A stretch of DNA of 64,000 nt from an uncultured Acidobacteriota bacterium (GTDB lineage: Bacteria; Acidobacteriota; Terriglobia; UBA7540): contig CAWDSK010000005.1 of the NCBI GenBank assembly GCA_963804995.1, positions 1,088,001 through 1,152,000 of the forward strand, read 5' to 3'. The position numbers and the translations under genes are program-made. The notes under the pieces were generated by a model, which was not told where the DNA came from, made no database searches, and was given only the letters and a program-made list of their open reading frames with translations. This document shows positions 1 through 64,000 of the stretch, piece by piece (the first letter of the stretch is position 1; each line of letters opens with the position of its first letter).

Positions 1-317
1 CTTCTCGTATATCCGCGACTGGGTAGAGAAGAAGATTCGGTGCCACTTGGCGAGGGCCAGACAACGCCCAGGCTTCGGATGGAAGCGGTGGCGTAAGGAG
101 TGGCTGTATGGCACGCTCGGGCTCTTCCACGAGTACCGCGTGGTCCATCAGTCATCCTCCTGGGCAGCCGCCCCGACCCGATAGGCCCCATAACCCTTGC
201 CGTGAAGTGTGCAGGAACGCGTAGTGCGGGAAATCCGCACGCTACGTGTGATGTGGCGGGAGCTGGAAACGGGGCTCGGAGCTTTCTCGGAGCCGCCGCG
301 CCAGTTCCCGACCCTAC
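1..317 (+). mobile_element. Group II intron, 3' part (copy 1): end of the RT/maturase ORF (stop at 182-184), domains V and VI
   Basis: Positions 1-318 are identical to 39151-39468. Domain V hairpin ACGCGTAGTGCGGGAAATCCGCACGCTACGTGT at about 217-249. Ends ...CCCGACCCTAC (AY 3' end). Confidence 0.93.
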
Positions 318-3300
318 CTCTCTGACGAAGCTCTTTCACCCCGACGATCTGGAAAGAGTAGTGGGGGAACGCCAGCAGACGATTTCACGCGGCGTGCCAT
401 GGGATGCGGAAGTGCGGATACGCGGAAAAGACGGCGACTACCGCTGGTTCATAATCCGTCTCAACCCTCTGCGGGACGAGCAGGGACGCATCCTTCGGTG
501 GTATGGCACAAGTACCGACATCGAGGATCGCAAGCGGGCCGAAGAAACCTTGCGGGGGCAGGCAGATCTTCTCAATCTCACGCACGACGCCATTTTTGTA
601 GCGGATATGGAGGGGGTGATCAAGTACTGGAATCATGGCAGCGAGGAGCGGTACGGCTGGACCGCCGAGCAAGCGGTGGGCACAGTTGTTCACGACCTGC
701 TGAAGACAGTCTTCCCGGCGCCGCTGGAGCAAATCAAAACGGAAGTGATACGTAAAGGTCGCTGGGATGGCGAACTTGTGCATACCAAGAAGGACGGAAC
801 CCGGGTAGTGGTGGCGAGCCGTTGGTCTTTGCAGCGGGACAAGCAAGGCGCGCCAGTTGCCATCCTGGAAACCAACAACGATATCACGGACCGCAAGCGG
901 GCGGAGGAGGCGTTGCGTCGTTTGAACCGCGAACTGCGAGCGATCAGCAACTGTAACCAGATCCTCCTGCGCGCCACTGACGAGCAGAGCTTGCTCGAAG
1001 AAATCTGCCGGATCGTCTGCCAGGAGGCCGGTTACCGCATGGCGTGGGTGGCCTATGCCGAGCACGACGAGGCCAAGAGCGTGCGCCCTGCCGCGTGGAC
1101 CGGGACCGAGGAGGGATATCTCGCAAACCTCGGCATTACTTGGGCCGACACGGAGCGCGGGTGGAGCCCTACCGGGACAGCCATCCGCAGCGGGAAAAGT
1201 TGCTGCATTCAGGATTTCGCCACGGATCCCCGCCTGGCGCCCTGGCGGGAGAGCGTTTTGCAGCACGTTTTTCTTTCCGGCATCGCCCTGCCGCTTAAGG
1301 ACGAACACGCGAGCGCCTTCGGCAGTCTTAGCATTTATTCCGCACAGCCCAACGCTTTTACGTCGGAAGAGATTCGGCTGCTGGAGGAACTGGCTGGCGA
1401 CCTGGCGTTCGGCATCATCACCCTGCGATCGCGGGCCACTGGCGAACGGGCAGAGCTGGCTCTGCGGCAGAGTGAGGCTTATTTAGCGGAATCGCAGAGG
1501 CTGACCCACACGGGTAGTTGGGCTTTGGATTTGGCCAGCGACAAGTATGTCTACGTTTCGGAGGAGGACTTTAGACTTTGGGGATTTGATGCGCAAGAGG
1601 GTTTACCGTCGCGGGAAGCAGTTTTCCGACGAATCCACCCGGAGGATCGGGACAAGATGAGAGCGAGCTTTGAGAAGTCGCTTCGCGAAAAAGTAGATTC
1701 CTCCGACGAGTACAGGATCGTGCTGCCCGACGGAACGGTCAAACATGTTCACACCATCCGCCACCCTGTCCTGAATGGCGCGGGAGACCTCGTTAAATTG
1801 GTGGGCACATCAGTGGATATCACGGAACGCAAACAGGCGGAGGAAGCGCTGCGCGAGAGCGAGACGCGCTTTCGCACCTTTGTGGACCACGCCGCGGACG
1901 CCTTCTTCATCCTGGACTTCGAGCAAGGAACCATTATTGATGTGAACCGGAGCGCCTGCGAGAGCCTTGGTTATACGCGGCAGGAACTGATCGGGACGAT
2001 GGGGCTTGCCTTCGACCAGAACGTGGATCGAGCGGTTACGGAATCGATCGCGGAGCGGACGGCGGCGGGCGAAACCGTGATCGACACGCACTGGCATCAG
2101 CGCAAGGACGGGACGCTGTTCCCTGTGGAAGTACACACCAGCCAGTATTGGCGGGGAGGCCGTCGCTTCCTGCTGAAGGTAGCCCGGGACACCAGTGACC
2201 GTTTGCGGGCCGAGGAAGCGCGCGCCTACCTCGCCTCCATCGTGGAGTCCTCCGACGACGCGATAATCGGAAGATCCATGGAGGGGATCATTCAATCCTG
2301 GAACCGGGGCGCGGAGAGGCTCTATGGGTATACGGCCCAGGAGGCGATTGGCCAGCCGATCACCCTGGTGATTCCACCCGACCGTGCCCAAGAATTCGTG
2401 AGTAGCGACCGCCTCAAACGGGGAGAGCCGATTCAGGAGTTCGAAACCGTTCGGGTGGGGAAAGATGGCCGGCGAATCGATGTGTCAGTCATTATCTCCC
2501 CTATGAAGGACGCCGCCGGTCGCGTGCTCGGCGCCGCGACGGTCGCCCGCGACATCACCGAGCGCAAGCGCGCTCAGGAGGCACTGCGGAGAAGCGAGGC
2601 TTATCTGGCGGAAGGGCAGCGGCTGAGTCACACAAGCAGTTGGGCTTTCGATTTGGCCAGCAACAAGTATATCTACGTTTCGGAGGAAAACTTCCGAATT
2701 TTTGAAATGGATGCACAAGAGGGTCTACCGAACAGGGAAGCGATTTCCCGACTTATCCACCCGGAGGATTGGGACAGGGTGAACGAGGCCTTTGAGAAGT
2801 CGCTCCGCGAAAAAGTAGATGCCTCGAGCGAGTTCAGGATCGTGCTGCCCAGCGGAACGGTCAAACATCTTCAGGCGATCCGGCACCCAGTCCTGAATGA
2901 TGCGGGAGACGTCGTTGAACTGGTGGGTAGCGTGATCGATATTACGGAACGCAAGCGCGCCGAACAAGAGCGCGAGAGGCTGCGCCAACTCGAGGCGGAT
3001 CTCGCGCACCTCGACCGCGTAAGCATGATGGGGGAACTGGCAGCCTCCATCGCCCACGAAGTCAACCAGCCGCTTTCGGGCGTCGTGGTCAACGCCAATG
3101 CCTGCTTGCGTTGGCTGGCGGGAGATTCGCCCAATCTTGACGAAGCCCGGGAGACTGTCCGGCGTATCGTCCGCGACGGGAAGCGGGCGGGAGACGTGAT
3201 CGCCCGCATTCGGGCTCTGGCGACGAAAACAGCCACCACCAAGGAACGGCTGGATATGAACGAGGCCATTCGGGAGGTCGTGGCTTTTGCCCAGGACGAA

Positions 3301-3699
3301 GTCCGCAGGAATCGTGTGACCCTGCGAACCGAATTCGCGCCTGATCTCTCCCTGGTGTGGGGCGATCGAGTGCAGCTTCAGCAGGTGGCCCTTAACCTGG
3401 TCATGAACGCGGTCGAAGCCATGAGCAGCGTGGAAGAGCGGCCGCGAGAGCTGATCGTCAGAACGCAAAACGATGATGCCGGCCAGGTGCGGGTTACCGT
3501 CCAAGACTCGGGGATGGGGCTTGACCCGCAGAGCATGGAACGGATTTTTGATGCTTTCTACACCACCAAGCACGGGGGAATGGGCATGGGGCTCTCGATT
3601 AGTCGTTCCATTATCCAGAATCACGGGGGCAAGCTATGGGCGGTGGCGAATGACGGGCCAGGCATAAGCGTTCAGTTTACTATTCCCAAGTACCAATAG
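318..3699 (+). CDS. Multi-PAS/PAC + GAF sensor histidine kinase (FixL/NodV-like); 3' exon downstream of the intron, true N-terminus lies outside the window
   Basis: Repeated PAS/PAC motifs (HPDD/HPED...DITERK), a GAF segment, H-box ELAASIAHEVNQPL, and N/G boxes (NLVMNAVEA, DSGMG, GMGMGL). The first ~73 aa of ORF 100-3699 are intron read-through. Confidence 0.92.
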
Positions 3700-3708
3700 G
3701 AGTCCCCT

Positions 3709-4338
3709 TTGCCGGAGCCTGACGCATTAGTCTTGGTTGTGGACGACGACGTGTCGGTGCGCGAGGCTTTGGAAGGTTTGATTCGGTCCGCGGGATTGAG
3801 GGCCGAGACCTTTCGCTCGGCGCAGGAGTTTTTGGCTCGCCCGAGGGCCGATGTGCCAAGCTGCTTGGTATTGGATGTTCGGCTGCCGGGTCTGAGCGGG
3901 CTCGAGCTTCAGAAGCGCATGGCCGAGGCCAACCTGGAGATTCCGATTATTTTTATTACCGGCCACGGCAATGTTCCGGCTGCGGTGCAGGCCATGAAAG
4001 CGGGTGCGCAGGAGTTTCTTACCAAGCCCTTCACGGACCGGGACCTGTTAGACGCGATTCAAAAGGCGATAAATTGCGATCGGGTGGCGCGCCGGCATCA
4101 GGCAGAAATGCGCGAGTTGCGCGGCCGGTATGAATCCTTAACGCCGCGCGAACGAGAGGTTATGGAGCTGGTGGTCTCCGGGTTGCTGAATAAACAAGTG
4201 GCCGCTGAACTGGGGACCAGCGTGATTACGGTTAAAATTCAGCGCGGCCAGGTTATGCGCAAGATGCGGGCCGACTCTTTGGCCGACCTGGTGAGAATGT
4301 CCGAGAGCCTGGGGATACGGCGCGTGAAGAAATTGTAG
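3709..4338 (+). CDS. FixJ/NodW-like response regulator (REC + LuxR HTH)
   Basis: VVDDD, LDVRLPG and FLTKPF receiver motifs; LTPREREV...GLLNKQVA...TVKIQR HTH. Confidence 0.93.
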
Positions 4339-4424
4339 GTCCGGGCCGCCCTCCTCCCCCCAGACGAACTTAATACCAAGGTGTGATAGACAAGGCCACT
4401 TGCCAGGGTGCTAAATGAACCTGT

Positions 4425-4814
4425 ATGGCGAAGGTTCCTCTAATTACGGTAGTTGATGACGACGAGTCGGTCCGTGAATCCCTGGACGGTTTATTGAGGT
4501 CCGTGGGGTTTGCGGCGAAGGTATTTGCTTCGGCCGAAGAGTTCTTGAATTCGGACCATCTGAGCGATATCGACTGCCTGTTGCTGGATGTGCGCCTGCC
4601 GGGCATGAACGGGATCGAACTCCACCATCACTTGGTGGCCAATCGCAGTGAGGTACCCGTTATCTTCATCACAGCCCATGGATCTGAGGAAGGGGTGCGC
4701 TCCCAGGCTTTGCGGAACGGCGCGGTGGATTATCTGATCAAGCCACTCAGTGAAGATACGGTGTTGAATGCGGTCCAGAAGGCTCTGAGCGCGAAGCAAC
4801 ATACCCAGGGATAA
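4425..4814 (+). CDS. Single-domain response regulator (REC only)
   Basis: VVDDD, LLDVRLPG, FITAH and YLIKP motifs; 129 aa. Confidence 0.9.
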   Translation: MAKVPLITVVDDDESVRESLDGLLRSVGFAAKVFASAEEFLNSDHLSDIDCLLLDVRLPGMNGIELHHHLVANRSEVPVIFITAHGSEEGVRSQALRNGAVDYLIKPLSEDTVLNAVQKALSAKQHTQG

Positions 4815-4915
4815 TCTTAATTCAAGAACCTATAACCATAGGTTATTGCGGGATTGATTAAACGCAGTGAGGTTTTCCTGTCAAACCCATTGGACAATCG
4901 TAGGGAGGCTTTCCC

Positions 4916-6394
4916 ATGAGTGACAGAGGCGCTCCAATCTACTTGGTAGACGACGATGTATCGGTGCGGGAATCGGTGGGAAGTCTGATTCGCTCCGCAG
5001 GATTCCGGGCGAAAACGTTCGCGTCGGCGCAGGAGTGTTTAGCCGGCCTGCAAGCTGAACAGCCGAGCTGTTTGGTACTGGATGTGCAGCTCCCGGGGCT
5101 AAGCGGACTCGATCTTCAACAAGAGCTTGCCAAGGCGGATGTGCAACTCCCGATTATTTTCCTGACCGGCCACGGCGACATTCCCATGTCCGTACGCGCC
5201 ATGAAAGCCGGCGCCCTGGAGTTCTTGACCAAGCCCTGTGACGGTGAAGATCTACTGAATGCTATCCGGCAGGGTATCGCTCGTCATCAGGCAGCCCGGC
5301 AGCCAAGTCAAAACCTGGCGCAGCATAGTTTTGACGGCAGCATCGGTGCGAGGGCAGAATCAAGCGATAAACTCGCGCCGGAAAAGCTCTACCTGGGGGA
5401 AGAAATCTGTCGGGAGGCGAACTTCGAAGGCATCGTGGGACAGAGTCCAGCCCTCCGGGAGGTGCTGAAACTCGTCGAAGTGGTGGCGGCAAGCGATTCG
5501 ACCGTGCTCGTGTTGGGAGAGACGGGCACCGGCAAGGAACTCATTGCGCGCGCTATTCACAATCGCAGCCTGCGCAAGCAACGAGGTTTTGTCAAGCTCA
5601 ACTGCGCCGCGGTGCCCAGCGGCTTGCTTGAGAGTGAACTGTTTGGCCACGAGCGCGGCGCCTTCACGGGCGCCATCACGCAAAGGGCCGGGCGGCTCGA
5701 AGTTGCAGATCAGGGTACGCTGTTCCTGGATGAGGTCGGGGACATCCCTTTGGAAATCCAACCGAAACTGCTGCGCGTATTGCAGGAGCGGGAATTCGAG
5801 CGATTGGGCAGTACGCGGACGAAGAAAGTTGACGTTCGGGTCGTGGCGGCAACCCATCGTGCCCTGGAAGAAATGATCGTGGAGAAGCAGTTTCGCCTCG
5901 ATCTCTACTACCGTCTGAATGTTTTCCCCATTCATATTCCACCCTTGCGCGAACGTCCGGAAGACATTCCGCTGCTCGTTTGTCATTTCGTCCGGCAATT
6001 CGCCCAGCGAATGAACAAGACCATTGATGGGATTTCTTGCGACACGATGGAGGCGCTGATTCGATACTCATGGCCGGGGAACATCCGGGAGCTGCAAAAC
6101 GTTATCGAACGATCAGTGATTGTTCACGTAAAAGGGAACCTCTCAGTCAAGCAGAGCTGGCTTGCTCACGAATGCCTCGCCACCGGATCGGCAACAGCGT
6201 CGTCCTTCAGAAAGTCGGTGAGGGAGGAGCGAAAAGTGATTGGCGCGGCCTTGGCCGAGACGCGCGGCCGAGTGTCGGGACCGTTGGGCGCGGCCGCCAA
6301 GCTGGGCATTCCTCCTTCGACTCTGGAATCGAAGATCCGAGCGATGAAGATCAACAAGCATAGCTTCAAGACCTTCAGTGCCGTTCCAAGCTAA
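4916..6394 (+). CDS. Sigma54-dependent transcriptional activator (REC + AAA+ + HTH, FhlA-like C-terminus)
   Basis: Walker [24 protein letters not shown], Walker [15 protein letters not shown]-terminal [12 protein letters not shown]. Confidence 0.93.
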
Positions 6395-6576
6395 TGAATC
6401 TCGGGGCGTTTGACTTTATTGCCTACCCGTATCGGGCGGAGGATGTGTGGATTCTAGGCACAGCGCTCCGCAGACGCCCTGAGCCTGCGCGGAAACCCAA
6501 GACTAACTCGGGGCGCGGAACCTCCGCCCAACCTTACTCGCCCAACCTTACTCCCCCCAGCTATCCAATCTAGGTA

Positions 6577-6669
6577 TTCGCGAACTTCGTGAATTCGCGA
6601 GAAGATTGCGGCGGTGAGATGCGCGAACCTTAGCGTTTTCAAGAGGTTGCAATTGGCGCTTGCATTGCA
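6577..6669 (+). promoter_or_regulatory. Sigma54 (-24/-12) promoter with candidate upstream activator sequence
   Basis: TGGCGCTTGCATTGCA at 6654-6669 (GG-N10-GC). Tandem palindromes TTCGCGAA-C-TTCGTGAA-TTCGCGAG at 6577-6601. Confidence 0.7.
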
Positions 6670-6741
6670 TTGATGAAGCTGAGGGACTGCCAGGAAGGTG
6701 TGAAGTGGGTTGTCCAGTTTTTAGCTAGCGAGGAGAAAAAC

Positions 6742-7506
6742 ATGTTACGCAAGTTAAGATACATTGTGGTGTTGGTCGTAGTTATGGCCGCCGTGCTTCT
6801 AGTGGGCGCGTGCAAGAAGAAGGTGGCAGCGCCACCTCCGCCGCCGCCCCCGCCGCCCGCACCGCCAGCCCCCACCGTCACACTGACTGCCGAGCCCAGC
6901 ACTATCGAACGTGGACAATCCGTCACCCTGAGCTGGACTTCGGAGAACGCCACCGACTTGGACCTGCAACCCGGGATCGGCAAGGTTCAAGCCCAGGGGT
7001 CACAGACCGCCACACCACAGGACTCAACCACTTATACCCTGACGGCCACCGGTCCGGGTGGAACCAATACCGCCACGGCGCGTGTGACGGTCACCATTCC
7101 GCCTCCGCCTCCGCCACCACCGCCGGCACCCAAGCCCGCGGAGTTGAGCGAGGAGCAGTTGTTTGAACAGTTCATCAAACCTGCGTACTTTGATTTTGAC
7201 AAGGCTGACATCCGCTCGGATGCGCAAGCAGCACTTACCTCCGACGGCGATTTCCTGAAAGAGCACACGAGTATCAAATTCACCATTGAAGGGAATTGCG
7301 ACGAGCGCGGGAGCGAAGAATACAACCTGGGCTTAGGCGATAGGCGCGCGACTTCGGCCAAGAATTTCCTGGTCAACCTCGGGGTGACAGCCGATCGGAT
7401 TTCCACCATTTCCTATGGAAAGAGCCGGCCGGTCTGTAGCGAGAGCACCGAGGAGTGCTGGCAGAAGAACCGCCGAGCAGGGTTCAGGCCCGGCACCAGT
7501 CAGTAG
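6742..7506 (+). CDS. pal: Peptidoglycan-associated lipoprotein (OmpA/Pal family) with Pro-rich linkers and a Thr-rich beta-type spacer domain
   Basis: AGGAG RBS before ATG 6742; lipobox LVGA-C; YFDFDK, GNCDERGSEEYNLGLGDRRA, ISYGKSRP, NRR. Confidence 0.88.
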   Translation: MLRKLRYIVVLVVVMAAVLLVGACKKKVAAPPPPPPPPPAPPAPTVTLTAEPSTIERGQSVTLSWTSENATDLDLQPGIGKVQAQGSQTATPQDSTTYTLTATGPGGTNTATARVTVTIPPPPPPPPPAPKPAELSEEQLFEQFIKPAYFDFDKADIRSDAQAALTSDGDFLKEHTSIKFTIEGNCDERGSEEYNLGLGDRRATSAKNFLVNLGVTADRISTISYGKSRPVCSESTEECWQKNRRAGFRPGTSQ

Positions 7507-7536
7507 GACTCAACCTTTCACCAAAGGAGAGACCAT

Positions 7537-8064
7537 ATGAAGAAGCAGTCAGAGTCAATAACGCAGCCGGTAAAGGAAGCCATGCCCATGAAGTTGCTCC
7601 CTGCCAGCAATCTGTTGCATCGTATCGAGGATCTGTCCAACTCGATTGCCCGGCGTGCCTTCGAGATCTTTGACGGCCGCGGGCGCGGGCATGGGCACGA
7701 CCTTGAAGATTGGCTCCGGGCAGAGTCCGAGCTGTTTCATCCGGTGCATCTCGACATCGCCCAATCGGATTATGCCTACACCGTTCATCTGGAGGTGCCG
7801 GGCTTCAGCGCCAAAGATCTCGCGGTCGGCGTAGAGCCCCATCGTCTTACCGTCAGTGGCACGCGTGAAGTCAACGAAGAACGTAAAAGCAAAAAGACCA
7901 TCTACTCGGAACACTGCCTGAACCAAATCTTCCGCACGATTGACTTGCCTGGCGACGTTGACTCGTCGAAGGTCACGGCCACACTCGAGGATGGAGTGCT
8001 GGAACTCTCGATGCCGAAGACCGCCAAGGCGGAGAAGGTCCGGGTGGAAGAAAAGCCGGCGTAA
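7537..8064 (+). CDS. Hsp20/alpha-crystallin small heat shock protein with a DUF2934-like N-terminal motif
   Basis: IARRAFEIF...DWLRAE; EVPGF; RTIDLPGDVD...ATLEDGVLELSMPK. Confidence 0.9.
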   Translation: MKKQSESITQPVKEAMPMKLLPASNLLHRIEDLSNSIARRAFEIFDGRGRGHGHDLEDWLRAESELFHPVHLDIAQSDYAYTVHLEVPGFSAKDLAVGVEPHRLTVSGTREVNEERKSKKTIYSEHCLNQIFRTIDLPGDVDSSKVTATLEDGVLELSMPKTAKAEKVRVEEKPA

Positions 8065-8144
8065 GGTTCCAAGTGCACCGAGCGTGCTTGGGTCAATCCA
8101 CCTCAGCCAAGGTGTGTACTTATGAAAGGAGAGGTCGATAAACC

Positions 8145-8472
8145 ATGCCGAAAATTGAACGGATTCTCTGTCCCATTGATTTCTCAGAATTTTCCGAGAA
8201 GGCTTATGACTATGCGCAGTCGCTGGCTTGGCATTACAAGGCAACTCGACAAACTGATTCCGCCGGAGGCAGCCAACGCCAAGAAGGTTAGAACCGTGGT
8301 GCGAATTGGCAGAGCCTACGAACAGATCATCCAACATGCCTCGGAGATTCAAGCCGACTTACTGATCATGGCAGTGCGTGGGCGCAACGCCTTGGATCTT
8401 GCGGTGTTTGGTTCCACAACCTATCGGGCGATCCAGTTAGGATCTTGCTCGGTGTTAGCAGTTCGCGTTTGA
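8145..8472 (+). pseudogene. Tandem universal stress protein with a large internal deletion and frameshift
   Basis: ATG 8145 reads MPKIERILCPIDFSEFSEKAYDYAQSLAWHYKA. At about 8243 it jumps frame into a C-terminal USP half (QLDKLIPP...GRNALDLAVFGSTT) that is paralogous to 17620-17850. Confidence 0.82.
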
Positions 8473-8616
8473 AAGCGCTGCGCACCGGTTGGGCAGGCAC
8501 GGTGTCCTGATGCCTATCTCCGGAATCAATCCCGGTGTTTGGAGACCTCCAGCCAAAAACGACATGAGGGAAAGGCTAACGATAAGGAAACAACTCAGCC
8601 CGGAGGGCAAGGATAA

Positions 8617-9050
8617 ATGATAAGTATTAGAAAAATCGGCGTCATGGGTCGCACGTATCGGCATGCCAAACGATACGCAGAAATACTCAACATTCTTATT
8701 AAATACGGCTTTGGGGATCTGGTTGACGATCTGAACATAAAACAGTACATCGAAATCGGCATTGAAAAGGTTACCGGAAAAGAGCCGGAGCGAATTGCAA
8801 AATTGTCCCGGCCGGACAGGGTCAGGATGACTTTGGAAGAGCTTGGACCGACCTTCGTCAAACTAGGCCAATTACTCTCCACGCGACCGGATCTTATTCC
8901 GTTGGAATATGTGCAGGAACTTTCCAAGCTCCAGGACAATGTACCACCCTTTCCTTATGACGAGGTAAGGGCGGCTGTCAAAGCGGAGACGGGCAAGTTC
9001 CCGGAAGAAATCTTTCACTCCATCCACAAAACGCCTATCGCCGCCGCCGC
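8617..9050 (+). pseudogene. ABC1/UbiB(AarF)-family kinase, N-terminal fragment
   Basis: LEELGPTFVKLGQLLSTRPDLIP...LSKLQDNVPPF...PIAAA, then loss of similarity. Confidence 0.85.
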
Positions 9051-9155
9051 GCTTCTCGGTGGATGGGCGCGCCAATGGAAATCATGACGCCGGAGATGCT
9101 TGCCGAATTGTACGGGGCTCCGCCCAAATACTACGGGCACATCCAGGAGCATTGA
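9050..9155 (+). pseudogene. C-terminal remnant of a metal ABC transporter ATP-binding subunit (ZnuC-like)
   Basis: Frame ending TGA 9153-9155 reads MGAPMEIMTPEMLAELYGAPPKYYGHIQEH, immediately before an ABC-3 permease. Confidence 0.55.
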
Positions 9156-9202
9156 ACGAAGCGTGGGCGGTTTGCTCATGGAAAGAAAAGGACAAATCCA
9201 GA

Positions 9203-9973
9203 ATGGACGCGAGCCAAATTTACGCGATAATGCTTGCCGGGCTTTTTGCCATCGCGGCGGGCCTGGTTGGATCTGTTGCCTTGATGAAGCGAATGGTGCT
9301 TGCCAGTGACGTAATGTCGCACTTGGCACTTCCCGGGCTCGGAATAGCTTTTCTTCTCAAAAGCAACCCGCTGGTTGGCGGGGGAGCGACTCTATTGCTG
9401 GGAACGCTCCTCGTTTGGCAACTCCAAAAGAAGACGGAACTGGCGACAGACGCTTTGATCGGTGTAATATTCGCCGCATGTCTCGGAATCGGCGCGCTCG
9501 TCACCCCGAATGAAGACCTGCTGGAAGCCCTCTTTGGCAATTTCCAGAAGTTGTCACTTGCCGGTTTCCTTCTCGGGGTAGCAGCCGTCATTCTGGTTGT
9601 CGCCTTCATCGCTGCCATGAAGGATCGATTGATCCTGGATCTTTTCTCTCACGACCTGGCTGCGGCAACCGGAGTGAAGGTGGCGTACCTGGACCTGGGG
9701 TTCTTGCTCGTGTTCAGCCTCACGATATTGGTCGGCCTGCGTTTTATGGGAGCATTACTGTCGAGTGCCTTGATTATCATTCCGGCCGCAACGGCGCGCC
9801 AGCTTACGGGCAGAATGGCACAATTTGTGGTTCTCGCCTCTGCGGTGAGCTTGATCTCAGTGGCAGCGGGGTTCCTCATCAGCACGCTGATTTTCAAGAC
9901 GTCGACAGTGGGCCCGACTATCGTGATCGTTTCCGTGCTCCTTTTTGTTATGAGCCTGGCTAAGAAGAAGTGA
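9203..9973 (+). CDS. Zn/Mn-type metal ABC transporter permease (ABC-3, ZnuB/MntB-like)
   Basis: SDVMSHLALPGLGIA, LFG, GALLSSALIIIPAATAR, GPTIV; hydrophobic throughout; ATG at 9203. Confidence 0.88.
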   Translation: MDASQIYAIMLAGLFAIAAGLVGSVALMKRMVLASDVMSHLALPGLGIAFLLKSNPLVGGGATLLLGTLLVWQLQKKTELATDALIGVIFAACLGIGALVTPNEDLLEALFGNFQKLSLAGFLLGVAAVILVVAFIAAMKDRLILDLFSHDLAAATGVKVAYLDLGFLLVFSLTILVGLRFMGALLSSALIIIPAATARQLTGRMAQFVVLASAVSLISVAAGFLISTLIFKTSTVGPTIVIVSVLLFVMSLAKKK

Positions 9974-10027
9974 ACTGCGGGTACCCAGGCTCAAATTTAT
10001 CATTGGGTCGAGGGGTAGCGGCTGAAG

Positions 10028-10269
10028 GTAGTGGTGTCATTTGGAAGTGCCACGGGCGTCCGAAGGTGTGAAAAAATACCATTTTCACCGCTGAGACGCT
10101 GAGACGCGGAGAAATGACCCTTTGTTTTCAAACCTCTGCGCCTCCGCGTCTCCGCGGTGAAAGGTTTGATGGGATTTTTTCACAGCTTCTCCCGCCCGTG
10201 AAGGGTCACGGCCAAGACCCCGATGGATCGGGGCAAGGTCGGCCGTGCCACACCAAATGACACCACTAC
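10028..10269. repeat. Nested miniature inverted-repeat (MITE/REP) composite
   Basis: Perfect 17-bp IR GTAGTGGTGTCATTTGG/CCAAATGACACCACTAC. Inside: a GTGCCACGGGCGTCC..CGCCCGTG..GGCCGTGCCAC element, interrupted by GAAGGTGTGAAAAA..TTTTTCACAGCTTC (10062-10189, TCC duplicated), which contains a TTCACCGC..GCGGTGAA palindrome. Confidence 0.85.
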
Positions 10270-10328
10270 ACGGAAATTCAGGCGAAGGAAGACGGCAAGG
10301 GATGCTTTGACTCAAGGGGTTTGGCGCA

Positions 10329-11195
10329 ATGTTGAATATTAATAAAATTCTATTGCCGGTTGATTTCCCGGTTGCTTCATTCGGTTTGGCTCATCAGGCT
10401 GCCACATTGGCGCGCCGTTTCCATTCTGAGATCGTGATACTGCACGTCATGACAGCGCGAAGCCATGCCGCCGGTGTGCCGGAGGACAGCCGCGAGCTGT
10501 CTCGCTGGGACTTGCTCGCGGCGATCATCCGGCAGGCGGAGAATCAGCAGGACACGTCTCTCGGGCCGGAGCTCGAGGGCCTCACCATTCGTCGCAAGTT
10601 GGCCAATGGCGACGTGGCCGCGGCCATTGTGCAAACGGCTCAGGAGGAAAAAGCCGACCTGATCATGATGCCGTCATATAGCTTTACCTTCTACCAGTTT
10701 CTGTTGGGCTCAGTGACCGCAAAAGTGTTACACGGGTCCGAATGTCCCGTTTGGACTGGTGCGCACGTGGAAGAACCGCCAGGGCAGAAGTTTGCGATCC
10801 ACAACGTCCTAGGCGCGGTCGAATTCGGCCCCCGTGCTGACATAACGGTGTCATGGGCCGCCCAAATGGCCGCCGAATTTGGTGCGCGTCTCACGCTTGC
10901 TAATGTCACTGCCAGCGTGGAATTTTGGGGGCCCGGCGGCAGCTACGTCAATGAAAAGTGGAAAGAGGAACTAGTCGGCAACGCGTCTGAGCAAATGGCC
11001 AAGCTCCAGCAAGAAAAGGGCATCAAGGCAGATGTATTCATCGGCAGTGGGGACGTTCCCAAGGCGCTGAGCCAAGCGGTAAAGGAGACGAAGGCGGATT
11101 TGCTGGTTACCGGGTGCTACCCTTATGGCGGTCACTTGCGGACCCACGGCTACGGAATCATTTGCGCGGTGCCGATTCCAGTTCTGAGCGTGTGA
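10329..11195 (+). CDS. Tandem-domain universal stress protein
   Basis: KILLPVDF, ADLIMMP..LLGSVTAKVL..CPVW, second domain ADLLVTG..PIPVLSV. Confidence 0.9.
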   Translation: MLNINKILLPVDFPVASFGLAHQAATLARRFHSEIVILHVMTARSHAAGVPEDSRELSRWDLLAAIIRQAENQQDTSLGPELEGLTIRRKLANGDVAAAIVQTAQEEKADLIMMPSYSFTFYQFLLGSVTAKVLHGSECPVWTGAHVEEPPGQKFAIHNVLGAVEFGPRADITVSWAAQMAAEFGARLTLANVTASVEFWGPGGSYVNEKWKEELVGNASEQMAKLQQEKGIKADVFIGSGDVPKALSQAVKETKADLLVTGCYPYGGHLRTHGYGIICAVPIPVLSV

Positions 11196-11231
11196 GGGCG
11201 AATCGTTCTTTAGTGCTGGATATGATTCGTT

Positions 11232-11918
11232 ATGAAAATCGACGAATACCGAAAGAAGCGTAATTTCGGTGTGACGCCCGAGCCACGGGGCGCAAGCCAT
11301 GCTCAGGAAAAGGGCAATGAATCGCTTATTTATGCTCTGCAGAAGCACATGGCCTCGCATCTGCACTACGACTTTCGTCTGGAATGGCGCGGCGTACTTC
11401 TCTCCTGGGCGGTGCCCAAGGGTCCCTCGCTCGACCCTTCGGTGAAGCGCCTCGCGATGCAGACAGAGGATCACCCCATCGAGTATTCCGACTTCGAAGG
11501 AGTGATTCCCGTCGGTCAATATGGTGCGGGAACCGTGATGCTTTGGGACAAAGGCACCTGGCAACCGGAAAGCGCTGATGTAGACGCTTCATTGGAGGCG
11601 GGAGAGATCAAATTCACGCTTCACGGGGCGAAGCTCCAAGGCTCGTGGGTCTTGGTTCACACCCGGGGCTTGGGGAGCAATCCTGCTCGATCTGCATGGC
11701 TGCTAATCAAACATCGCGATCAGTACGCATCCACGAAGGATGTGACGCAGGAAGAGCCGCGGTCCGTAGCGAGCCACCGTCTTCTAGCAGAGATCGCACG
11801 GGACGGAGGGGGCGACATCGAAAGAGCTTCGGTGGGTGATCCGGCTGTCAAAGAGAGGCGCAAAACGAGCGTGAAGCCGGCGCCAGGACGTGTTCGGCGG
11901 AGAAAGCGGGTGTTGTGA
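11232..11918 (+). CDS. LigD 3'-phosphoesterase (PE) domain, stand-alone
   Basis: YRKKRNF..TPEP, QKHMASHLHYDFRLE, SWAVPKGPSLDP, RLAMQTEDH, YGAGTVMLWDKG. Confidence 0.93.
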   Translation: MKIDEYRKKRNFGVTPEPRGASHAQEKGNESLIYALQKHMASHLHYDFRLEWRGVLLSWAVPKGPSLDPSVKRLAMQTEDHPIEYSDFEGVIPVGQYGAGTVMLWDKGTWQPESADVDASLEAGEIKFTLHGAKLQGSWVLVHTRGLGSNPARSAWLLIKHRDQYASTKDVTQEEPRSVASHRLLAEIARDGGGDIERASVGDPAVKERRKTSVKPAPGRVRRRKRVL

Positions 11919-12838
11919 CGGACAGGATCCCATTTCGCGTCCAACCGATGCTGGCAACGCTCGTCACCCAGCCCTTCCACAAACCTGGTTGGGTCTACGA
12001 AGAGAAATACGACGGTTTTCGCATCCTTGCTTACAAGGAAAGGGCCAGCGTCAGCCTTCTATCCCGAAATGGCAAGGACCGCACCCAGACATACCCGAAC
12101 ATCGCGGCTGCGGTCTCCAAGCTTCCAGATCGCGCGCTGCTCCTCGACGGCGAGGTAGTCGCCTTCGATAACCGCCGAGTCTCCCGCTTCCAGCTTCTCC
12201 AGGAAGGTATGGTTCCGCCGCTTTATGCGGTCTTCGATTGCCTTTACCAAAACGGGCGTGACCTGCGTGCCGAGCCACTTTCCACACGGCGCGGCCCCAT
12301 GGAAGCGGCGATTCGGGGAAGCGAGCGTCTTCTCCCGGCTCACCGTCTGGCCGAAAACGGGCTCGAGGCCTTCCGGGTGGCGAAAACAAAAGGTTACGAG
12401 GGAATGGTCGCCAAAGACCTCACGTCGCCCTACATCGAAGGGCGCTCCCGGAAGTGGCTGAAATGCAAGGTCCATCAGGAGGACGAGTTTGTCATTGCGG
12501 GCTACACCGCCCCGGCGGGCTCACGCACGCATTTCGGCGCTCTTCTGCTGGGCGCCTATCATCGAGGACAGTTGCACTATGTGGGCAAGGTGGGCACGGG
12601 GTTTGATACGAAGTTGCTCGCCTCACTGTATCAAGAGTTCCAGCCTTTGGTGCGAAAACAGGCTGCTTTCGTCGATCCGCCGCCGGAGAAGGGGGTGACG
12701 TATCTCGTCCCGCAGCTCGTGGCCCAGATCGCTTATGAGGAGTTGACGGCTGACAAAAAGTTGCGACAGCCCGTCTTTCTGGGGCGGCGCGACGATAAGA
12801 GCGCAAAAGAATGTTTTCTCCCAGGAAAAACGGGATGA
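11915..12838 (+). CDS. ligD: LigD-type ATP-dependent DNA ligase domain, stand-alone
   Basis: PMLA, motif I EEKYDGFR, LLDGEVV, VFDCL, EGMVAK, WLKCK, YVGKVGTGF, LRQPVFLG; GTGA overlap with the upstream gene. Confidence 0.92.
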   Translation: MTDRIPFRVQPMLATLVTQPFHKPGWVYEEKYDGFRILAYKERASVSLLSRNGKDRTQTYPNIAAAVSKLPDRALLLDGEVVAFDNRRVSRFQLLQEGMVPPLYAVFDCLYQNGRDLRAEPLSTRRGPMEAAIRGSERLLPAHRLAENGLEAFRVAKTKGYEGMVAKDLTSPYIEGRSRKWLKCKVHQEDEFVIAGYTAPAGSRTHFGALLLGAYHRGQLHYVGKVGTGFDTKLLASLYQEFQPLVRKQAAFVDPPPEKGVTYLVPQLVAQIAYEELTADKKLRQPVFLGRRDDKSAKECFLPGKTG

Positions 12839-13752
12839 CAAGCGCAAAACGTGATCATGCGGTCTCGAGTCAGTTGCCGATCGCCGTATTGCATCCGGAC
12901 AAGGTCTTCTGGCCTGAGGAAGGCTACACGAAGCTGGATTTGGTCGAGTATTATCACGCGATTTTCTCAAAGCTCTCACCCTACTTGAAGGATCGCATCC
13001 TGACGCTGGAGCGCTGCCCCGATGGGATGCGCGGCGAGTGCTTCTTTCAAAAACAGTTGCCTAAGGGCATGCCTCCCGGAACGCCCACCAAGCGGATCGT
13101 GCATGAAGCCAACGCCAGCGAGTTCACCGATTATGTGGTGGGCGGGTCCTTGACCACACAGCTCGCACTTGTCAATTTGGGTTGCATTGCCGTACACGTT
13201 ATGGCGAGCCGCGCCAGTTCGCCCCGGCAGCCGGACTGGGTTTGTTTTGATCTTGATCCCGAGTCGGGAAAGTTCGCAGATGCTGCGCGCGCGGGCTTGC
13301 ATGTCAAAGCCGCCCTGGACGCTTTGAAGCTGGTATCCTTCGCCAAGACTTCGGGTAGCCGGGGCATGCACGTCCTGGTGCCGATCCGTACGGGACCGGA
13401 TGCGGACGAAGTTCTCGCCTTCGCCGAGTCGTTCGTGGCACGCGTGGCGGCTGCGCACCCGGATGAATTGACGGTCGAACATTCGCTCACGGCGCGGCGG
13501 GGACGCGTCTACCTGGATCCCTTTCGAAATGGTTTTGGTCAAACCGTGGTGGCGCCTTATTCCGTCCGGCGACGGGAGAAAGCTCCCATTTCGACACCCT
13601 TGCAATGGTCGGAGGTCAAACCCACGCTGATTCCCTCCGATTTCAACATCGGCAACTTCCACAAACGTCTCGAAAGGTCGGACCCCTGGGAAACCTTCTT
13701 TCGGGCCCGCCTGTCGCTGAAGGATGCCATGGCCGCATTAAAGAGGTTGTAA
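12835..13752 (+). CDS. LigD polymerase domain (PolDom, AEP primase-polymerase family), stand-alone
   Basis: HPDKVFWP..TKLDL, RCPDG..FFQK, FDLDP, KTSGSRGMH, VAPYSVR; ATGA overlap at 12835-12838. Confidence 0.92.
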   Translation: MTSAKRDHAVSSQLPIAVLHPDKVFWPEEGYTKLDLVEYYHAIFSKLSPYLKDRILTLERCPDGMRGECFFQKQLPKGMPPGTPTKRIVHEANASEFTDYVVGGSLTTQLALVNLGCIAVHVMASRASSPRQPDWVCFDLDPESGKFADAARAGLHVKAALDALKLVSFAKTSGSRGMHVLVPIRTGPDADEVLAFAESFVARVAAAHPDELTVEHSLTARRGRVYLDPFRNGFGQTVVAPYSVRRREKAPISTPLQWSEVKPTLIPSDFNIGNFHKRLERSDPWETFFRARLSLKDAMAALKRL

Positions 13753-13852
13753 AGCGGAGGGTTGTCCTGGCAGGTTTTAGGACGTTAGATTCAAGTCTGC
13801 TGTGTGGACTTGACCATACTCTCTCAGCGGCGCCGGACCCAAAGGAAAAACC

Positions 13853-16399
13853 ATGAGCGAACAAACTCGCGTCAGCCACCCGATGTACAACCTTCTACCC
13901 ACCGAAATCGAGGGGTTCGATTCCCTGGCGGAGCTTGCCCTGAATCTGCGCTGGTCGTGGAATCATGCCACCGACGAGATATGGCGGCAGCTTGATCCCA
14001 AACTCTGGGAGATCACGCATAACCCCTGGGTCGTCCTGCAAACGGTCTCGCGCGACAAGATCGAGCGCGTATTGGCCGACCCCGTTTTTCGCAAAAACGT
14101 GGATAGCTTGGTACAGACCCGGCGGAAAGCGCTGGCGTCGCCCGCGTGGTTTCAGCAGAATTATGCACGAAGTCCCCTGACCTGCGCCGCCTATTTCAGC
14201 ATGGAATTCATGTTGAGTGAAGGTTTGCCCATCTACTCGGGCGGGCTTGGCAATGTGGCCGGTGATCAACTCAAAGCTGCCAGCGATCTGGGTGTACCGG
14301 TGGTCGGGGTGGGCCTGCTCTATCAGCAGGGCTATTTTCGCCAGGAGATTGACAAGGACGGAGCGCAACACGCCCTCTATCCCTATAACGATCCCGGACA
14401 GTTGCCCATCACGCCCTTGCGCCAACCCAACGGGGAGTGGCTACGTCTGGAACTTAAGTTGCCAGGTTACTCGATCTGGTTTCGCGCCTGGCAGGTTCTG
14501 GTCGGTAGGGTAAAGCTTTACCTGCTGGACAGCAATGATGCGGCGAACCTCCCTGTCGATCGGGGGATTACCAGCGAGCTCTACGGGGGCGGCTCGGATT
14601 TGCGCCTCGAACAGGAACTGCTCCTCGGGATCGGTGGATGGCGGCTGCTCCGCGCCCTGGGGTTGCAACCGGAGGTTTGCCACCTGAATGAAGGGCACGC
14701 GGCGTTCGCGGTTCTGGAACGTGCCCGCAACTTCATGGAAGATACCGGGCAGCCCTTCGAAGTGGCTTTGGCGGCTACTCGTGCCGGCAATCTCTTCACC
14801 ACTCACACGGCCGTGGCCGCCGGTTTTGACCGTTTCGATCCTGCCCTCATGGAACAACACGTTAGGGGGCATGCCGAACAGGATCTCGGCATTTCGTTTC
14901 ACGATTTGATGGCTCTGGGGCGCCAGAACCCGGACAACTCGTCGGAGCCCTTCAACATGGCGCATTTGGCCATCCGCGGGAGCGGCGCAGTGAATGGTGT
15001 AAGCCGATTGCACGGGGAGGTCAGCCGGCGCCTCTTTCTGCCTCTATTCCCACGCTGGCCGGAAGACGAAATCCCCGTCGGACACGTAACCAACGGAGTC
15101 CACGTGCCCACTTGGGACTCGGCCCCGGCCGATGATCTTTGGACAGAAGCCTGTGGAAAGCAACGCTGGCTGGGGACGACGAAAGACCTGGAACAAAAGA
15201 TCCGCCAGATTTCTGACGCTACGCTCTGGCAATTTCGGACCGCGGCCACCAAGTCTTTCGTGGAGTACGTACGAGATCGATTGTCGCTCAACATGGAGAT
15301 AAGACACGCTCCGCCCGAGGAGGTCGAAGCGGCGAAGCATCTCTTTGATCCGAACGCCCTCACGCTGGGCTTTGCCCGCCGCTTTGCGACCTACAAGCGA
15401 CCGAACTTACTGCTCCATGACCCTCCGCGGCTGCTCCGCCTCTTGACTAATCCGCAGCGCCCCGTGCAACTTATCATCGCCGGCAAGGCGCATCCTGCGG
15501 ACCAGGCGGGACAGGCCATGATTCGGGAATGGATGCATTTCATCTGGCAGCCCGCGGCGCGTCCCCACGTGATCTTCCTCAGTGACTATGACATGCTCCT
15601 GACCGAGCAACTGGTGCAAGGCGTGGACGTCTGGATCAACACGCCACGGAGGCCCTGGGAAGCCTGCGGGACGAGCGGCATGAAGGTGCTGGTGAATGGC
15701 GGCATCAATCTTTCAGAATTGGACGGCTGGTGGGCGGAAGCCTACACGCCGGAAGTCGGCTGGGCGTTGGGGGATGGCCGGGAGCATGGCGACGATCCGG
15801 GTTGGGACGCGGCCGAAGCTGAAGCGCTCTATGACCTGCTCGAACGGGAAGTGATTCCCGAGTTTTATGCCCGCGACGCGCAAGGAATCCCCACGGCCTG
15901 GGTGGCGCGGATGCGGAACAGCATGGCAAGCTTGACGCCCCGCTTTTCCGCGAACCGCGCCGTGGGCGAGTACACCGAGCAACATTACCTCCCGGCTGCA
16001 GCCGCATACCGTAAACGCGCTGCTGACAAAGGTGCAGTCGGCAAGAGCATCGCCGATTGGGAAAGTGCTCTGAAGGAGAAATGGGCCACCGTTCGCTTCG
16101 GCGAGGTGAAGGTACAGACCAGCGCGGTCCAGCACATCTTTGAGGCAGAGGTGTATCTCAATGGCCTCGACCCGAAGGCTGTGCGAGTCGAGCTGTATGC
16201 CGAGGGGATCAATGGCAGTAGCCCGATCCGAGAGGAGATGACGCGCGTCCGCCAATTGGCAGGTAGTGACAGCAGCCACGCTTATGTCGCCCAGGTGCCC
16301 GCGACCCGTACGGCTACCGACTACACGGCGCGAGTGATCCCGCACTGCGACGGTGTTGCGATCCCACTGGAAGACGCCCGAATCCTGTGGGAACGGTGA
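13853..16399 (+). CDS. glgP: Alpha-glucan (glycogen/maltodextrin) phosphorylase
   Basis: YFSMEF, YSGGLG..AGD, HLNEGH, ARRFATYKR, GKAHPAD, PLP site EACGTSGMK. Confidence 0.96.
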   Translation: MSEQTRVSHPMYNLLPTEIEGFDSLAELALNLRWSWNHATDEIWRQLDPKLWEITHNPWVVLQTVSRDKIERVLADPVFRKNVDSLVQTRRKALASPAWFQQNYARSPLTCAAYFSMEFMLSEGLPIYSGGLGNVAGDQLKAASDLGVPVVGVGLLYQQGYFRQEIDKDGAQHALYPYNDPGQLPITPLRQPNGEWLRLELKLPGYSIWFRAWQVLVGRVKLYLLDSNDAANLPVDRGITSELYGGGSDLRLEQELLLGIGGWRLLRALGLQPEVCHLNEGHAAFAVLERARNFMEDTGQPFEVALAATRAGNLFTTHTAVAAGFDRFDPALMEQHVRGHAEQDLGISFHDLMALGRQNPDNSSEPFNMAHLAIRGSGAVNGVSRLHGEVSRRLFLPLFPRWPEDEIPVGHVTNGVHVPTWDSAPADDLWTEACGKQRWLGTTKDLEQKIRQISDATLWQFRTAATKSFVEYVRDRLSLNMEIRHAPPEEVEAAKHLFDPNALTLGFARRFATYKRPNLLLHDPPRLLRLLTNPQRPVQLIIAGKAHPADQAGQAMIREWMHFIWQPAARPHVIFLSDYDMLLTEQLVQGVDVWINTPRRPWEACGTSGMKVLVNGGINLSELDGWWAEAYTPEVGWALGDGREHGDDPGWDAAEAEALYDLLEREVIPEFYARDAQGIPTAWVARMRNSMASLTPRFSANRAVGEYTEQHYLPAAAAYRKRAADKGAVGKSIADWESALKEKWATVRFGEVKVQTSAVQHIFEAEVYLNGLDPKAVRVELYAEGINGSSPIREEMTRVRQLAGSDSSHAYVAQVPATRTATDYTARVIPHCDGVAIPLEDARILWER

Positions 16400-16800
16400 T
16401 TTGACTTTCAGTGGCGGACAGGTATGTTTCGAATGCAAACTTCCCGGAGAGCTAGTTGAGGAATTCCATGCCGGGTCATGGCGGCGGACAGGTCCAATCT
16501 GTCTTTCCCCCTTCCTTCGGTATGGGCGCATCTACCACCGCCGTCCGAACCGCCGCCCGAGCCGCAGGTTACGGCAAGCGCTATGGCGCGACCTTTCAGC
16601 AAGAGATGACGCCCCGCGTGGCCGCAGCGCGTCCCTATTCGATGGTGCGCAGGATAAGTGACTATGTATGGTCATCTGACCGGATGATGTGACCGCAAAG
16701 CGTCAGATTGGGTCAGGTAATACCGATTACTCAAACTCATTCCCCACCCTAACCTCCCTATTCCTTGGGGATTGCGCACCTTCTGCCATGCTCCGAAATT

Positions 16801-16816
16801 TGGCAACGCGGATGCT
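16801..16816 (+). promoter_or_regulatory. Probable sigma54 promoter
   Basis: TGGCAACGCGGATGCT (GG-N10-GC) lies about 30 nt before TTG 16846, with a GAGGAG RBS in between. Confidence 0.55.
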
Positions 16817-16845
16817 ATCTCCTTGGTGACAGAGGAGCGACGAGG

Positions 16846-17892
16846 TTGCTCAGAATCACCATCCAAAAGGGTTCCGGTCCGGCAACTCTGAAGTTGGAAG
16901 GCAAACTGGCCGGGCCATGGGTGGAAGAGTTGAAGGACATCTGCCGTTCCGGGAGTGCCGCCGAGGCCGTTTTAGTCGATTTGATTGGCGTAAGTTTTGT
17001 GGACGCTTCGGGAAAAGATCTCCTGGCGCAGATGTACCAGGGAGGCGCTGATTTCATAGCGGATTCGCCTCTGATGAAGCAGGTCGTCGATTTCGGTCTT
17101 CCTCCCTATGAGTATTACACTCCAGCGGTCGACTTCGACGAGGTTTTCCGGAAGACTCGCGCCGACGCTCGCGAGCAGTTGCAAGAGTTCGCGAAGTCGC
17201 AAACGAGAAGTAGCGTTGAGCCCGTGTGCTTCGTGCAAGAGGGTGCGGTGGCGGACTCGATCCTCTACTTTGCCGAAGCGGAAGGAGTGGACCTCATTGT
17301 CATGGGGACCCACGGGCGCAAAGGATTTGACCGTGTTACACTGGGGTCGGTCGCGGAAAAGGTGCTGCGGAAAGCTCCCTGTCCTGTGCTGGTGGTCCGG
17401 AAGCCGAAGCCCGAGGCTGTCGCCCCGGAAGGTGCGCAGAGTTCGTTTGAGCTGCGAAGAGTTATTTTCTGCACGGACTTTTCCGATCCCTCCCAGCGGG
17501 CTCTGGAATATGCGCTCTCGGCAGCGGCGGAGTTCGACGCCGAACTCACCCTGCTCCACGTGTTGGACGATATCCCAAGGTCGGCCAACATTGAAGAAGC
17601 AATCGCGGCAGCGACCAAGTAACTCGATGAGCTGATTCCAGCGGAAGGGGTCAAACTCGGCAAGATTAAGACCGTGGTACGAATCGGCAGGGCCTACCTA
17701 CAGATCATTGAGCTTGCGTTGGAAATACAAGCCGATTTGGTGATCATGGCAGTACGTGGGCGCAATGCCTTGGATCTTGCGGTGTTTGGTTCGACAACCT
17801 ATCGCGTGATCCAGTTAGGACCCTGCCCGGTCTTGGCAGTTCATGTCTTGAAGGCGGGAAGCACGAGTAGTGCAGGCATTGTCCAGCCCTGA
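16846..17892 (+). pseudogene. Chimeric STAS-like N-terminus fused in frame to a tandem USP, with an internal nonsense codon
   Basis: MLRITIQ..LKLEGKLAGPWVEEL..VDLIGVSFVDASG (STAS-like) joins USP sequence at about 17085. TAA at 17620-17622; the frame continues with USP motifs to 17892. Confidence 0.8.
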
Positions 17893-17952
17893 TTTCATGT
17901 GGTGGCAGCGACACGGGCTTGGAGGCCAAATTTTGTTGCCCAGGGAGCGTTC

Positions 17953-18685
17953 ATGAGAGCCATGGTATTACGAAAGCGCGCTCCGGTGGAAACGTCTCCT
18001 CTAGAACTGGTTGATCTGCCGATCCCCGAACCGGGAAAAGGCGAGGTATTGATTCGGGTCGAAGTGTGTGGCGTATGCCGCACGGACCTCCATGTTGTCG
18101 AAGGCGATTTGCCGCCTCACAAAGAAAGCGTTGTTCCCGGGCATCATTGGCTATCGTGCATTACGCCGCAGCAATCTTAAGAAAGGGGAGACGCTGGGTC
18201 TCTATGGATTCGGAGCATCGGCGCACATTGTCATCCAAATAGCTCTGCACTGGGGATGCAAGGTCTACGTGTGCACTCGAGACGAGCGGCACCAGGAGAT
18301 GGCACACCGCATGGGAGCAACCTGGGTCGGCTCGGAAGCCGCCACCCCACCCGTGAAACTCAATAGCAGCATTCTCTTCGCTCCGGCGGGAGAACTCGTC
18401 ACAGTGGCACTGGCAGCGCTGGACCGAGGCGGCACGCTGGCTCTGGCCGGCATCCACATGACACCCATACCCGCGATGGACTATCAGCAATATCTTTTTC
18501 TGGAGCGCAACCTGCGGAGCGTCACCGCCAACACCCGGGAAGACGGCCGCTCCCTCCTGGATCTGTCGGTGTGCGTCCCGTTACATACAACGACCCAGGA
18601 GTTCCCCTTGGCTCAGGCAAACGATGCCCTTCAGATGCTGAAGCACGATCGGATAAACGGGGCTGCTGTGCTGCGAGTCAGGTGA
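17953..18685 (+). pseudogene. Zinc-dependent alcohol dehydrogenase family protein with an internal deletion and frameshift
   Basis: CGVCRTDLH..VVPGH in one frame joins directly to GIIGYRAL..GLYGFGASAH in another at about 18140. The structural-zinc cysteine region is missing. Confidence 0.88.
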
Positions 18686-18768
18686 AAAGGGCCGATCCGT
18701 CGCTTATGTGCTATCCATCTCGCAGCTAAACTTCAGGCCAAGGGCGAGGTTAAGAGGAGGTCTAGTCC

Positions 18769-19158
18769 ATGCCACGTTGCAAATCAAACGTCAAGTCAAA
18801 GAGGAAGGAGAAGCTCAGCACGAATCGCAAAGATTTGACTTTCGCTGTGGGAGATACAATCCAATTCCAGGATGTGAACACCGGCGAGTTTCAGTATGGA
18901 TGCGTTGAAGGCACGATTGAAGGGAACCCGATAATCAGGAAAATAACAAAGGAAGGAGCTGGGCCAAACCCCAAGCGGTTCACTCCGCGTTTGCCGTGCA
19001 GTATCGATCGTAGCGTAACCGGAAGCCTCATCCGTTCCTCCCATGGAGAGGATCTCATCGGAATAATCACGAGTGGCGAGGCCGAGTCTCCGCTACCTGG
19101 GCACGTCACGTCTTGGCTATGCCCCGTATCTAATGAGGAACTCTTTGAGGATAGTTAG
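18769..19158 (+). CDS. Hypothetical protein (start uncertain)
   Basis: Open frame of 129 aa filling the gap; no recognisable motif. Confidence 0.3.
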   Translation: MPRCKSNVKSKRKEKLSTNRKDLTFAVGDTIQFQDVNTGEFQYGCVEGTIEGNPIIRKITKEGAGPNPKRFTPRLPCSIDRSVTGSLIRSSHGEDLIGIITSGEAESPLPGHVTSWLCPVSNEELFEDS

Positions 19159-19258
19159 ATTGTGGCCTTGGGGCACGTCGGGAGGTTGACCTGCATCCAG
19201 TTGTTGTCTCTCGTTCCGCGTTATACGACACGCCAGGGATGTGTGCGCCCTTTCGAAG

Positions 19259-21304
19259 TCACTTACGAATGAGCACCACAACGGACCGCGGTCCGACACG
19301 GTAATCGAGGCTTTGGAGCTTTTGCTCCGTCTCCGGCTCACAGATGTCGGCAGGAGTGGCAAGACTAGTGTCTACCACGCGGAACCACCCTTGCGGCTCT
19401 CCCTCTTGGACAACGAAGGTCAAGGCTTGCCAGTAAGCGTTGATCATCACGTAGATGTCGTTGTCGTTCTGGGATGCACCGTGCAGACAAAAGGCAAGAG
19501 TGTGCGAGTCAAAGGAAAGGTCCGGCGCTTCGTCAACTCCATACCAGCGCACATCGTTGCGCCAGAACCGGCTGCGTCCGAGAGAGGGGTGAGACTTGCG
19601 GAAGGCAATCATGTTTTTGAAAAAGCGAAAAATGTCCTGGTTTTTGCCGAGCAGGTCCCAGTCGAGCCACGTTGTTTCATTATTCTGATTGTAAGGGTTA
19701 TTGTTGCCCTTCTGCGTATTCAGGAATTCATCCCCGGCGCTGAACATGGGAGTACCGTTGGAGAGAAACAGGAGACAGCAGAAGTTTTTCACCTGACGCT
19801 TGCGGAGGTCCATAACCTCGGCTGGAACGTTTTGGTCGCCCTCCCAACCGCAATTCCAGCTCAGGTTGTAATCCGATCCGTCGGTATTGGAGTGGCCGTT
19901 GGCTTCGTTGTGCTTCTGGTTGTAGGAGACGAGATCATAGAGGCAGAAGCCATCGTGGCAGGTGATGAAGTTCACGCTCTGATAGGCGTGGTAGGCATTC
20001 ATGATGTCGTCCGGGAAGAGGTCACTACTGCCGTAGATGCGGGTCATGGCGGCGGGAACCATTCCCGGGTCGCCTTTGACGAAGGCCCGCAAGTCATCTC
20101 GGAATTTGCCGTTCCACTGCAACCAGGGGAGGCCCGGGTAGCTTCGCCCCAACTCGTAGCTGGCGAGATCCCAGGCTTCCGCAATCAAACGCCTCGCTGC
20201 CAGCGCCGGAAAATCCCCGATTTCCGCAATCACGGGAGGGTCGTAAAGGTTGACGGAGCCGTCTTCATTGCGGGTGAAAATCGAGGCCAAGTCAAAGCGG
20301 AATCCGTCTACGTGCATTTCTCTCACCCAGAAGTTCAGGCTATCGACGATCATTTTGCGGACATAACGGTTGGCGCAATTCAGGGTGTTTCCTGCTCCGG
20401 TATCCTTGCGATAGTGGATTCGGTCAGGCTGCAGCAGGTAATAGGTGTCATTATCAATCCCTCGGTAACTGTACGTGGGCCCATTCTCGTCTCCTTCCGC
20501 CGTGTGGTTATAAACAGCGTCGAGGATCACCTCAATGTCCGCCGCGTGCATCGCCTTGACCATGCCCCGGAATTCACTGCACACCTCTTCTGAGGATTGG
20601 GCAACCGCATACTCGTGGTGCGGAGAGAAGAAGTTCAGCGGCATATATCCCCAGTAACTGCCTTCCTGGGAATCCTGCTGGAACACCGGGAGCAACTCGA
20701 TCGCCGTAATTCCGAGCTCTTTCAGGTACGGGATCTTCTGAGTCAGTCCCGCATAAGTCCCCCTTTGTTCCGCGCTCACCCCGGAGTTCGCCCGCATCGT
20801 GAAGCCCCTTACGTGCAACTCGTAGATAATGGTATCCGAGGTATGAATGGGCCGTCGATCCCCGGTCCAGTCAAACCCCTGGTCGGTGACGATCACCCCG
20901 AGTGGCGCGCGACCGGCGTTGCTCCCTGGAAACCGCGCTGCCTCGCGGCTGAAGTGCGGTGGGCGGAACAAAGCTCGAACATAGGGGTCAAAGAGTATCT
21001 TCTCATCGTCGAAGCGGTGGCCCGCTCCTGGCTCATTGGCCCCGGCCACCCGGTAAGCATAGTATCGCGCCCCGGAGATAGCTGCGGCCTTCAGCCTGCA
21101 GTGCCATACTCGCCCGGATTTATTGGTAAGGGGGTTGAGTCGATATTCATGAAGCGGCTCAAAGTACTCGTTGGATGAATACAGAAGGAGCGTAACATCG
21201 GTTGCATACTTGGAATATAGGGCAAAGTTGAAAGCTTCCTCTTCCTCGATCCATGTTACTCCTAGCGGAGCCGGCGAACCTTCTTTTGAGTACCATTCGT
21301 CCAT
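19259..21304 (-). CDS. glgX: Isoamylase / glycogen debranching enzyme (GH13)
   Basis: IIYELHVRGFT, YWGY, DAVYNHTAEG, DGFRFDLA, LIAEAWD, CHDGF, QKGNNNPY. Confidence 0.94.
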   Translation of the reverse strand: MDEWYSKEGSPAPLGVTWIEEEEAFNFALYSKYATDVTLLLYSSNEYFEPLHEYRLNPLTNKSGRVWHCRLKAAAISGARYYAYRVAGANEPGAGHRFDDEKILFDPYVRALFRPPHFSREAARFPGSNAGRAPLGVIVTDQGFDWTGDRRPIHTSDTIIYELHVRGFTMRANSGVSAEQRGTYAGLTQKIPYLKELGITAIELLPVFQQDSQEGSYWGYMPLNFFSPHHEYAVAQSSEEVCSEFRGMVKAMHAADIEVILDAVYNHTAEGDENGPTYSYRGIDNDTYYLLQPDRIHYRKDTGAGNTLNCANRYVRKMIVDSLNFWVREMHVDGFRFDLASIFTRNEDGSVNLYDPPVIAEIGDFPALAARRLIAEAWDLASYELGRSYPGLPWLQWNGKFRDDLRAFVKGDPGMVPAAMTRIYGSSDLFPDDIMNAYHAYQSVNFITCHDGFCLYDLVSYNQKHNEANGHSNTDGSDYNLSWNCGWEGDQNVPAEVMDLRKRQVKNFCCLLFLSNGTPMFSAGDEFLNTQKGNNNPYNQNNETTWLDWDLLGKNQDIFRFFKNMIAFRKSHPSLGRSRFWRNDVRWYGVDEAPDLSFDSHTLAFCLHGASQNDNDIYVMINAYWQALTFVVQEGEPQGWFRVVDTSLATPADICEPETEQKLQSLDYRVGPRSVVVLIRK

Positions 21305-21374
21305 ATAAACCTCATTACGAACGCGGCGATAACCTTCATCCAACCGAGAAAATCACTGATCGGCAATACGAAGG

Positions 21375-23115
21375 CTAGCGCATCATGTCTGGGGAGAATT
21401 CATAGCGCTCCTGAATGGTTTCTGCGAGCGCTGGATAGAGATCGCGTATGTGGCCGAGTCGATATCGTTGCTCGAACTTTCCGGACGTCCGATGCGAGGG
21501 GATGATCGTGGAACACGTCCGCAATCCATCGCGAGAAATCTCCCCGACGCGCATGCCCGTCAAGCACGGCGGGCGGGGAACTCGGCATTAACGCGACCAG
21601 CTCCTTCAGAGTCCGGGCTGGAGTTTCAATGGGTTTTCCGTTGTCCGTGAACACGAATTCCTTTCCCGCGGCAATTGGCACATCAAGATACTTCGCCCTA
21701 TGACGAACATGTGGGGTTAATCGGGGCAGGAGCTTGAATTTCTGCAATTTCCCTCCTGCTTCCCCAATCCCCGGCAAAAGGATGGCCTCGTTAACATCCA
21801 GCCCGCCGAGGATAGTCTGCCATTCAGATTCGACGTTCTTGTTGCCATACATTGCTAAAAGCGCCTGCACCTCGTGCGGATCGGTCGTACGCTTGACGAT
21901 GATTGTATCCATGGCTTTGTGAAGCTCGGGGTGGAGGTCGGAGACGCGATACGTGACAAGCGTGTATGCGGCCGAGTCGAGATCCAACAATTCCCGGGCG
22001 TGCGGCGCCTGAAGGAAGTAATGGGCCTCATCGACGATGATGCGGTGTGGCAGACCGGTGGATTGCCTGAGTGATGCCAGCATCGGCAAGAGTGCATTCA
22101 GGTAATCGACCTTCTCATTGTAAGGCGCGTGGGAGAGATCGACCACCACACTCCTGTCGGGATGCCGCAAGGCTTCAGAGAGATCGCGCAGCGGAGGCGG
22201 GGGGCCATCACCTCCGAATGCGACCACGCCCGGCAGGGCTTCCAATTCCACGTAATCTCCCTCGGGATCGATGACGCACACACAATAGCCTTGAAGAATC
22301 AGTTGCTCGCAGAAAAGCCCCGTGGCCCAGGACTTGCCGGATTGGGGATCTCCTGCTAAGAGCCCATTGCGGCCGCGAATGGCCAGGGCGAGCGGACTCC
22401 CGTCGTCCCTTACACCGAGCATGATTTGGCGCCGACCAAGGTCATCTGGGGGCAATGTCCTTTTCTTCACCGCTTGCCGAATGTAAGCGGCTACAGCGCC
22501 GGGACCATCTCCCTGGAGAACTTCCTCCGCGTCCTTCTGGAGAGCTCGACTGCCCCAACTAACAGCCACGCCAACCTCGCACACCCCCAGGAGCTCATGG
22601 TCATTCTCGGCGTCTCCGATCGCGATGGCGTTGTGAACCGAGAGACGGAACGCATTAAGAACTTCGCGCAGCCCGGTGGCTTTGCTGATGGCCTGCGGAA
22701 GTACCATTAGGCGGCTGCGGTTGAACAACAGCACGAGCGGCAGTTCTAGCTCCCTGATCACGGCTAGGATCCGCGGGGCCGATGTTGCGTCGGTCTCCAC
22801 GATGCACTGGCCTGCAGTGAAACCGATCCCCCGGCGGCGAAGTTCTTCAACGAAGACTGCGGGTGGCGGATGACCAAGCAACCTTGAGCGGCCACTGGGG
22901 AAGGCGAGCACTGCACCGTTTTCCGCTACCACCGCGTCCACAAACTGGAGGTTCCCCGCCACCTGCCTCAGGTCAGACAGGATTCGCCCCGTTACGAGAA
23001 TCACCACGATCCCGCTCGCACGCGCTTCCGTGATAGCGGCCCTTGCCTCAGAACTCAGTTTCCCGTCTTGGGCGATAGTTCCGTCGTAGTCAAGTGCTAG
23101 CACACTAAACTTCAT
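21375..23115 (-). CDS. Cof-type HAD hydrolase fused to a P-loop NTPase domain; +1 frameshift near the C-terminus
   Basis: ALDYDGT, LVTGR, AENGA, GDAEND; GDPQSGKS, VIDPEGDY, IIVDEAH. The plausible C-terminus (EQRYRLG..QERY) is in a shifted frame after 21475. Confidence 0.85.
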
Positions 23116-23340
23116 GATCGCCTTTCTGTGCCTGCCTAATGTGGGCAGCGAATTCCGATTGACCTGCCCGGGATTTTCTACAACGGCAACGGGGAGAGTT
23201 TACTCGATCTTGGCCTCACCACATGAACTTCCGAAGCTGCTGCTTCCCTGAGCAGGTCGTGGTACACTCCATGGCCATTCGCAAGAATGTGGGGTGCGGG
23301 GCTGAATTCCACCCGGCATAGGCGCGAGGGCATCCATCCA

Positions 23341-23690
23341 ATGAAAACTTCCTCTCTTGTTCGCCAAGTGAACGAGTTCCCCCCTGTTCGTTGTCTTCTC
23401 CGTTCTCGCTGCAGCAGTTGCCAGGGCCGTGTCGCCTTCCGCGCTGCAGCTTCCACCTTCTGGTCAGCAAGCGTTGCGTAGCCTCATTGAGGTGGGAACG
23501 CTCGCGGACCTGCGCTGGCCCGATTTTACGGATTACCGCGATCACATCAAGCGCTTCTGCGAGTCCTCGAACTACTCGATCGCATGGCTAAAGGATGGAC
23601 ATCCCACCAGCCCGGCATTGGCCGCAATCAGAGCCTTGGAACAGGCGGACCAGGTGGCACTCAGCCCCCAGGATTACGATGGTCCGCGCT
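23341..23690 (+). pseudogene. N-terminal fragment of a YcbB-like L,D-transpeptidase (signal peptide plus scaffold domain)
   Basis: LADLRWPDFTDYR..YSIAW..PTSPAL..ADQVALSPQDYDGPR. Frameshift in a C6 run at 23379-23384; truncated at about 23690. Confidence 0.6.
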
Positions 23691-23917
23691 GCCAAACCTC
23701 TGGGGTACCCCCGCAGAATCAACTTGACTACGCGGGTCCCTGCGCTCAAAGTACGCAGCCAGAGGAATTGAGGCTGGCAGGCAGGAGCGCTCACTGCGTG
23801 GCCGTTGCCAGCGATTGGCTTCCGAAGCATACGATTCTTCCGGTGCGAGCGCCGCCGGGGACCTATGCATCCATTGCAACGCTGTTCCCCTGAAATCAGG
23901 GGAGAGAGGGTGGCTCT

Positions 23918-25225
23918 ATGAATCGCAGGGATTTTATCAGTATGGCCGGCGCGGGTCTGGCGCTTGCAAGTACCGGTTTTGGAGCCGGGAAGCGCGTGCG
24001 TTTGGGCGTGATTGGAACGGGAGGCCGCGGCACCAGCCTGCTCGGAATCGCGACTTTATTTGAAGACGTGGACATTCCCGCGCTGTGCGACATCAACAAG
24101 GAAAACCTCGCGAAGGCGCAGGAGGTGGTTGTCGCCTCGGGCCGGAAAAAGCCGCAGGGCTACTCGGCGGGCGATGAGGACTACAAGAATTTGGTGGATC
24201 GCGACGACATCGACGCGGTGCTGATTGCCACGCCCTGGGAGTGGCACGTGCGCATGTCGGTGTACGCCATGAAGGCGAAGAAATACGTCGGCTGCGAGGT
24301 ACCGATCGCCAACACCGTCGACGAGTGCTGGGAAATGATCAACGTGCAGGAGCAAACGCAGACGCCCTGCATGATGCTCGAGAATTGGAGCTTCCGCCGC
24401 GATAATCTCGCCGTGTTGAATATGATCCGAAAGGGCATGTTCGGTGATATCAACTACGCCCACTGCGCATACGCGCATGATTGCAACTACTGGTTTTTCC
24501 CGGATTACAGCATCCACGATTGGAAGGGCGCGCACATCATGAATCGCAATGCCGACCAGTACCCGACGCACGGCCTGGGTCCGGTGGTGAGCTGGATGGA
24601 TATCAACTGCGGCGATTACCCCGCCTATCTCACCTCGACCGCCTCTCGCGCCCTGGGCGTGAACCGGTATTTCCGCAAGAAGTTCGGGCCGGACCATCCC
24701 ATGGCCAAGAAACCGATCATGCAAGGCGACATCGTCACGACGGTGATCAAAACGATCAAGGGCAAAACCATCGTGGTCTACAACGACATGGTATCACCAC
24801 GGCCGTATGACAACCGCTGGCAGCTATCAGGAACCGAGGGCATTTACAGTCACGAGCACAACGCCCTTTATATCGAAGGCGTCACCCCCACCGCCCACGA
24901 CGAACACGCTTGGGAACCCTTCGAGCCCTATCAGGAGAAGTACGATCACGTCTGGCACCGCGAGGTCCGCCGGATCACCGACAAGCTGAAAACCGATATG
25001 ATCTCGCACGGCGCTCCTGATTATCTGGAAATCAAAATGTTCCTCGAAGCGGCCCGGGACAAAGGAACGCTGCCGCTCGATATCTATGACTCGGTCATCA
25101 TGAGCGCGCCCGTGGCGTTGTCGGATATTTCCATTGCCAAAGGCAGCGCCCCCGTACCGTTCCCGGATTTCACCCGCGGACGGTGGAAGACGCGGAAGCC
25201 GTACTTTGCGGTTGAACAGTCGTAA
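23918..25225 (+). CDS. Tat-exported Gfo/Idh/MocA oxidoreductase-fold glycosidase (GH109-like)
   Basis: Tat motif MNRRDFI; GVIGTGGRG; IATPWEWH; EVP; MMLENW; YPTHGLGP; PDFTRGRW. Confidence 0.88.
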   Translation: MNRRDFISMAGAGLALASTGFGAGKRVRLGVIGTGGRGTSLLGIATLFEDVDIPALCDINKENLAKAQEVVVASGRKKPQGYSAGDEDYKNLVDRDDIDAVLIATPWEWHVRMSVYAMKAKKYVGCEVPIANTVDECWEMINVQEQTQTPCMMLENWSFRRDNLAVLNMIRKGMFGDINYAHCAYAHDCNYWFFPDYSIHDWKGAHIMNRNADQYPTHGLGPVVSWMDINCGDYPAYLTSTASRALGVNRYFRKKFGPDHPMAKKPIMQGDIVTTVIKTIKGKTIVVYNDMVSPRPYDNRWQLSGTEGIYSHEHNALYIEGVTPTAHDEHAWEPFEPYQEKYDHVWHREVRRITDKLKTDMISHGAPDYLEIKMFLEAARDKGTLPLDIYDSVIMSAPVALSDISIAKGSAPVPFPDFTRGRWKTRKPYFAVEQS

Positions 25226-25360
25226 CCGAGCGACCCGTCGCTGGTTGCGGCTCTAACTCGTGTGTGAAGCGTCGGCGGGTGAAAGCGCCAACTGCGGTCG
25301 ACGCTCTCTCCCCGGACAGGGCCATTACGGGTGATTCGTGCCTAACAGAAGGGGCTATTG

Positions 25361-25404
25361 CCGGAGGGCGCAGGCTGGCCGCGAGCCAGGCATGAGCCCT
25401 CCGG
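25361..25404. terminator. GC-rich hairpin between convergent genes
   Basis: CCGGAGGGC...GCCCTCCGG stem with inner CTGGC/GCCAG pairing; no strong U-tract. Confidence 0.4.
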
Positions 25405-25465
25405 ATTTACTGCTCAAGTCCTGCTTCACGCAGTTCTGATTCCGGCCGTCCCAACCTTCCTCGTC

Positions 25466-28400
25466 TCAGAACTCCACTCGGCCGCGCATCTCAATCACCC
25501 GCGCTCCACTTTTCTCCCCGGAGAAATACCGATCGTGCTGGCCGGTGATTTCGCCTGCACCGGGTACGTCGATCGTGGCGTTGGGGGGCGAGAAGTTTGG
25601 ATGGTTGAAGAGGTTTCCGCAGGTCGCCATCAGGTCAAAGTGCAACCGTTCGGTAATCCGGAAACGCTTGCGCAGCGTCAGGTTCTGCGTATTCAAGCCC
25701 GGCCCTTCCAGGATGTTGATTCCGGAATCCCCAAACCTTCCGATGTTAGCCGGATTCGCGCAGGCAGGATCGTTGTCGGGACATCCGGGAATCTTGAAGG
25801 CGCTGGTATCGAACCACCTGTCGAGCGTGCGTTGGCCTTTAGGCAGATTGCCGTTGGCGATGCGATCCGGCAAGCCGCCGTAGGAATTGGTGTTCGAGGG
25901 GTCCGTGGTGGAGAAGTATGGAGTGAACCACTGACCGGTCTGGAGGAACCCGATCCAATTGGCTGTCCATCCGCCTAAGACTTTGTCTACGATGCCAGGA
26001 GCGTTAGCCAGATACCGGCGTTCGCGCCCTACGGGGATCGTCCACGTGACATTCAATACCACGCGGTGGTGAGGTGTGACGTGGTCATGGTTCCAGAGCA
26101 GCGGTGCGTAAGGATTCTCATCGCTGAAGGCGCCGTTTCCAGGCCCGTACAGAGTGCCGTATCCGCTGGCGAGCATTTCATAGTTATCCACACTGTCGGC
26201 CCAGGTCCAGAAACTATCGAGAACGACCTGTCCCATTTTGCGCTTGACTTCAAAGGTGAGCGAGTTGTAGTTGGCAGCCAGATCTCGGCGGAGGTATGAG
26301 ATGCCCGAAAACTCCGGATGAGGCCGTCGATCGGGTGTCCAGGGGATGGTGCTCGGCTCCGGTTTATCCGTTGAGTAGAAGCCATTAAGTCCCCGCGACC
26401 GCGACCCGACGTAAGACAGCCGAAAGCCGATATCCTTGACCTGGTGTTCGGCGGTGACATTGAACTGATGGATCTTGCCGTCCTTCTGGTCGATGGGATA
26501 GCCGCTGACGGACTGCGAAGGAATCTGCGCAAAGCTCAGGGTAGATGGGAACGGGTCAGGGAAGGCAAATAGCGGCTGGCCATTTTGGATCAGATTGGTG
26601 TAGTTTTCGGCGATCTGAAATGGCCCTCCTCCATTGACAAGGGAGTAAGTTCCCAGTCCCCGCGAAGTGTAGATACCATACCCGCCCCGGATGACCGTTT
26701 TCTCGGTGAGCAGATAAGCGACACCGATACGCGGTACAAAATTGGCATGAGAAGGATGGGGGAAAACGCTCCCTGTTACCAGCTTGATATTGGGGTCGAA
26801 TAGAGGACTAACCTGGCCCGTGGCCGCCTGTGGAATCACCACGGCGTCCTGGGTGGGATCATAGTTGTACTGGAGCCCGTCATCATACCGAAACGCTCCA
26901 AAGTAGTCCCAACGTATACCGTAGTCCAGGGTCAGCTTCCGATTCACTTTGAAAGTATCGGTGGCGAATAAGCCGATTTCTTTGCCTCCCTCCGTCCTGC
27001 CTAATAAGGGGTCATACCGCGTACTCCCAAAAGGCACTCCCAGCAGAAAGTCGGCGTAGTCGAACCCCGTGACGGATCCGTTAAAGGAGAAATCGCCGTA
27101 GGCGCCATCCGAGAGTTGCGTGCTGTAGTACTTGAACGTCCGGACCTCTTCTCCAGCCTTAATCACGTGCCGGCCCTTGGACCAAGTCACCGAATCAGTG
27201 ATATTCCAGTTCTCATTTAACTGTGCCGCCTTGCCTTTGGGGCCGCCCCACTCACTGGCATAGAGGCTAGTGATGTCGTTGAAATACATAGCCGGGAACC
27301 CTTGGGCGACGAGATTGCTGGGGTTAACTCCCTGCAGCCCGATCGACAACACGACCTGGTCACCGGTAGACGGCGTGAAGCCGTTCAACGTGGTTCCGTA
27401 GGTCTGCCGGTCGCGGTTTCCCCCCAGCGTGAAGCTGTTGATCAGGCTGGGCGTGAAGGTCTGGGTGTCGGTGAAAGCCCACGAGTGGCTTTGACGGAGT
27501 TTCGTTTCATCAAGCAGCGGGTAGGTTCCAGGGTTCAGGACGTAACGAGGCCAGTAGCCGGAATATCGGGCATAGAGGAGATTCTTTTCCGAAATCTTGT
27601 GGTCGATGCGGAAGCAAAGAACATCGGCCCGATATTGGTCCTCCGGATAGGGGAAAAGCCAGCCGTAGTTGCTGACCAGGTTTCCCGGCCCGCCGATGTT
27701 GGGCATAGGAATATAGGTGTTCTGAACCTTCAACGCCAGCGTACTAAGAGGGTCTGTAATGATGTTTTTCCAATAGGGATTGCCGCTGAGGTCGGTGATT
27801 TGAATGGCCGGGGATGCCGTGAGCAAGTCCGAGAAGTCGCCATTGCGCATTTTTGCTGTAGGCACAGTGGCCAGGAAGAATGACTGCTCATGCACGCGCT
27901 CACCGTTCCACAAACCGTAAAAGAAGGTGCGGTTCTTGCGGATGGGACCGGAAGCGCTGAGATTGAAGGTGTTGTAGATCACGTGCGGCTTCTCAGTCTC
28001 GAAGAACCCCCGCGCCCCCAAGGCGGAATTACGGTCGTAGTAGGAGGCTTCCGCGTGGTAGGCGTTAGTGCCGTGCTTGGTGATGGTGTCAAACATGCCG
28101 ACGCGGGCGTACTCCGCGCTGTTGTTTACGGCATTAACCTTGACTTCCTCCACGTCCTCCATGTTCACCGTCTGAGTGTTGGTGCTCTCCTCTTTGACGC
28201 CGTCCATGGCCATGTGAATCTCATTGCCGCCTTGACCGGCCATGGTGACGCCGAATTCGTTGCCGCCGTCCGTTTGAATTTGCGGCACGATGGCAATCAC
28301 GGGGAGCGGGGAAGAGTAAGCATTGGCGGGCATGGGGGCAAGCCAATATTCGCTGCCGGAAACCTCTCCGCCGATCTTGGCGCCTTCGGTCTCGATGACC

Positions 28401-29719
28401 TGCGCTCTGCCGTTTACGGTAACTTCCTGAGTTGCCGCACCCATGTGCAGGGACACATCAACGCGCTTGGTTTCATTCGCTGTCAACTGGATGTCGCTTA
28501 CCACGGAAGTTTCGAAGCCAGTCATTTCGATGCGCATCCTATAAGTCGACAGCTTCAGAGCTGGGATCTCATAGTTACCCTGCGCGTCGGTAGTAACCTT
28601 TCTTGCCAGGACGCCTGTTTCCTGTTCCAAAATGCTTACGTTGGCTTTCGGCACGACCGCGCCTGAAGGGTCAGTCACTGTGCCGCGTATTGTGGACAGG
28701 CCTTGCTGTGCTAAGAGCTTATCCGTAAATAATAATTGTCTGTCGCCAGCAGATCATGGCCGCGGCTAAGGTTAGTAGGGCGACGTAGCTTTCCTCGGTC
28801 TTTTCAAAGCTCACCAACACCTTGCGGTATCGGTTGAGCCAGGAATGGGTCCGCTCGACCACCCATCGGCGAGCCTTGTAACCGGGGACGATACGTTTTG
28901 CTTCCATCTCTTCTCGCTGTTGCTTGATATGCGGCCGGTAGTGGCGGTTCGTGGCCGCTTGCCGAGCGCGGGATCCCTTGTAACCGGCATCGGCACAAAG
29001 GTGCTGGGGCTTTCTCGGTCGCGGTGCCGGTCGCGCTCTCACCACCTGGTCGAGGGTGGTGGCCAGCAGCTTCACATCATGCAGGTTGGCTCCGCTGACG
29101 GCGAGCGATAGTGGGACGCCACGCCCGTCGACTAACAAACTTCGCTTGCGCCCATTTTTTTCCCCGATCGGTGGGATTGGGTCCCACGCAAGTCAAGGCC
29201 AGCGGGGCTTTCACCATCGCTCCGTCGATGCTTTGCCAGTCCCAGGCAATGCCCTCCAGCTCATCGTACTCGGCCAGCCCCGACCGCCAGAGCGCCAGAA
29301 AGAAACCCGCCCGGTGCCACTGTTGAAAATGCTTGTGGACCGCGCTGGCGCTGCCGAATTCCTTGGGCAAGGCCTTCCACTGACATCCCGTGCGCAGCAC
29401 ATACACAATGGCCGAGAAGATCCGGCGCGCCGGCATTGGCTTCCTCCCACCCCCCGGCTTCCGCCTATACTTTCGGCCTTTCGACCGCTGTCGAACCGGA
29501 ATCAGCGGTTCGACTTTCACCCAAAACTCGTCGGATACTTCCCAAGATTTTATCTGCGGCATCTTGGGTCATAATCATGCATCAAATTGCAGCAGACTTC
29601 AATAAGTATTTACGGATAAGCTCTAAGAGCGAAACAGAAAAAAGCAGTCCGGTTGAAAAAAGCAATAGGCCCAACTTCGCCCCCCGCAAGGGACGGCGAT
29701 TGCGACGCTCACTGAACAT
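25466..29719 (-). pseudogene. Oar-type TonB-dependent receptor interrupted at the signal peptide by an IS5-family element
   Basis: Removing the IS and one TAA restores MFSERRNRR..LFSVSLL|AQQGLSTIRGTVTDPSGA (RBS AGGAGG). Body has YGIRWDY, PRIGVAY, NLFNHPNF and a terminal F. Confidence 0.9.
28715..29623 (-). mobile_element. IS5-family insertion sequence (909 bp), transposase in two frames (29562 to 28719)
   Basis: Perfect 17-bp TIR GAGCTTATCCGTAAATA; TAA duplication at 28712-28714 and 29624-29626; YVLRTGCQW, SIDG, ADAGY, RWVVERTHSW; A7 run at the frame junction (29155-29161). Confidence 0.95.
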
Positions 29720-30023
29720 TTTGTCCTCCTTCGATTTGTGACCCAAGACTACCCAAACTTCAGTTGCGCTTCAAACCTTGGAAAGGGACACAACCCCTGG
29801 CTGGATTACCCAGCCCGCGTCGTGCAGGCAGATTTGCGCGCAAACAAGCTTCCACGCCGCCCCTGCTACCACGCTCCGTGCGCTATGTCAAGAAAAATTT
29901 CGTAAGATGTCGTTAACATATGAAACGTCATTAGTAAAATTGAGGTTATGCAAGGCTCGACAGAGTTTTCCCTCCGTTCCAGTGGTTGTCCGCGGACTCC
30001 CGTCATGGACCTGGATTCGCACC

Positions 30024-33000
30024 CTAGAAGAGCACTTTGAGGGAGAACTGAATCTGGCGGGAATTGCCGCGCGTACTGCTGATCAAGCCGAAGCCCGACC
30101 CGCGGAGGATGTTGGCGGGGGAACCGAAATTGACCAGGTTGAAGGCGTTAAAGAACTCCGCGCGGAACTGTAGCGTTACTGGGTCGCTCTGACGGCGCCG
30201 CCCCAGCGGAGTGTCTTTCAATAGCGCGAAATCGAAGTTGTGGTACGCAGGGCCTCGAAAGGTGCCGCGGCCCAGACTGCCAAACCTTCCCTGGTTGGGC
30301 CCGGTACCGCCGGGAACGTTGATCGGAATCGAAAAGAAGGATCCGTTGTTCGCATCGAGGCCGAAATAATCTTCCCTTACCTTCCGGCGCGTGGAAAACA
30401 CTGGGACGCCGACTTGGTCCGGCTCGTCCCCGCCTCCGGCGCCAAAGCCCGTCTGCTGAATTCCCGAAAACACGGAGAAGGGCGCACCGCTGGTTAGAGT
30501 GGTGACATTCAGCAGTTGCCAGCCCGTGGCCAAGAGCCGTCCGCCCCGCCGAAACGCGGCCAGGCGTTCGAGAGCCGGTACATAGATCACCGTCATGCCG
30601 AAGGTGTGGCGCAGGTCGAAAGTGGAGGGAGCTTTTTCCGAGCCGGGATTCCGCGGGTCCTGGGGCCAGCTTGAAAGGAGCGCGCCGGAACTGAGCGGAG
30701 AAAACCCCGCCAGCGCGCTGCTGGTGTCATCGAGAGATTTACTCAGCGTGTAGCTTACTTGAACTCCCAAGCCGGCTCGCGAAGAGGTTTTGGCCACGTT
30801 GGCCTGGAGGGCGTGGTAAGTGGAGTGTGAACCGCTCACCAGCAGGTATTCCGGGCCGTAGCCGCCCACCACCTGCCCGCCCGGGCCGAACTCGGTATAC
30901 GGCGCAAAACCGGGGCTGGCACCGCTGTAACCGTTCGGGAAGCTGTTCGCGGCGAGCCTTACGCCCACCGTGGCCACGTAAGCGGCACTCAATTTCACCT
31001 CGCCGAGGTCACGGTCTATCCCCGCCGTGTAGGTCGGTACGTAGCCATTGGCGAAGTTCTTGGCCATGATAACCGCCCCGATGGGTTGAACCTGGTGAGC
31101 CGGGGTGATTTGCGCCAAATCTTGTTGGAAACGGAGCACGTCCATTTCGCTGTTCGGCGGGGCATCGGTGGACCGTCCCGTGGGGTAGAGGGGCTGCCCG
31201 CTGGGCGCGTAAATCGGGGGCAGCGTCACGGTTTGGACCTGGTTCTGGGACAACACCGGGTACTGGGGCACCGCCGTGACCAGTAAGTCGAGCAGGTACG
31301 GTGTGCTATCCACGGTGGCGTCATCCTGCCACGAGAGGGGAAGGAGGGTGGTGATAGCGCCACCTGCATGGAGACTGGTCTTTTCCGTAACGCGCCACTC
31401 GGCGGACAGGCGGGGTCCCCAACCTCCCCAATCCATGTTGTAGGACGGCTGAACATTTACCAGCCACTTCTCCCCTGCTCCGGGCGCCCACACGGGGACG
31501 TCCTTCCCATTCGCGTCGACGAAAACGGCTGATGCGGTCAGGTGATGCACCTCCCGAAAGGGCGTATTGAGCTCGTAGCGCAGGCCGTAATTCAGGGCGA
31601 ATTTCGGCGTGACCTTCCAGGAATCCTCGAAGTAGAGGTTATACGCCTCGTTGTGAATATCGCTTTCTCCCTGATGGCTTCCCTGCGGAAACATGGCGGG
31701 GGCGGTGGTGATTTCGTAGCTGAAGGGTGTGCCGGTAAGCAGCCCCACCAGCGAATCGGGCAGCGGGTCGCCAGCGCGCAAGTTGTGTAACCCGCTCAGG
31801 GAGGGAATGTCCGTCGGCGAGTAGGCCGGACCTCCCCCAAACGTGTACCTGCCATTGGGATACATGCCAAAAATCGTAGTGCCGCGGTTAAGGCGCACTT
31901 CCACGCCGAAATTGAAGGTGTGGCTTCGGCGGAGGTAGCTCAGATTCTCCCGCCACTGGAAGACGTTGCCATAGGCCCCACTACTCTTGCCAGAGGCGGA
32001 GTTGAACCCCTCATAGACGGAGTCGCCGAATACGATTCCAGGCTGCGTCGTGTTCAGGGTGGGAAAGACGGGGGTACTCCGTTCGAATCCCAAGACCGAC
32101 TCCAGGGTCACGTTCGGGGAGATATTGCGGGTGTACCGGAGCCCGGCATTCTTTTGGTGATCCAGGAAATGGACAGCAAAGCTCGGGTCAATCGCGGTCT
32201 GATCGGGATTGGAGGTCGGGCCGGTGACGTTGTTCAAACTAAACCGCGCGAAGAGTTGTGCCACGTCGGAGATACGGTGATCGATGCGCACGGAGAACTG
32301 ATCGCTTATCGTCGATACCTTCGATGAGGTCGAATAGGTGCGCGCGCCGTAGGGGCCTTGCGGATTGTCAGGCAGGGGGTAGCGGGCGAGAATGGGAGCG
32401 ACGGAAGCGCTGACCGGCACAATCAGTGCGTCCCCCGGAAAGGCTGTGCGGTCGATCCCACTACGCTCCTCGGCTGTAGGGACAGGAAACACTTGCGTCG
32501 TGCCCAGCACCTGCCGGAACCCCTGGTATTCCCCAAAGTAGAACGTGCGGCCGCGGCCATTGTAGAGGCCGGGGAGGATTACCGGACCGCCGTTCGTGAA
32601 GCCGAATTCATTGCGGATGAATGGCGGGATGCGGCCGGGCAGGGAGTCGGTGCGCCGGTCGAAATAATTCCGCGCGTCAAAGGCGGCATTGCGCACAAAT
32701 TCGAATACCGATCCGTGCACGAAATCGGTCCCGGATTTGGTCACCACGTTCGTGAAGCTCGCCGCGCCGTGCCCAACCTCCGGCGGCATGACGCCGGAGC
32801 TAGCGCGAATCTCCTGGATGGCGTCTATGTTGAAGTTTGAGAAGGTCGCTCCGCCCAGCGACGCGTCGGTGGAATCGATGCCGTCCATGGCGAACACCGC
32901 GGTCGTCCCGCGCTGGCCGTTCACCGCGAACTGTTGGGTGAAATTGGCCGCGCCATTGGTGTCCGTCATGGCGCCGGCCGCCAACAAAAGCAGTTGGCTG

Positions 33001-33455
33001 AAATCACGCTTGTTGAGGGGCAACTCGGAGATCTGGCGGCTGGAAAGTCGCTCGCCGCCGGTGGCCTGGGCTTGGGATCCGGGCGGAGCGGAGTGCAACA
33101 CTACCTGTAGAGGTTCCTTCGCGAACTCGAGCCACGCCGCGACGTGCTCACCGGCGTTAATCACCAGCGGTTTCTCACAGGGTGCCGCCAGTCCCAGCCA
33201 ATGGACACTGAGGGAATACGTTCCGGGAAGAAGGTCGGTGAAACTGAAGGTCCCGGCAGCGTCCGTGGTCGACGTCCGGGGCCATTTCTCCTGGAGTTCG
33301 CGCAGCTCGACCGTGGCGCCTGCCAAGGGCTTCCCCTCGGTCGTGCGGACCACTCCCCGCCACGCCGCTGGAGCCGATTGCCCCCAGCAAATTCCCGAAA
33401 CCAAGCCCAGCCACAGGCAAACGAATCCCGTCAGGAATGTTCGGGCGTGCCTCAT
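30024..33455 (-). CDS. Oar-type TonB-dependent receptor with an N-terminal carboxypeptidase-regulatory-like domain
   Basis: Signal peptide; LPLNKRDF, VNGQR, IDAIQE, TKSGT, DARNYF, NYGLRYE, FRAEFFNAFNLVNF, RQIQFSLKVLF. Confidence 0.93.
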   Translation of the reverse strand: MRHARTFLTGFVCLWLGLVSGICWGQSAPAAWRGVVRTTEGKPLAGATVELRELQEKWPRTSTTDAAGTFSFTDLLPGTYSLSVHWLGLAAPCEKPLVINAGEHVAAWLEFAKEPLQVVLHSAPPGSQAQATGGERLSSRQISELPLNKRDFSQLLLLAAGAMTDTNGAANFTQQFAVNGQRGTTAVFAMDGIDSTDASLGGATFSNFNIDAIQEIRASSGVMPPEVGHGAASFTNVVTKSGTDFVHGSVFEFVRNAAFDARNYFDRRTDSLPGRIPPFIRNEFGFTNGGPVILPGLYNGRGRTFYFGEYQGFRQVLGTTQVFPVPTAEERSGIDRTAFPGDALIVPVSASVAPILARYPLPDNPQGPYGARTYSTSSKVSTISDQFSVRIDHRISDVAQLFARFSLNNVTGPTSNPDQTAIDPSFAVHFLDHQKNAGLRYTRNISPNVTLESVLGFERSTPVFPTLNTTQPGIVFGDSVYEGFNSASGKSSGAYGNVFQWRENLSYLRRSHTFNFGVEVRLNRGTTIFGMYPNGRYTFGGGPAYSPTDIPSLSGLHNLRAGDPLPDSLVGLLTGTPFSYEITTAPAMFPQGSHQGESDIHNEAYNLYFEDSWKVTPKFALNYGLRYELNTPFREVHHLTASAVFVDANGKDVPVWAPGAGEKWLVNVQPSYNMDWGGWGPRLSAEWRVTEKTSLHAGGAITTLLPLSWQDDATVDSTPYLLDLLVTAVPQYPVLSQNQVQTVTLPPIYAPSGQPLYPTGRSTDAPPNSEMDVLRFQQDLAQITPAHQVQPIGAVIMAKNFANGYVPTYTAGIDRDLGEVKLSAAYVATVGVRLAANSFPNGYSGASPGFAPYTEFGPGGQVVGGYGPEYLLVSGSHSTYHALQANVAKTSSRAGLGVQVSYTLSKSLDDTSSALAGFSPLSSGALLSSWPQDPRNPGSEKAPSTFDLRHTFGMTVIYVPALERLAAFRRGGRLLATGWQLLNVTTLTSGAPFSVFSGIQQTGFGAGGGDEPDQVGVPVFSTRRKVREDYFGLDANNGSFFSIPINVPGGTGPNQGRFGSLGRGTFRGPAYHNFDFALLKDTPLGRRRQSDPVTLQFRAEFFNAFNLVNFGSPANILRGSGFGLISSTRGNSRQIQFSLKVLF

Positions 33456-33507
33456 GCTGAGAACCTGCCTGGAACCTTCAGCGAAAGTATGCGAGCCCGG
33501 CCCGCGA

Positions 33508-36500
33508 TTACTGACCGTCCGGCATCTGGTCGGGCAAATCAAGATAGGCCCCGGCGAAGACCAGTCCCCTTTGGACGGGCAGCGTAACACTCACGTGGTT
33601 CTTCGCGCCGGCCCGGGTTTCACTATCCAGGCTGGCGAAATAGCAGCGCGTCTTGCCCCGCTCCTGGGTGCGCAATGTCTTGAAGGGATGCAGGGCCTTC
33701 GGGACACCGTTGACCACGGCGGTCAGCGAGGCAGAGGGGGTGAAGCTGACCTCGCCTGCCGGGGACGTAGTCTTGCCTCCGAGGAGTTGATCTCCTACCC
33801 ACTGGTTATTCTGCTCGACATTCTCATCCTTTATTAGGAATACGAGATAGGCTTTATCGTGCGCCCAGGGCTCCTTGGACCAGGCAGATTCAGGAGTGGG
33901 ACTCGCCAGCAACTCCCTACCGCTTTGCGGAAAGTCGAAGTCGCTCTTGAGCGTTGCTGCCTCCGTCGACGTATCGGCGAGACGCCAGTTGCCGATATAG
34001 CGGGAGACCTGCTGCGCGCGCGCGTCCTCGGGCGGGAAGTTGTGTTCTCCTTTGGCCTCGGAGGCCGGAGCAATCCACAAAATACGCACTTCCTTGCCCG
34101 GCACGGTAACGCGCAGTTTGCTCCCCTGAGGGTATTCGCCGTTCGCGGGCCCGCGCAGGGACATGCCTCCCGGGTATACGTCATCAACTATGAAGTGGGT
34201 CGACGCGGGAGCGTCCAGAGAAAGCTCAAGCTCGGCGATCTGCGTCGCGGCTCCGGGATTGATGAGGAAAACGTAGCCGCGATCTCCTCGAATGTGGGAA
34301 TAGCCGGTCAAACTGTCTGCGTCACCCTGAATGATGTCGGCGTAGCTCACCGAGCGATCAAAGAGCTTGTCGTTCTGCTTCAGGTAATCCTTGTTGGCTT
34401 TGGCCCAATCTTCCCAGTGTTGAGTGAATTGGAATTCGCTTTCGGGCACATTGTCCGGAGCGTCGTCAAACGTCAGTTGGCCTGCCAGCGCCAGGGCACT
34501 CAACAACGCATAACGATAGCCTGCACGGTCATGGTGATGGCTCTCCATGCCAAAGTGATTGACGTTATTCAGCACGTGGTACCAGGGCCGCAACAATCCT
34601 TCGTGCGCCAAGCCATATAGGTAACCCCGATTCATGTCCGCATACAGACGATCAAGATGGATGTCCGGCTCGACCCCGGGATTGGCATCATAGCCTCCCC
34701 CGTGATGGCGGCTGTCAGCAAACCGGCCATACTGGGGATTATCCAGTCCGCTGTCTGCCCCGAGCATCAAGCCCGGCACCGCCTCATGCATTTCCTGGGC
34801 TAGGCGGACCATCCGTTGGCCTTGGGCATAAATCGAATACTTTCCTGGCAGGTGACCGTGCTCAGTCTTATCGCACGGCCACACGGTCCAGAAATCGGCC
34901 CAGTGGAAGCCGCGCAGGTTGTACTTCCGCACCAGCTCGAAGGATCTGCCGAAAGTAGGTTTCTGATTCCGGCGTCAGCTTGCACAGGTAGGGCTCCCAG
35001 TAAGGTGTCATATAGCCCCAGCCGAAGCTCGAACCGAAGTCGTTCCACCAGCCCGTGCCGATGTCGTATTTGTTCGCTAGATCGACCCAGCGCTTGGTTA
35101 GATCGGACGGTATCAGCAGTTCGATGTTGGTAGGGGTGTAGCTATCCATATACTGGACGCCTAACTTGTGGGCCGTAGCGAAGAACCTCTCGGCCCACTC
35201 GGGGTCCTTTTGAAGCTCCTCCGTGCCGACTTTGGCATCCCATCCTTCCAGGTAGATATCGGGGAATTGCTTGTGCACAGGGGACACTTGCGTCTGGTAC
35301 TCGATCACCCAGTCGCGAACGCCACGATCAAATCCGTCCACCTGTTCTCCGGCGAGGCGGTACACCCCGACCACTGCCTTCTCGCCCTCGAATGTCCCAC
35401 CCGCATGGACTGTGACGCCGGGGTAGTACGTCATCGTATCGCCGCGGTGGTCCCAATAGACGGTTTCAAGACACTGGAAGAAGCCACCTTTCTCCGTGCG
35501 TGATACTGGATAGGTGAGCTCAGGTCCGGCGAAAAGATCGAGCAAACGCTCAAGACCCAACGAAGAGACGGTCACGTCCAGGACTTGCAACTCGGAATCA
35601 CTTTTGTTCTTGAAGGTGAACCACTTATGGTAGAAATGGTCCTGGCGCCGCAGTTCGTAGTGGACCGACAGATCTGCCCCGGGCAACGTCAAATCCACAC
35701 GTGCTTGGCTCGTATCCGCAGTCGATCCGGATGTGTCCACGCCTACCAGGGTGAAGTTGGCGGGAACGAGTCCCCCCTTCGAGGTTTCGATCACAAATGG
35801 CCGGGAGTTGGGTGTGCCTGCGCTCTCGCCCGTTACCAGGTTCGTGAGGCGTGCCTCTTTCAGGCCGTCAGTGGTCGAGATCTCTAGTTGCAGGAAGCCG
35901 TTCTTAAGCTGCACGACACTCTTCCTGGGCGTGACAACGGAACTGGGGGCCTTTGCCCAGCGGCTCTCCGCCACAATCAGCGTTGGCCGCAGCGTGTCCG
36001 TAACGATCCGGGTTGGCTTAGGTTCGATGACCAGCGGTCCGGCGCGATCATCCGGGTTGTCGCTCCCCCACTCGTTGTAGTACTGACCCTCGCGGTCATC
36101 GCGCACAGGAACGAGACGGGCAGGAGGGTTCACTACCTGGAAGGCAACGTCACTGTAAGCTTCGAGCTCACAAACGAAGATCCCTAGGCGCTCCGGCAAC
36201 CGTCGCGCTTCGGGGTCAGGAGGTTCCGTGAAGAGAAGGCGCAGGCGGGTGGTGGTAACCGGCTCCAGAGTGTAGCGGACGGAGCTGGTTTCTTGTCCCA
36301 CGATTTGGGCCTTGGCATCTTTCCAGTTGTTTTGATCCCAAAATTGCAGCCGTGCCCACTCCTGAGTGCGGGCCATCGCCGGTCCGCGCACCATGCGGCC
36401 GTCGAAATAACGGACTACCACGCTGGAGATTTTTTGCGCCGTAGGCCACTCGACACCGATGTCACCGGGAAGGTCTTCCGCCCGTACAGCCCAGTAGGTG

Positions 36501-36709
36501 TGTAGACTGCCATCGTTCACTTTGGAAGGCTCGTGCTCTGGGACAACGGTGACGCCGGGCTCCCACGAATGAGCGCGTGCTCCCAGGGCCGACAATGCCA
36601 GATTGTTCGCACTCGCGCCGAAACAGCCCGCCGCTCCCGCAGCGAGGGTGAAGAGAAGGAATGCAAGCCTTGCGAGCAGGCGCTGAGCTTTGGTGCGACC
36701 GCGTGTCAT
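33508..36709 (-). CDS. Large secreted protein (~1066 aa): discoidin/F5-8C-like domain plus putative glycoside-hydrolase core; split by a +1 frameshift at about 34940
   Basis: Signal peptide, NLAL..NDGSLHTYW discoidin-like motif. The two ORFs join as YFRQIL-ELVRKYNLRG if one base is removed. Confidence 0.65.
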
Positions 36710-37079
36710 AGCAGTTCTCCTATTCAGACTGGCCCGTTGGACGGAACTCCCATGCAGGTCCATTTAGGTTGAGTTCCCCGATGCCGGGGGTCGCTTTTAA
36801 GGATGCCGTGAGGGTGCTGTGATACCCGGAGATTGGTTAGAAATTGAAAGCGCCAGGGTGTCATTGATGAGGACAGCCGCGCCCTTGTACGCCGAGCGCG
36901 CCAAGATTGACAGAGAAGTGTAGTTATCAAGGATCACAAAATCAACTGGAATCTCGCCCGCTTGTGGTATATTCCGGCCGGCTCAAGGACCTGTCGCCGC
37001 GAGGCATTCCTGTAAGTCGGGTGTCTCAGTTTCCGCCATCGCCTAAGAAACAGGCTTCAATATCAATTCGCCAGCGACA

Positions 37080-37511
37080 GGCGCCCCAATACGGGTTCGC
37101 CGTCGCCATCCGCTGGACTAAAGCTCTGACCTCCGAATTCGCTGGCGGCCGACCCCCACTTTTCCGCTGTGAAATCTTGGCCCAATAGACTCGGAAACCC
37201 ATTCGCTGCCAACCGACAACCGTGTCACCGTTCACCAAGTGCAAGGCCTGTCGCCAAGGGGCCCAGATTCGGGAAAGCACGACCCAAAACAATCGGTCCT
37301 TCCTCTGCAGTCTCGGCACTCCCTTCCTTCTCTTGAGTACTCCCAGCCGTTGTCGCAAAGCCAGATTCTCCAGAGCCAAGTCACGGCGCTCTCTAAGAGC
37401 GGCAATTATGAAAATGGCCAGCCATCGCAGTGTCACGATCATGGGATGGAGTGTGGAGGTAACGACCTGAAGAAGCAACAGATTTCGAGCTGACGGAGTT
37501 TTGGCGATGGA
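37080..37511 (-). mobile_element. Truncated IS3/IS481-like (integrase-core type) element: left end and transposase N-terminus (ATG 37442)
   Basis: LALENLALRQRL..DRLFWVVLSR..DTVVGW..GFRVYW..GGRP..RMATANPYWGA. With the intron removed, the end reads TGTCCATCGCCAAAACTCC on the minus strand. Confidence 0.75.
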
Positions 37512-39467
37512 GTGTGTCCAGCAAAGGCTGGTATGTTCAGTGGGAGTTAGTCCCACCAAGGCAAGAGTCAGGAGCCTTGTAGCTTGGGTCGCATCCGTGG
37601 AGGAAACGAAGCGGATGAAGCTGACCGACAAAGCCATCCAAGGGATGGTGAGCGAGTCACCGGGCCGTAACGCAAGTGAACCCATAGGTGGCCTCGACAA
37701 AAAAATAGATCCGGAGGCCGAGCCCTCTCCTTCGGGGCGAAGGCAGCATGGCATGACGTGGGCTGACCGAGACGACATGTCACTCCGGCGGGGTGGTAGG
37801 GGCAGCACGGTGGCAAGGGCATGTCAAGCAACTGGAGAAACCGTCCTCGTCCCATCGAGAGATCGGTGGAGCAGGGTAGGCCGTATAACCGGAGACAACG
37901 GGAAATCGGCTGACGGCGAGACGGTGGCGGTTAGGCTCGAAGTAGCGACGAAGTGGGGTAACGCCCATGGAGCGAAGGGGCCTTGCTGCACAGCAAGTCT
38001 TGGCCAACATGGGAGGCAGGGGTGAAATGATAAAAGCGCCCTTTAAGCTGCAAGACCTGCGGCGAAGACTTTACGTCAAGGCGAAGGCTGAACCGACTTG
38101 GCGATTCTGGGGGTTGTATGTCCACGTCTGCAAACGAGAAACTCTCTGGGAAGCGTATCAGCTAGCTAAGGAGAACAAGGGAGCCCCAGGAGTAGATGGG
38201 GTCACGTTCCAGGCAATCGAGGCTGAAGGCTTGCAGGGATTTCTCGAACAGCTTCGCGAGGAGCTGGTGCAGCGGAGATATCGACCTCGACGGCTGCGGA
38301 AGGTAGGGATTCCGAAGGAGGGCGGAAAGGTTCGCCAACTTTCGATTCCTTGCATTCGCGACCGAGTGGTCCAGGGAGCGTTGAAGCTGATCCTGGAACC
38401 GATCTTTGAGGCCGATTTCCAACCGGGATCGTTTGGCTACCGGCCGAAGAAGTCAGCCCACGCTGCGATTCAACGCGTCTCGGAGGCAATCGTGCGGCAC
38501 ATGACCTTTGTCGTTGATCTCAACTTGCGTTCCTACTTCGATACGGTTCGACATTCCCTCGTACTGGAGAAGGTGGCACGGCGAGTGAACGACACCGAGG
38601 TCCTAGGGCTGCTCAAACTGCTGCTGAAGGCGTCGGGGAAGCAGGGTGTTCCGCAAGGCGGGGTGATTTCGCCCTTGCTCAGTAACGTGTACCTCAATGA
38701 GGTGGACAAGATGCTGGAAAAGGCGAAGGAAGTCACCCGCGAGGGGCGGTGGATGAACGTCGAATATGCCAGATTCGCCGATGATCTGGTGGTTCTGGTG
38801 AACGCTCATCCCCGGCAGGCCTGGCTTCGCAAGGCAGTGGAAAAGCGGCTACGGGAGGAGTTGGCCAAGCTGCAGGTTGAGGTGAACGAGGAGAAAAGCC
38901 GGAGGGTGGATCTTCAGCAAGGAGAGAGTTTCGGATTTCTGGGGTTTGAGTTCCGTCGCATCCGCAGTCGGCGGGGCCGATGGATGCCGCTGCGTACGCC
39001 GCGGGGCAAGAAGCGGACGGCATTGCTACGCAAGCTCAAGCTAGTTTTCCGGAGCTATCGCTCTCAGCCTGTGAGGGGGTTGATCGAGCAGATCAATCCC
39101 ATTCTGCGCGGCTGGGTGAACTACTTTGCGGTCGGGCACTCCAGCCGGTGCTTCTCGTATATCCGCGACTGGGTAGAGAAGAAGATTCGGTGCCACTTGG
39201 CGAGGGCCAGACAACGCCCAGGCTTCGGATGGAAGCGGTGGCGTAAGGAGTGGCTGTATGGCACGCTCGGGCTCTTCCACGAGTACCGCGTGGTCCATCA
39301 GTCATCCTCCTGGGCAGCCGCCCCGACCCGATAGGCCCCATAACCCTTGCCGTGAAGTGTGCAGGAACGCGTAGTGCGGGAAATCCGCACGCTACGTGTG
39401 ATGTGGCGGGAGCTGGAAACGGGGCTCGGAGCTTTCTCGGAGCCGCCGCGCCAGTTCCCGACCCTAC
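37512..39467 (+). mobile_element. Full-length group II intron (copy 2), 1956 nt
   Basis: Starts GTGTG, ends CCCTAC; RT ORF in domain IV; domain V at about 39367-39399; 3' boundary supported by divergence from copy 1. Confidence 0.92.
38027..39334 (+). CDS. ltrA: Group II intron reverse transcriptase/maturase, no endonuclease domain
   Basis: GAPGVDG, IPKEGG..RQLSIP..DRVVQ, SFGYRP, PQGGVISPLLSN, RFADD, FLGF, domain X GWVNYF. Confidence 0.95.
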   Translation: MIKAPFKLQDLRRRLYVKAKAEPTWRFWGLYVHVCKRETLWEAYQLAKENKGAPGVDGVTFQAIEAEGLQGFLEQLREELVQRRYRPRRLRKVGIPKEGGKVRQLSIPCIRDRVVQGALKLILEPIFEADFQPGSFGYRPKKSAHAAIQRVSEAIVRHMTFVVDLNLRSYFDTVRHSLVLEKVARRVNDTEVLGLLKLLLKASGKQGVPQGGVISPLLSNVYLNEVDKMLEKAKEVTREGRWMNVEYARFADDLVVLVNAHPRQAWLRKAVEKRLREELAKLQVEVNEEKSRRVDLQQGESFGFLGFEFRRIRSRRGRWMPLRTPRGKKRTALLRKLKLVFRSYRSQPVRGLIEQINPILRGWVNYFAVGHSSRCFSYIRDWVEKKIRCHLARARQRPGFGWKRWRKEWLYGTLGLFHEYRVVHQSSSWAAAPTR

Positions 39468-39491
39468 CACCGCACTCCAATGTTGCTGATT

Positions 39492-40862
39492 TCATAGCCT
39501 GACGGAACTGTGGCGAGCGACAGCCGCGGTGGAATTTGACGCTGGCACGCGGTGGGTGGCGTCAATCGTCATCCAAAGGATGCTGCCGAGAAATGCCAGA
39601 GCGCTGCCTACCGTGAAGGCTCCCGCCCAGCCGACCTGCTGGGCGATCCAGGCGCTTAGGAACGCGGCCAGTCCGCCGCCGAAATTCCCACCCGTATTCA
39701 TCAGGCCCGCCGCCGTGCCCGCGGCATGCCGTGCGAACCCCGTGGCGGTCGTCCAAGCCGGTCCCTCGGCGCCCCACGCGAAGGCCGCACCCAAGGAGAG
39801 CACCAACACCGCAACGCGGGCATCGGCCGCATGCGCCCCCACGTAGACCAGCACCGCGGCGGCGGACAGGCACACGACGGGAACAATCCGACGTCCCCGC
39901 CGGGCGCCCAGCCGCCCGCTCAGCCAATCACTCAGCGCACCGAAGGCGGGCGTGGTGATGCTCCCCAGTATGAAAGGGAGGGCGCTTGCCATGCCGCCAC
40001 GCAGGATGCTGAACTTGCGCACTTCCACCAGGTAGATGAAACCCCACCAGAGGAACATGTATTCGACGTAGCACTCCAGGCCGTACACGATGACGACCTT
40101 CCACACCTGACCGTCCTTTAATAACACCTTCCATGCGCCCTGGGGCGGGGGTGAGGGTTCCGCTGCCGTGCTGTCGGCGACAATGATTTCCAATTCACGC
40201 TGATTCACGCCCCGGTGGTCTCGGGGGTGGTCGGTGGCGTACCACGTCCACAGCAGCGCCAGGGGCGGGCCGATTGTGGAGATAGCCAACAACCCGCCGC
40301 GCCAGCCCAGATGCACCAGCATGTACGAGCCCAACGGCGCATTGATGGCCGATCCGATCAGGCATCCCGTTACGAGGGCGCCATTGGCAAAGGCTCTTTC
40401 CGACTTCCCCAGCCAGTGCGAAATAGCGTTGGCCGCCCCGGGAAACATGGGCGTCTGCGAAACTGCCAGCGCCACCTGCACGAGCAGCAGGGACGCGATG
40501 ACCCCGGTAGCGGAGGTGACAATCCTCCCCGGAAGCACCGCCGTCAGAATGGTCAGCAATGACCAGCTCATGGCGGCAACGCCCAGGGTCAACCGCGGGC
40601 CGAAGCGGTCCGTCCAGATCCCGCCCATGGTCATGCAGGCTGTGTAGCTGAAGAGAAACGCAGAAAAGACCCATCCCAGCCGGACTGGCGATAGATTGAA
40701 CTCATGCATGATCGGCTGGCCGGCAATGGAAATATTCATCCTGAGCACATAACTCAACATAGCGAGACCGACCAGCAGAGTCAGGATCCGCCAACGTACG
40801 CGGGTTGGCCTGGCGGCTTTGTCCGCCTCCCTCGCAGGCGTGATCTCGTGAGCGTTGCTCAT
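39492..40862 (-). CDS. MFS transporter, anion:cation symporter (glucarate/hexuronate-like) family
   Basis: RWRIL, RMNISIA, DRFGPR, ERAFANG, GWR, AGLMNTGGNFGG; about 12 hydrophobic segments. Confidence 0.9.
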   Translation of the reverse strand: MSNAHEITPAREADKAARPTRVRWRILTLLVGLAMLSYVLRMNISIAGQPIMHEFNLSPVRLGWVFSAFLFSYTACMTMGGIWTDRFGPRLTLGVAAMSWSLLTILTAVLPGRIVTSATGVIASLLLVQVALAVSQTPMFPGAANAISHWLGKSERAFANGALVTGCLIGSAINAPLGSYMLVHLGWRGGLLAISTIGPPLALLWTWYATDHPRDHRGVNQRELEIIVADSTAAEPSPPPQGAWKVLLKDGQVWKVVIVYGLECYVEYMFLWWGFIYLVEVRKFSILRGGMASALPFILGSITTPAFGALSDWLSGRLGARRGRRIVPVVCLSAAAVLVYVGAHAADARVAVLVLSLGAAFAWGAEGPAWTTATGFARHAAGTAAGLMNTGGNFGGGLAAFLSAWIAQQVGWAGAFTVGSALAFLGSILWMTIDATHRVPASNSTAAVARHSSVRL

Positions 40863-40888
40863 TCGTTAACCAGAGTTCTCATGGGCGT

Positions 40889-42134
40889 TTACCGGACGCG
40901 ATAGAGCATCTCGCCGGCGCGCGGTACTACCAGGATGCCCTCGTCCTCGCGACCTTCCCACTCCTTGAGTTTGACAGTCGCGGGATCAAGGTAATCCAGG
41001 TTGGCATGCTCCGTACGCTCTTTTGAGATGCTGGTGGCGAGTGTCACCCGCACGCGCATTGCCTCCTTGCCCGTTCGAGGGGTCGTACTCACCCAGCCCT
41101 CTGAGGCACGCCAGGTGTCCCAGAACTCCGCCGGGGTAGGATCCGAACTTCTCCCAGTGGGCGCGGAAGTAGCCGAGGGAGTGGAAACCGACTTCCTCAA
41201 TCATCCTGCCGTGCATATAACTGAACTCAGTAATGTGCGGCGCGAAAATTACCACCTCACCGCCATCGGCCACCGCGGGCTCCACCTTGTACATGCCCTT
41301 GGAGCCCGTCCAGATGTCGTCGTAGAGCCGGGGCATCACAGAAAGCACGCGCTGGAAGGGCTTCTTCACGTAGATGACGTGCTTTTGAGCGGAGAGCGCC
41401 GCAGCGGCTTGCCACGCCACCTGCGGCGTGCCGAAATAGATCCCTGACGTTCCTTCCTCCGTCACCACGAGCGCGAAACAAGCCGCCGGCCGGTCAATGA
41501 AGCTCGCGGCGCGGTCGATAATGGCGCGCACCGGCGTGTATCCCGCACCGATGGTCTTGAAGACGGTCAGGAGCGCGCCGAACCAGTGCGTCAGGTTGAT
41601 GACCTCCGGTCCGGCAATGCCGGGGAAGAAATACTTGGTGCCTCCGGAGAAACCGACGACCTCATGCGGGAAGAGCGGCCCGCAGATGAGGAGCTGGTCA
41701 TATTCGTAGATCAGCCGGTTGAGCCGCACCGGCACTTCCTCGGTCAGCAGCCCGCCCGTGAGCTCTGAGATCTCCGCGGCGGGGATCACGCCCAGGGTGG
41801 CAAAGGTGGAAGGATCGTTCCAGTGATGGTTGAAAATTCGGCTCCTGCCGATTTTCCCGTTAATCACCGGGCGGCCGACGTGCCGCGTGAGGTGCTCGTC
41901 GGTCATCGCCGGGTGCGTGCCAAGCGCCACCAGGAAATCCAGTGCGGCCACACGCGGGGCAAGGTTCGCTTCCAGCAAGTCAAACATCAGGGGCATGGGC
42001 ATGGTGCGCGTGCCGTCGGGGATGATGACCAGCACACGCTTTCCATCCACCGCCAGCGAGCCCAGAGCCTCCTCGACGACCCGACTGACCTCTTCCCGGG
42101 TTAAATAGCGATCCGCAAATCCTGTCCCGATCAT
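40889..42134 (-). CDS. LarA-family (nickel-pincer nucleotide-dependent) racemase/epimerase homolog; +1 frameshift at about 41075
   Basis: PDGTRT, ALGTH, NHHW, PHEVVGFSGGTK..FPG; the C-terminus continues in the shifted frame (TGKEAMRVRVTLAT..VVPRAGE). Confidence 0.85.
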
Positions 42135-42147
42135 CAACGACCCCTGT

Positions 42148-43476
42148 TCACGCTCCTTCGACCTTCGTCCTTATGCTTCTGGCTTCCCGCAACGCGTCTT
42201 CGATTTTGTTCAGCGACTCATCGATGTCGGCGAGGGAATGCTGGGAAGAGAAACCATGGTGCATGGTGTGGCCGTAGTCGTGGAAGTACAGTCCCCGGCC
42301 GAGGCAGCCCTTGAGGAAGCGCTTTTCCATCTCGCGATTACTGCGCGCGGCCTGCCGGTAGTTCGTGACAGGCTCGGTCACACCGAAGTAGAGCCCGAAG
42401 CGTGCGCCGATTCCCTGAATGACGGCCGGCACGCCCGTTGTCCGCAGCGCCTCAGCAATCCCTTTGTAAAGCCGATCAGCCAGCACGTTGATGTGTGCGT
42501 AGAAACCGGGCTTGGCGAGTTCCATCTGGCAGGCAATGGCCGCCATCACAGCCGTGAGGTGCCCCGTATAAGTTCCGCTCATGACCGTCTTGCCCAGGGG
42601 ATTCAGCACGGACATGACCTGCTTATTGCCACACACGGCGGCGATCGGAACGCCGCCCCCTAACGCCTTGGCCAGCGTGCAGAGATCCGGCGTGATCCCG
42701 TAGTATTCCTGCGCGCCCCCACGACCCATGCGGAATCCGGACAGGACCTCGTCAAAGATCAGGACAATACCCATTTCCGTACAAATCCGGCGGACCTCTC
42801 GAAGGAATTCGGGGTCGGAAGGAATGCAGCCCTGGTTGTACGAAATCGGCTCCATGATGACTGCCGCCAGTTCGTCGCGATGCGCCCGCACCACGCGCTG
42901 GAAAGTTTCAAGGTCATTGAACGGTGTCACCAGGATGAGCTGCGCCAATTCCGGAGGCATTCCGGCGGATTCGGCGAGGGGCGTGATGGTCCCGTCCGCG
43001 CCGAGTTCACCCACCCCGGCCGCACAGTTATACCAGAGGTAATCGTGCATGCCGTGGAAGTGGCCCTCGAACTTGAGGATTTTGGACTTCCCCGTGTAAC
43101 CGCGGGCAATGCGGATGGCTCCCATCGTGGACTCGGTGCCGCTGTTGGCGAAGCGTACCATCTCCGCGCAGGGAACAGCCTCCGAGACAAGTTCTGCCAG
43201 CCGCGCATGGTATTCGGTTTCGCCGTTGCAGATGACGCCGATATCCAACGCTCGCTGGATGGCTTCCCGGGTGGCGGGATGATTGTGGCCAAGAAAATTA
43301 GCTCCACTGCCCGTGAAGAAATCGATGTACTCTTTGCCATCGACGTCCCACAGGCGCGAGCCCTGGCCGCGAGAGAAATAGAGTGCCTGGCCGAGCAGGG
43401 GATGGAAGCGCCCGCCCGCTCCCACTCCGCCCACCAGGTGCTTCTGGGCGCGCGCGAAAAGTTCGTCAGACTTCAT
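42148..43476 (-). CDS. Class III PLP aminotransferase, glutamate-1-semialdehyde aminomutase (HemL)-like
   Basis: WDVDGKEYID, ANSGTES, KFEGHFHG, LIFDEVLSGFR, PLP lysine in LAKALGGG, SGTYTG. Confidence 0.9.
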   Translation of the reverse strand: MKSDELFARAQKHLVGGVGAGGRFHPLLGQALYFSRGQGSRLWDVDGKEYIDFFTGSGANFLGHNHPATREAIQRALDIGVICNGETEYHARLAELVSEAVPCAEMVRFANSGTESTMGAIRIARGYTGKSKILKFEGHFHGMHDYLWYNCAAGVGELGADGTITPLAESAGMPPELAQLILVTPFNDLETFQRVVRAHRDELAAVIMEPISYNQGCIPSDPEFLREVRRICTEMGIVLIFDEVLSGFRMGRGGAQEYYGITPDLCTLAKALGGGVPIAAVCGNKQVMSVLNPLGKTVMSGTYTGHLTAVMAAIACQMELAKPGFYAHINVLADRLYKGIAEALRTTGVPAVIQGIGARFGLYFGVTEPVTNYRQAARSNREMEKRFLKGCLGRGLYFHDYGHTMHHGFSSQHSLADIDESLNKIEDALREARSIRTKVEGA

Positions 43477-44807
43477 CAGGTCTTCCTCCCTGCCGGCTGG
43501 GCTCCGGGCAGCATGACCGCACCCCGCTGGGCCACCAGCGTCCCATCACGGAAAACCTTTTCGACGGTGCGGAGGGTCCGAACATCCTGGAGAGGGTCGC
43601 CGGCGAGTAAGATGAGATCGGCGCGTTTGCCGGGCTGGAGGGCACCGATTTCACTGTCCAATCCCAGCGCCCTCGCCGCATCAGCCGTGGCCATTTTGAT
43701 GACCTCCATGGGTGTAAACTCGCCGTACCGCACCAGGATCTCCATGGCTCGCGCCAGATCTTGAAACCCCGGCCAGAACGTGGAACCGGGCCAGGGACCG
43801 AAGCCGGCATCGGTGGCGATGAAGACGCAAACGCCTCGCTCGCGCAGGTGACGAAGGAATGGCCACCGCACCTGCAGCAGATTCCGCCACCATTCGTCCT
43901 CCGGAGACGGTTCCGCTTGCCACTCCTCCGGAAAAAAGGACGGCCCCGGCATGATGGCGTGATCCACGCGCACATCGTTCCTGACCATCCAATCGACCGC
44001 GGCCTCATCGGTGACCGGCTTCCGGTCAGGGCCGATCCACGAGCAGTGCTCGATGGTATCGACACCAGCCTCCGCTGCCACGCGAATGCCCGCCGTAGAG
44101 ATGGCGTGCGCCGCCACCTGCAGGCCGTGGCGATGCGCTTCGTCGACCGCGGCGGCCATCTCTTCCAACGTGTATTGCACTCCCCCGATGTCTGTTCCAG
44201 GGCTCGTCGTTCCGCCGCTGGCCACCAGCTTGATGAAATCTACCCTGCGCTTGGCGAGGAAGCGGACAGCCTCGCGAACGGCCTTAGCCCCCTCGGCAGC
44301 CCAGCCCGAGTAAAGGTGGCCGCCCCTGGTTGTGATCGGCCGCCCCGAGGCCAGAATGCGGGGGCCCGCGAAGTCACCCGCGTTGATGGCGTCGCGGAGG
44401 GCCAGAACGCTGTAATCATCCGCCCCGCAATCGCGCAGGGTCGTGACCCCGGCGGCCAGCGCCGTCTGGGCGAAGTGCCCGGCGCGGACAAGTTCGCGTT
44501 CCGCGTTGGGCGGCCGCAAATGGCCTTGCAGCCCATCCTTGTCTGACAGGGTATTCAGCGTCTTGTCCCAGGTCAGGTGGACGTGCCCATCGATGAGGCC
44601 GGGCAGCAGGGTCATTCCCGCCGCATCGAGCGTGGGAACCCCGTCGGGTACAGCGACTTCTTGCGCCGGTCCCGCAGCGACGATCCGGCCGTCCCCTCCG
44701 ATCAGTACCACGCCGGATGGAACGGGCGCGGGCCGGACACCATCAATCAACTGGGCTCCCCTGATGGCCAGCATGCTTTGCTCGTGGCGGGCGGCGTTTG
44801 CAGTCAT
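43476..44807 (-). CDS. Metal-dependent amidohydrolase (prolidase/imidazolonepropionase-like)
   Basis: PGLIDGHVH, GVTTLRDCG, IK, VAAHA, TIEH, ATDAG, GALQPGKRADL; overlaps the next start codon. Confidence 0.9.
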   Translation of the reverse strand: MTANAARHEQSMLAIRGAQLIDGVRPAPVPSGVVLIGGDGRIVAAGPAQEVAVPDGVPTLDAAGMTLLPGLIDGHVHLTWDKTLNTLSDKDGLQGHLRPPNAERELVRAGHFAQTALAAGVTTLRDCGADDYSVLALRDAINAGDFAGPRILASGRPITTRGGHLYSGWAAEGAKAVREAVRFLAKRRVDFIKLVASGGTTSPGTDIGGVQYTLEEMAAAVDEAHRHGLQVAAHAISTAGIRVAAEAGVDTIEHCSWIGPDRKPVTDEAAVDWMVRNDVRVDHAIMPGPSFFPEEWQAEPSPEDEWWRNLLQVRWPFLRHLRERGVCVFIATDAGFGPWPGSTFWPGFQDLARAMEILVRYGEFTPMEVIKMATADAARALGLDSEIGALQPGKRADLILLAGDPLQDVRTLRTVEKVFRDGTLVAQRGAVMLPGAQPAGRKT

Positions 44808-45282
44808 AATTCAGATTTCCTTCGGTGTGTCTCTTCCGCGCCTCTGAGACTTGTTCAGCCTTTTCCCAAGCTACAGTTCACCTAGGGTTTGATTTGGTGC
44901 CTGACCCAGATTGTACTGGAATCGGCGTTCCAAGGCCTCTTGTTTTTGATTCTTCCTTTCTCCCTACGCACGCGAAGAGTCCCCATCTGCCGATAACCGT
45001 AGCGGGGAAGTGCGTCACGGCCGGGGTGGGTCGGTAAGCGCGCCCGTTACTCATCATTCTTAACTCATAACTTGTCACGGGCCTTAGCCAAGCCCGCAAG
45101 GCAACCTTGGTCACAGATGACCAGGACTTCGAGCGCGTGGGCACTGCCCTCAAAATCCTTTGGGTCTGAAGTCGCACGTTGTAGCGCGGGTGTCCCCACC
45201 CGCGATTCGTTCCTGTAGCGGCGCTCTGTGGGTGGGGAGGGTTGAAACAGTAGCGCACCGAGCGCCGGGGTGGTTGAGCCTG

Positions 45283-45960
45283 TCAGGGGGTGGGGGAGCC
45301 CGCGGGCGTGGCGAAGGCGGCGGGCCAGCCGCCGTGGGCTTCGATCACTTTGTCGATTTCGGCCATCAGGCGGATGGTCTCTTTCAGGGCGACGACGATC
45401 TTCTGGTAGTGGGCAATGTCTTCTTCGGAAAGCACCCGGCCGCGGCGGTCCTTCAGCCACTTCTCGCAGACCTGATAGCCGCCGATGTGGAAGTTCCAAA
45501 CGTTTTCGGGAACGCCCTCGAACCAGCATTTGGGGTTGATGTGTACCCTTCCTCTGCGCGAAGCGCTTTGGACTGCGGTCGCGAAGCTGCCGCTTTCATC
45601 TGTGGAATTTCTCGACCCGCCCTTGATTGAGGCGCCGGGTGGGGCGTTCGAACCCAAAGCGGTAGCTTCGCGACCGCAGTCCAAAACGGCTTCGCCGATG
45701 CCCGAGACAAATTTGGGGTAGGCCTTGGCAGCATCGCTCTCGCCCTTGCCCGCGTACTTCGTGATGTGTTTCTCCAGCTTGGGGGATTCCATCAGGTGAA
45801 GGGCGACAAGCTCCCCGCCAAGCTTGGCTAGGGCGCGGAACAATTCCAGGCTTGACGTGAGCGGGAGGCGCGGGAAATCAATCTTCAGAAACTCAGCGTA
45901 GCGCCTCCGGTAACCGGGGCTTTGAAACACTGCGTACGTGTAATGGATCAATACATCTGG
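45283..45960 (-). pseudogene. C-terminal fragment of a type ISP restriction-modification enzyme
   Basis: YTYAVFQSPGYRRRYAEFLKIDFPRLP, LGGELVALHL, VPENVWNFHIGGYQVCEKWLKDR; upstream part is missing. Confidence 0.82.
45559..45694. repeat. Palindromic REP-like element inside coding sequence
   Basis: TTTGGACTGCGGTCGCGAAGCTGCCGCTTT...AAAGCGGTAGCTTCGCGACCGCAGTCCAAA; related to 56710-56819. Confidence 0.85.
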
Positions 45961-46134
45961 TGAGCGCGTGATTTGTTCTTGGATACCTGTAGCGACCATC
46001 GGGGAACCACTGGAAACATAGCGGCGGCCTCACGCCGATAGCGGGCAGGCAGTACAATCCTGCGTGGCCTTTTCTCCCGCCCGATGCCCCACCGTAGCTA
46101 ACAGCTAAAAGCTAACAGCTCTCAGTTTTCTGTT

Positions 46135-46258
46135 GTAGCGCGGGTGTCCTCACCCGCGTCTTCGAGGTAACGAGACACGTACAGCGCGGGTGGGGACACC
46201 CGTATTAAACGCGGGTGGGAACACCCGTATTAAACGCAGGTGGGGACACCCGCGCTAC
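46135..46258. repeat. GTAG-type REP pair with a 25-bp tandem triplication; another copy at 45181-45204
   Basis: GTAGCGCGGGTGTCCTCACCCGCG, then an inverted copy CGCGGGTGGGGACACCCGTATTAAA repeated about three times and ending CGCGCTAC. Confidence 0.8.
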
Positions 46259-46380
46259 AAGCCCACGGCTCACCGCCGACAGATGGGACCGGGTTTAGGG
46301 ATTAGGGGCTAGGATTCAGGATAACTCCTGGCTTCTGGCTCCTCACTCCTAGCTCCTGACTTGTGGCTCCCAGCTCCTAG

Positions 46381-48395
46381 CCTGCCTTTCGCACTTCCAC
46401 CCGCTACCGGGCTGATTTTGGCAGCTTGCGGTGCACAAGGTCTTTGCCTTCAATGGGCGCGGGTTGAAGAGTGCTTGTAGGCCCGACCTACCCTCTTTTC
46501 TGGGGCGCGAAGGTCTGGCATTCTGGGGCGTGCACCTGAAGATTCATCGACGCAAAAAGGACGGCAAGGAACATCGTTATTTCAGCATCGTCGAGAGTCG
46601 GCGCGTGTCGCGCTCGAAGGTCGTGCATCGGACGGTGCTGTATCTGGGCGAAATCAACGACAGCCAACAATCCGCGTGGCGCAAGACGCTGGAGGTTTTT
46701 GACGAGGACCGTCGCGTCCTCGCGTCCCTGAGCCTCTTCCCGGAGGACCGCGAACTTCCTGCGGATGCTGTGGACGGCGTACAAGTGAAGTTGAGTGAAA
46801 TGCGCGTTGAGCGGCCGCGCACCTTCGGTGGCTGTTGGTTGGGCTGCGAGCTGTGGCGCCAGTTGAAGCTGGACGAGTTCTGGCAGGCGAGGTTGCCGGA
46901 AGGGCGCGAGGGAGTTCCGTGGGAGAAGGTGCTACGGCTGCTGGTGGTGAACCGGTTGATCGAGCCGGGCAGCGAATTCCGTGTGCATCGGCACTGGTTC
47001 GATCAGACCGCCATGGCCGAGTTGCTGGCAGTGAACTTCGCGGTGGCCGAGAAGGACCGGCTCTATCGTTGTCTGGATCGAATACTGGCGCACAAGGCGG
47101 AGTTGTTCCAGCACCTGCGGCTGCGGTGGCAAGACCTCTTTGCGGCGCGCTTTGATCTGCTCCTCTACGATCTCACCAGCACCTATGTGGAAGGAGAGGC
47201 GGAAGCGATTCCCAAAGCCCGCCACGGTTACAGCCGGGACGGGCGGTTCGACTGTCGGCAGGTGGTGATCGCCCTGGTGCTGACGCCGGAAGGTTTCCCG
47301 CTGGCCTACGAAGTGATGGAGGGGAATACTTCCGACCGGAACAGCTTGCGCGGTTTTCTGGACAAGATCGAGAGCGTGTACGGCAAGGCACGGCGGGTGT
47401 GGATGATGGATCGGGGAGTTCCCAGTGAAGAACTGCTGGCGGAGATGCGCACCCCGGGGCGGGAGATGTTTTACCTGGTGGGGACGCCACGGGGCAAGAT
47501 CCGGCAGTACGAAGCGAAGTGGACGGAACTGCCGTGGCGGAAGGTGCGCGAGTCGGTAGAGGTGAAACTGTTCGCGGAGGAAGGCGAGTTGTATGTGCTG
47601 GCGAAGAGCGCAGGCCGCCAGGCGAAAGAGATGGCCATCCGTCGACGCAAGCTGGCACGGCTGTTGTGGAGGCTGCGGGCCTTGCGGCGCGTGTGTCCGA
47701 CGCGTGATGCGTTGCTGATGAAGATCGGAGCAGCCAAGAGTGAAGCCGGACGGGCCTTCGGTTTCGTGAAGATCAGCGTGCCCAAGGCCCAGGAAGAAGT
47801 GACTCGCCAGACCTTCCAGTTCCGGCTCGAGCGCAGCAAGTTGGAGGAAGCGGAGCGGCGCGATGGACATTATCTGTTGCGCACCAATCTGACGGGGGAA
47901 AATCCCGAGGTGTTGTGGGACCGCTACATGCAACTGGCGCAGATCGAAGCGGCCTTTAAGTGTTTGAAGAGTGAGCTGGGAATTCGGCCGATTTATCATC
48001 AAATAGAACATCGCGTCGAGGCCCACATCCTCATTGCCTTTCTGGCGTACGGCTTGTGGGTGACGCTGAAACAGCGTCTGCAGGCCCACGCTCCGGGCCT
48101 GACGCCGAAAGCGGTGCTGGAGAAGCTGGCGGGCATGCAGATGCTCGATGTGTCTTTCCCGACCACGGATGGGCGCCGATTAGTGATGCCCCGCTACACC
48201 GAGCCGACACCCGAACAAAAGCTCCTGTTGCACGAACTGCAGCTCGTGCTCCCCACTCAGCCACCGCCCAGGATCACGGTCCAGCCGGAAATCTTTCCTG
48301 CTGGAATGCTGCGTTTGTAGGCCAGACCTTGGCAATGCCTGTACTGAAAAGAAGCGAGTTAACCCAACTCAACACCCTGAAGTGCGAAAGTTCGG
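46381..48395 (+). mobile_element. IS1634-family insertion sequence
   Basis: Imperfect TIR CCnnnCTTTCGCACTTC at both ends, flanked by CTAG on each side. Confidence 0.9.
46530..48320 (+). CDS. IS1634-family DDE transposase
   Basis: LYDLTSTYVEG, GYSRDGR, EGNTSD, MDRG, YLLRTN, IEAAFKCLK..RPIYH..RVEAH. Confidence 0.93.
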   Translation: MHLKIHRRKKDGKEHRYFSIVESRRVSRSKVVHRTVLYLGEINDSQQSAWRKTLEVFDEDRRVLASLSLFPEDRELPADAVDGVQVKLSEMRVERPRTFGGCWLGCELWRQLKLDEFWQARLPEGREGVPWEKVLRLLVVNRLIEPGSEFRVHRHWFDQTAMAELLAVNFAVAEKDRLYRCLDRILAHKAELFQHLRLRWQDLFAARFDLLLYDLTSTYVEGEAEAIPKARHGYSRDGRFDCRQVVIALVLTPEGFPLAYEVMEGNTSDRNSLRGFLDKIESVYGKARRVWMMDRGVPSEELLAEMRTPGREMFYLVGTPRGKIRQYEAKWTELPWRKVRESVEVKLFAEEGELYVLAKSAGRQAKEMAIRRRKLARLLWRLRALRRVCPTRDALLMKIGAAKSEAGRAFGFVKISVPKAQEEVTRQTFQFRLERSKLEEAERRDGHYLLRTNLTGENPEVLWDRYMQLAQIEAAFKCLKSELGIRPIYHQIEHRVEAHILIAFLAYGLWVTLKQRLQAHAPGLTPKAVLEKLAGMQMLDVSFPTTDGRRLVMPRYTEPTPEQKLLLHELQLVLPTQPPPRITVQPEIFPAGMLRL

Positions 48396-48399
48396 CTAG

Positions 48400-48612
48400 C
48401 TTCTGACTCCTGGCTTCTATCCCCCAGCCCCGTATCCCGTAACCCGTATCCCGTTTCCCGGCCCCGTATCCCGAGTCGCGAATCCCGATTCCAGATTCCA
48501 GATTTGAGATTGCCAAGTCCCGAATCCCGTATCCCGTGTCCCGTATCCCTAGTCCCGAATCCCCAGTCCCGGGTCCCGGGTCCCGAACCCCGTATTCCGG
48601 CTCCCGAGCCCT
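48400..48612. repeat. Degenerate heptamer tandem repeats (CTCCTGR, CCCGTAT, TTCCAGA types); related tracts at about 46295-46380, 55960-56065 and 63485-63550
   Basis: Visible 7-nt periodicity, e.g. CCCGTAT CCCGTAA CCCGTAT CCCGTTT. Confidence 0.8.
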
Positions 48613-48764
48613 CGCCCCTCGGACATTATGGCCCCCGGGGGTGTCCCAGAAGTAGCCCATAGCGGGGTGTAGCGAGCGAGGTCCCACCAAAAAGCCCCTA
48701 TGTGGGACTGGCAATCCCACGCCATTCTCCTTTCCGTCCTGGACGGAAGCAGGGCCCGCGGCGG

Positions 48765-49870
48765 CTCACCCCTTTGAGCATAAGGTGATGGTTCGTCCGA
48801 CTGACTTTCGTCCAATCCGGCCGGCAAATCCCAATGTGCGGCAACAATTCCAAGAACTCTACGCGGAGCTGATTGCCGATGAAGAGCGCAATCGGCTTGT
48901 CCACGATGACGTTATCCAAACCCTTCGGGAGGGACGGTCGCCGCTAGTGCTGACCGAGCGAAATGAGCACCTGGATTCTTTGGCCAAGCAGTTGGGACCC
49001 GCGGTGCGACATCTCGTGGTGCTTCGAGGCGGGATGCGCAAAAAGGAACTTGACGCGCTCCCTTCCCGTTTGGCCGCCATTCCGGCGGGGGAGGCTCGCG
49101 TGATCCTGGCCACGGGCCGTTATGTGGGCGAAGGTTTCGATGACGCCCGGCTCGACACCTTATTTCTGACGCTGCCTATTTCGTGGCACGGGACCATCGC
49201 GCAATACGTGGGTAGGCTGCATCGCCTGTACGACGGCAAGCGCGAAGTGCGCGTCTACGATTACGCCGATCTCAACGTGCCGATGCTGGCGCGGATGTTC
49301 GATCGCCGTTGTCGCGGCTATGAGGCGATTGGCTACAAGATCCAACTTCCGGGCAGCGCCGTGCCCGGCGGGCCTGCGGACGTGCCACTTCCCATCGATC
49401 CCGAATGGAAGAGCCAATACGCGGCCAGCGTGCGTCGCTTGGTGCGCGATGGCGTAGATTCTCTCCTGGCAAACCTGTTTGTTAACGTTGCCATAATGCC
49501 GTCTCCGAATGCCGAGGGCGCCAATCGAGCGCGAAGCGCCAGCGAGGCATTTCTATATCGCCGACTCGAAACTTTGGCAGCAACAACCGGGAAGTTTCGT
49601 TTGAATGTGGAGTTGCCGATTCCGTTCGATGGCTGGGGCCACATGGAGGTTGATCTGCTTTGCGTACCGTCCCGAATCGCCATCGAATTGGACGGCGGCC
49701 AGCATTTGGGCGACGCCGACGCCTACCGGCGAGACCGTCGCAAGGATGCGTTGCTTCAGGAGAACGGCTATCTGGTTCTCCGATTCCTCGCCGAGGACGT
49801 TGGCAAACATCTCGATCAAGTCTTGGATGCTATTCTGCGGGCTTTATCACATCAAGGTGCCAGAACCTGA
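48765..49870 (+). pseudogene. C-terminal fragment of an SF2 helicase fused to a DUF559/Vsr-like endonuclease domain
   Basis: LVLTERNEHL, ATGRYVGEGFD, QYVGRLHR, VYDYAD; EVDL..IELDGGQH..RDRRKD..GYLVLRF; Walker A/B half is absent. Confidence 0.8.
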
Positions 49871-50019
49871 CATGAACTGGCCTCCGCAACACCCTGTGCG
49901 CAACCTGCGCCCAGTTTGGGGCAATTGCCCCAGCCTTCTGAAAGGAACATCTCCATACGAACGCGAATGTTGTGGCAATGGCACCTTATAAGGCGGCAAC
50001 TGCCCATTGTCCTGGTCAG

Positions 50020-50196
50020 ATCGCGGTAGTTGATTCCATCGAAGTGCAGCCAAATGTGTTTGCCTTGCCATTCCGGTGGCAACTCGAATTCTTTACGGTA
50101 CCACCAAGCAGGCTTAAAGGGGCTATCGGCCGGCATGGGCAGATTGGAAAAATTCTCCCCGGTCGAAACGGGCGGCGTCTTCTCGCCGCTAGCGCC
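50020..50196 (-). pseudogene. Internal fragment of a GH2-family glycosidase (sugar-binding N-terminal region)
   Basis: FSNLPMPADSPF..WWYRKEF..GKHIWLHFDGINYR. Confidence 0.65.
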
Positions 50197-50850
50197 TAAA
50201 GGAGCCCCCCCGGCTTTGCCGGGGAGGCAGAAAGAGTTTGACAGATCCGGGAGTCCATCGCAGAAACTCCAGCCGTGAGCCGCCAAAGCACACGGAAAAG
50301 GAGATCCGCGATGGACCAGGCAAGAAGCCTAAACCATACGAAGTGGGAGTGCAAATACCATGTGGTGTTCATTCCGAAGTGTCGGCGGAAGGTGTTGTAC
50401 AAGGAATTGCTGCGGCATTTGGGGGAAGTGTTCCGGCAGTTGGCGGGACAGAAAGAGAGTCGGATCGAAGAAGGGCATCTGATGCCCGACCACGTGCCCA
50501 TGATGATTGCGATTCCACCCAAGCACGCGGTGTCGCAGGTGATTGGGTATATCAAGGGCAAGAGCGCGATTCATCTGGCGCGGGTGTATGGCGAACGCAA
50601 GAGGAATTTTGTGGGCCAGCACTTTTGGGCACGAGGATTCTACGTGTCCACGGTGGGGCGAGATGAGCAAGCGGTGCGGGAATGCATTCGGGAACAGGAA
50701 GAGGAAGACAAGCGACTGGACCAAATGGGCCTGTGGTGAGAGCGCCACCTGAGGTGGCGCGCAACCCTGCGGGGCCGCGTCAGCGACCCCGCCTAGCCGC
50801 TTTGAGCGGCTCACAAACTAAAGCCCCCGGCTTTGCCGGGGGATACTTAC
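50197..50850 (+). mobile_element. tnpA: IS200/IS605-family element carrying only tnpA (50311-50739), catalytically degenerate
   Basis: Subterminal hairpins CCCCGGCTTTGCCGGGG at both ends; KYHVVFIPK.RRK, IKGKSA, FWARGFYVSTVG; HUH reads HVP and YxxxQ reads CIREQ. Confidence 0.88.
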
Positions 50851-53039
50851 TGGTTATTGGGCTGGCCGTCCCGGCAGTGATGCTAATGCCGCAGCGGACA
50901 GACTGGTAGTTTCCCTGGATGGCACTTGGAAGGTGGCGGATAGCATATCGGCCGTTGACATCCCGTCGTCGTTTGATCATGTTGCGCCCGTGCCCGGCAT
51001 GGCGAACCTGGCCACGCCGCCTTTCCCAGAACGTCGACGCCTATCTCAGCCGCGAGAACATTGCCGATCGGCGATTCTTTAAAGTGCAGCCGGAGTCTGA
51101 ACTGGCAAAACTCGTTCCCGGACCTCGCCAGAGGCGAAATTACTTCTGGTTCCGGAAGACCTTCCGATTACCCGCCAAAAAGGAACTCGCGGTTTTGAAG
51201 ATCAATAAGGCCCAATTTGGCACGGCAGTCTGGCTGAACGGGAAGAAAATCGGCGATCATTACGGTTGCTTCACCGCGGGTTACTTCAATCTGACGGAGG
51301 CGATTAACTGGAGCGGAGACAACCAGCTCACTGTCCGTATTGGGGCCCATCCAGCGGCAGCCCCGTCCTGGGTCCCCACGGGGATCGATTTTGAGAAAAA
51401 CAAATGGACGCCCGGCATTTATGACTCCGTGGAGTTGCACCTGTGCGACAACCCGGTGATTGAAACTCTTCAAGTTGCCGCGCACATTAACCCGCGAGAA
51501 ATTGTTGTCCAAACCAAGATCAAAAACTACGGAGATCCCGGCTCATTCGTTCTTGCGCACAAAGTAAAAGCGTGGAAGGACCAACGGCTGGTTGCTGAGC
51601 CCCAGTCTCAATCATTCTCCCTTGGCCTGGGGGAAGAGAAGACCTTGACGGAGACCATTCCGCTCCCTGGCGCCGAGCTGTGGACTCCTGAGAACCCATT
51701 TCTATATCAGTTGGAGACGAGTACGGGCGGGGATTCTGTTTCTACGCGCTTTGGCGTGCGCGAGTTTCGATTCGACACCGCAACGAAACGAGCCTATCTG
51801 AACGGCAAAGTTTACTTCATGAGAGGGTCCAATATCACCTTGCGCCGCTTTTTTGATGATCCCCTGTGTCGTGGCTTACCGTGGGACGAAGCATGGCTAA
51901 GAAAGCTGCTGGTTGAGATTCCCAAGCGGATGAACTGGAACAGCTTCCGCTTCTGCATTGGGCCGGTGCCGGACAAGTGGCTGGCTATTGCCGACGAAGC
52001 GGGATTGCTAATCCAGAATGAGTATTTCATATAGACCTTGACTGAAGACTTCATTCAACAGGACTACCTTAAGAAATGGAGCAAGGACGAACTGATTCGA
52101 GAGTACCGGGAATGGATGCGCGATAACTGGAATCACCCGAGCGTGGTCATCTGGGACGCAACCAACGAGACGGTAGCTGATGTTTTTGGTGATGAGATTA
52201 TCCCCGCGGTGCGCCCGCTGGATCTGTCCAACCGCCCTTGGGAGAATAGCTGGAACGTCCCTGAGGGCCCTGACGATCCGATGGAGAGTCATCCCTATCT
52301 GTTCGCCACCTTTGGTCAACCCCCGTCTTTCCAGATGACCGATTTGGAAAGGATGAACGGGGCTGAACCTGCACCGGTCTCAGGGTTCGGGACTGGACAT
52401 GCAAGGATTCTTAACGAATACGGTTGGCTCTGGCTGACCCGTGACGGCACACCCACGGCAGTCTCGAAGCCCGTCTACGACAAGCTGCTGGGACCCAATG
52501 CGACGGGCGCGGAGAGACTGGAGCTCAATGCTTATCTGCTGGCGGGATTAACGGAATTCTGGCGGGCCCACCGGAACTTCGCGGGTGTCCTCCACTTCGT
52601 CTACCTCTCGTCCAATTATCCTGGAGTCTATACTGCGGACCATTTCCAAGATATTGACAAACTCGTGCTTGAGCCACACTTCAAGAACTACCTCCGCGAA
52701 GCCTTCAGGCCCCTCGGAGTGTATATCGACTTCTGGCATCCCACGCTCAACGCCGGTTCGAAAAGACGATTCTTCGTCATGATGGTTAATGATGCCTACG
52801 AGGATGTCAAGGGCAGCCTAGTGCGAACTCTTCACCGGACAGATGGCGCGGAGTCTGCTCGTGCCGAGGTTCCCTTCGCCATACCAGGCCTGGGTGCGCA
52901 AACTTACAAGCTTGATCTGAAACTGCCTGATGCACCCGGAAACTTCCTCCTGAAAGCGATAGCCTACCCTTCAGGCGCGAGCTCCACTAGTCCTACGGTG
53001 AGCAGGCGTAAAGTGGCCCTCACCACAAAGCAGAGCTGA
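50851..53039 (+). pseudogene. GH2-family glycoside hydrolase: 5'-truncated at the IS, +1 frameshift at about 51030, nonsense TAG at 52032-52034
   Basis: SLDGTW..VPG, WFRKTF, VWLNG, LWTPENPFLY, RFGVREF, LNGK..RG, DEAGLL, NHPSVVIW..NE, NEYGW. Confidence 0.85.
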
Positions 53040-53109
53040 CGCGGACCGTCTGGACCCGCACTGTTTCTGCTTCCCCAGTCTCTAGTTCACGTATGTTGAT
53101 TTGAAAATG

Positions 53110-53335
53110 GCGCTCGCCGACGGATCACACCCATCAGGTTGGAAATGACCGGTTGGTGGCGGCCGTCTCAAATTACGGCTACGTCCAGGTGCGGCAAGAT
53201 GAAGGGTCGCCGAAATTCCTCAACGACTACGCTCCCGAGCTCGGTCAGTATGGGGGCGGAAGCGGCTACCTCTCCGACGGCAAAAAGGTGCTCAGCACCT
53301 ACTATCCTGGCAATGCCCAGACGTTCGACCGGACC
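53110..53335 (+). pseudogene. Orphan internal coding fragment, possibly from a GH94-like glycoside phosphorylase
   Basis: HQVGNDRLVAAVSNYGYVQVRQDEGSPKFLNDY..GGGSGYL looks like real coding sequence but has no start or proper end. Confidence 0.35.
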
Positions 53336-53375
53336 CTACCAGGCGGGCTGCATCTGAGCTTTTGGACGCATCGGC

Positions 53376-54707
53376 TCAGTAGGCCATAAGGTATCGATCA
53401 ATCTCCCATTCGCTGACGCTCCGTTGATACTGTACCCATTCTTCCGTCTTCACCTGAATGTAGTAGGAAGTGAAGTCGTTTCCCAAGGCTTGAGTGAGGA
53501 CGGCATCGTTCTCCAAATGATGAAGCGCTTCACGCAAGCTCATGGGAAGCAACTGGATGCCACGGGACGCGAGCTCTCTTTCGGGGGTTTCATACAGGTT
53601 GCTGGTGTTGGCGGGGCCGGGGTCCATTTTATGCTCGATCCCGTCCAGTCCGGCCGCCAGGAGCGCGGCGATCGCCAGGTAAGGATTGGCGGCGCCATCG
53701 ACAGCGCGGTTTTCAATCCGGCCTGGCCCGGGAAGGCGGATCATCTGGGTGCGATTGGAGGGGCCGTAGGTGATGTAAACCGGAGCCCAAGTCGCCCCCG
53801 AGCGCGGCCTTCCGGGAACCAGGCGCTTATAACTGTTCACCAGCGGCGAGGTTATTGCGCAGAGGCTTTGCGCGTGGTGCAGGACTCCCGCCATGAACGC
53901 GCGGCCGAAGTGGGATAGGCCGAATTCATCGGTTTCATCCAGGAATAAATTTTTGCCGGTTTCCGCGTCCGCCAGGCTGAGATGAAAATGCGCGCCGTTG
54001 CCGGTGAGATGTGAAAACGGCTTGGGCATAAAAGTGGCTAGCAAGCCGTGCTGCTCGGCGATGGTGCGAACCATCCACTTGAAGAACGTATGGCGGTCGG
54101 CGCTGGTCAGCCCGTTCGAGTAAACCCAGTTGATCTCAAATTGGCAGTTGGCGTCTTCATGGTCGTTGGCGTAAGGGTCCCAGCCCATCTCCTGCATGTA
54201 ACGCAGGAGGGTGGTCATGATATCCAGGTTGCGGTAGAGCGCGCGCAGATCATAGCAGGGCTTTCCGGCCGTATCGAGTGGATCCCAGGGATGGTATCGG
54301 CCGTGCTCATTTTTCTTCAGCAGCATGAACTCGGCTTCGATTCCGACGTTGAGAATGTATCCCTTCTCCCGAAGGACTTCGAGGCTGTGAGAAAGAATGG
54401 TGCGCGGGCAGTAGGGCCACGGATGTCCATTCACGTGCAGGTTGCCGGGCACCCAGGCGACGTTTTTCTGCCAGGGCAGGATGGTGAGCGATTTGAAGTC
54501 GGGGATGCTCACCACATCGGGGTCGTGCGGGCCCTGGTTCAGATCGCCGGCGGCAAAGCCCGCAAACCCGGCGCCTTCCCGCGCCATTTCCTCGCGATGA
54601 GTGGCGGGCACGACCTTGGCCTTGGGAGCTCCCGCCAATTCGACGAAGGAACACAGAAAGAACTCGATGTCTTTTTCGGATACCGGTGGCACTGGGTGAT
54701 TGTTCAT
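53376..54707 (-). CDS. gmaS: Gamma-glutamylmethylamide synthetase (GlnT/type III glutamine synthetase-like)
   Basis: AKVVP, GAGFAGFA, KPCYD, NDHEDANCQFE, ATFMPKPF..GNGAH, SGATWAP, NRTQMIR, DGAANPYL; operon context. Confidence 0.88.
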   Translation of the reverse strand: MNNHPVPPVSEKDIEFFLCSFVELAGAPKAKVVPATHREEMAREGAGFAGFAAGDLNQGPHDPDVVSIPDFKSLTILPWQKNVAWVPGNLHVNGHPWPYCPRTILSHSLEVLREKGYILNVGIEAEFMLLKKNEHGRYHPWDPLDTAGKPCYDLRALYRNLDIMTTLLRYMQEMGWDPYANDHEDANCQFEINWVYSNGLTSADRHTFFKWMVRTIAEQHGLLATFMPKPFSHLTGNGAHFHLSLADAETGKNLFLDETDEFGLSHFGRAFMAGVLHHAQSLCAITSPLVNSYKRLVPGRPRSGATWAPVYITYGPSNRTQMIRLPGPGRIENRAVDGAANPYLAIAALLAAGLDGIEHKMDPGPANTSNLYETPERELASRGIQLLPMSLREALHHLENDAVLTQALGNDFTSYYIQVKTEEWVQYQRSVSEWEIDRYLMAY

Positions 54708-54724
54708 GCGCTCCTCCTCTTGGT

Positions 54725-55940
54725 TTATGAAGAAACCGCGGCGGCGGCCTTTTCTCCCACCAGTTGCCCGGCCTCAAATCGAGCTGGGGAGAACGGCTCG
54801 ATGAGTTTGGGTGTTTTGCCGGTGGCGATCAATTCCGCCGTACATTTTCCGGCGATGGGAGCGGCCTTAAACCCGTAGGTCCCCCATCCCACATCCATGT
54901 AAAAGTTTTTCACTTCCTGGGCCCTACCAATAATGGGAGCGTAGTCCGGCGTCATGTCGCACACCCCCGCCCATTGGCGCAGCACACGCAGGCCATGCAG
55001 TTGCGGGAACAGTTCCAGCGTGTAGGTGGCCATCTGCTCGAGTCGTCGGAAGCGTTCCCTTCAGGCTGTAGGACTGGTAGGGACCGATCTCCGCGCCAAT
55101 CACCAGTTCTCCCTTGTCGGTCTGGTTCACGTAAACGTGCAGCGTGGCGGAAACGATCACCTTGTTGAGAAAAGGCTTCAAGGGTTCGGTGACGCAGGCT
55201 TGCAGCGGGTGACTGACCACCTGCAAAGGTACTCCAGCCATCTTCGAAATCGTGGAAGCCCAACCGGCCGTGGCATTCAGCACGGCGCCCGCCGCAACTT
55301 CACCACGATCCGTGAGCACAGCCTGAACCTTGCCATTCTCAACGCGCATTCCCGTGACCGTCGTGTACGGGTGAATTTCAATCCCCATCCGGTCGCAGGC
55401 CCGCGCCAGGCCCCACACCACAGCGTCGTGGCGGATAATGCCGCCGGGCGGATGATACAACGCCGCCAACACGGGGTAGCGGGGCCGCCGACTGAGGTCC
55501 ATGGAGGGCACCAGGCGGCGAATGTCTTCGGGATAAACCATCCGGCTGTCGATTCCGAGCGCCTGGTTGTTTTCGGCCCGGATGCGCAAGCCCGTCACCG
55601 CTGAGTCCGTATGCCCGAGGGTCAGGTGACCGCACTGGCTGAACAGCAGATTCCATTCCAGCTCTTGCGAAAGATTTTCATAGAGCTTCACGGAGGCGTC
55701 GTAGAAACGAATGCCTTCCGGCGTGCGGTAATTGGAGCGGATGATGGCGGTGTTGCGGCCGCTGCTGCCGCTTCCCAGGTAGCCTTTGTCGAGCAGCGCG
55801 ACGTTGCGAAAACCGTGCTGCGAACCGAGGTAGTAAGCCGTAGCGAGCCCGTGCACACCTGCGCCCACAATTACCAGGTCGTAGCGCGGTTTCAGCTCCG
55901 GCCGCTGCCACATTCGCTCTTTTTTGAACAGTCGAAACAT
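54725..55940 (-). CDS. mgdA: N-methylglutamate dehydrogenase subunit A / sarcosine oxidase beta-like; +1 frameshift at about 55043
   Basis: GAGVHGLATAYYL, GRNTAIIRSNY, RHDAVVWG, PLQACVTEP, RQWAG, GWGTYGFKA, EKAAAAVS. Confidence 0.85.
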
Positions 55941-56047
55941 GATCGGTCTCGCGAGCACTACTGCTTTCCGCGTTCTGCTTTTCCCGACTGGGTCGGGACT
56001 CGCAAAACGCGCTCGCTGCCTACTGCTTTCTGCCTTCTGCTTACTGC

Positions 56048-56656
56048 TTACTGCTTACTGCCTTCTACCAATCGTTGCGTTTCGACCCCAAACGGCGTGA
56101 TCTGGAACTCATGCCCGGCGTGCAGCACCGACTCCCACACACTTTCACCATATTCCCGGCTCACCAGGAGGTGATACGCCGGAATACCTGCCAGATCCTG
56201 GCGCAAAACCATGGCGTGAACGTGCGCCACGGTCGTCTGCGCGCAAGTCAGGTTGCCCCGCGCGGTTTCAGAAAGATCGAGCGAGGTCAGCTTATTCAAG
56301 ACATCTCGACTGCGAGGCCCTGCCAGCATCAACTGCGCGTAGACCGAGGTCACGTCGGTAACATAGAGGGGCGCCGGTGACGAAGCATCCGTCCCGACAT
56401 TCTGAAATTGTCGCAGCCGCTCCCGCAACGCATCCTGCACCGGCGGTTCGCACGTGGCCAAGTACTGCAGCCGTCCCAGGGGCCACAAGAATGCCGTAGG
56501 CCCGAGCTCGGGAGGGTGCTTCAGGCCGTGACCCTGTAAGTTGAATTTCGACATCCAACTCACATCGGCCAAACCTACGGATTCACGCAACCGCGCAGCC
56601 TCCTCGGCCGGAGCCCCGAAGGAGGCGGGAACTTGCCAGCCATGATGTGCGATCAT
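56048..56656 (-). CDS. mgdD: N-methylglutamate dehydrogenase subunit D / sarcosine oxidase gamma-like (GcvT-related)
   Basis: GWQVP, GLADVS, TDVTS..LAGPRSRDVL.KLTSLDL, AQT; the frame extends upstream (LIKQTALFHTH) to a repeat at 56710. Confidence 0.78.
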   Translation of the reverse strand: MIAHHGWQVPASFGAPAEEAARLRESVGLADVSWMSKFNLQGHGLKHPPELGPTAFLWPLGRLQYLATCEPPVQDALRERLRQFQNVGTDASSPAPLYVTDVTSVYAQLMLAGPRSRDVLNKLTSLDLSETARGNLTCAQTTVAHVHAMVLRQDLAGIPAYHLLVSREYGESVWESVLHAGHEFQITPFGVETQRLVEGSKQ

Positions 56657-56709
56657 CGTGGCCCCGCGTTCGCGATGCGTGTGGAATAGCGCCGTTTGCT
56701 TAATGAGAT

Positions 56710-56819
56710 GCCTTTTGGATTGCGGTAGCAGCAGCTACCGCCTTTTCTTCCCCTATCCACCTTAGCCGCATGAACCGAACGATGAAGGCGGTAGCTGCTG
56801 CTACCGCAATCCAAAAGGC
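56710..56819. repeat. Palindromic REP-like element between mgdC and mgdD
   Basis: GCCTTTTGGATTGCGGTAGCAGCAGCTACCGCCTT and its exact inverted copy. Confidence 0.88.
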
Positions 56820-56827
56820 GGCCAATT

Positions 56828-59486
56828 TCACATCCGCAACCGCGCCCCTTCCGGATCATAGAACGCCTGCTCAGTGATCCTGGCGCGCGCCAACCCTCCG
56901 CCTACTCGCACATCCACTTCAGATCCCTCGCCGGCCATTTCCGCTGGTACCCAGGCCAGGCCGATCGCCTTCCGGGTGTGGGGTGAGAACCGAACGCTGG
57001 TAACTCTTCCGGCCAGTTGGCCATTAACCAGGATGGCCGCACCGTCTTCCGGCAGGACGTCTTCTTTCATGACAAAGCCCGCCAGTTTCTGCTGGGGCGG
57101 CTGACCGGCCAGACGAGTGAGCGCCGTACGCCCAATGAAGTCTTCTTTATCCAGCTTGGGCGCCCACGCCATGCCCGCCTCGTAAGGATTGGTTAAGGCA
57201 TCGCTATCGACGCCCACGATGACATGCCGTTTCTCCAGGCGGAGTAGTCGTTGGGCTTCAATCCCAAAAGGCCTGATTTCGAACTTGCGCCCCGCTTCGA
57301 GCAAAGCTTTCCACAAGTCCGGTCCAGACTCAGCGGGGAAATGAATCTCCCAGCCGGTTTCCCCCACAAAGCCGATGCGCATCAAAATGGCCTCGACCCC
57401 TGCCACTCGCGTGCTGCGGCACGCCATGTAGGGGAAAGCCTGGGTGCTCAGGTCGCAATCCGTCAAGGGGGCGAGCACCTTACGCGCCTTCGGCCCCGCC
57501 AGGTTCACGGCCGCCAGGCCCGCGGTGAGATTCGTGATGTAAACATCCCAGCCGGTTCCCACCAGCCACCACTTCATCCACTGATTCACGAAGTCCAAAT
57601 TTCCCGTGGTCGTGGTTACGAAGAAGTGATCGTCAGCCAGGCGCGAAACCGTGCCATCATCCAGCATGATTCCGGCTTCATCGCAGAGGATGCCGTAGCG
57701 TACCCGGCCCGGACGGAGGTCCGACAACCGCCCCGCGTAAATCTTGTTCGAGCAACTTCCCGACGTCCTTGCCCTGGAGTTCAAGTTTGCCCAGCGTGCT
57801 CACGTCGATCAGTCCCACGCGTTCCCGAACCGCCCGGTACTCCTGTTCGACGCACTGTTTCTCACTTGCGCCCTTGGGTGCCTCGTAATAACGGGGCCGC
57901 TTCCACTCTCCCATGTCGAGCCACACCGCGCCTGACTCATCATGCTCATAGTGCATGGGAGTGCGGCGCGTGGGATGATGCCGCGCCCCCCCGAGCGCCC
58001 CCAGCGTGACGCCGGGGTTGGGAGGCCGCGCGGTGGTGACGCCGGTTCCGGCCATGCTCCGACCGGTTTGGCGCGCGCACACACTGATGGCAGGCAACTG
58101 GCACATCCGGCCCTGACAGGGGCCCATCGTGGTGGTGGTGTACCGCTTCAGCGTCTCGATATGATCGAAGCCCTCCTCGATGGCATCGGTAAGGTCCTGT
58201 GAGCTGACATCGGAGCACAGGCAAACGAAGGCGCGCTTGTCCCTGGGATCGTGCTCCGGAGGTATCGGTAACGGGGCGAGGAGTGATTCACCCATCACCT
58301 CGCCCACCGCACCGATGTTCGCGGGAAGATCCGTGGGAATGAAGGCGCCCTTAGTGTCATCCCACAGCAAGCGCGCTCCGGCTTGATTCAGCAGGCCGGC
58401 GTCAGGAATCCGGTGGCCGCAGACCACCACCAGGTCACATCTATACCGGGCATCGCGGGTTTCGATGCCGGTGACGCGGTTATGGCCAAGGGCTTTCACC
58501 ACAGATTCCGGCGGGACGGTGGCGGCAACTTGAACCCCAACCTCGCGCAGGTCCGCCACCACGGCCGCTTCCAGGGGACTTCGGGCGATGACCACGGCCA
58601 CTTTGCCGGGCGTGATTCCGTGCAGCCGGATCAGCCGCTGGACAGCGGTTGAGAGCATGATGCCCACCAGATCATTGTTGGGGAAAAGCAGGGGAGACTC
58701 GTAGGCGCCCGTGGCCACCACCACGTGTTTGGCCCGCAGGTGAATCAAGCGCTCCGGGTCCTCGGGATCCTTACGAGGCTCAACAATGCCCAGCAGGTTG
58801 CCTTCGTACAGGCCAAAGCAGTAGCACCCTTTGAGGATCTGGATGTTGGGGTGGTTTTGAACTTGAGCAATCATCCCGGCCAGTGAATCGTCCGCTTTTT
58901 TTGCGAAGCGCAGGTGGCCGCCCAGTTCCGGCTGGTCATCAATCAGCGTAACCCGCATGCTCCGCGCGGCCAGCTCGAGGGCGGATTTAAGGCCCGCCGG
59001 GCCGCCTCCGATTATCGCCACTTCCGCATGACGATGGCCATGTTCGTAATTTCCATTGATGCTATCGTTTGAAGGCACGTCACCCAGGCCTGCAACCTTG
59101 CGAACGAAAGGCTCGGCGGCGTGCCACAGGCGGGGATTCGTCATCGTCTTGTAGTACCACCCCACCGGCATCAGCCAGTCGAAGCGTTGCACGATCACCA
59201 GCCAATCATGGTCGAGCGAGGGATACGCGTTCTGGTGCGTTACGCGCATTCCGGCACGGACGGGAGTCATGCAGGTGCGGACGTTGGGGGTTCCGTCCAC
59301 ATTCATCAGGCAATTGGGACACTTGCCTGAAAGACACAGCAAGCCGCGGGGACGGTGGTACTTGAAGCTCCGGGTGAAGATGCGCTGGCCGGAACGATAC
59401 AGCGCGGAAGCAACCGTGTCGCCGGGGCGCGCCGTGACCGGCTTGCCGTTAAATTCAAATGTCAGTTCGCCCGAGGGTTCACTCAC
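56828..59486 (-). CDS. mgdC: N-methylglutamate dehydrogenase subunit C / sarcosine oxidase alpha-like; +1 frameshift at about 57750
   Basis: GDTVASAL..RSFKYHRPRG, GGGPAGL, LKRYT..MGPCQG, DVSTLGK, DDGT, GFVGETGWE, LRLEK, FYDPEG. Confidence 0.87.
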
Positions 59487-59743
59487 GTTGTTTCTTCAGG
59501 AAAAAAGGATTCATGGACTTCGTTGGTCACGGTGTTTCTTCGTGCTTGAAACCACTGGCGGCAACCGGAGCGGTGGAACCACCACTCTGTTTGCTCGCCC
59601 GCCTCGTTAACTTTTGTATAGGTATAGTTCACCCAGTCTGCTTGCGGAGCGCCGGGGACGGGGCGTTGCTTGACCTCGCCGCCAAATCGGAATTCATAGA
59701 CGCTGCGATTGCCGCAATGAGGACAGTGCACTAGAAACGACAC
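59483..59743 (-). CDS. mgdB: N-methylglutamate dehydrogenase subunit B / sarcosine oxidase delta-like
   Basis: CPHCGNR..EF.FGG, EWWFHRSGCRQWF..RNTVTNE zinc motif. Confidence 0.9.
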   Translation of the reverse strand: MSFLVHCPHCGNRSVYEFRFGGEVKQRPVPGAPQADWVNYTYTKVNEAGEQTEWWFHRSGCRQWFQARRNTVTNEVHESFFPEETT

Positions 59744-59761
59744 AAGCTTGCTCCTTCCGGT

Positions 59762-60099
59762 GTGCCACGGGCGTCCGAAGGTGTGGAAAAATCGTCTAAA
59801 ACCTTCTTACCGCAGAGACGCTGAGGCGCAGAGGAATGAAAATAAAGGTCTTTTTCTCTGCGCCTCAGCGTCTCTGCGGTAAAAATACTATTTCTTCACA
59901 CCTTCCGAGCTAAACACGCTGCGGAAAAGCCCATCACACTGTCATCCTGAGCCCTTCGCTGTCATCCTGAGCGCAGCGAAGGACCTCGGTATTTCGCTCA
60001 GGGTAAACTGCATGAAGGACCCCGGTATTTGAATTTTCAAGCAAATACAGAGGTCCTTCGCTGCGCTCAGGATGACAGCATTTGAGCTTTTTCCACAGT
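59762..60099. repeat. Second nested MITE/REP composite, inside the NMG operon
   Basis: GTGCCACGGGCGTCC followed by GAAGGTGTG..CACACCTTC (59777-59905) with an internal ACCGCAGAGACGCTGAGGCGCAGAG palindrome; then CTGCGGAAAA..TTTTCCACAG enclosing TGTCATCCTGAGCGCAGCGAAGGA..TCCTTCGCTGCGCTCAGGATGACA. Confidence 0.85.
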
Positions 60100-60118
60100 C
60101 CATAAACCCTGGCGCTAC

Positions 60119-61450
60119 TTAAATCCGCGCAACTCTCCGCGTTCCTGCCAAAGGTATCCCGCAAATGGCCGAGGCTTCCAGCGTAAGCGCCGCCATGTCC
60201 TCCGGCTCCAGGTGGTGCACATCTGACTTCCCGCAGGCCCGCGCCAACATTTGAATCTCCGCCGTCATGACGCGCAGAAGATTGGCAACGCGTTCCGCGG
60301 CCTGATCAATATCCAGGCGTTCCATCAATTTGGGGTCCTGTGTGGTGACGCCCACCGGGCAGCGTCCGGTATGGCAGTGGTGGCAATACCCGGGTTCAGT
60401 GCCAAGCTGGTGATAATCGTCCACATGCAGTGCCTTGTTGCAATTCAAGGCGATCAGCGCGGCGGTGCCGATGTAGACTGCGTCCGCTCCCAGCGCGATG
60501 GCCTTGGCGGCGTCTGCCCCATCCCGAATCCCGCCCGCGATGATGAGTTGAACTTCCCCGTATTGCCCGCAATCTTCGAGCGCCGCGCGAGCTTCCGAAA
60601 CCGCCGCCAAGGTTGGCAGGCCGCAGTGTTCCTGAAAAATCGCCGGCGAGGCGCCCGTTCCGCCTTCCATGCCATCCACCACAATGACATCGGCGCCGGC
60701 TTTGGCCGCGAGCTTTACGTCATCGAAGACCCGGCTGGCGCCCATCTTTACAAAGATGGGGACTTCCCAGTCCGTCGCCTCGCGCAGTTCTTCGATTTTA
60801 ACAATCATGTCGTCCGGGCCCAGGAAATCCGGGTGCCGCGCCGGGCTACGCTGATCCACTCCGACCGGAAGATCGCGCTGGCGGGCGATGGTCTCCGACA
60901 CTTTTGAACCTAGCAGCAGGCCGCCCGTGCCAGGTTTCGCGCCCTGCCCGACTGTGAGTTCAATGGCGTCAGCCCTCCGCATATCGTGGATATTGATTCC
61001 ATACCGCGAGGGCAGCACTTCGTAAATCAGCGTCTTGCTGTTTTCGCGTTCCGCCCCTAACATGCCGCCGTCACCGGTGGTGTTGGAGGAGCCCACCATG
61101 GCCGCGCCACGCGCCAGTGCGACCTTGGCGTTGTAGGAAAGCGCTCCCCAGCTCATCCCCGTAATCATCACCGGAATATCCAGCACGATGGGTTTGCGCG
61201 CATGGCGCTTTCCCAGCACCGTTTTGGTTGAGCACTTTTCCCGATAGCCTTCCAGCGGAATACGAGTTAATGAGCAGGGAAGGAAAGTGAGATCGTCAAA
61301 GGTCGCCCAGGTGCGCGGACGCAACGTGCCATACCCGCGCATGCGATACAGGCCGGATTCCGCTTTGGCCTGGATATCCTCGATGACCTCAGGCCGGAAG
61401 GTCCCGCTGGGCTGCAGCGGCCGGTTCGGAACATGGGGATCGTCAGGCAT
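60119..61450 (-). CDS. mgsC: N-methylglutamate synthase subunit C (FMN-binding glutamate synthase-like)
   Basis: RIPLEGYREKC, GMSWGALS, TTGDGGM, GQGAKPGTGG, RHPD, DGMEGGT, CHHCHTGRCPVG. Confidence 0.9.
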   Translation of the reverse strand: MPDDPHVPNRPLQPSGTFRPEVIEDIQAKAESGLYRMRGYGTLRPRTWATFDDLTFLPCSLTRIPLEGYREKCSTKTVLGKRHARKPIVLDIPVMITGMSWGALSYNAKVALARGAAMVGSSNTTGDGGMLGAERENSKTLIYEVLPSRYGINIHDMRRADAIELTVGQGAKPGTGGLLLGSKVSETIARQRDLPVGVDQRSPARHPDFLGPDDMIVKIEELREATDWEVPIFVKMGASRVFDDVKLAAKAGADVIVVDGMEGGTGASPAIFQEHCGLPTLAAVSEARAALEDCGQYGEVQLIIAGGIRDGADAAKAIALGADAVYIGTAALIALNCNKALHVDDYHQLGTEPGYCHHCHTGRCPVGVTTQDPKLMERLDIDQAAERVANLLRVMTAEIQMLARACGKSDVHHLEPEDMAALTLEASAICGIPLAGTRRVARI

Positions 61451-61453
61451 CAA

Positions 61454-62164
61454 TCAGAGGGCCTCCTGCCAGGTCTTCCAATCCCGTTTATCAAAATTCC
61501 ACAGCTTTCTTCCCGCCACGACCTTCTTGAATTCCCGGCCGGCGGGAAGTTTCTTACGCGCCGCTGGGTCGAGGTGCTCCGCCAGCAGCGAGTCGAGGGT
61601 TTGGGCATCGTTGGTAGTGGTGGCCTCGATCACCGCGTCATTACCCAGTCCGGCAATCTTTCCACCCACATAACAAACTGTCTCATACATGGAATCGGCA
61701 AAGGCTTCCCCTGTATCGCCACAAACGACCAGGGTTCCCTTCTGCGCCATAAAGCCGGCCATATATCCGCAGCTCCCGGCCACCAGCACCGTGCCGCCTT
61801 TCATTGAGATGCCCAGGCGCGCGGCGGCATCCCCGTGGATGACTACAGTTTCCCCGCGAATGGCCGCAGCCGCGCCATTTCCCGCGCTTCCGCGCACTAC
61901 CACATGGCCATTCATCATGGATTCGGCCAGCCCCCAACCAGCGCTGCCGGCAACTTCGAATTTCGCGCCGTCGACGAGGCCGGCGCAGTAATAGCCGACG
62001 CTGCCGTCGAGTCGCACGGTGACTGGTTCGAGGATGGCAACTCCCAGATTGTGCCGGGCGCCGGGGTTGCGCACCACAATATGCTTCGCGCCCTGTCGAA
62101 TCTGTTGCTTGATTTCGACGTTGATCTCACGGGTGGTCCGGCCCTCGCAGTTTACCTCTCCCAT
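61454..62164 (-). CDS. mgsB: N-methylglutamate synthase subunit B (GXGXG/FwdC-like)
   Basis: NPGARH, GSVGYYCAG, GWGLAESMMNG, GISMKGG, GFMAQKG, DSMYE, RKLWNF. Confidence 0.9.
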   Translation of the reverse strand: MGEVNCEGRTTREINVEIKQQIRQGAKHIVVRNPGARHNLGVAILEPVTVRLDGSVGYYCAGLVDGAKFEVAGSAGWGLAESMMNGHVVVRGSAGNGAAAAIRGETVVIHGDAAARLGISMKGGTVLVAGSCGYMAGFMAQKGTLVVCGDTGEAFADSMYETVCYVGGKIAGLGNDAVIEATTTNDAQTLDSLLAEHLDPAARKKLPAGREFKKVVAGRKLWNFDKRDWKTWQEAL

Positions 62165-63066
62165 ACGCGTACCTCTCCCGCTTGCGCTTCCCGAACGTCG
62201 TAGGCGCCGGGCAAGGCGGAGCGAATGGCGACCTCCTCATTGGCGAGCGCAACAAAGTTCTCCGTCTCCGCCCAGAGCAGCGGTTTTAGAGCAAAGGGAT
62301 CTTTGACGAAACCGAATTGGTTGGCAGTTGCCACCAGGCTACTGAAAGAACCATCGAGGTGTTGCAGCATGGCGCGCAGGGCTGCTTCGAGCGTCAAGCC
62401 TTTGCAGATCTGGTCAGCAAGGTAAATCGCCACCACCTCCGAATCATTTTCCGTGTAGAAACGGACCTTGCGTTGTTCGTAAACCCGGCGGAGTTGGTGA
62501 TAGTTCGTAATATGCCCATTGTGAACAATGGCCAGGTCGGGGAGTTGATGGCTGCCAAAGGGCTGGGAGTGGCTCAGGTCAACTTTGGACTCGGTGGAAA
62601 GCCGTGTGTGGCCAATACCGTGAGTGCCCGTGAGTCCCAAAACACCAAAGGTATGATCCAGGTTGGCAGGGGAGCCCACTTGCTTGATGATTTCGAGTCT
62701 CGACCCCATGCTGACGACTTCGATTTCTTTGTCGAGCGCCTCGATGCGGGCGGCCAGGGCGGGGAGGTCCTCAACTCCCTTAACGACCAGGCGCGCGGAA
62801 TTCCCCTGATTCGAAAACTCGTAATGCCCGCCGAATTTCGAATCGAGAAATCTGGCCAGAGTCTGGGCGAGGGCGGAATGATCCTCCCGGTCACCCAGCT
62901 TGAGCCGCAGCACGCTCTGCTGGTCGGCGCCGGAACCAAACAACGCGACCCCGGCGGAGTCCGGCCCCCGGCAGGCCAGCCCCTCTAACATCGTAATGAG
63001 AATCCGCCCGAGGTTCGAGTTCCGGTTGTCCCGGGTTTTATCGAAGAATCCGGCTATTCCGCACAT
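62152..63066 (-). CDS. mgsA: N-methylglutamate synthase subunit A (class II glutamine amidotransferase)
   Basis: MCGIAG, RGPDSAG, IGHTRLSTES, HNG, TENDSEV, LDGSF, KP. Confidence 0.9.
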   Translation of the reverse strand: MCGIAGFFDKTRDNRNSNLGRILITMLEGLACRGPDSAGVALFGSGADQQSVLRLKLGDREDHSALAQTLARFLDSKFGGHYEFSNQGNSARLVVKGVEDLPALAARIEALDKEIEVVSMGSRLEIIKQVGSPANLDHTFGVLGLTGTHGIGHTRLSTESKVDLSHSQPFGSHQLPDLAIVHNGHITNYHQLRRVYEQRKVRFYTENDSEVVAIYLADQICKGLTLEAALRAMLQHLDGSFSSLVATANQFGFVKDPFALKPLLWAETENFVALANEEVAIRSALPGAYDVREAQAGEVRVWER

Positions 63067-63085
63067 GTAAATTCCCTGAGGATTC

Positions 63086-63118
63086 CAGTATACTAGCAGT
63101 ATACGCGATGGGTTTCAA
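63086..63118 (-). promoter_or_regulatory. Putative sigma70 promoter of the NMG operon overlapped by a tandem operator
   Basis: Minus strand TTGAAA-N17-TAGTAT; CAGTATAC occurs twice (63086-63093 and 63097-63104). Confidence 0.5.
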
Positions 63119-63828
63119 GGTTTTTTGGAGGGATTGTTGCTTCGCTTGAAAAAGACAGGCATTAATTCACCGCAGAGGCGCGGAGACGCGGAGGCACAGA
63201 GCGGCGAGGCCGCAAACAAAAGAGAATCATAGCCCTCTCCGCAGGGGAGAGGGTGGACCGCGGCAGGCGTTCTCACCAGCCGTCGCGGGCCGGATGAGGG
63301 GTCACGTCCCGAGCGGCCCCGCCGCCAACAAAGAATATTCCTTCATCCTCCTCCACACTTCTGCCGATAAACGAAGCGGGGGAGTGTCGGGGGCACTGCG
63401 AGGGGGCCAAGAACGGGAAACGGGACCCGGGGCTCGGTCTGTCGACTCGTCACTCGCCACTGCACTTCCCGAGCCCTGGATTTGCTCCCGTATCCCGTAT
63501 CCCGAGTCCCGTACCCCGGTTCTCCCGCCACTCGCCACTCGTCACTTGTCACTGCCTTTAGCCTTGTGGCAGATGAAGCGGTTCTCGCCGAGCAGGGCCT
63601 GGAGGGCTGGGCGGCGAACCTCGATGCAGAGGATCGCTAATCAGCTACGTGCAATTCCGCAGTCGGCTCTCCAGAAAAAAATCCGGGACTTAACCGAAGA
63701 GGAAACGTCGAACTGGCCACCGACGAGGCTCTCGGTAGGGTCGAGCCGCCGCCCAAGTAGCAGCACCTAAACCCCGGGGAGGAGAAAGGGTACCTGACAC
63801 CCAGAGTGTGGTGTGAGTGAGAGTGAGT

Positions 63829-63968
63829 GGGTAGCCACGGACAGTGCTTTCCTGTCCGTGGGTTCTTCTTTGCAAATAAGGTGATTTCCGGCGAGGGCAG
63901 GCGCTGCGAATTGGGAACGTTGGCGTGAGAAAAGCCCACGGACAGAAATGCACTGTCCGTGGCTACCC
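63829..63968. repeat. GTAG-type REP doublet / MITE
   Basis: GGGTAGCCACGGACAGTGCTTTCCTGTCCGTGGG...CCCACGGACAGAAATGCACTGTCCGTGGCTACCC. Confidence 0.85.
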
Positions 63969-64000
63969 GCTCGAAATCGAGTACGGGGTCCATGCAGCCA

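Follow-up and report, generated by a model that had tools for sequence, protein, structure and literature searches.

A group II intron within a sensor histidine kinase gene of an uncultured Acidobacteriota bacterium: a full-length product requires splicing

Group II introns are known from bacterial host genes, recA of Geobacillus and a heat-shock operon of Azotobacter being cases that appear by title in the reference list of PMC4424553, and introns outside class C can enter coding sequences (PMC8919778). According to Waldern et al. (PMC7306698), important genes are interrupted only occasionally and signal transduction is among the top five categories of neighbouring genes. Kinases are among the intron neighbours listed in the supplement to that work, in a table that is silent on which genes are interrupted. 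A search of the open-access literature by title and abstract brought up no paper dealing with such an intron in a gene for a histidine kinase or two-component sensor.

The closest described systems share different traits with the locus presented here. The introns in dnaN, nrdJ and apcD of Trichodesmium (PMC4143802) likewise reside in host genes that need splicing for a full-length product; splicing is seen there in RNA reads, whereas it is predicted here for an insertion that is recent. RmInt1 has entered oxi1 and a second oxidoreductase gene (PMC5894124), which provides the parallel of an IS-homing intron that reaches host genes via a similar IBS and is polymorphic at strain level; in our case the host gene encodes a sensor histidine kinase. 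RmInt2 of Sinorhizobium meliloti GR4 (PMC4615759) is, like the intron studied here, endonuclease-less and targets IS inverted repeats (those of ISRm17); it tolerates a short EBS2/IBS2 interaction, as the present intron may too. It belongs to class D by its encoded protein (IEP) and uses another IS, and the hit on a look-alike site in a regulatory gene concerns the present case. The class F introns of group g2 (B.th.I3, Mx.xa.I1, W.e.I5, Sg.ce.I1 and Ma.sp.I2; Toro and Martinez-Abarca 2013, PMC3552965) encode an RT-X protein without endonuclease, for which the motif FADD is the stated mark of the group, and have sizes of 430-447 aa and 1,970-2,006 nt in Table S2 of that source. The present intron is similar in protein type, in the FADD motif and in size (435 aa, 1,956 nt), whereas its lineage forms a branch of its own and targets an IS terminal repeat.

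The window, i.e. the whole stretch of 64,000 nucleotides that was analysed, corresponds to positions 1088001-1152000 of contig C5 in a genome of 7.55 Mb in 9 contigs (G000). Coordinates without prefix count from the first base of the window. The interrupted gene and the intron copy within it (copy 1) consist of the following parts:

C5:1085799-1086361, plus strand, upstream of the window: kinase exon 1, 563 nt, with a DUF4118 membrane domain and the start of a PAS domain (Pfam).
C5:1086362-1088317, plus strand: intron copy 1 as a whole, 1,956 nt, 5' end at window position -1638 (100% in a blastn search of the genome with copy 2).
1..317, plus strand: 3' part of intron copy 1 (100% identity to copy 2 across 1,956 nt).
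318..3699, plus strand: kinase exon 2, 3,382 nt, with the IBS3 base C at 318, the rest of the first PAS domain, further PAS domains, GAF, HisKA and HATPase_c (Pfam, joined frame and G018 ortholog; the H-box region is seen).

A preliminary description of the window had proposed that copy 1 ends at 317 and is followed directly by bases encoding SLTKLFHPDD from the middle of a PAS domain. This is what the DNA reads: the last bases before the 317/318 junction are CCCGACCCTAC, and from 318 on the sequence is C TCT CTG ACG AAG CTC TTT CAC CCC GAC GAT. It had further been predicted that the intron starts about 1640 nt upstream of the window and that the preceding exon ends near GAAGGA. The start was found 1,638 bases before the window, and positions C5:1086356-1086361 are exactly GAAGGA, after which GTGTGTCCAGC begins at window position -1638; the bases on the 5' side of copy 1 finish in GGCGAAGGA. 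When the 1,956-nt intron is removed, exons 1 and 2 yield one open frame of 1,314 codons without internal stop or frameshift, which reads A-K-D-S-L-T-K across the join and thereby agrees with the anticipated in-frame K-D-S splice that leaves the kinase intact. The junction lies at residue 188, and the first PAS domain spans residues 145-256 in the intron-less ortholog (Pfam), so this domain is split by the intron. It is thus confirmed that the intron interrupts a sensor kinase gene, and formation of the full-length product requires splicing. The earlier idea that a full-length kinase depends on removal of the intron is supported by the in-frame join together with the intron-less orthologs described below.

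The gene encodes a FixL/NtrB-like sensor histidine kinase with multiple PAS domains. HisKA and HATPase_c in exon 2 score above the Pfam cut-off and lie 3' of the sensor domains, and response regulator genes begin at 3709. FixL proper is not matched, as the NCBIfam equivalog scored 374.4 bits against a cut-off of 850. Three regulator genes, recognized by domain matches and syntenic in the related genome G018, follow the kinase:

3709-4338, plus strand: FixJ-like response regulator.
4425-4814, plus strand: receiver-only response regulator.
4916-6394, plus strand: sigma-54 type response regulator.

The sensor had been suggested to stand at the head of a stress island. This holds for the four-gene block of kinase and regulators. 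It does not hold for the stress cluster, where ftsH, rhomboid, P-type ATPase and Usp genes are located upstream on the same strand; the kinase gene is in the middle of a cluster with genes for FtsH, rhomboid, P-type ATPase, Usp, Hsp20 and LigD, which is syntenic in G018. Promoter and terminator scans gave matches no commoner than in shuffled sequence.

Alignment with intron-less orthologs, which the preliminary description had called for, gave the same junction in G018 and in all four metagenome loci found. With exon 1 as query, the 28 other genomes of the genus, many of them incomplete, contained one close ortholog (G018, 93%) and three weak matches. The G018 gene is a single frame of 1,194 aa with 84% amino acid identity to the joined kinase over 1,193 columns and encodes A-K-D-S-L-T-K at the junction just as the joined exons do. 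Its blastn pieces stop and restart at the adjacent bases 605996 and 605995, exactly flanking the intron site, while matches of G018 to the intron itself are short only. A search with the motif at the end of exon 1 returned the four metagenome loci, two of which look alike in the compared part and one of which is just 88% identical, plus one genome locus that is the G018 stretch; all five run into exon 2, and the intron is present at the kinase site in none of these five. DNA contigs from two of four sequencing runs, representing relatives and not this strain, also skip the intron at this position. Colinearity of the kinase flanks with G018 extends over ~20 kb, and GC content in the 18 kb that lead up to the intron and reach into it is 0.55-0.61, close to the 0.58 of the genome. 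We regard the insertion into the kinase gene as recent and strain-level. The dN/dS ratio between the kinases of G000 and G018 is 0.29-0.32 across three segments, indicating purifying selection on the kinase before the insertion, the time to which this ratio refers. A 121-residue repeat of the G000 protein does not occur in the G018 protein.

The 3' part of copy 1 contains the following elements:

1..184, plus strand: end of the RT/maturase ORF of copy 1, without endonuclease domain (ORF L001:16817-18184).
217..249, plus strand: domain V hairpin with a putative CGC catalytic triad at 218-220 (fold of the last 130 nt; triad assigned by position).
254..317, plus strand: domain VI, in which the A at 311 (7 nt from the end) is unpaired; the intron terminates here in AC (fold; left boundary approximate).

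All six full copies of the intron in the genome have the ends GTGTG…AC, in agreement with 5' GUGYG and 3' AY. Domain I is recognized in copy 2 by an Rfam RF02003 match at 37538-37675 (125.9 bits, cut-off 49). No Rfam family for domains V and VI exceeded the cut-off in the gathering scan, and these two domains are assigned by folding. The RT/maturase ORF lies in domain IV and is matched by TIGR04416 (363.9 bits, cut-off 300), RVT_1 and GIIM; Pfam gave no HNH match indicative of an endonuclease domain. The RT5 motif reads ARFADDLV. In a tree of 16 rows, the encoded protein groups with B.th.I3 (49% identity) with support of 100/100 and separately from the g1 and g3 references, and within this clade it forms its own branch with introns from Bradyrhizobium and Cupriavidus plasmids (69-71% identity). 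We therefore regard the intron as a probable endonuclease-less class F (g2) element, in a tree whose references comprised one named g2, two g1 and two g3 members and none from classes C, D and E or from g4. Class C (IIC) was considered and rejected on three grounds, namely a covarying IBS1 of 6 nt, a site in coding sequence or an IS repeat, and the lack of any terminator-like site ending at the intron junction in the terminator scan.

A second intron copy within the window allowed the exon-binding sites and the usual target to be traced:

37074..37511, minus strand: left-end remnant of a 1.3-kb IS with rve integrase (86% over 438 nt to C1:139952-140389).
37512..39467, plus strand: intron copy 2, 2 nt inside the IS terminal inverted repeat (100% to copy 1 over 1,956 nt; Rfam RF02003).
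37698..37701, plus strand: CAAA as candidate core of EBS2, opposite TTTG at exon positions -12 to -9 (weak; several registers possible).
37727..37739, plus strand: Id3 hairpin loop with delta C at 37727, EBS1 TCCTTC at 37728-37733 and EBS3 G at 37739 (invariance and covariation).
38027..39334, plus strand: RT/maturase of copy 2, 435 aa, with FADD motif (RVT_1, GIIM; TIGR04416).
39468..39469, plus strand: CA, with which the IS inverted repeat closes and which the intron has displaced; the C is IBS3.

The previously proposed EBS1 of copy 2, TCCTTC at 37728-37733, indeed pairs at five of six positions with its exon GATGGA, and the C that had been noted next to the 3' end of both copies is present at 318 and 39468. 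In the kinase gene the pairing of exon and EBS1 comprises six of six Watson-Crick pairs. EBS1 varies with the 5' exon, with five variants among 12 introns; cognate combinations pair on average at 5.8 of 6 positions (n=12) and non-cognate ones at 3.9 (n=48), a difference that argues for pairing beyond chance, in a set whose rows are not independent as 5 of the 12 stem from G000. Examples of covariation are ACTTTT with AAAAGT in G003 and TTCCGT with ACGGAA in G022; intron L045 fell outside the search pattern and was left out of the scoring. EBS3 G and delta C occur in all 12 scored introns, with no variant pair among them, and the first base of the 3' exon is C at all five G000 sites as well as at 7/7 intact 3' ends in close relatives. 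The 6-nt EBS1-IBS1 pairing and the EBS3-IBS3 pair accord with exon recognition of the IIB type. At the kinase site, EBS2 and IBS2 may form about four pairs in an uncertain register. In G013 and G022, four to five candidate EBS2 pairs from a variable loop change together with the exon, other registers scoring equally well. An alternative EBS2, GCCGAG, pairs at six of six positions when wobbles are counted; it was discarded as it is invariant while exons vary and is located within a stem.

The terminal inverted repeat of the 1.3-kb IS is the likely usual target of this intron. The 438 nt upstream of copy 2 are homologous to an empty site (C1:139952-140389) and to sites in several relatives, and the homology reaches two bases beyond the point of insertion. 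These 438 nt form the left end of an IS with a weak rve/HTH transposase match. In L062, L063 and L064 the element is complete, with a length of 1,301-1,306 nt and the terminal repeats TGTCCWTCGCCAAAAC as a pair. The genome contains six full intron copies at five sites, 99.8-100% identical, plus a 92% fragment, and this degree of identity indicates recent spread. Three of the five sites match the IS inverted repeat; at copy 2 the 438 nt of homology demonstrate this, and for the sites on C6 and C1 the IS identity is deduced from their match to the repeat and from a partner repeat at a distance of 2.3 and 3.9 kb, respectively. G001 carries the intron at the same IS end, while relatives carry the empty repeat. 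The position of the intron two bases inside the repeat accounts for an A at +2 at four of five G000 sites and at six of seven intact 3' ends in relatives. The upstream flanks shared by copy 2, C1:140389 and G001, in combination with dissimilar downstream flanks, suggested exon shuffling between copies; the IS end explains this pattern. GC skew at the six sites was weak and mixed and did not reveal a strand bias toward the replication fork.

The kinase site and the IS repeat have 13 consecutive bases in common (-12 to +1), with mismatches at -13 and +2. Under a fourth-order Markov model 0.9 such 13-mers are expected per genome, and three empty ones are present, one of them an IS end and two not. 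We accordingly regard the kinase site as a chance look-alike of the IS repeat. The fifth site is a poorer look-alike within higB, where the intron lies in the sense direction, in frame and in the same phase as in the kinase; exon 2 of higB begins at position 19 of the Pfam model, preceded by 17 codons and a split codon.

The explanation that we consider probable is that an active class F (g2) intron which homes to IS tips recently hit the look-alike site in the kinase gene, that spliced kinase is still made and that the arrangement arose as a by-product when the intron spread and did not evolve as a switch. The endonuclease-less intron would have its home two bases from the tip of the IS, in the terminal inverted repeat, where its ribonucleoprotein would recognize GAWGGA via EBS1, a T-rich stretch via EBS2 and the C via EBS3. 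With the 13 matching bases in place, reverse splicing in the sense direction into the coding region of the first PAS domain probably occurred recently, and on the basis of group II chemistry (PMC4424553) the same base pairs could guide precise lariat splicing from the kinase mRNA. Some full-length kinase should therefore persist, probably less than from an intron-less allele: three introns, Ll.LtrB, EcI5 and BhI1, reduce host mRNA (PMC6003770), and splicing of RmInt1 is reported to be very low in its natural host (PMC5894124). Unspliced mRNA would encode a truncated membrane protein of 358 aa, consisting of the membrane domain, half of the PAS domain and 171 intron-derived residues, without the kinase domains. 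An internal restart for exon 2 at the in-frame GTG at window position 100 found no support, as the distance of the adjoining AGGAG suits an ATG at 108 that is out of frame.

The same published data on poor splicing and lowered host mRNA lend some weight to the view that the insertion arose in the way just described but splices at a very low level in vivo, so that the allele is effectively a knock-out of a dispensable accessory kinase and heading for decay. The limited occurrence of the gene, with a close exon 1 ortholog in one of the 28 other, often incomplete, genomes, fits an accessory role. A paralogous kinase at C5:1043481-1046367, 44 kb upstream, with 78% amino acid identity over 571 residues, is frameshifted before HisKA; it is on this account not a sure back-up for the interrupted kinase, and loss within the family may be tolerated. 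Against this stand the 1,314 codons free of decay, although little time has elapsed, and the recent spread to six copies, which needs splicing from some transcript by an intron whose kinase copy equals copy 2. In Trichodesmium, moreover, 17 introns are reported to splice in 10 host genes (PMC4143802). We consider such a knock-out unlikely and prefer the by-product of spread with continued splicing.

Far less plausible is co-option of the intron as a condition-dependent switch, in which the efficiency of splicing would control kinase output during stress and ribosomes reading on from exon 1 would couple translation to the intron's RT. The sense orientation, the in-frame join upstream of all catalytic domains, the stress-type neighbours (Usp, Hsp20, LigD and FtsH) and the second copy in the same phase in higB might be read in this way. 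So might the frame from exon 1, which continues through 171 intron codons before it meets its stop, one base short of the RT start codon; a sense frame is open for that long in 74 of 20,000 base shuffles. This frame is open in G000 and G001, but in G007, G013 and G003 stops interrupt it (the first at nt 254, 251 and 23), and its conservation as a family trait was rejected. A precise in-frame join is, furthermore, automatic for any sense insertion, the kinase copy is unchanged from the mobile copy, and the insertion is found in none of the five loci from relatives. A wider version, in which the two-component stress sensor is conditional on the ribozyme, the copies in the kinase gene and higB couple host translation to the maturase and the kinase gene additionally serves as donor for spread upon operon induction, is equally improbable. 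Nothing in the present data favours a switch. It is scarcely credible that misassembly of two identical repeats produced the junction, or that only some members of the sampled population carry the intron. Copies 1 and 2, separated by 39 kb, are indeed direct repeats of 1,956 nt without any difference, and among 23 sequencing runs, none listed as RNA, no run contained half or more of the kinase's words; yet the flanks belong to one gene and share the ~20 kb of colinearity with G018, the intron sits exactly at an IBS1/IBS3 match that an assembler would not select, and the assembly consists of 9 long contigs.

As a recent ectopic insertion the event is of a published kind, both for host genes and for IS ends, and constitutes neither a new mechanism nor a new control system. 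Its value is that of a clean natural case for the cost of a group II intron to a bacterial regulatory gene, given that alleles with and without the intron share 90-94% DNA identity and that the genome itself reveals the target rules. It also adds a class F (g2) example of IS-tip homing with spill-over into host genes. For annotation the locus is a trap, as the one interrupted gene appears as two ORFs of 358 and 1,199 aa.

The first 511 nt of the group II intron are free of stop codons in the phase used at both its kinase and its higB sites, and the first in-phase stop lies one base ahead of the start codon of the intron-encoded reverse transcriptase (RT). A sense frame open over this length arose in 74 of 20,000 base shuffles. 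The stretch is open in the source genome, G000, and in G001; it is closed in G007, G013 and G003. The features concerned are:

Window 37512-38029 (copy 2) and L001:16362-16879 (copy 1, kinase locus): open read-through stretch of the intron
G000:C4:160357-162312 (L042:3357-5312), - strand: intron copy within a higBA pair, in its higB-like toxin gene

The insertion into the higB-like gene is in sense direction and in frame, and judged from this arrangement splicing would be required for the toxin and not for the antitoxin. Among the papers returned by a literature search, none dealt with such an interrupted toxin gene, as judged by title and abstract.

Copies 1 and 2 (window 317 to 37512) are identical direct repeats separated by 39 kb, and recombination between them would remove the second kinase exon, the regulators and the intervening stress genes. 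Two further features were noted:

G000:C5:1043481-1048933, 44 kb upstream: paralogous kinase-regulator block
Window 10027-10273 (approximate), between the ABC-3 and Usp genes: repeat element of 130-250 nt

The kinase of the paralogous block carries a frameshift immediately before HisKA, which is either real or an assembly error. The short element, which is REP- or MITE-like, recurs in dozens of places on most G000 contigs.

A genome-wide search of G000 for the insertion sequence (IS) terminal repeat, in which only empty repeats and no intron-occupied ones could show up, returned 15 empty repeat-like matches, seven of them altered at the bases read by EBS1, the intron motif pairing with the 5' exon (TGTCG, TGTGG or TGTGC replacing TGTCC). 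Such variants are frequent in G022 and G023, and may represent IS ends that evade the intron. IS-type repeats also bound a longer stretch:

G000:C1:27122-31044 (L041 from 5122): 3.9 kb flanked by two IS-type repeats

It contains one hypothetical gene and a 467-aa gene whose CxxxCxxC motif makes its product look like a radical-SAM enzyme. With no long transposase frame within it, the stretch is possibly a non-autonomous cargo element.

Derivatives and a tandem of the intron were also found:

G000:C5:1233825-1234321: 3' fragment of an older copy (92% identity)
G001:C230:10866-11592 (L007): intron at the same IS end, most of the RT gene lost internally
G000:C6:293628-297539 (L040:3628-7539), - strand: two full copies, head to tail without spacer

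The 5' side of the fragment was severed by an integrase-type insertion sequence. The G001 intron retains both ends despite its internal loss, and an ORF-less derivative therefore exists. At least two further group II families occur genome-wide in G000, one with about 38 RT matches (near 30% identity, YADD) and another with a single g3-like copy (C1:97919). The tandem copies differ by one base and, in antisense orientation, cut into the end of a reading frame for a GntR-family regulator. The second copy has the end of the first as its 5' neighbour, a sequence without a match to EBS1, and such an arrangement points to recombination with circular intron DNA, duplication or an assembly error.

Follow-up and report, generated by a model that had tools for sequence, protein, structure and literature searches.

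Why should a complete group II intron be found two bases inside the tip of an insertion sequence (IS), and does its presence there reflect an accident or a habit of the intron? The question is raised by a 64,000-nucleotide stretch of DNA (the window), in which the sequences flanking such an intron, once joined, read TTTTGGCGATGGA followed, across the insertion point, by CA. A preliminary description of this DNA had placed the intron 2 nt inside the terminal repeat of an IS, separating the terminal CA from the remainder of the repeat, and had supposed that multicopy IS ends might serve as its target in a parasite-on-parasite strategy. The analysis reported here indicates that the intron, which is of the endonuclease-less type, shares its position two bases inside the IS tip with a whole clade of relatives, and that this position was very probably reached by ordinary RNA-guided retrohoming.

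The intron (Table 1) is 1,956 nt long and displays the features of a group II intron, namely a GUGYG start (GTGTG), an AY end (CCCTAC), a domain I core recognized by the Rfam model group-II-D1D4-4 (37538–37675, 125.9 bits), domains V and VI that fold at the 3′ end in the computed structure, and an ORF located in domain IV. Its borders are fixed independently by the comparison of six copies having differing flanks in the same genome. The ORF encodes a reverse transcriptase (RT)/maturase (TIGR04416, 363.9 bits with a cutoff of 300) whose active-site motif reads RFADD and in which a domain search matched RVT_1 and GIIM only, no endonuclease domain being found. The domain V triad (39368–39370) is CGC, as in 11 of the 12 members scored within the clade defined below, while AGC is found in 36 of the 44 relatives scored outside it. 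As to splicing, none of the 15 joints considered among the 28 listed from four contig sets of reads is a flank-to-flank (spliced) joint, and no piece crosses the locus.

Table 1. Coordinates (window numbering) of the intron, its guides and the surrounding IS remnants.
Feature	Position	Strand	Remarks
Complete group II intron without endonuclease domain	37512..39467	+	The genome has six near-identical copies, this one included
RT/maturase, 435 aa	38027..39334	+	Intact, FADD
Domain V hairpin, catalytic triad CGC	39367..39400	+	From the computed fold
Domain VI and 3′ end	39405..39467	+	Likely branch point A39461; in the computed fold the bulged base is the adjacent G
EBS1 (TCCTTC)	37728..37733	+	5/6 pairs with IBS1 here, 6/6 at GAAGGA sites; covariation over 126 distinct intron/flank pairs
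Likely EBS2 (A run)	37700..37704	+	Faces the T tract of the TIR; position picked by inspection, then scored
IBS1, TIR positions 3–8 from the tip	37506..37511	+	
IBS2, T tract of the TIR	37499..37503	+	
Inner 18 nt of the IS left TIR	37494..37511	-	Intact homolog at C1:140391
Last two bases of the IS (+ strand CA, - strand TG), pushed away by the intron	39468..39469	-	IBS3 is predicted to be the C
Truncated integrase-core transposase, first 121 codons	37080..37442	-	Intact relatives in the genome ~345 aa, HTH + rve_3
Stub from the right end of another IS of this family	36987..37079	+	Ends in CA, abuts the truncated transposase; 92% identical to the element end at C3:1292831-1292921

The nature of the interrupted sequence is revealed by an intron-free homolog in the same genome (C1:139952–140391) that is 86% identical to the 5′ exon over 438 nt; its end is uninterrupted (C1:140370–140391) and the likeness breaks off right past the CA, so that the tip of the IS is located 2 nt beyond the insertion point. 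The intron divides the left terminal inverted repeat (TIR) of the IS and displaces its terminal CA by 1,956 bp. A distance of 71 nt separates the reconstituted tip from the ATG of the transposase (37442, minus strand), in keeping with the preliminary description, which had put a TGT-starting end about 70 nt upstream of the transposase N-terminus and whose account of the split repeat and of the separated CA proved correct. When scored with a TIR profile of 20 columns built from 63 ends that are free of introns and anchored by a transposase (drawn from 168 sequence windows, with anchoring on TG[T/C]) of a single bacterial class, the homolog of the window IS being included, the reconstituted site yields 25.4 bits; deprived of its two terminal bases it yields 21.4 bits, to be compared with the 6.3 bits corresponding to the 99.9th percentile of random genome positions. 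Complete members of the family have matching TGT...ACA repeats at both ends and unrelated outside flanks, and the genome contains 33 traces of the transposase and 48 free TIR-like ends. The window IS itself is a remnant, its transposase being cut by the end of a second family member and no right end being kept.

The designation “IS3/IS481-type”, used in the preliminary description, can be retained only in part. TGT ends and a single ORF with an HTH and a DDE integrase core are IS481-type features that are present in the host IS (the intact relatives in this genome are single ORFs as well), and the transposase is matched by rve_3 above cutoff (38.1 bits) and, weakly, by HTH_32. Nevertheless, it falls below the NCBIfam cutoffs of both the IS481 model NF033577 (70.9 bits, cutoff 224) and the IS3 model NF033516 (72.8 bits, cutoff 160) and, being so far under both, the element is labelled here as belonging to an unclassified integrase-core IS family. 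The layout of the IS3 family is orfA/orfB, unlike the single ORF of the host IS, and a target-site duplication is typical of both the IS481 and IS3 families; a direct repeat of at least 3 bases was not seen by eye around complete IS copies, whose flanks are C/G-rich and may be rearranged. An attC site and a terminator, considered as possible targets of the intron, were dropped since the flank proves to be the terminus of an element carrying a transposase. It may be added that four copies of the transposase (C1:139478, C6:307696, C6:764686 and C6:882604) are broken at one motif, beyond which an identical foreign sequence follows in each of them; apparently, this gene is a site-specific target of another element.

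Within the genome, the six near-identical intron copies (0–3 nt apart, which implies recent movement) are distributed over five sites, one of which (L265, C6:293628–297539) holds a head-to-tail double in a single TIR, the two copies being one base apart; another head-to-tail double is seen at L118. Three of the five independent sites (in the window, on C1 and on C6) are TIRs entered at the same base, with profile scores of 24.4–27.0 bits. The two remaining sites are not IS ends (5.5 and −4.3 bits) and both are interrupted in sense: a copy identical to that of the window (L262, C5:1086362–1088317, whose last 317 nt constitute positions 1–317 of the window) lies in frame in a DUF4118/PAS/GAF sensor gene, and a further copy (L261, C4:160357–162312) interrupts after 17 codons the higB-like gene of a type II toxin-antitoxin pair, the HTH antitoxin gene being located downstream. 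At both of these sites the last six flank bases still pair with EBS1. Occupancy is low, only 3 of the ~51 TIR-like sites of the genome holding the intron and 48 being free; the occupied ends are remnants or solo ends, two of them solo ends without transposase within ~1 kb, and the complete IS copies are intron-free. The G-rich strand carries four of the five sites, the other being ambiguous; this strand bias, drawn from five sites at which the skew is weak, is as expected from insertion into the lagging-strand template. At a separate locus (L264, C5:1233825–1234321), a 92% identical 3′ intron fragment is followed by CA and abuts the left-end region of a family transposase; here the relation seems to be reversed, the IS having apparently cut into the intron.

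The flanks of relatives were collected from the best 80 of 592 genome loci ranked by RT, from 120 of ~400 metagenome loci found by an intron-internal pattern and from 30 loci of 133 family genomes, none being chosen by flank. Relatives were considered close if their first 300 nt (5′ RNA) showed an identity of 80% or more, a cut which admits some introns from outside the clade, and identical flanks were collapsed. With this definition, 34 of 48 close flanks, as opposed to 3 of 108 more distant ones, exceed the 99th background percentile of the TIR profile, which the other 14 close flanks fail; the best register is 2 nt inside the tip in 28 of the 34 TIR-like flanks and a different one in 6. A family transposase is found within 400 nt in 15/48 close but only 2/112 distant flanks, and the transposase-adjacent cases include 11 at left ends and 5 on the same strand, two of the latter at the usual right-end distance of ~200 nt. 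It follows that, at either end, the intron is directed away from the IS and that the antisense orientation to the transposase, put forward in the preliminary description, holds for left ends, insertions at right ends lying in sense. Of the 18 close cases whose 3′ junction is known, 11 have CA and 5 have CG immediately after the intron; among 46 distant ones, CA occurs in 2. A protein search with the window RT returned at least 120 clusters at 78–91% identity, and joint movement of IS and intron, looked for by eye among the loci of the relatives, was not found. In three loci (L206, L210 and L252) most of the RT gene is deleted and the 5′ 575–589 nt are joined to the last 130–145 nt, possible non-autonomous derivatives of the intron; L206 lies in the left TIR of an IS that is nearly complete.

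The distribution of this habit was examined on an unrooted RT tree (86 RTs with at least 280 aligned residues; quick search, SH-aLRT support). A single clade of 16 RTs (SH-aLRT 98), whose named hosts are Acidobacteriota, Gemmatimonadota and Pseudomonadota, is TIR-positive in its entirety (15 members by profile, 8 by an adjacent transposase), as opposed to 1 of the 70 RTs outside it. This exception (L047, 1984–4010), inserted in a TIR before the CA, is a natural chimera: its first ~300 nt are 79–93% identical to the window intron and 65–81% to L030/L038, whereas the remainder is closer to L030/L038, a single case which suggests that the choice of the target travels with RNA domain I. Many distant relatives (L004–L080, L081–L200), on the other hand, occupy further group II introns, in which they are inserted on the 3′ side of domain V (a triad-plus-hairpin test is passed by 41 of 108 distant and by 1 of 48 close flanks), and the EBS1 of these domain-V-inserted introns matches the domain V site; the tree being unrooted, the domain V and TIR habits are left unordered. 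Other targets recur in the sub-clades L016, L069, L105/L148/L153, L030/L038 and L041/L043/L044, some of them resembling coding motifs of transposases that we take to be IS110-like and IS630-like.

The correspondence between guides and targets supports the same conclusion. Over 126 distinct intron/flank pairs, EBS1 forms on average 5.21 of 6 possible Watson-Crick pairs with its flank, compared with 2.41 after shuffling; in 34 close introns, which display 27 different EBS1s, the values are 5.06/6 for EBS1 (shuffled mean 2.47, maximum 3.38 in 2000) and, for EBS2, 4.09/5 (shuffled mean 2.46, maximum 3.06), the significance of these shuffles being overstated because related sequences are not independent. 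As judged from these pairings, the complementarity of EBS1 and EBS2 changes along with the target. No column covaries as expected of EBS3 among the close and distant introns whose 3′ junction is known, since C or T follows the site in 61 of 64 cases.

It could still be argued that the window intron is a one-off ectopic insertion, matching a TIR by chance among mobile debris. Two IS remnants are indeed piled up at the locus and, as described in PMC7306698, introns generally have other mobile elements in their neighbourhood, but the entry of three independent TIRs at the same base in one genome, the presence of all 16 members of the clade in TIRs and the complementarity of EBS1 and EBS2 to the TIR itself render such an accident barely conceivable; chance insertion is in fact refuted by the flanks of the relatives, by the sites in the genome and by the clade tree. 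The use of multicopy IS ends, supposed at the outset, is normal for both the intron and its clade, with the qualification that two of the five genome sites are not IS ends.

How would an intron devoid of endonuclease reach these ends? By analogy with work on class D introns (PMC4615759), the spliced lariat together with the RT would reverse-splice into the single-stranded lagging-strand template. TIR positions 3–8 would be read by EBS1 and the T tract by EBS2, with a G serving as EBS3 for the C of the terminal CA, whereupon the nascent lagging strand would prime cDNA synthesis. Such targets should be plentiful and nearly neutral to the host, each IS having two ends on opposite strands and dead copies leaving solo ends. 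A relaxed pairing would allow spill-over to look-alike sites in genes and the formation of head-to-tail doubles. The fixed register would most simply have been inherited from one ancestral retargeting, its constancy relying on elements that are constant throughout the TIR family, that is, the T tract and the two bases bordering the site (A preceding, C following).

Alternatively, the register could have a mechanistic origin, the intron particle using a transposition intermediate (either a tip that bound transposase has opened or the junction of an IS circle, where the two ends abut), in which case insertion would depend on the IS machinery beyond base pairing at the fork. The persistence of one register across TIR subfamilies with 27 different EBS1s and the proximity of the site to the bases generally known to be cleaved by DDE enzymes would fit such a dependence; common descent, however, accounts for the shared register, two of the five genome copies reside in ordinary genes which resemble the target by sequence only, two others occupy solo ends lacking a transposase within ~1 kb, and the chimera L047 suggests that the target is set by RNA domain I. 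A requirement for the transposition intermediate must be regarded as decidedly unlikely. Simply unlikely is a more inclusive scenario, in which the clade would have become a specialist of the reactive tips in a single, undescribed IS family, would track its subfamilies across phyla by rewriting its guides, would enter a tip opened by the transposase or an IS circle junction and would disable the end.

In the case of RNA-guided retrohoming, the death for transposition of an intron-occupied end is predicted as a by-product, since a split end should not be cut in DDE chemistry. The immobilisation of the IS put forward in the preliminary description would be a consequence of this kind, the window IS being already truncated, with 121 codons and no right end. 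This effect might instead be what is selected, the intron acting as a host-beneficial brake that disables the ends of the IS family. An end whose CA has been parted from the inner TIR should be blocked, and the same idea has been argued for RmInt1/RmInt2 (PMC5894124), but with 3 of ~51 TIR-like sites occupied, all of them remnants or solo ends, with the complete IS copies unoccupied and with two host genes interrupted by the intron itself, selection as a brake is very improbable.

Judging from its RT, the window intron fits class F in a wide sense (g2–g4 plus basal F), being without an En domain and having an RT-X within the ~430–445 aa of this class. FADD instead of YADD, a g2 feature, is present in the window RT and in 75 of 86 relatives; the identity of the RT is 65–71% with Bradyrhizobium/Burkholderiaceae, listed under g3, and 50–61% with Wolbachia/Bacillus, listed under g2, the match being by genus. 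Class D was rejected, the motif LX3AX3PXLF[V/A]HW given for it in PMC4615759 being absent from an RT whose C terminus contains WLYGTLGLFHEYRV, and so was class C (IIC), since EBS2 covaries with the flank and the flanks are TIRs rather than hairpins, the CGC triad being the only feature in common. The class F/g2–g4 introns Mx.xa.I1, So.us.I2 and W.e.I5 resemble that of the window in their RT-X (~435 aa), length (~1.95–2.0 kb) and FADD (Toro and Martinez-Abarca 2013, PMC3552965); Table S2 of that paper gives as their loci “putative non-coding sequence”, transposases and hypothetical genes and does not name TIR targeting.

Three types of target, namely homing sites, terminators and attC, are described for bacterial introns in PMC4424553, and the window case is one of homing. 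The closest precedent is RmInt2 of Sinorhizobium meliloti GR4, which occupies both inverted repeats of ISRm17 with a lagging-strand bias and head-to-tail doubles (Martinez-Rodriguez et al. 2014, PMC4615759; repeated in PMC5894124) and provides experimental support for the same homing logic (PMC4615759). According to this source, RmInt2 shares with the window intron the lack of an endonuclease, several near-identical copies, the use of both inverted repeats of one IS, a relaxed EBS2 pairing, a two-base IBS1-IBS2 linker, the head-to-tail doubles and the lagging-template bias. It differs in that it belongs to class D, is described from one strain and has a U-A EBS3-IBS3 pair, whereas the window intron has a FADD/class-F-like RT and a C after its site, and its clade, with many versions of EBS1, targets an integrase-core IS at 2 nt from the tip in the three phyla named above. 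As regards the target, the likeness to the case in PMC4615759 concerns the use of inverted repeats rather than the register within them. RmInt1 in ISRm2011-2 likewise has a multicopy IS as homing site and occasional ectopic hits in genes but, unlike the window intron, it occupies the IS body, with one site per IS, and is reported to block IS spread through poor splicing instead of splitting an end (PMC5894124). Finally, the nested introns of Methanosarcina acetivorans resemble the wider lineage of the window intron in homing into group II introns, a perpetual target (PMC4424553); relatives of the window intron insert on the 3′ side of domain V, a target that the window clade has left or, the tree being unrooted, has never used.

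The parasite-on-parasite strategy postulated in the preliminary description is borne out by the flanks of the clade and is itself already known, having been published for RmInt2 in the ISRm17 repeats (PMC4615759); what is new is another intron lineage, an unclassified IS family and a fixed register at the tip. In the literature covered, with subscription journals, ISfinder and the intron database outside its scope, only RmInt2 is described in IS inverted repeats and neither the target of this clade nor its IS family is treated. Insofar as the chemistry is most likely standard, the finding extends known biology: a strategy known from one rhizobial intron becomes a stable, clade-level trait having a measurable rule, by which both IS ends are used, the intron points outward, the site is two bases from the tip and the guides covary with the target. 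The 27 natural versions of EBS1 and the single domain I swap constitute a data set on intron retargeting, to which the domain-V-homing clades offer a contrast. The idea that introns restrain the IS they occupy is also made testable, the predicted effect being on the DNA end and not on the expression of the transposase, and attention is drawn to an abundant IS family lying below the IS3 and IS481 models.
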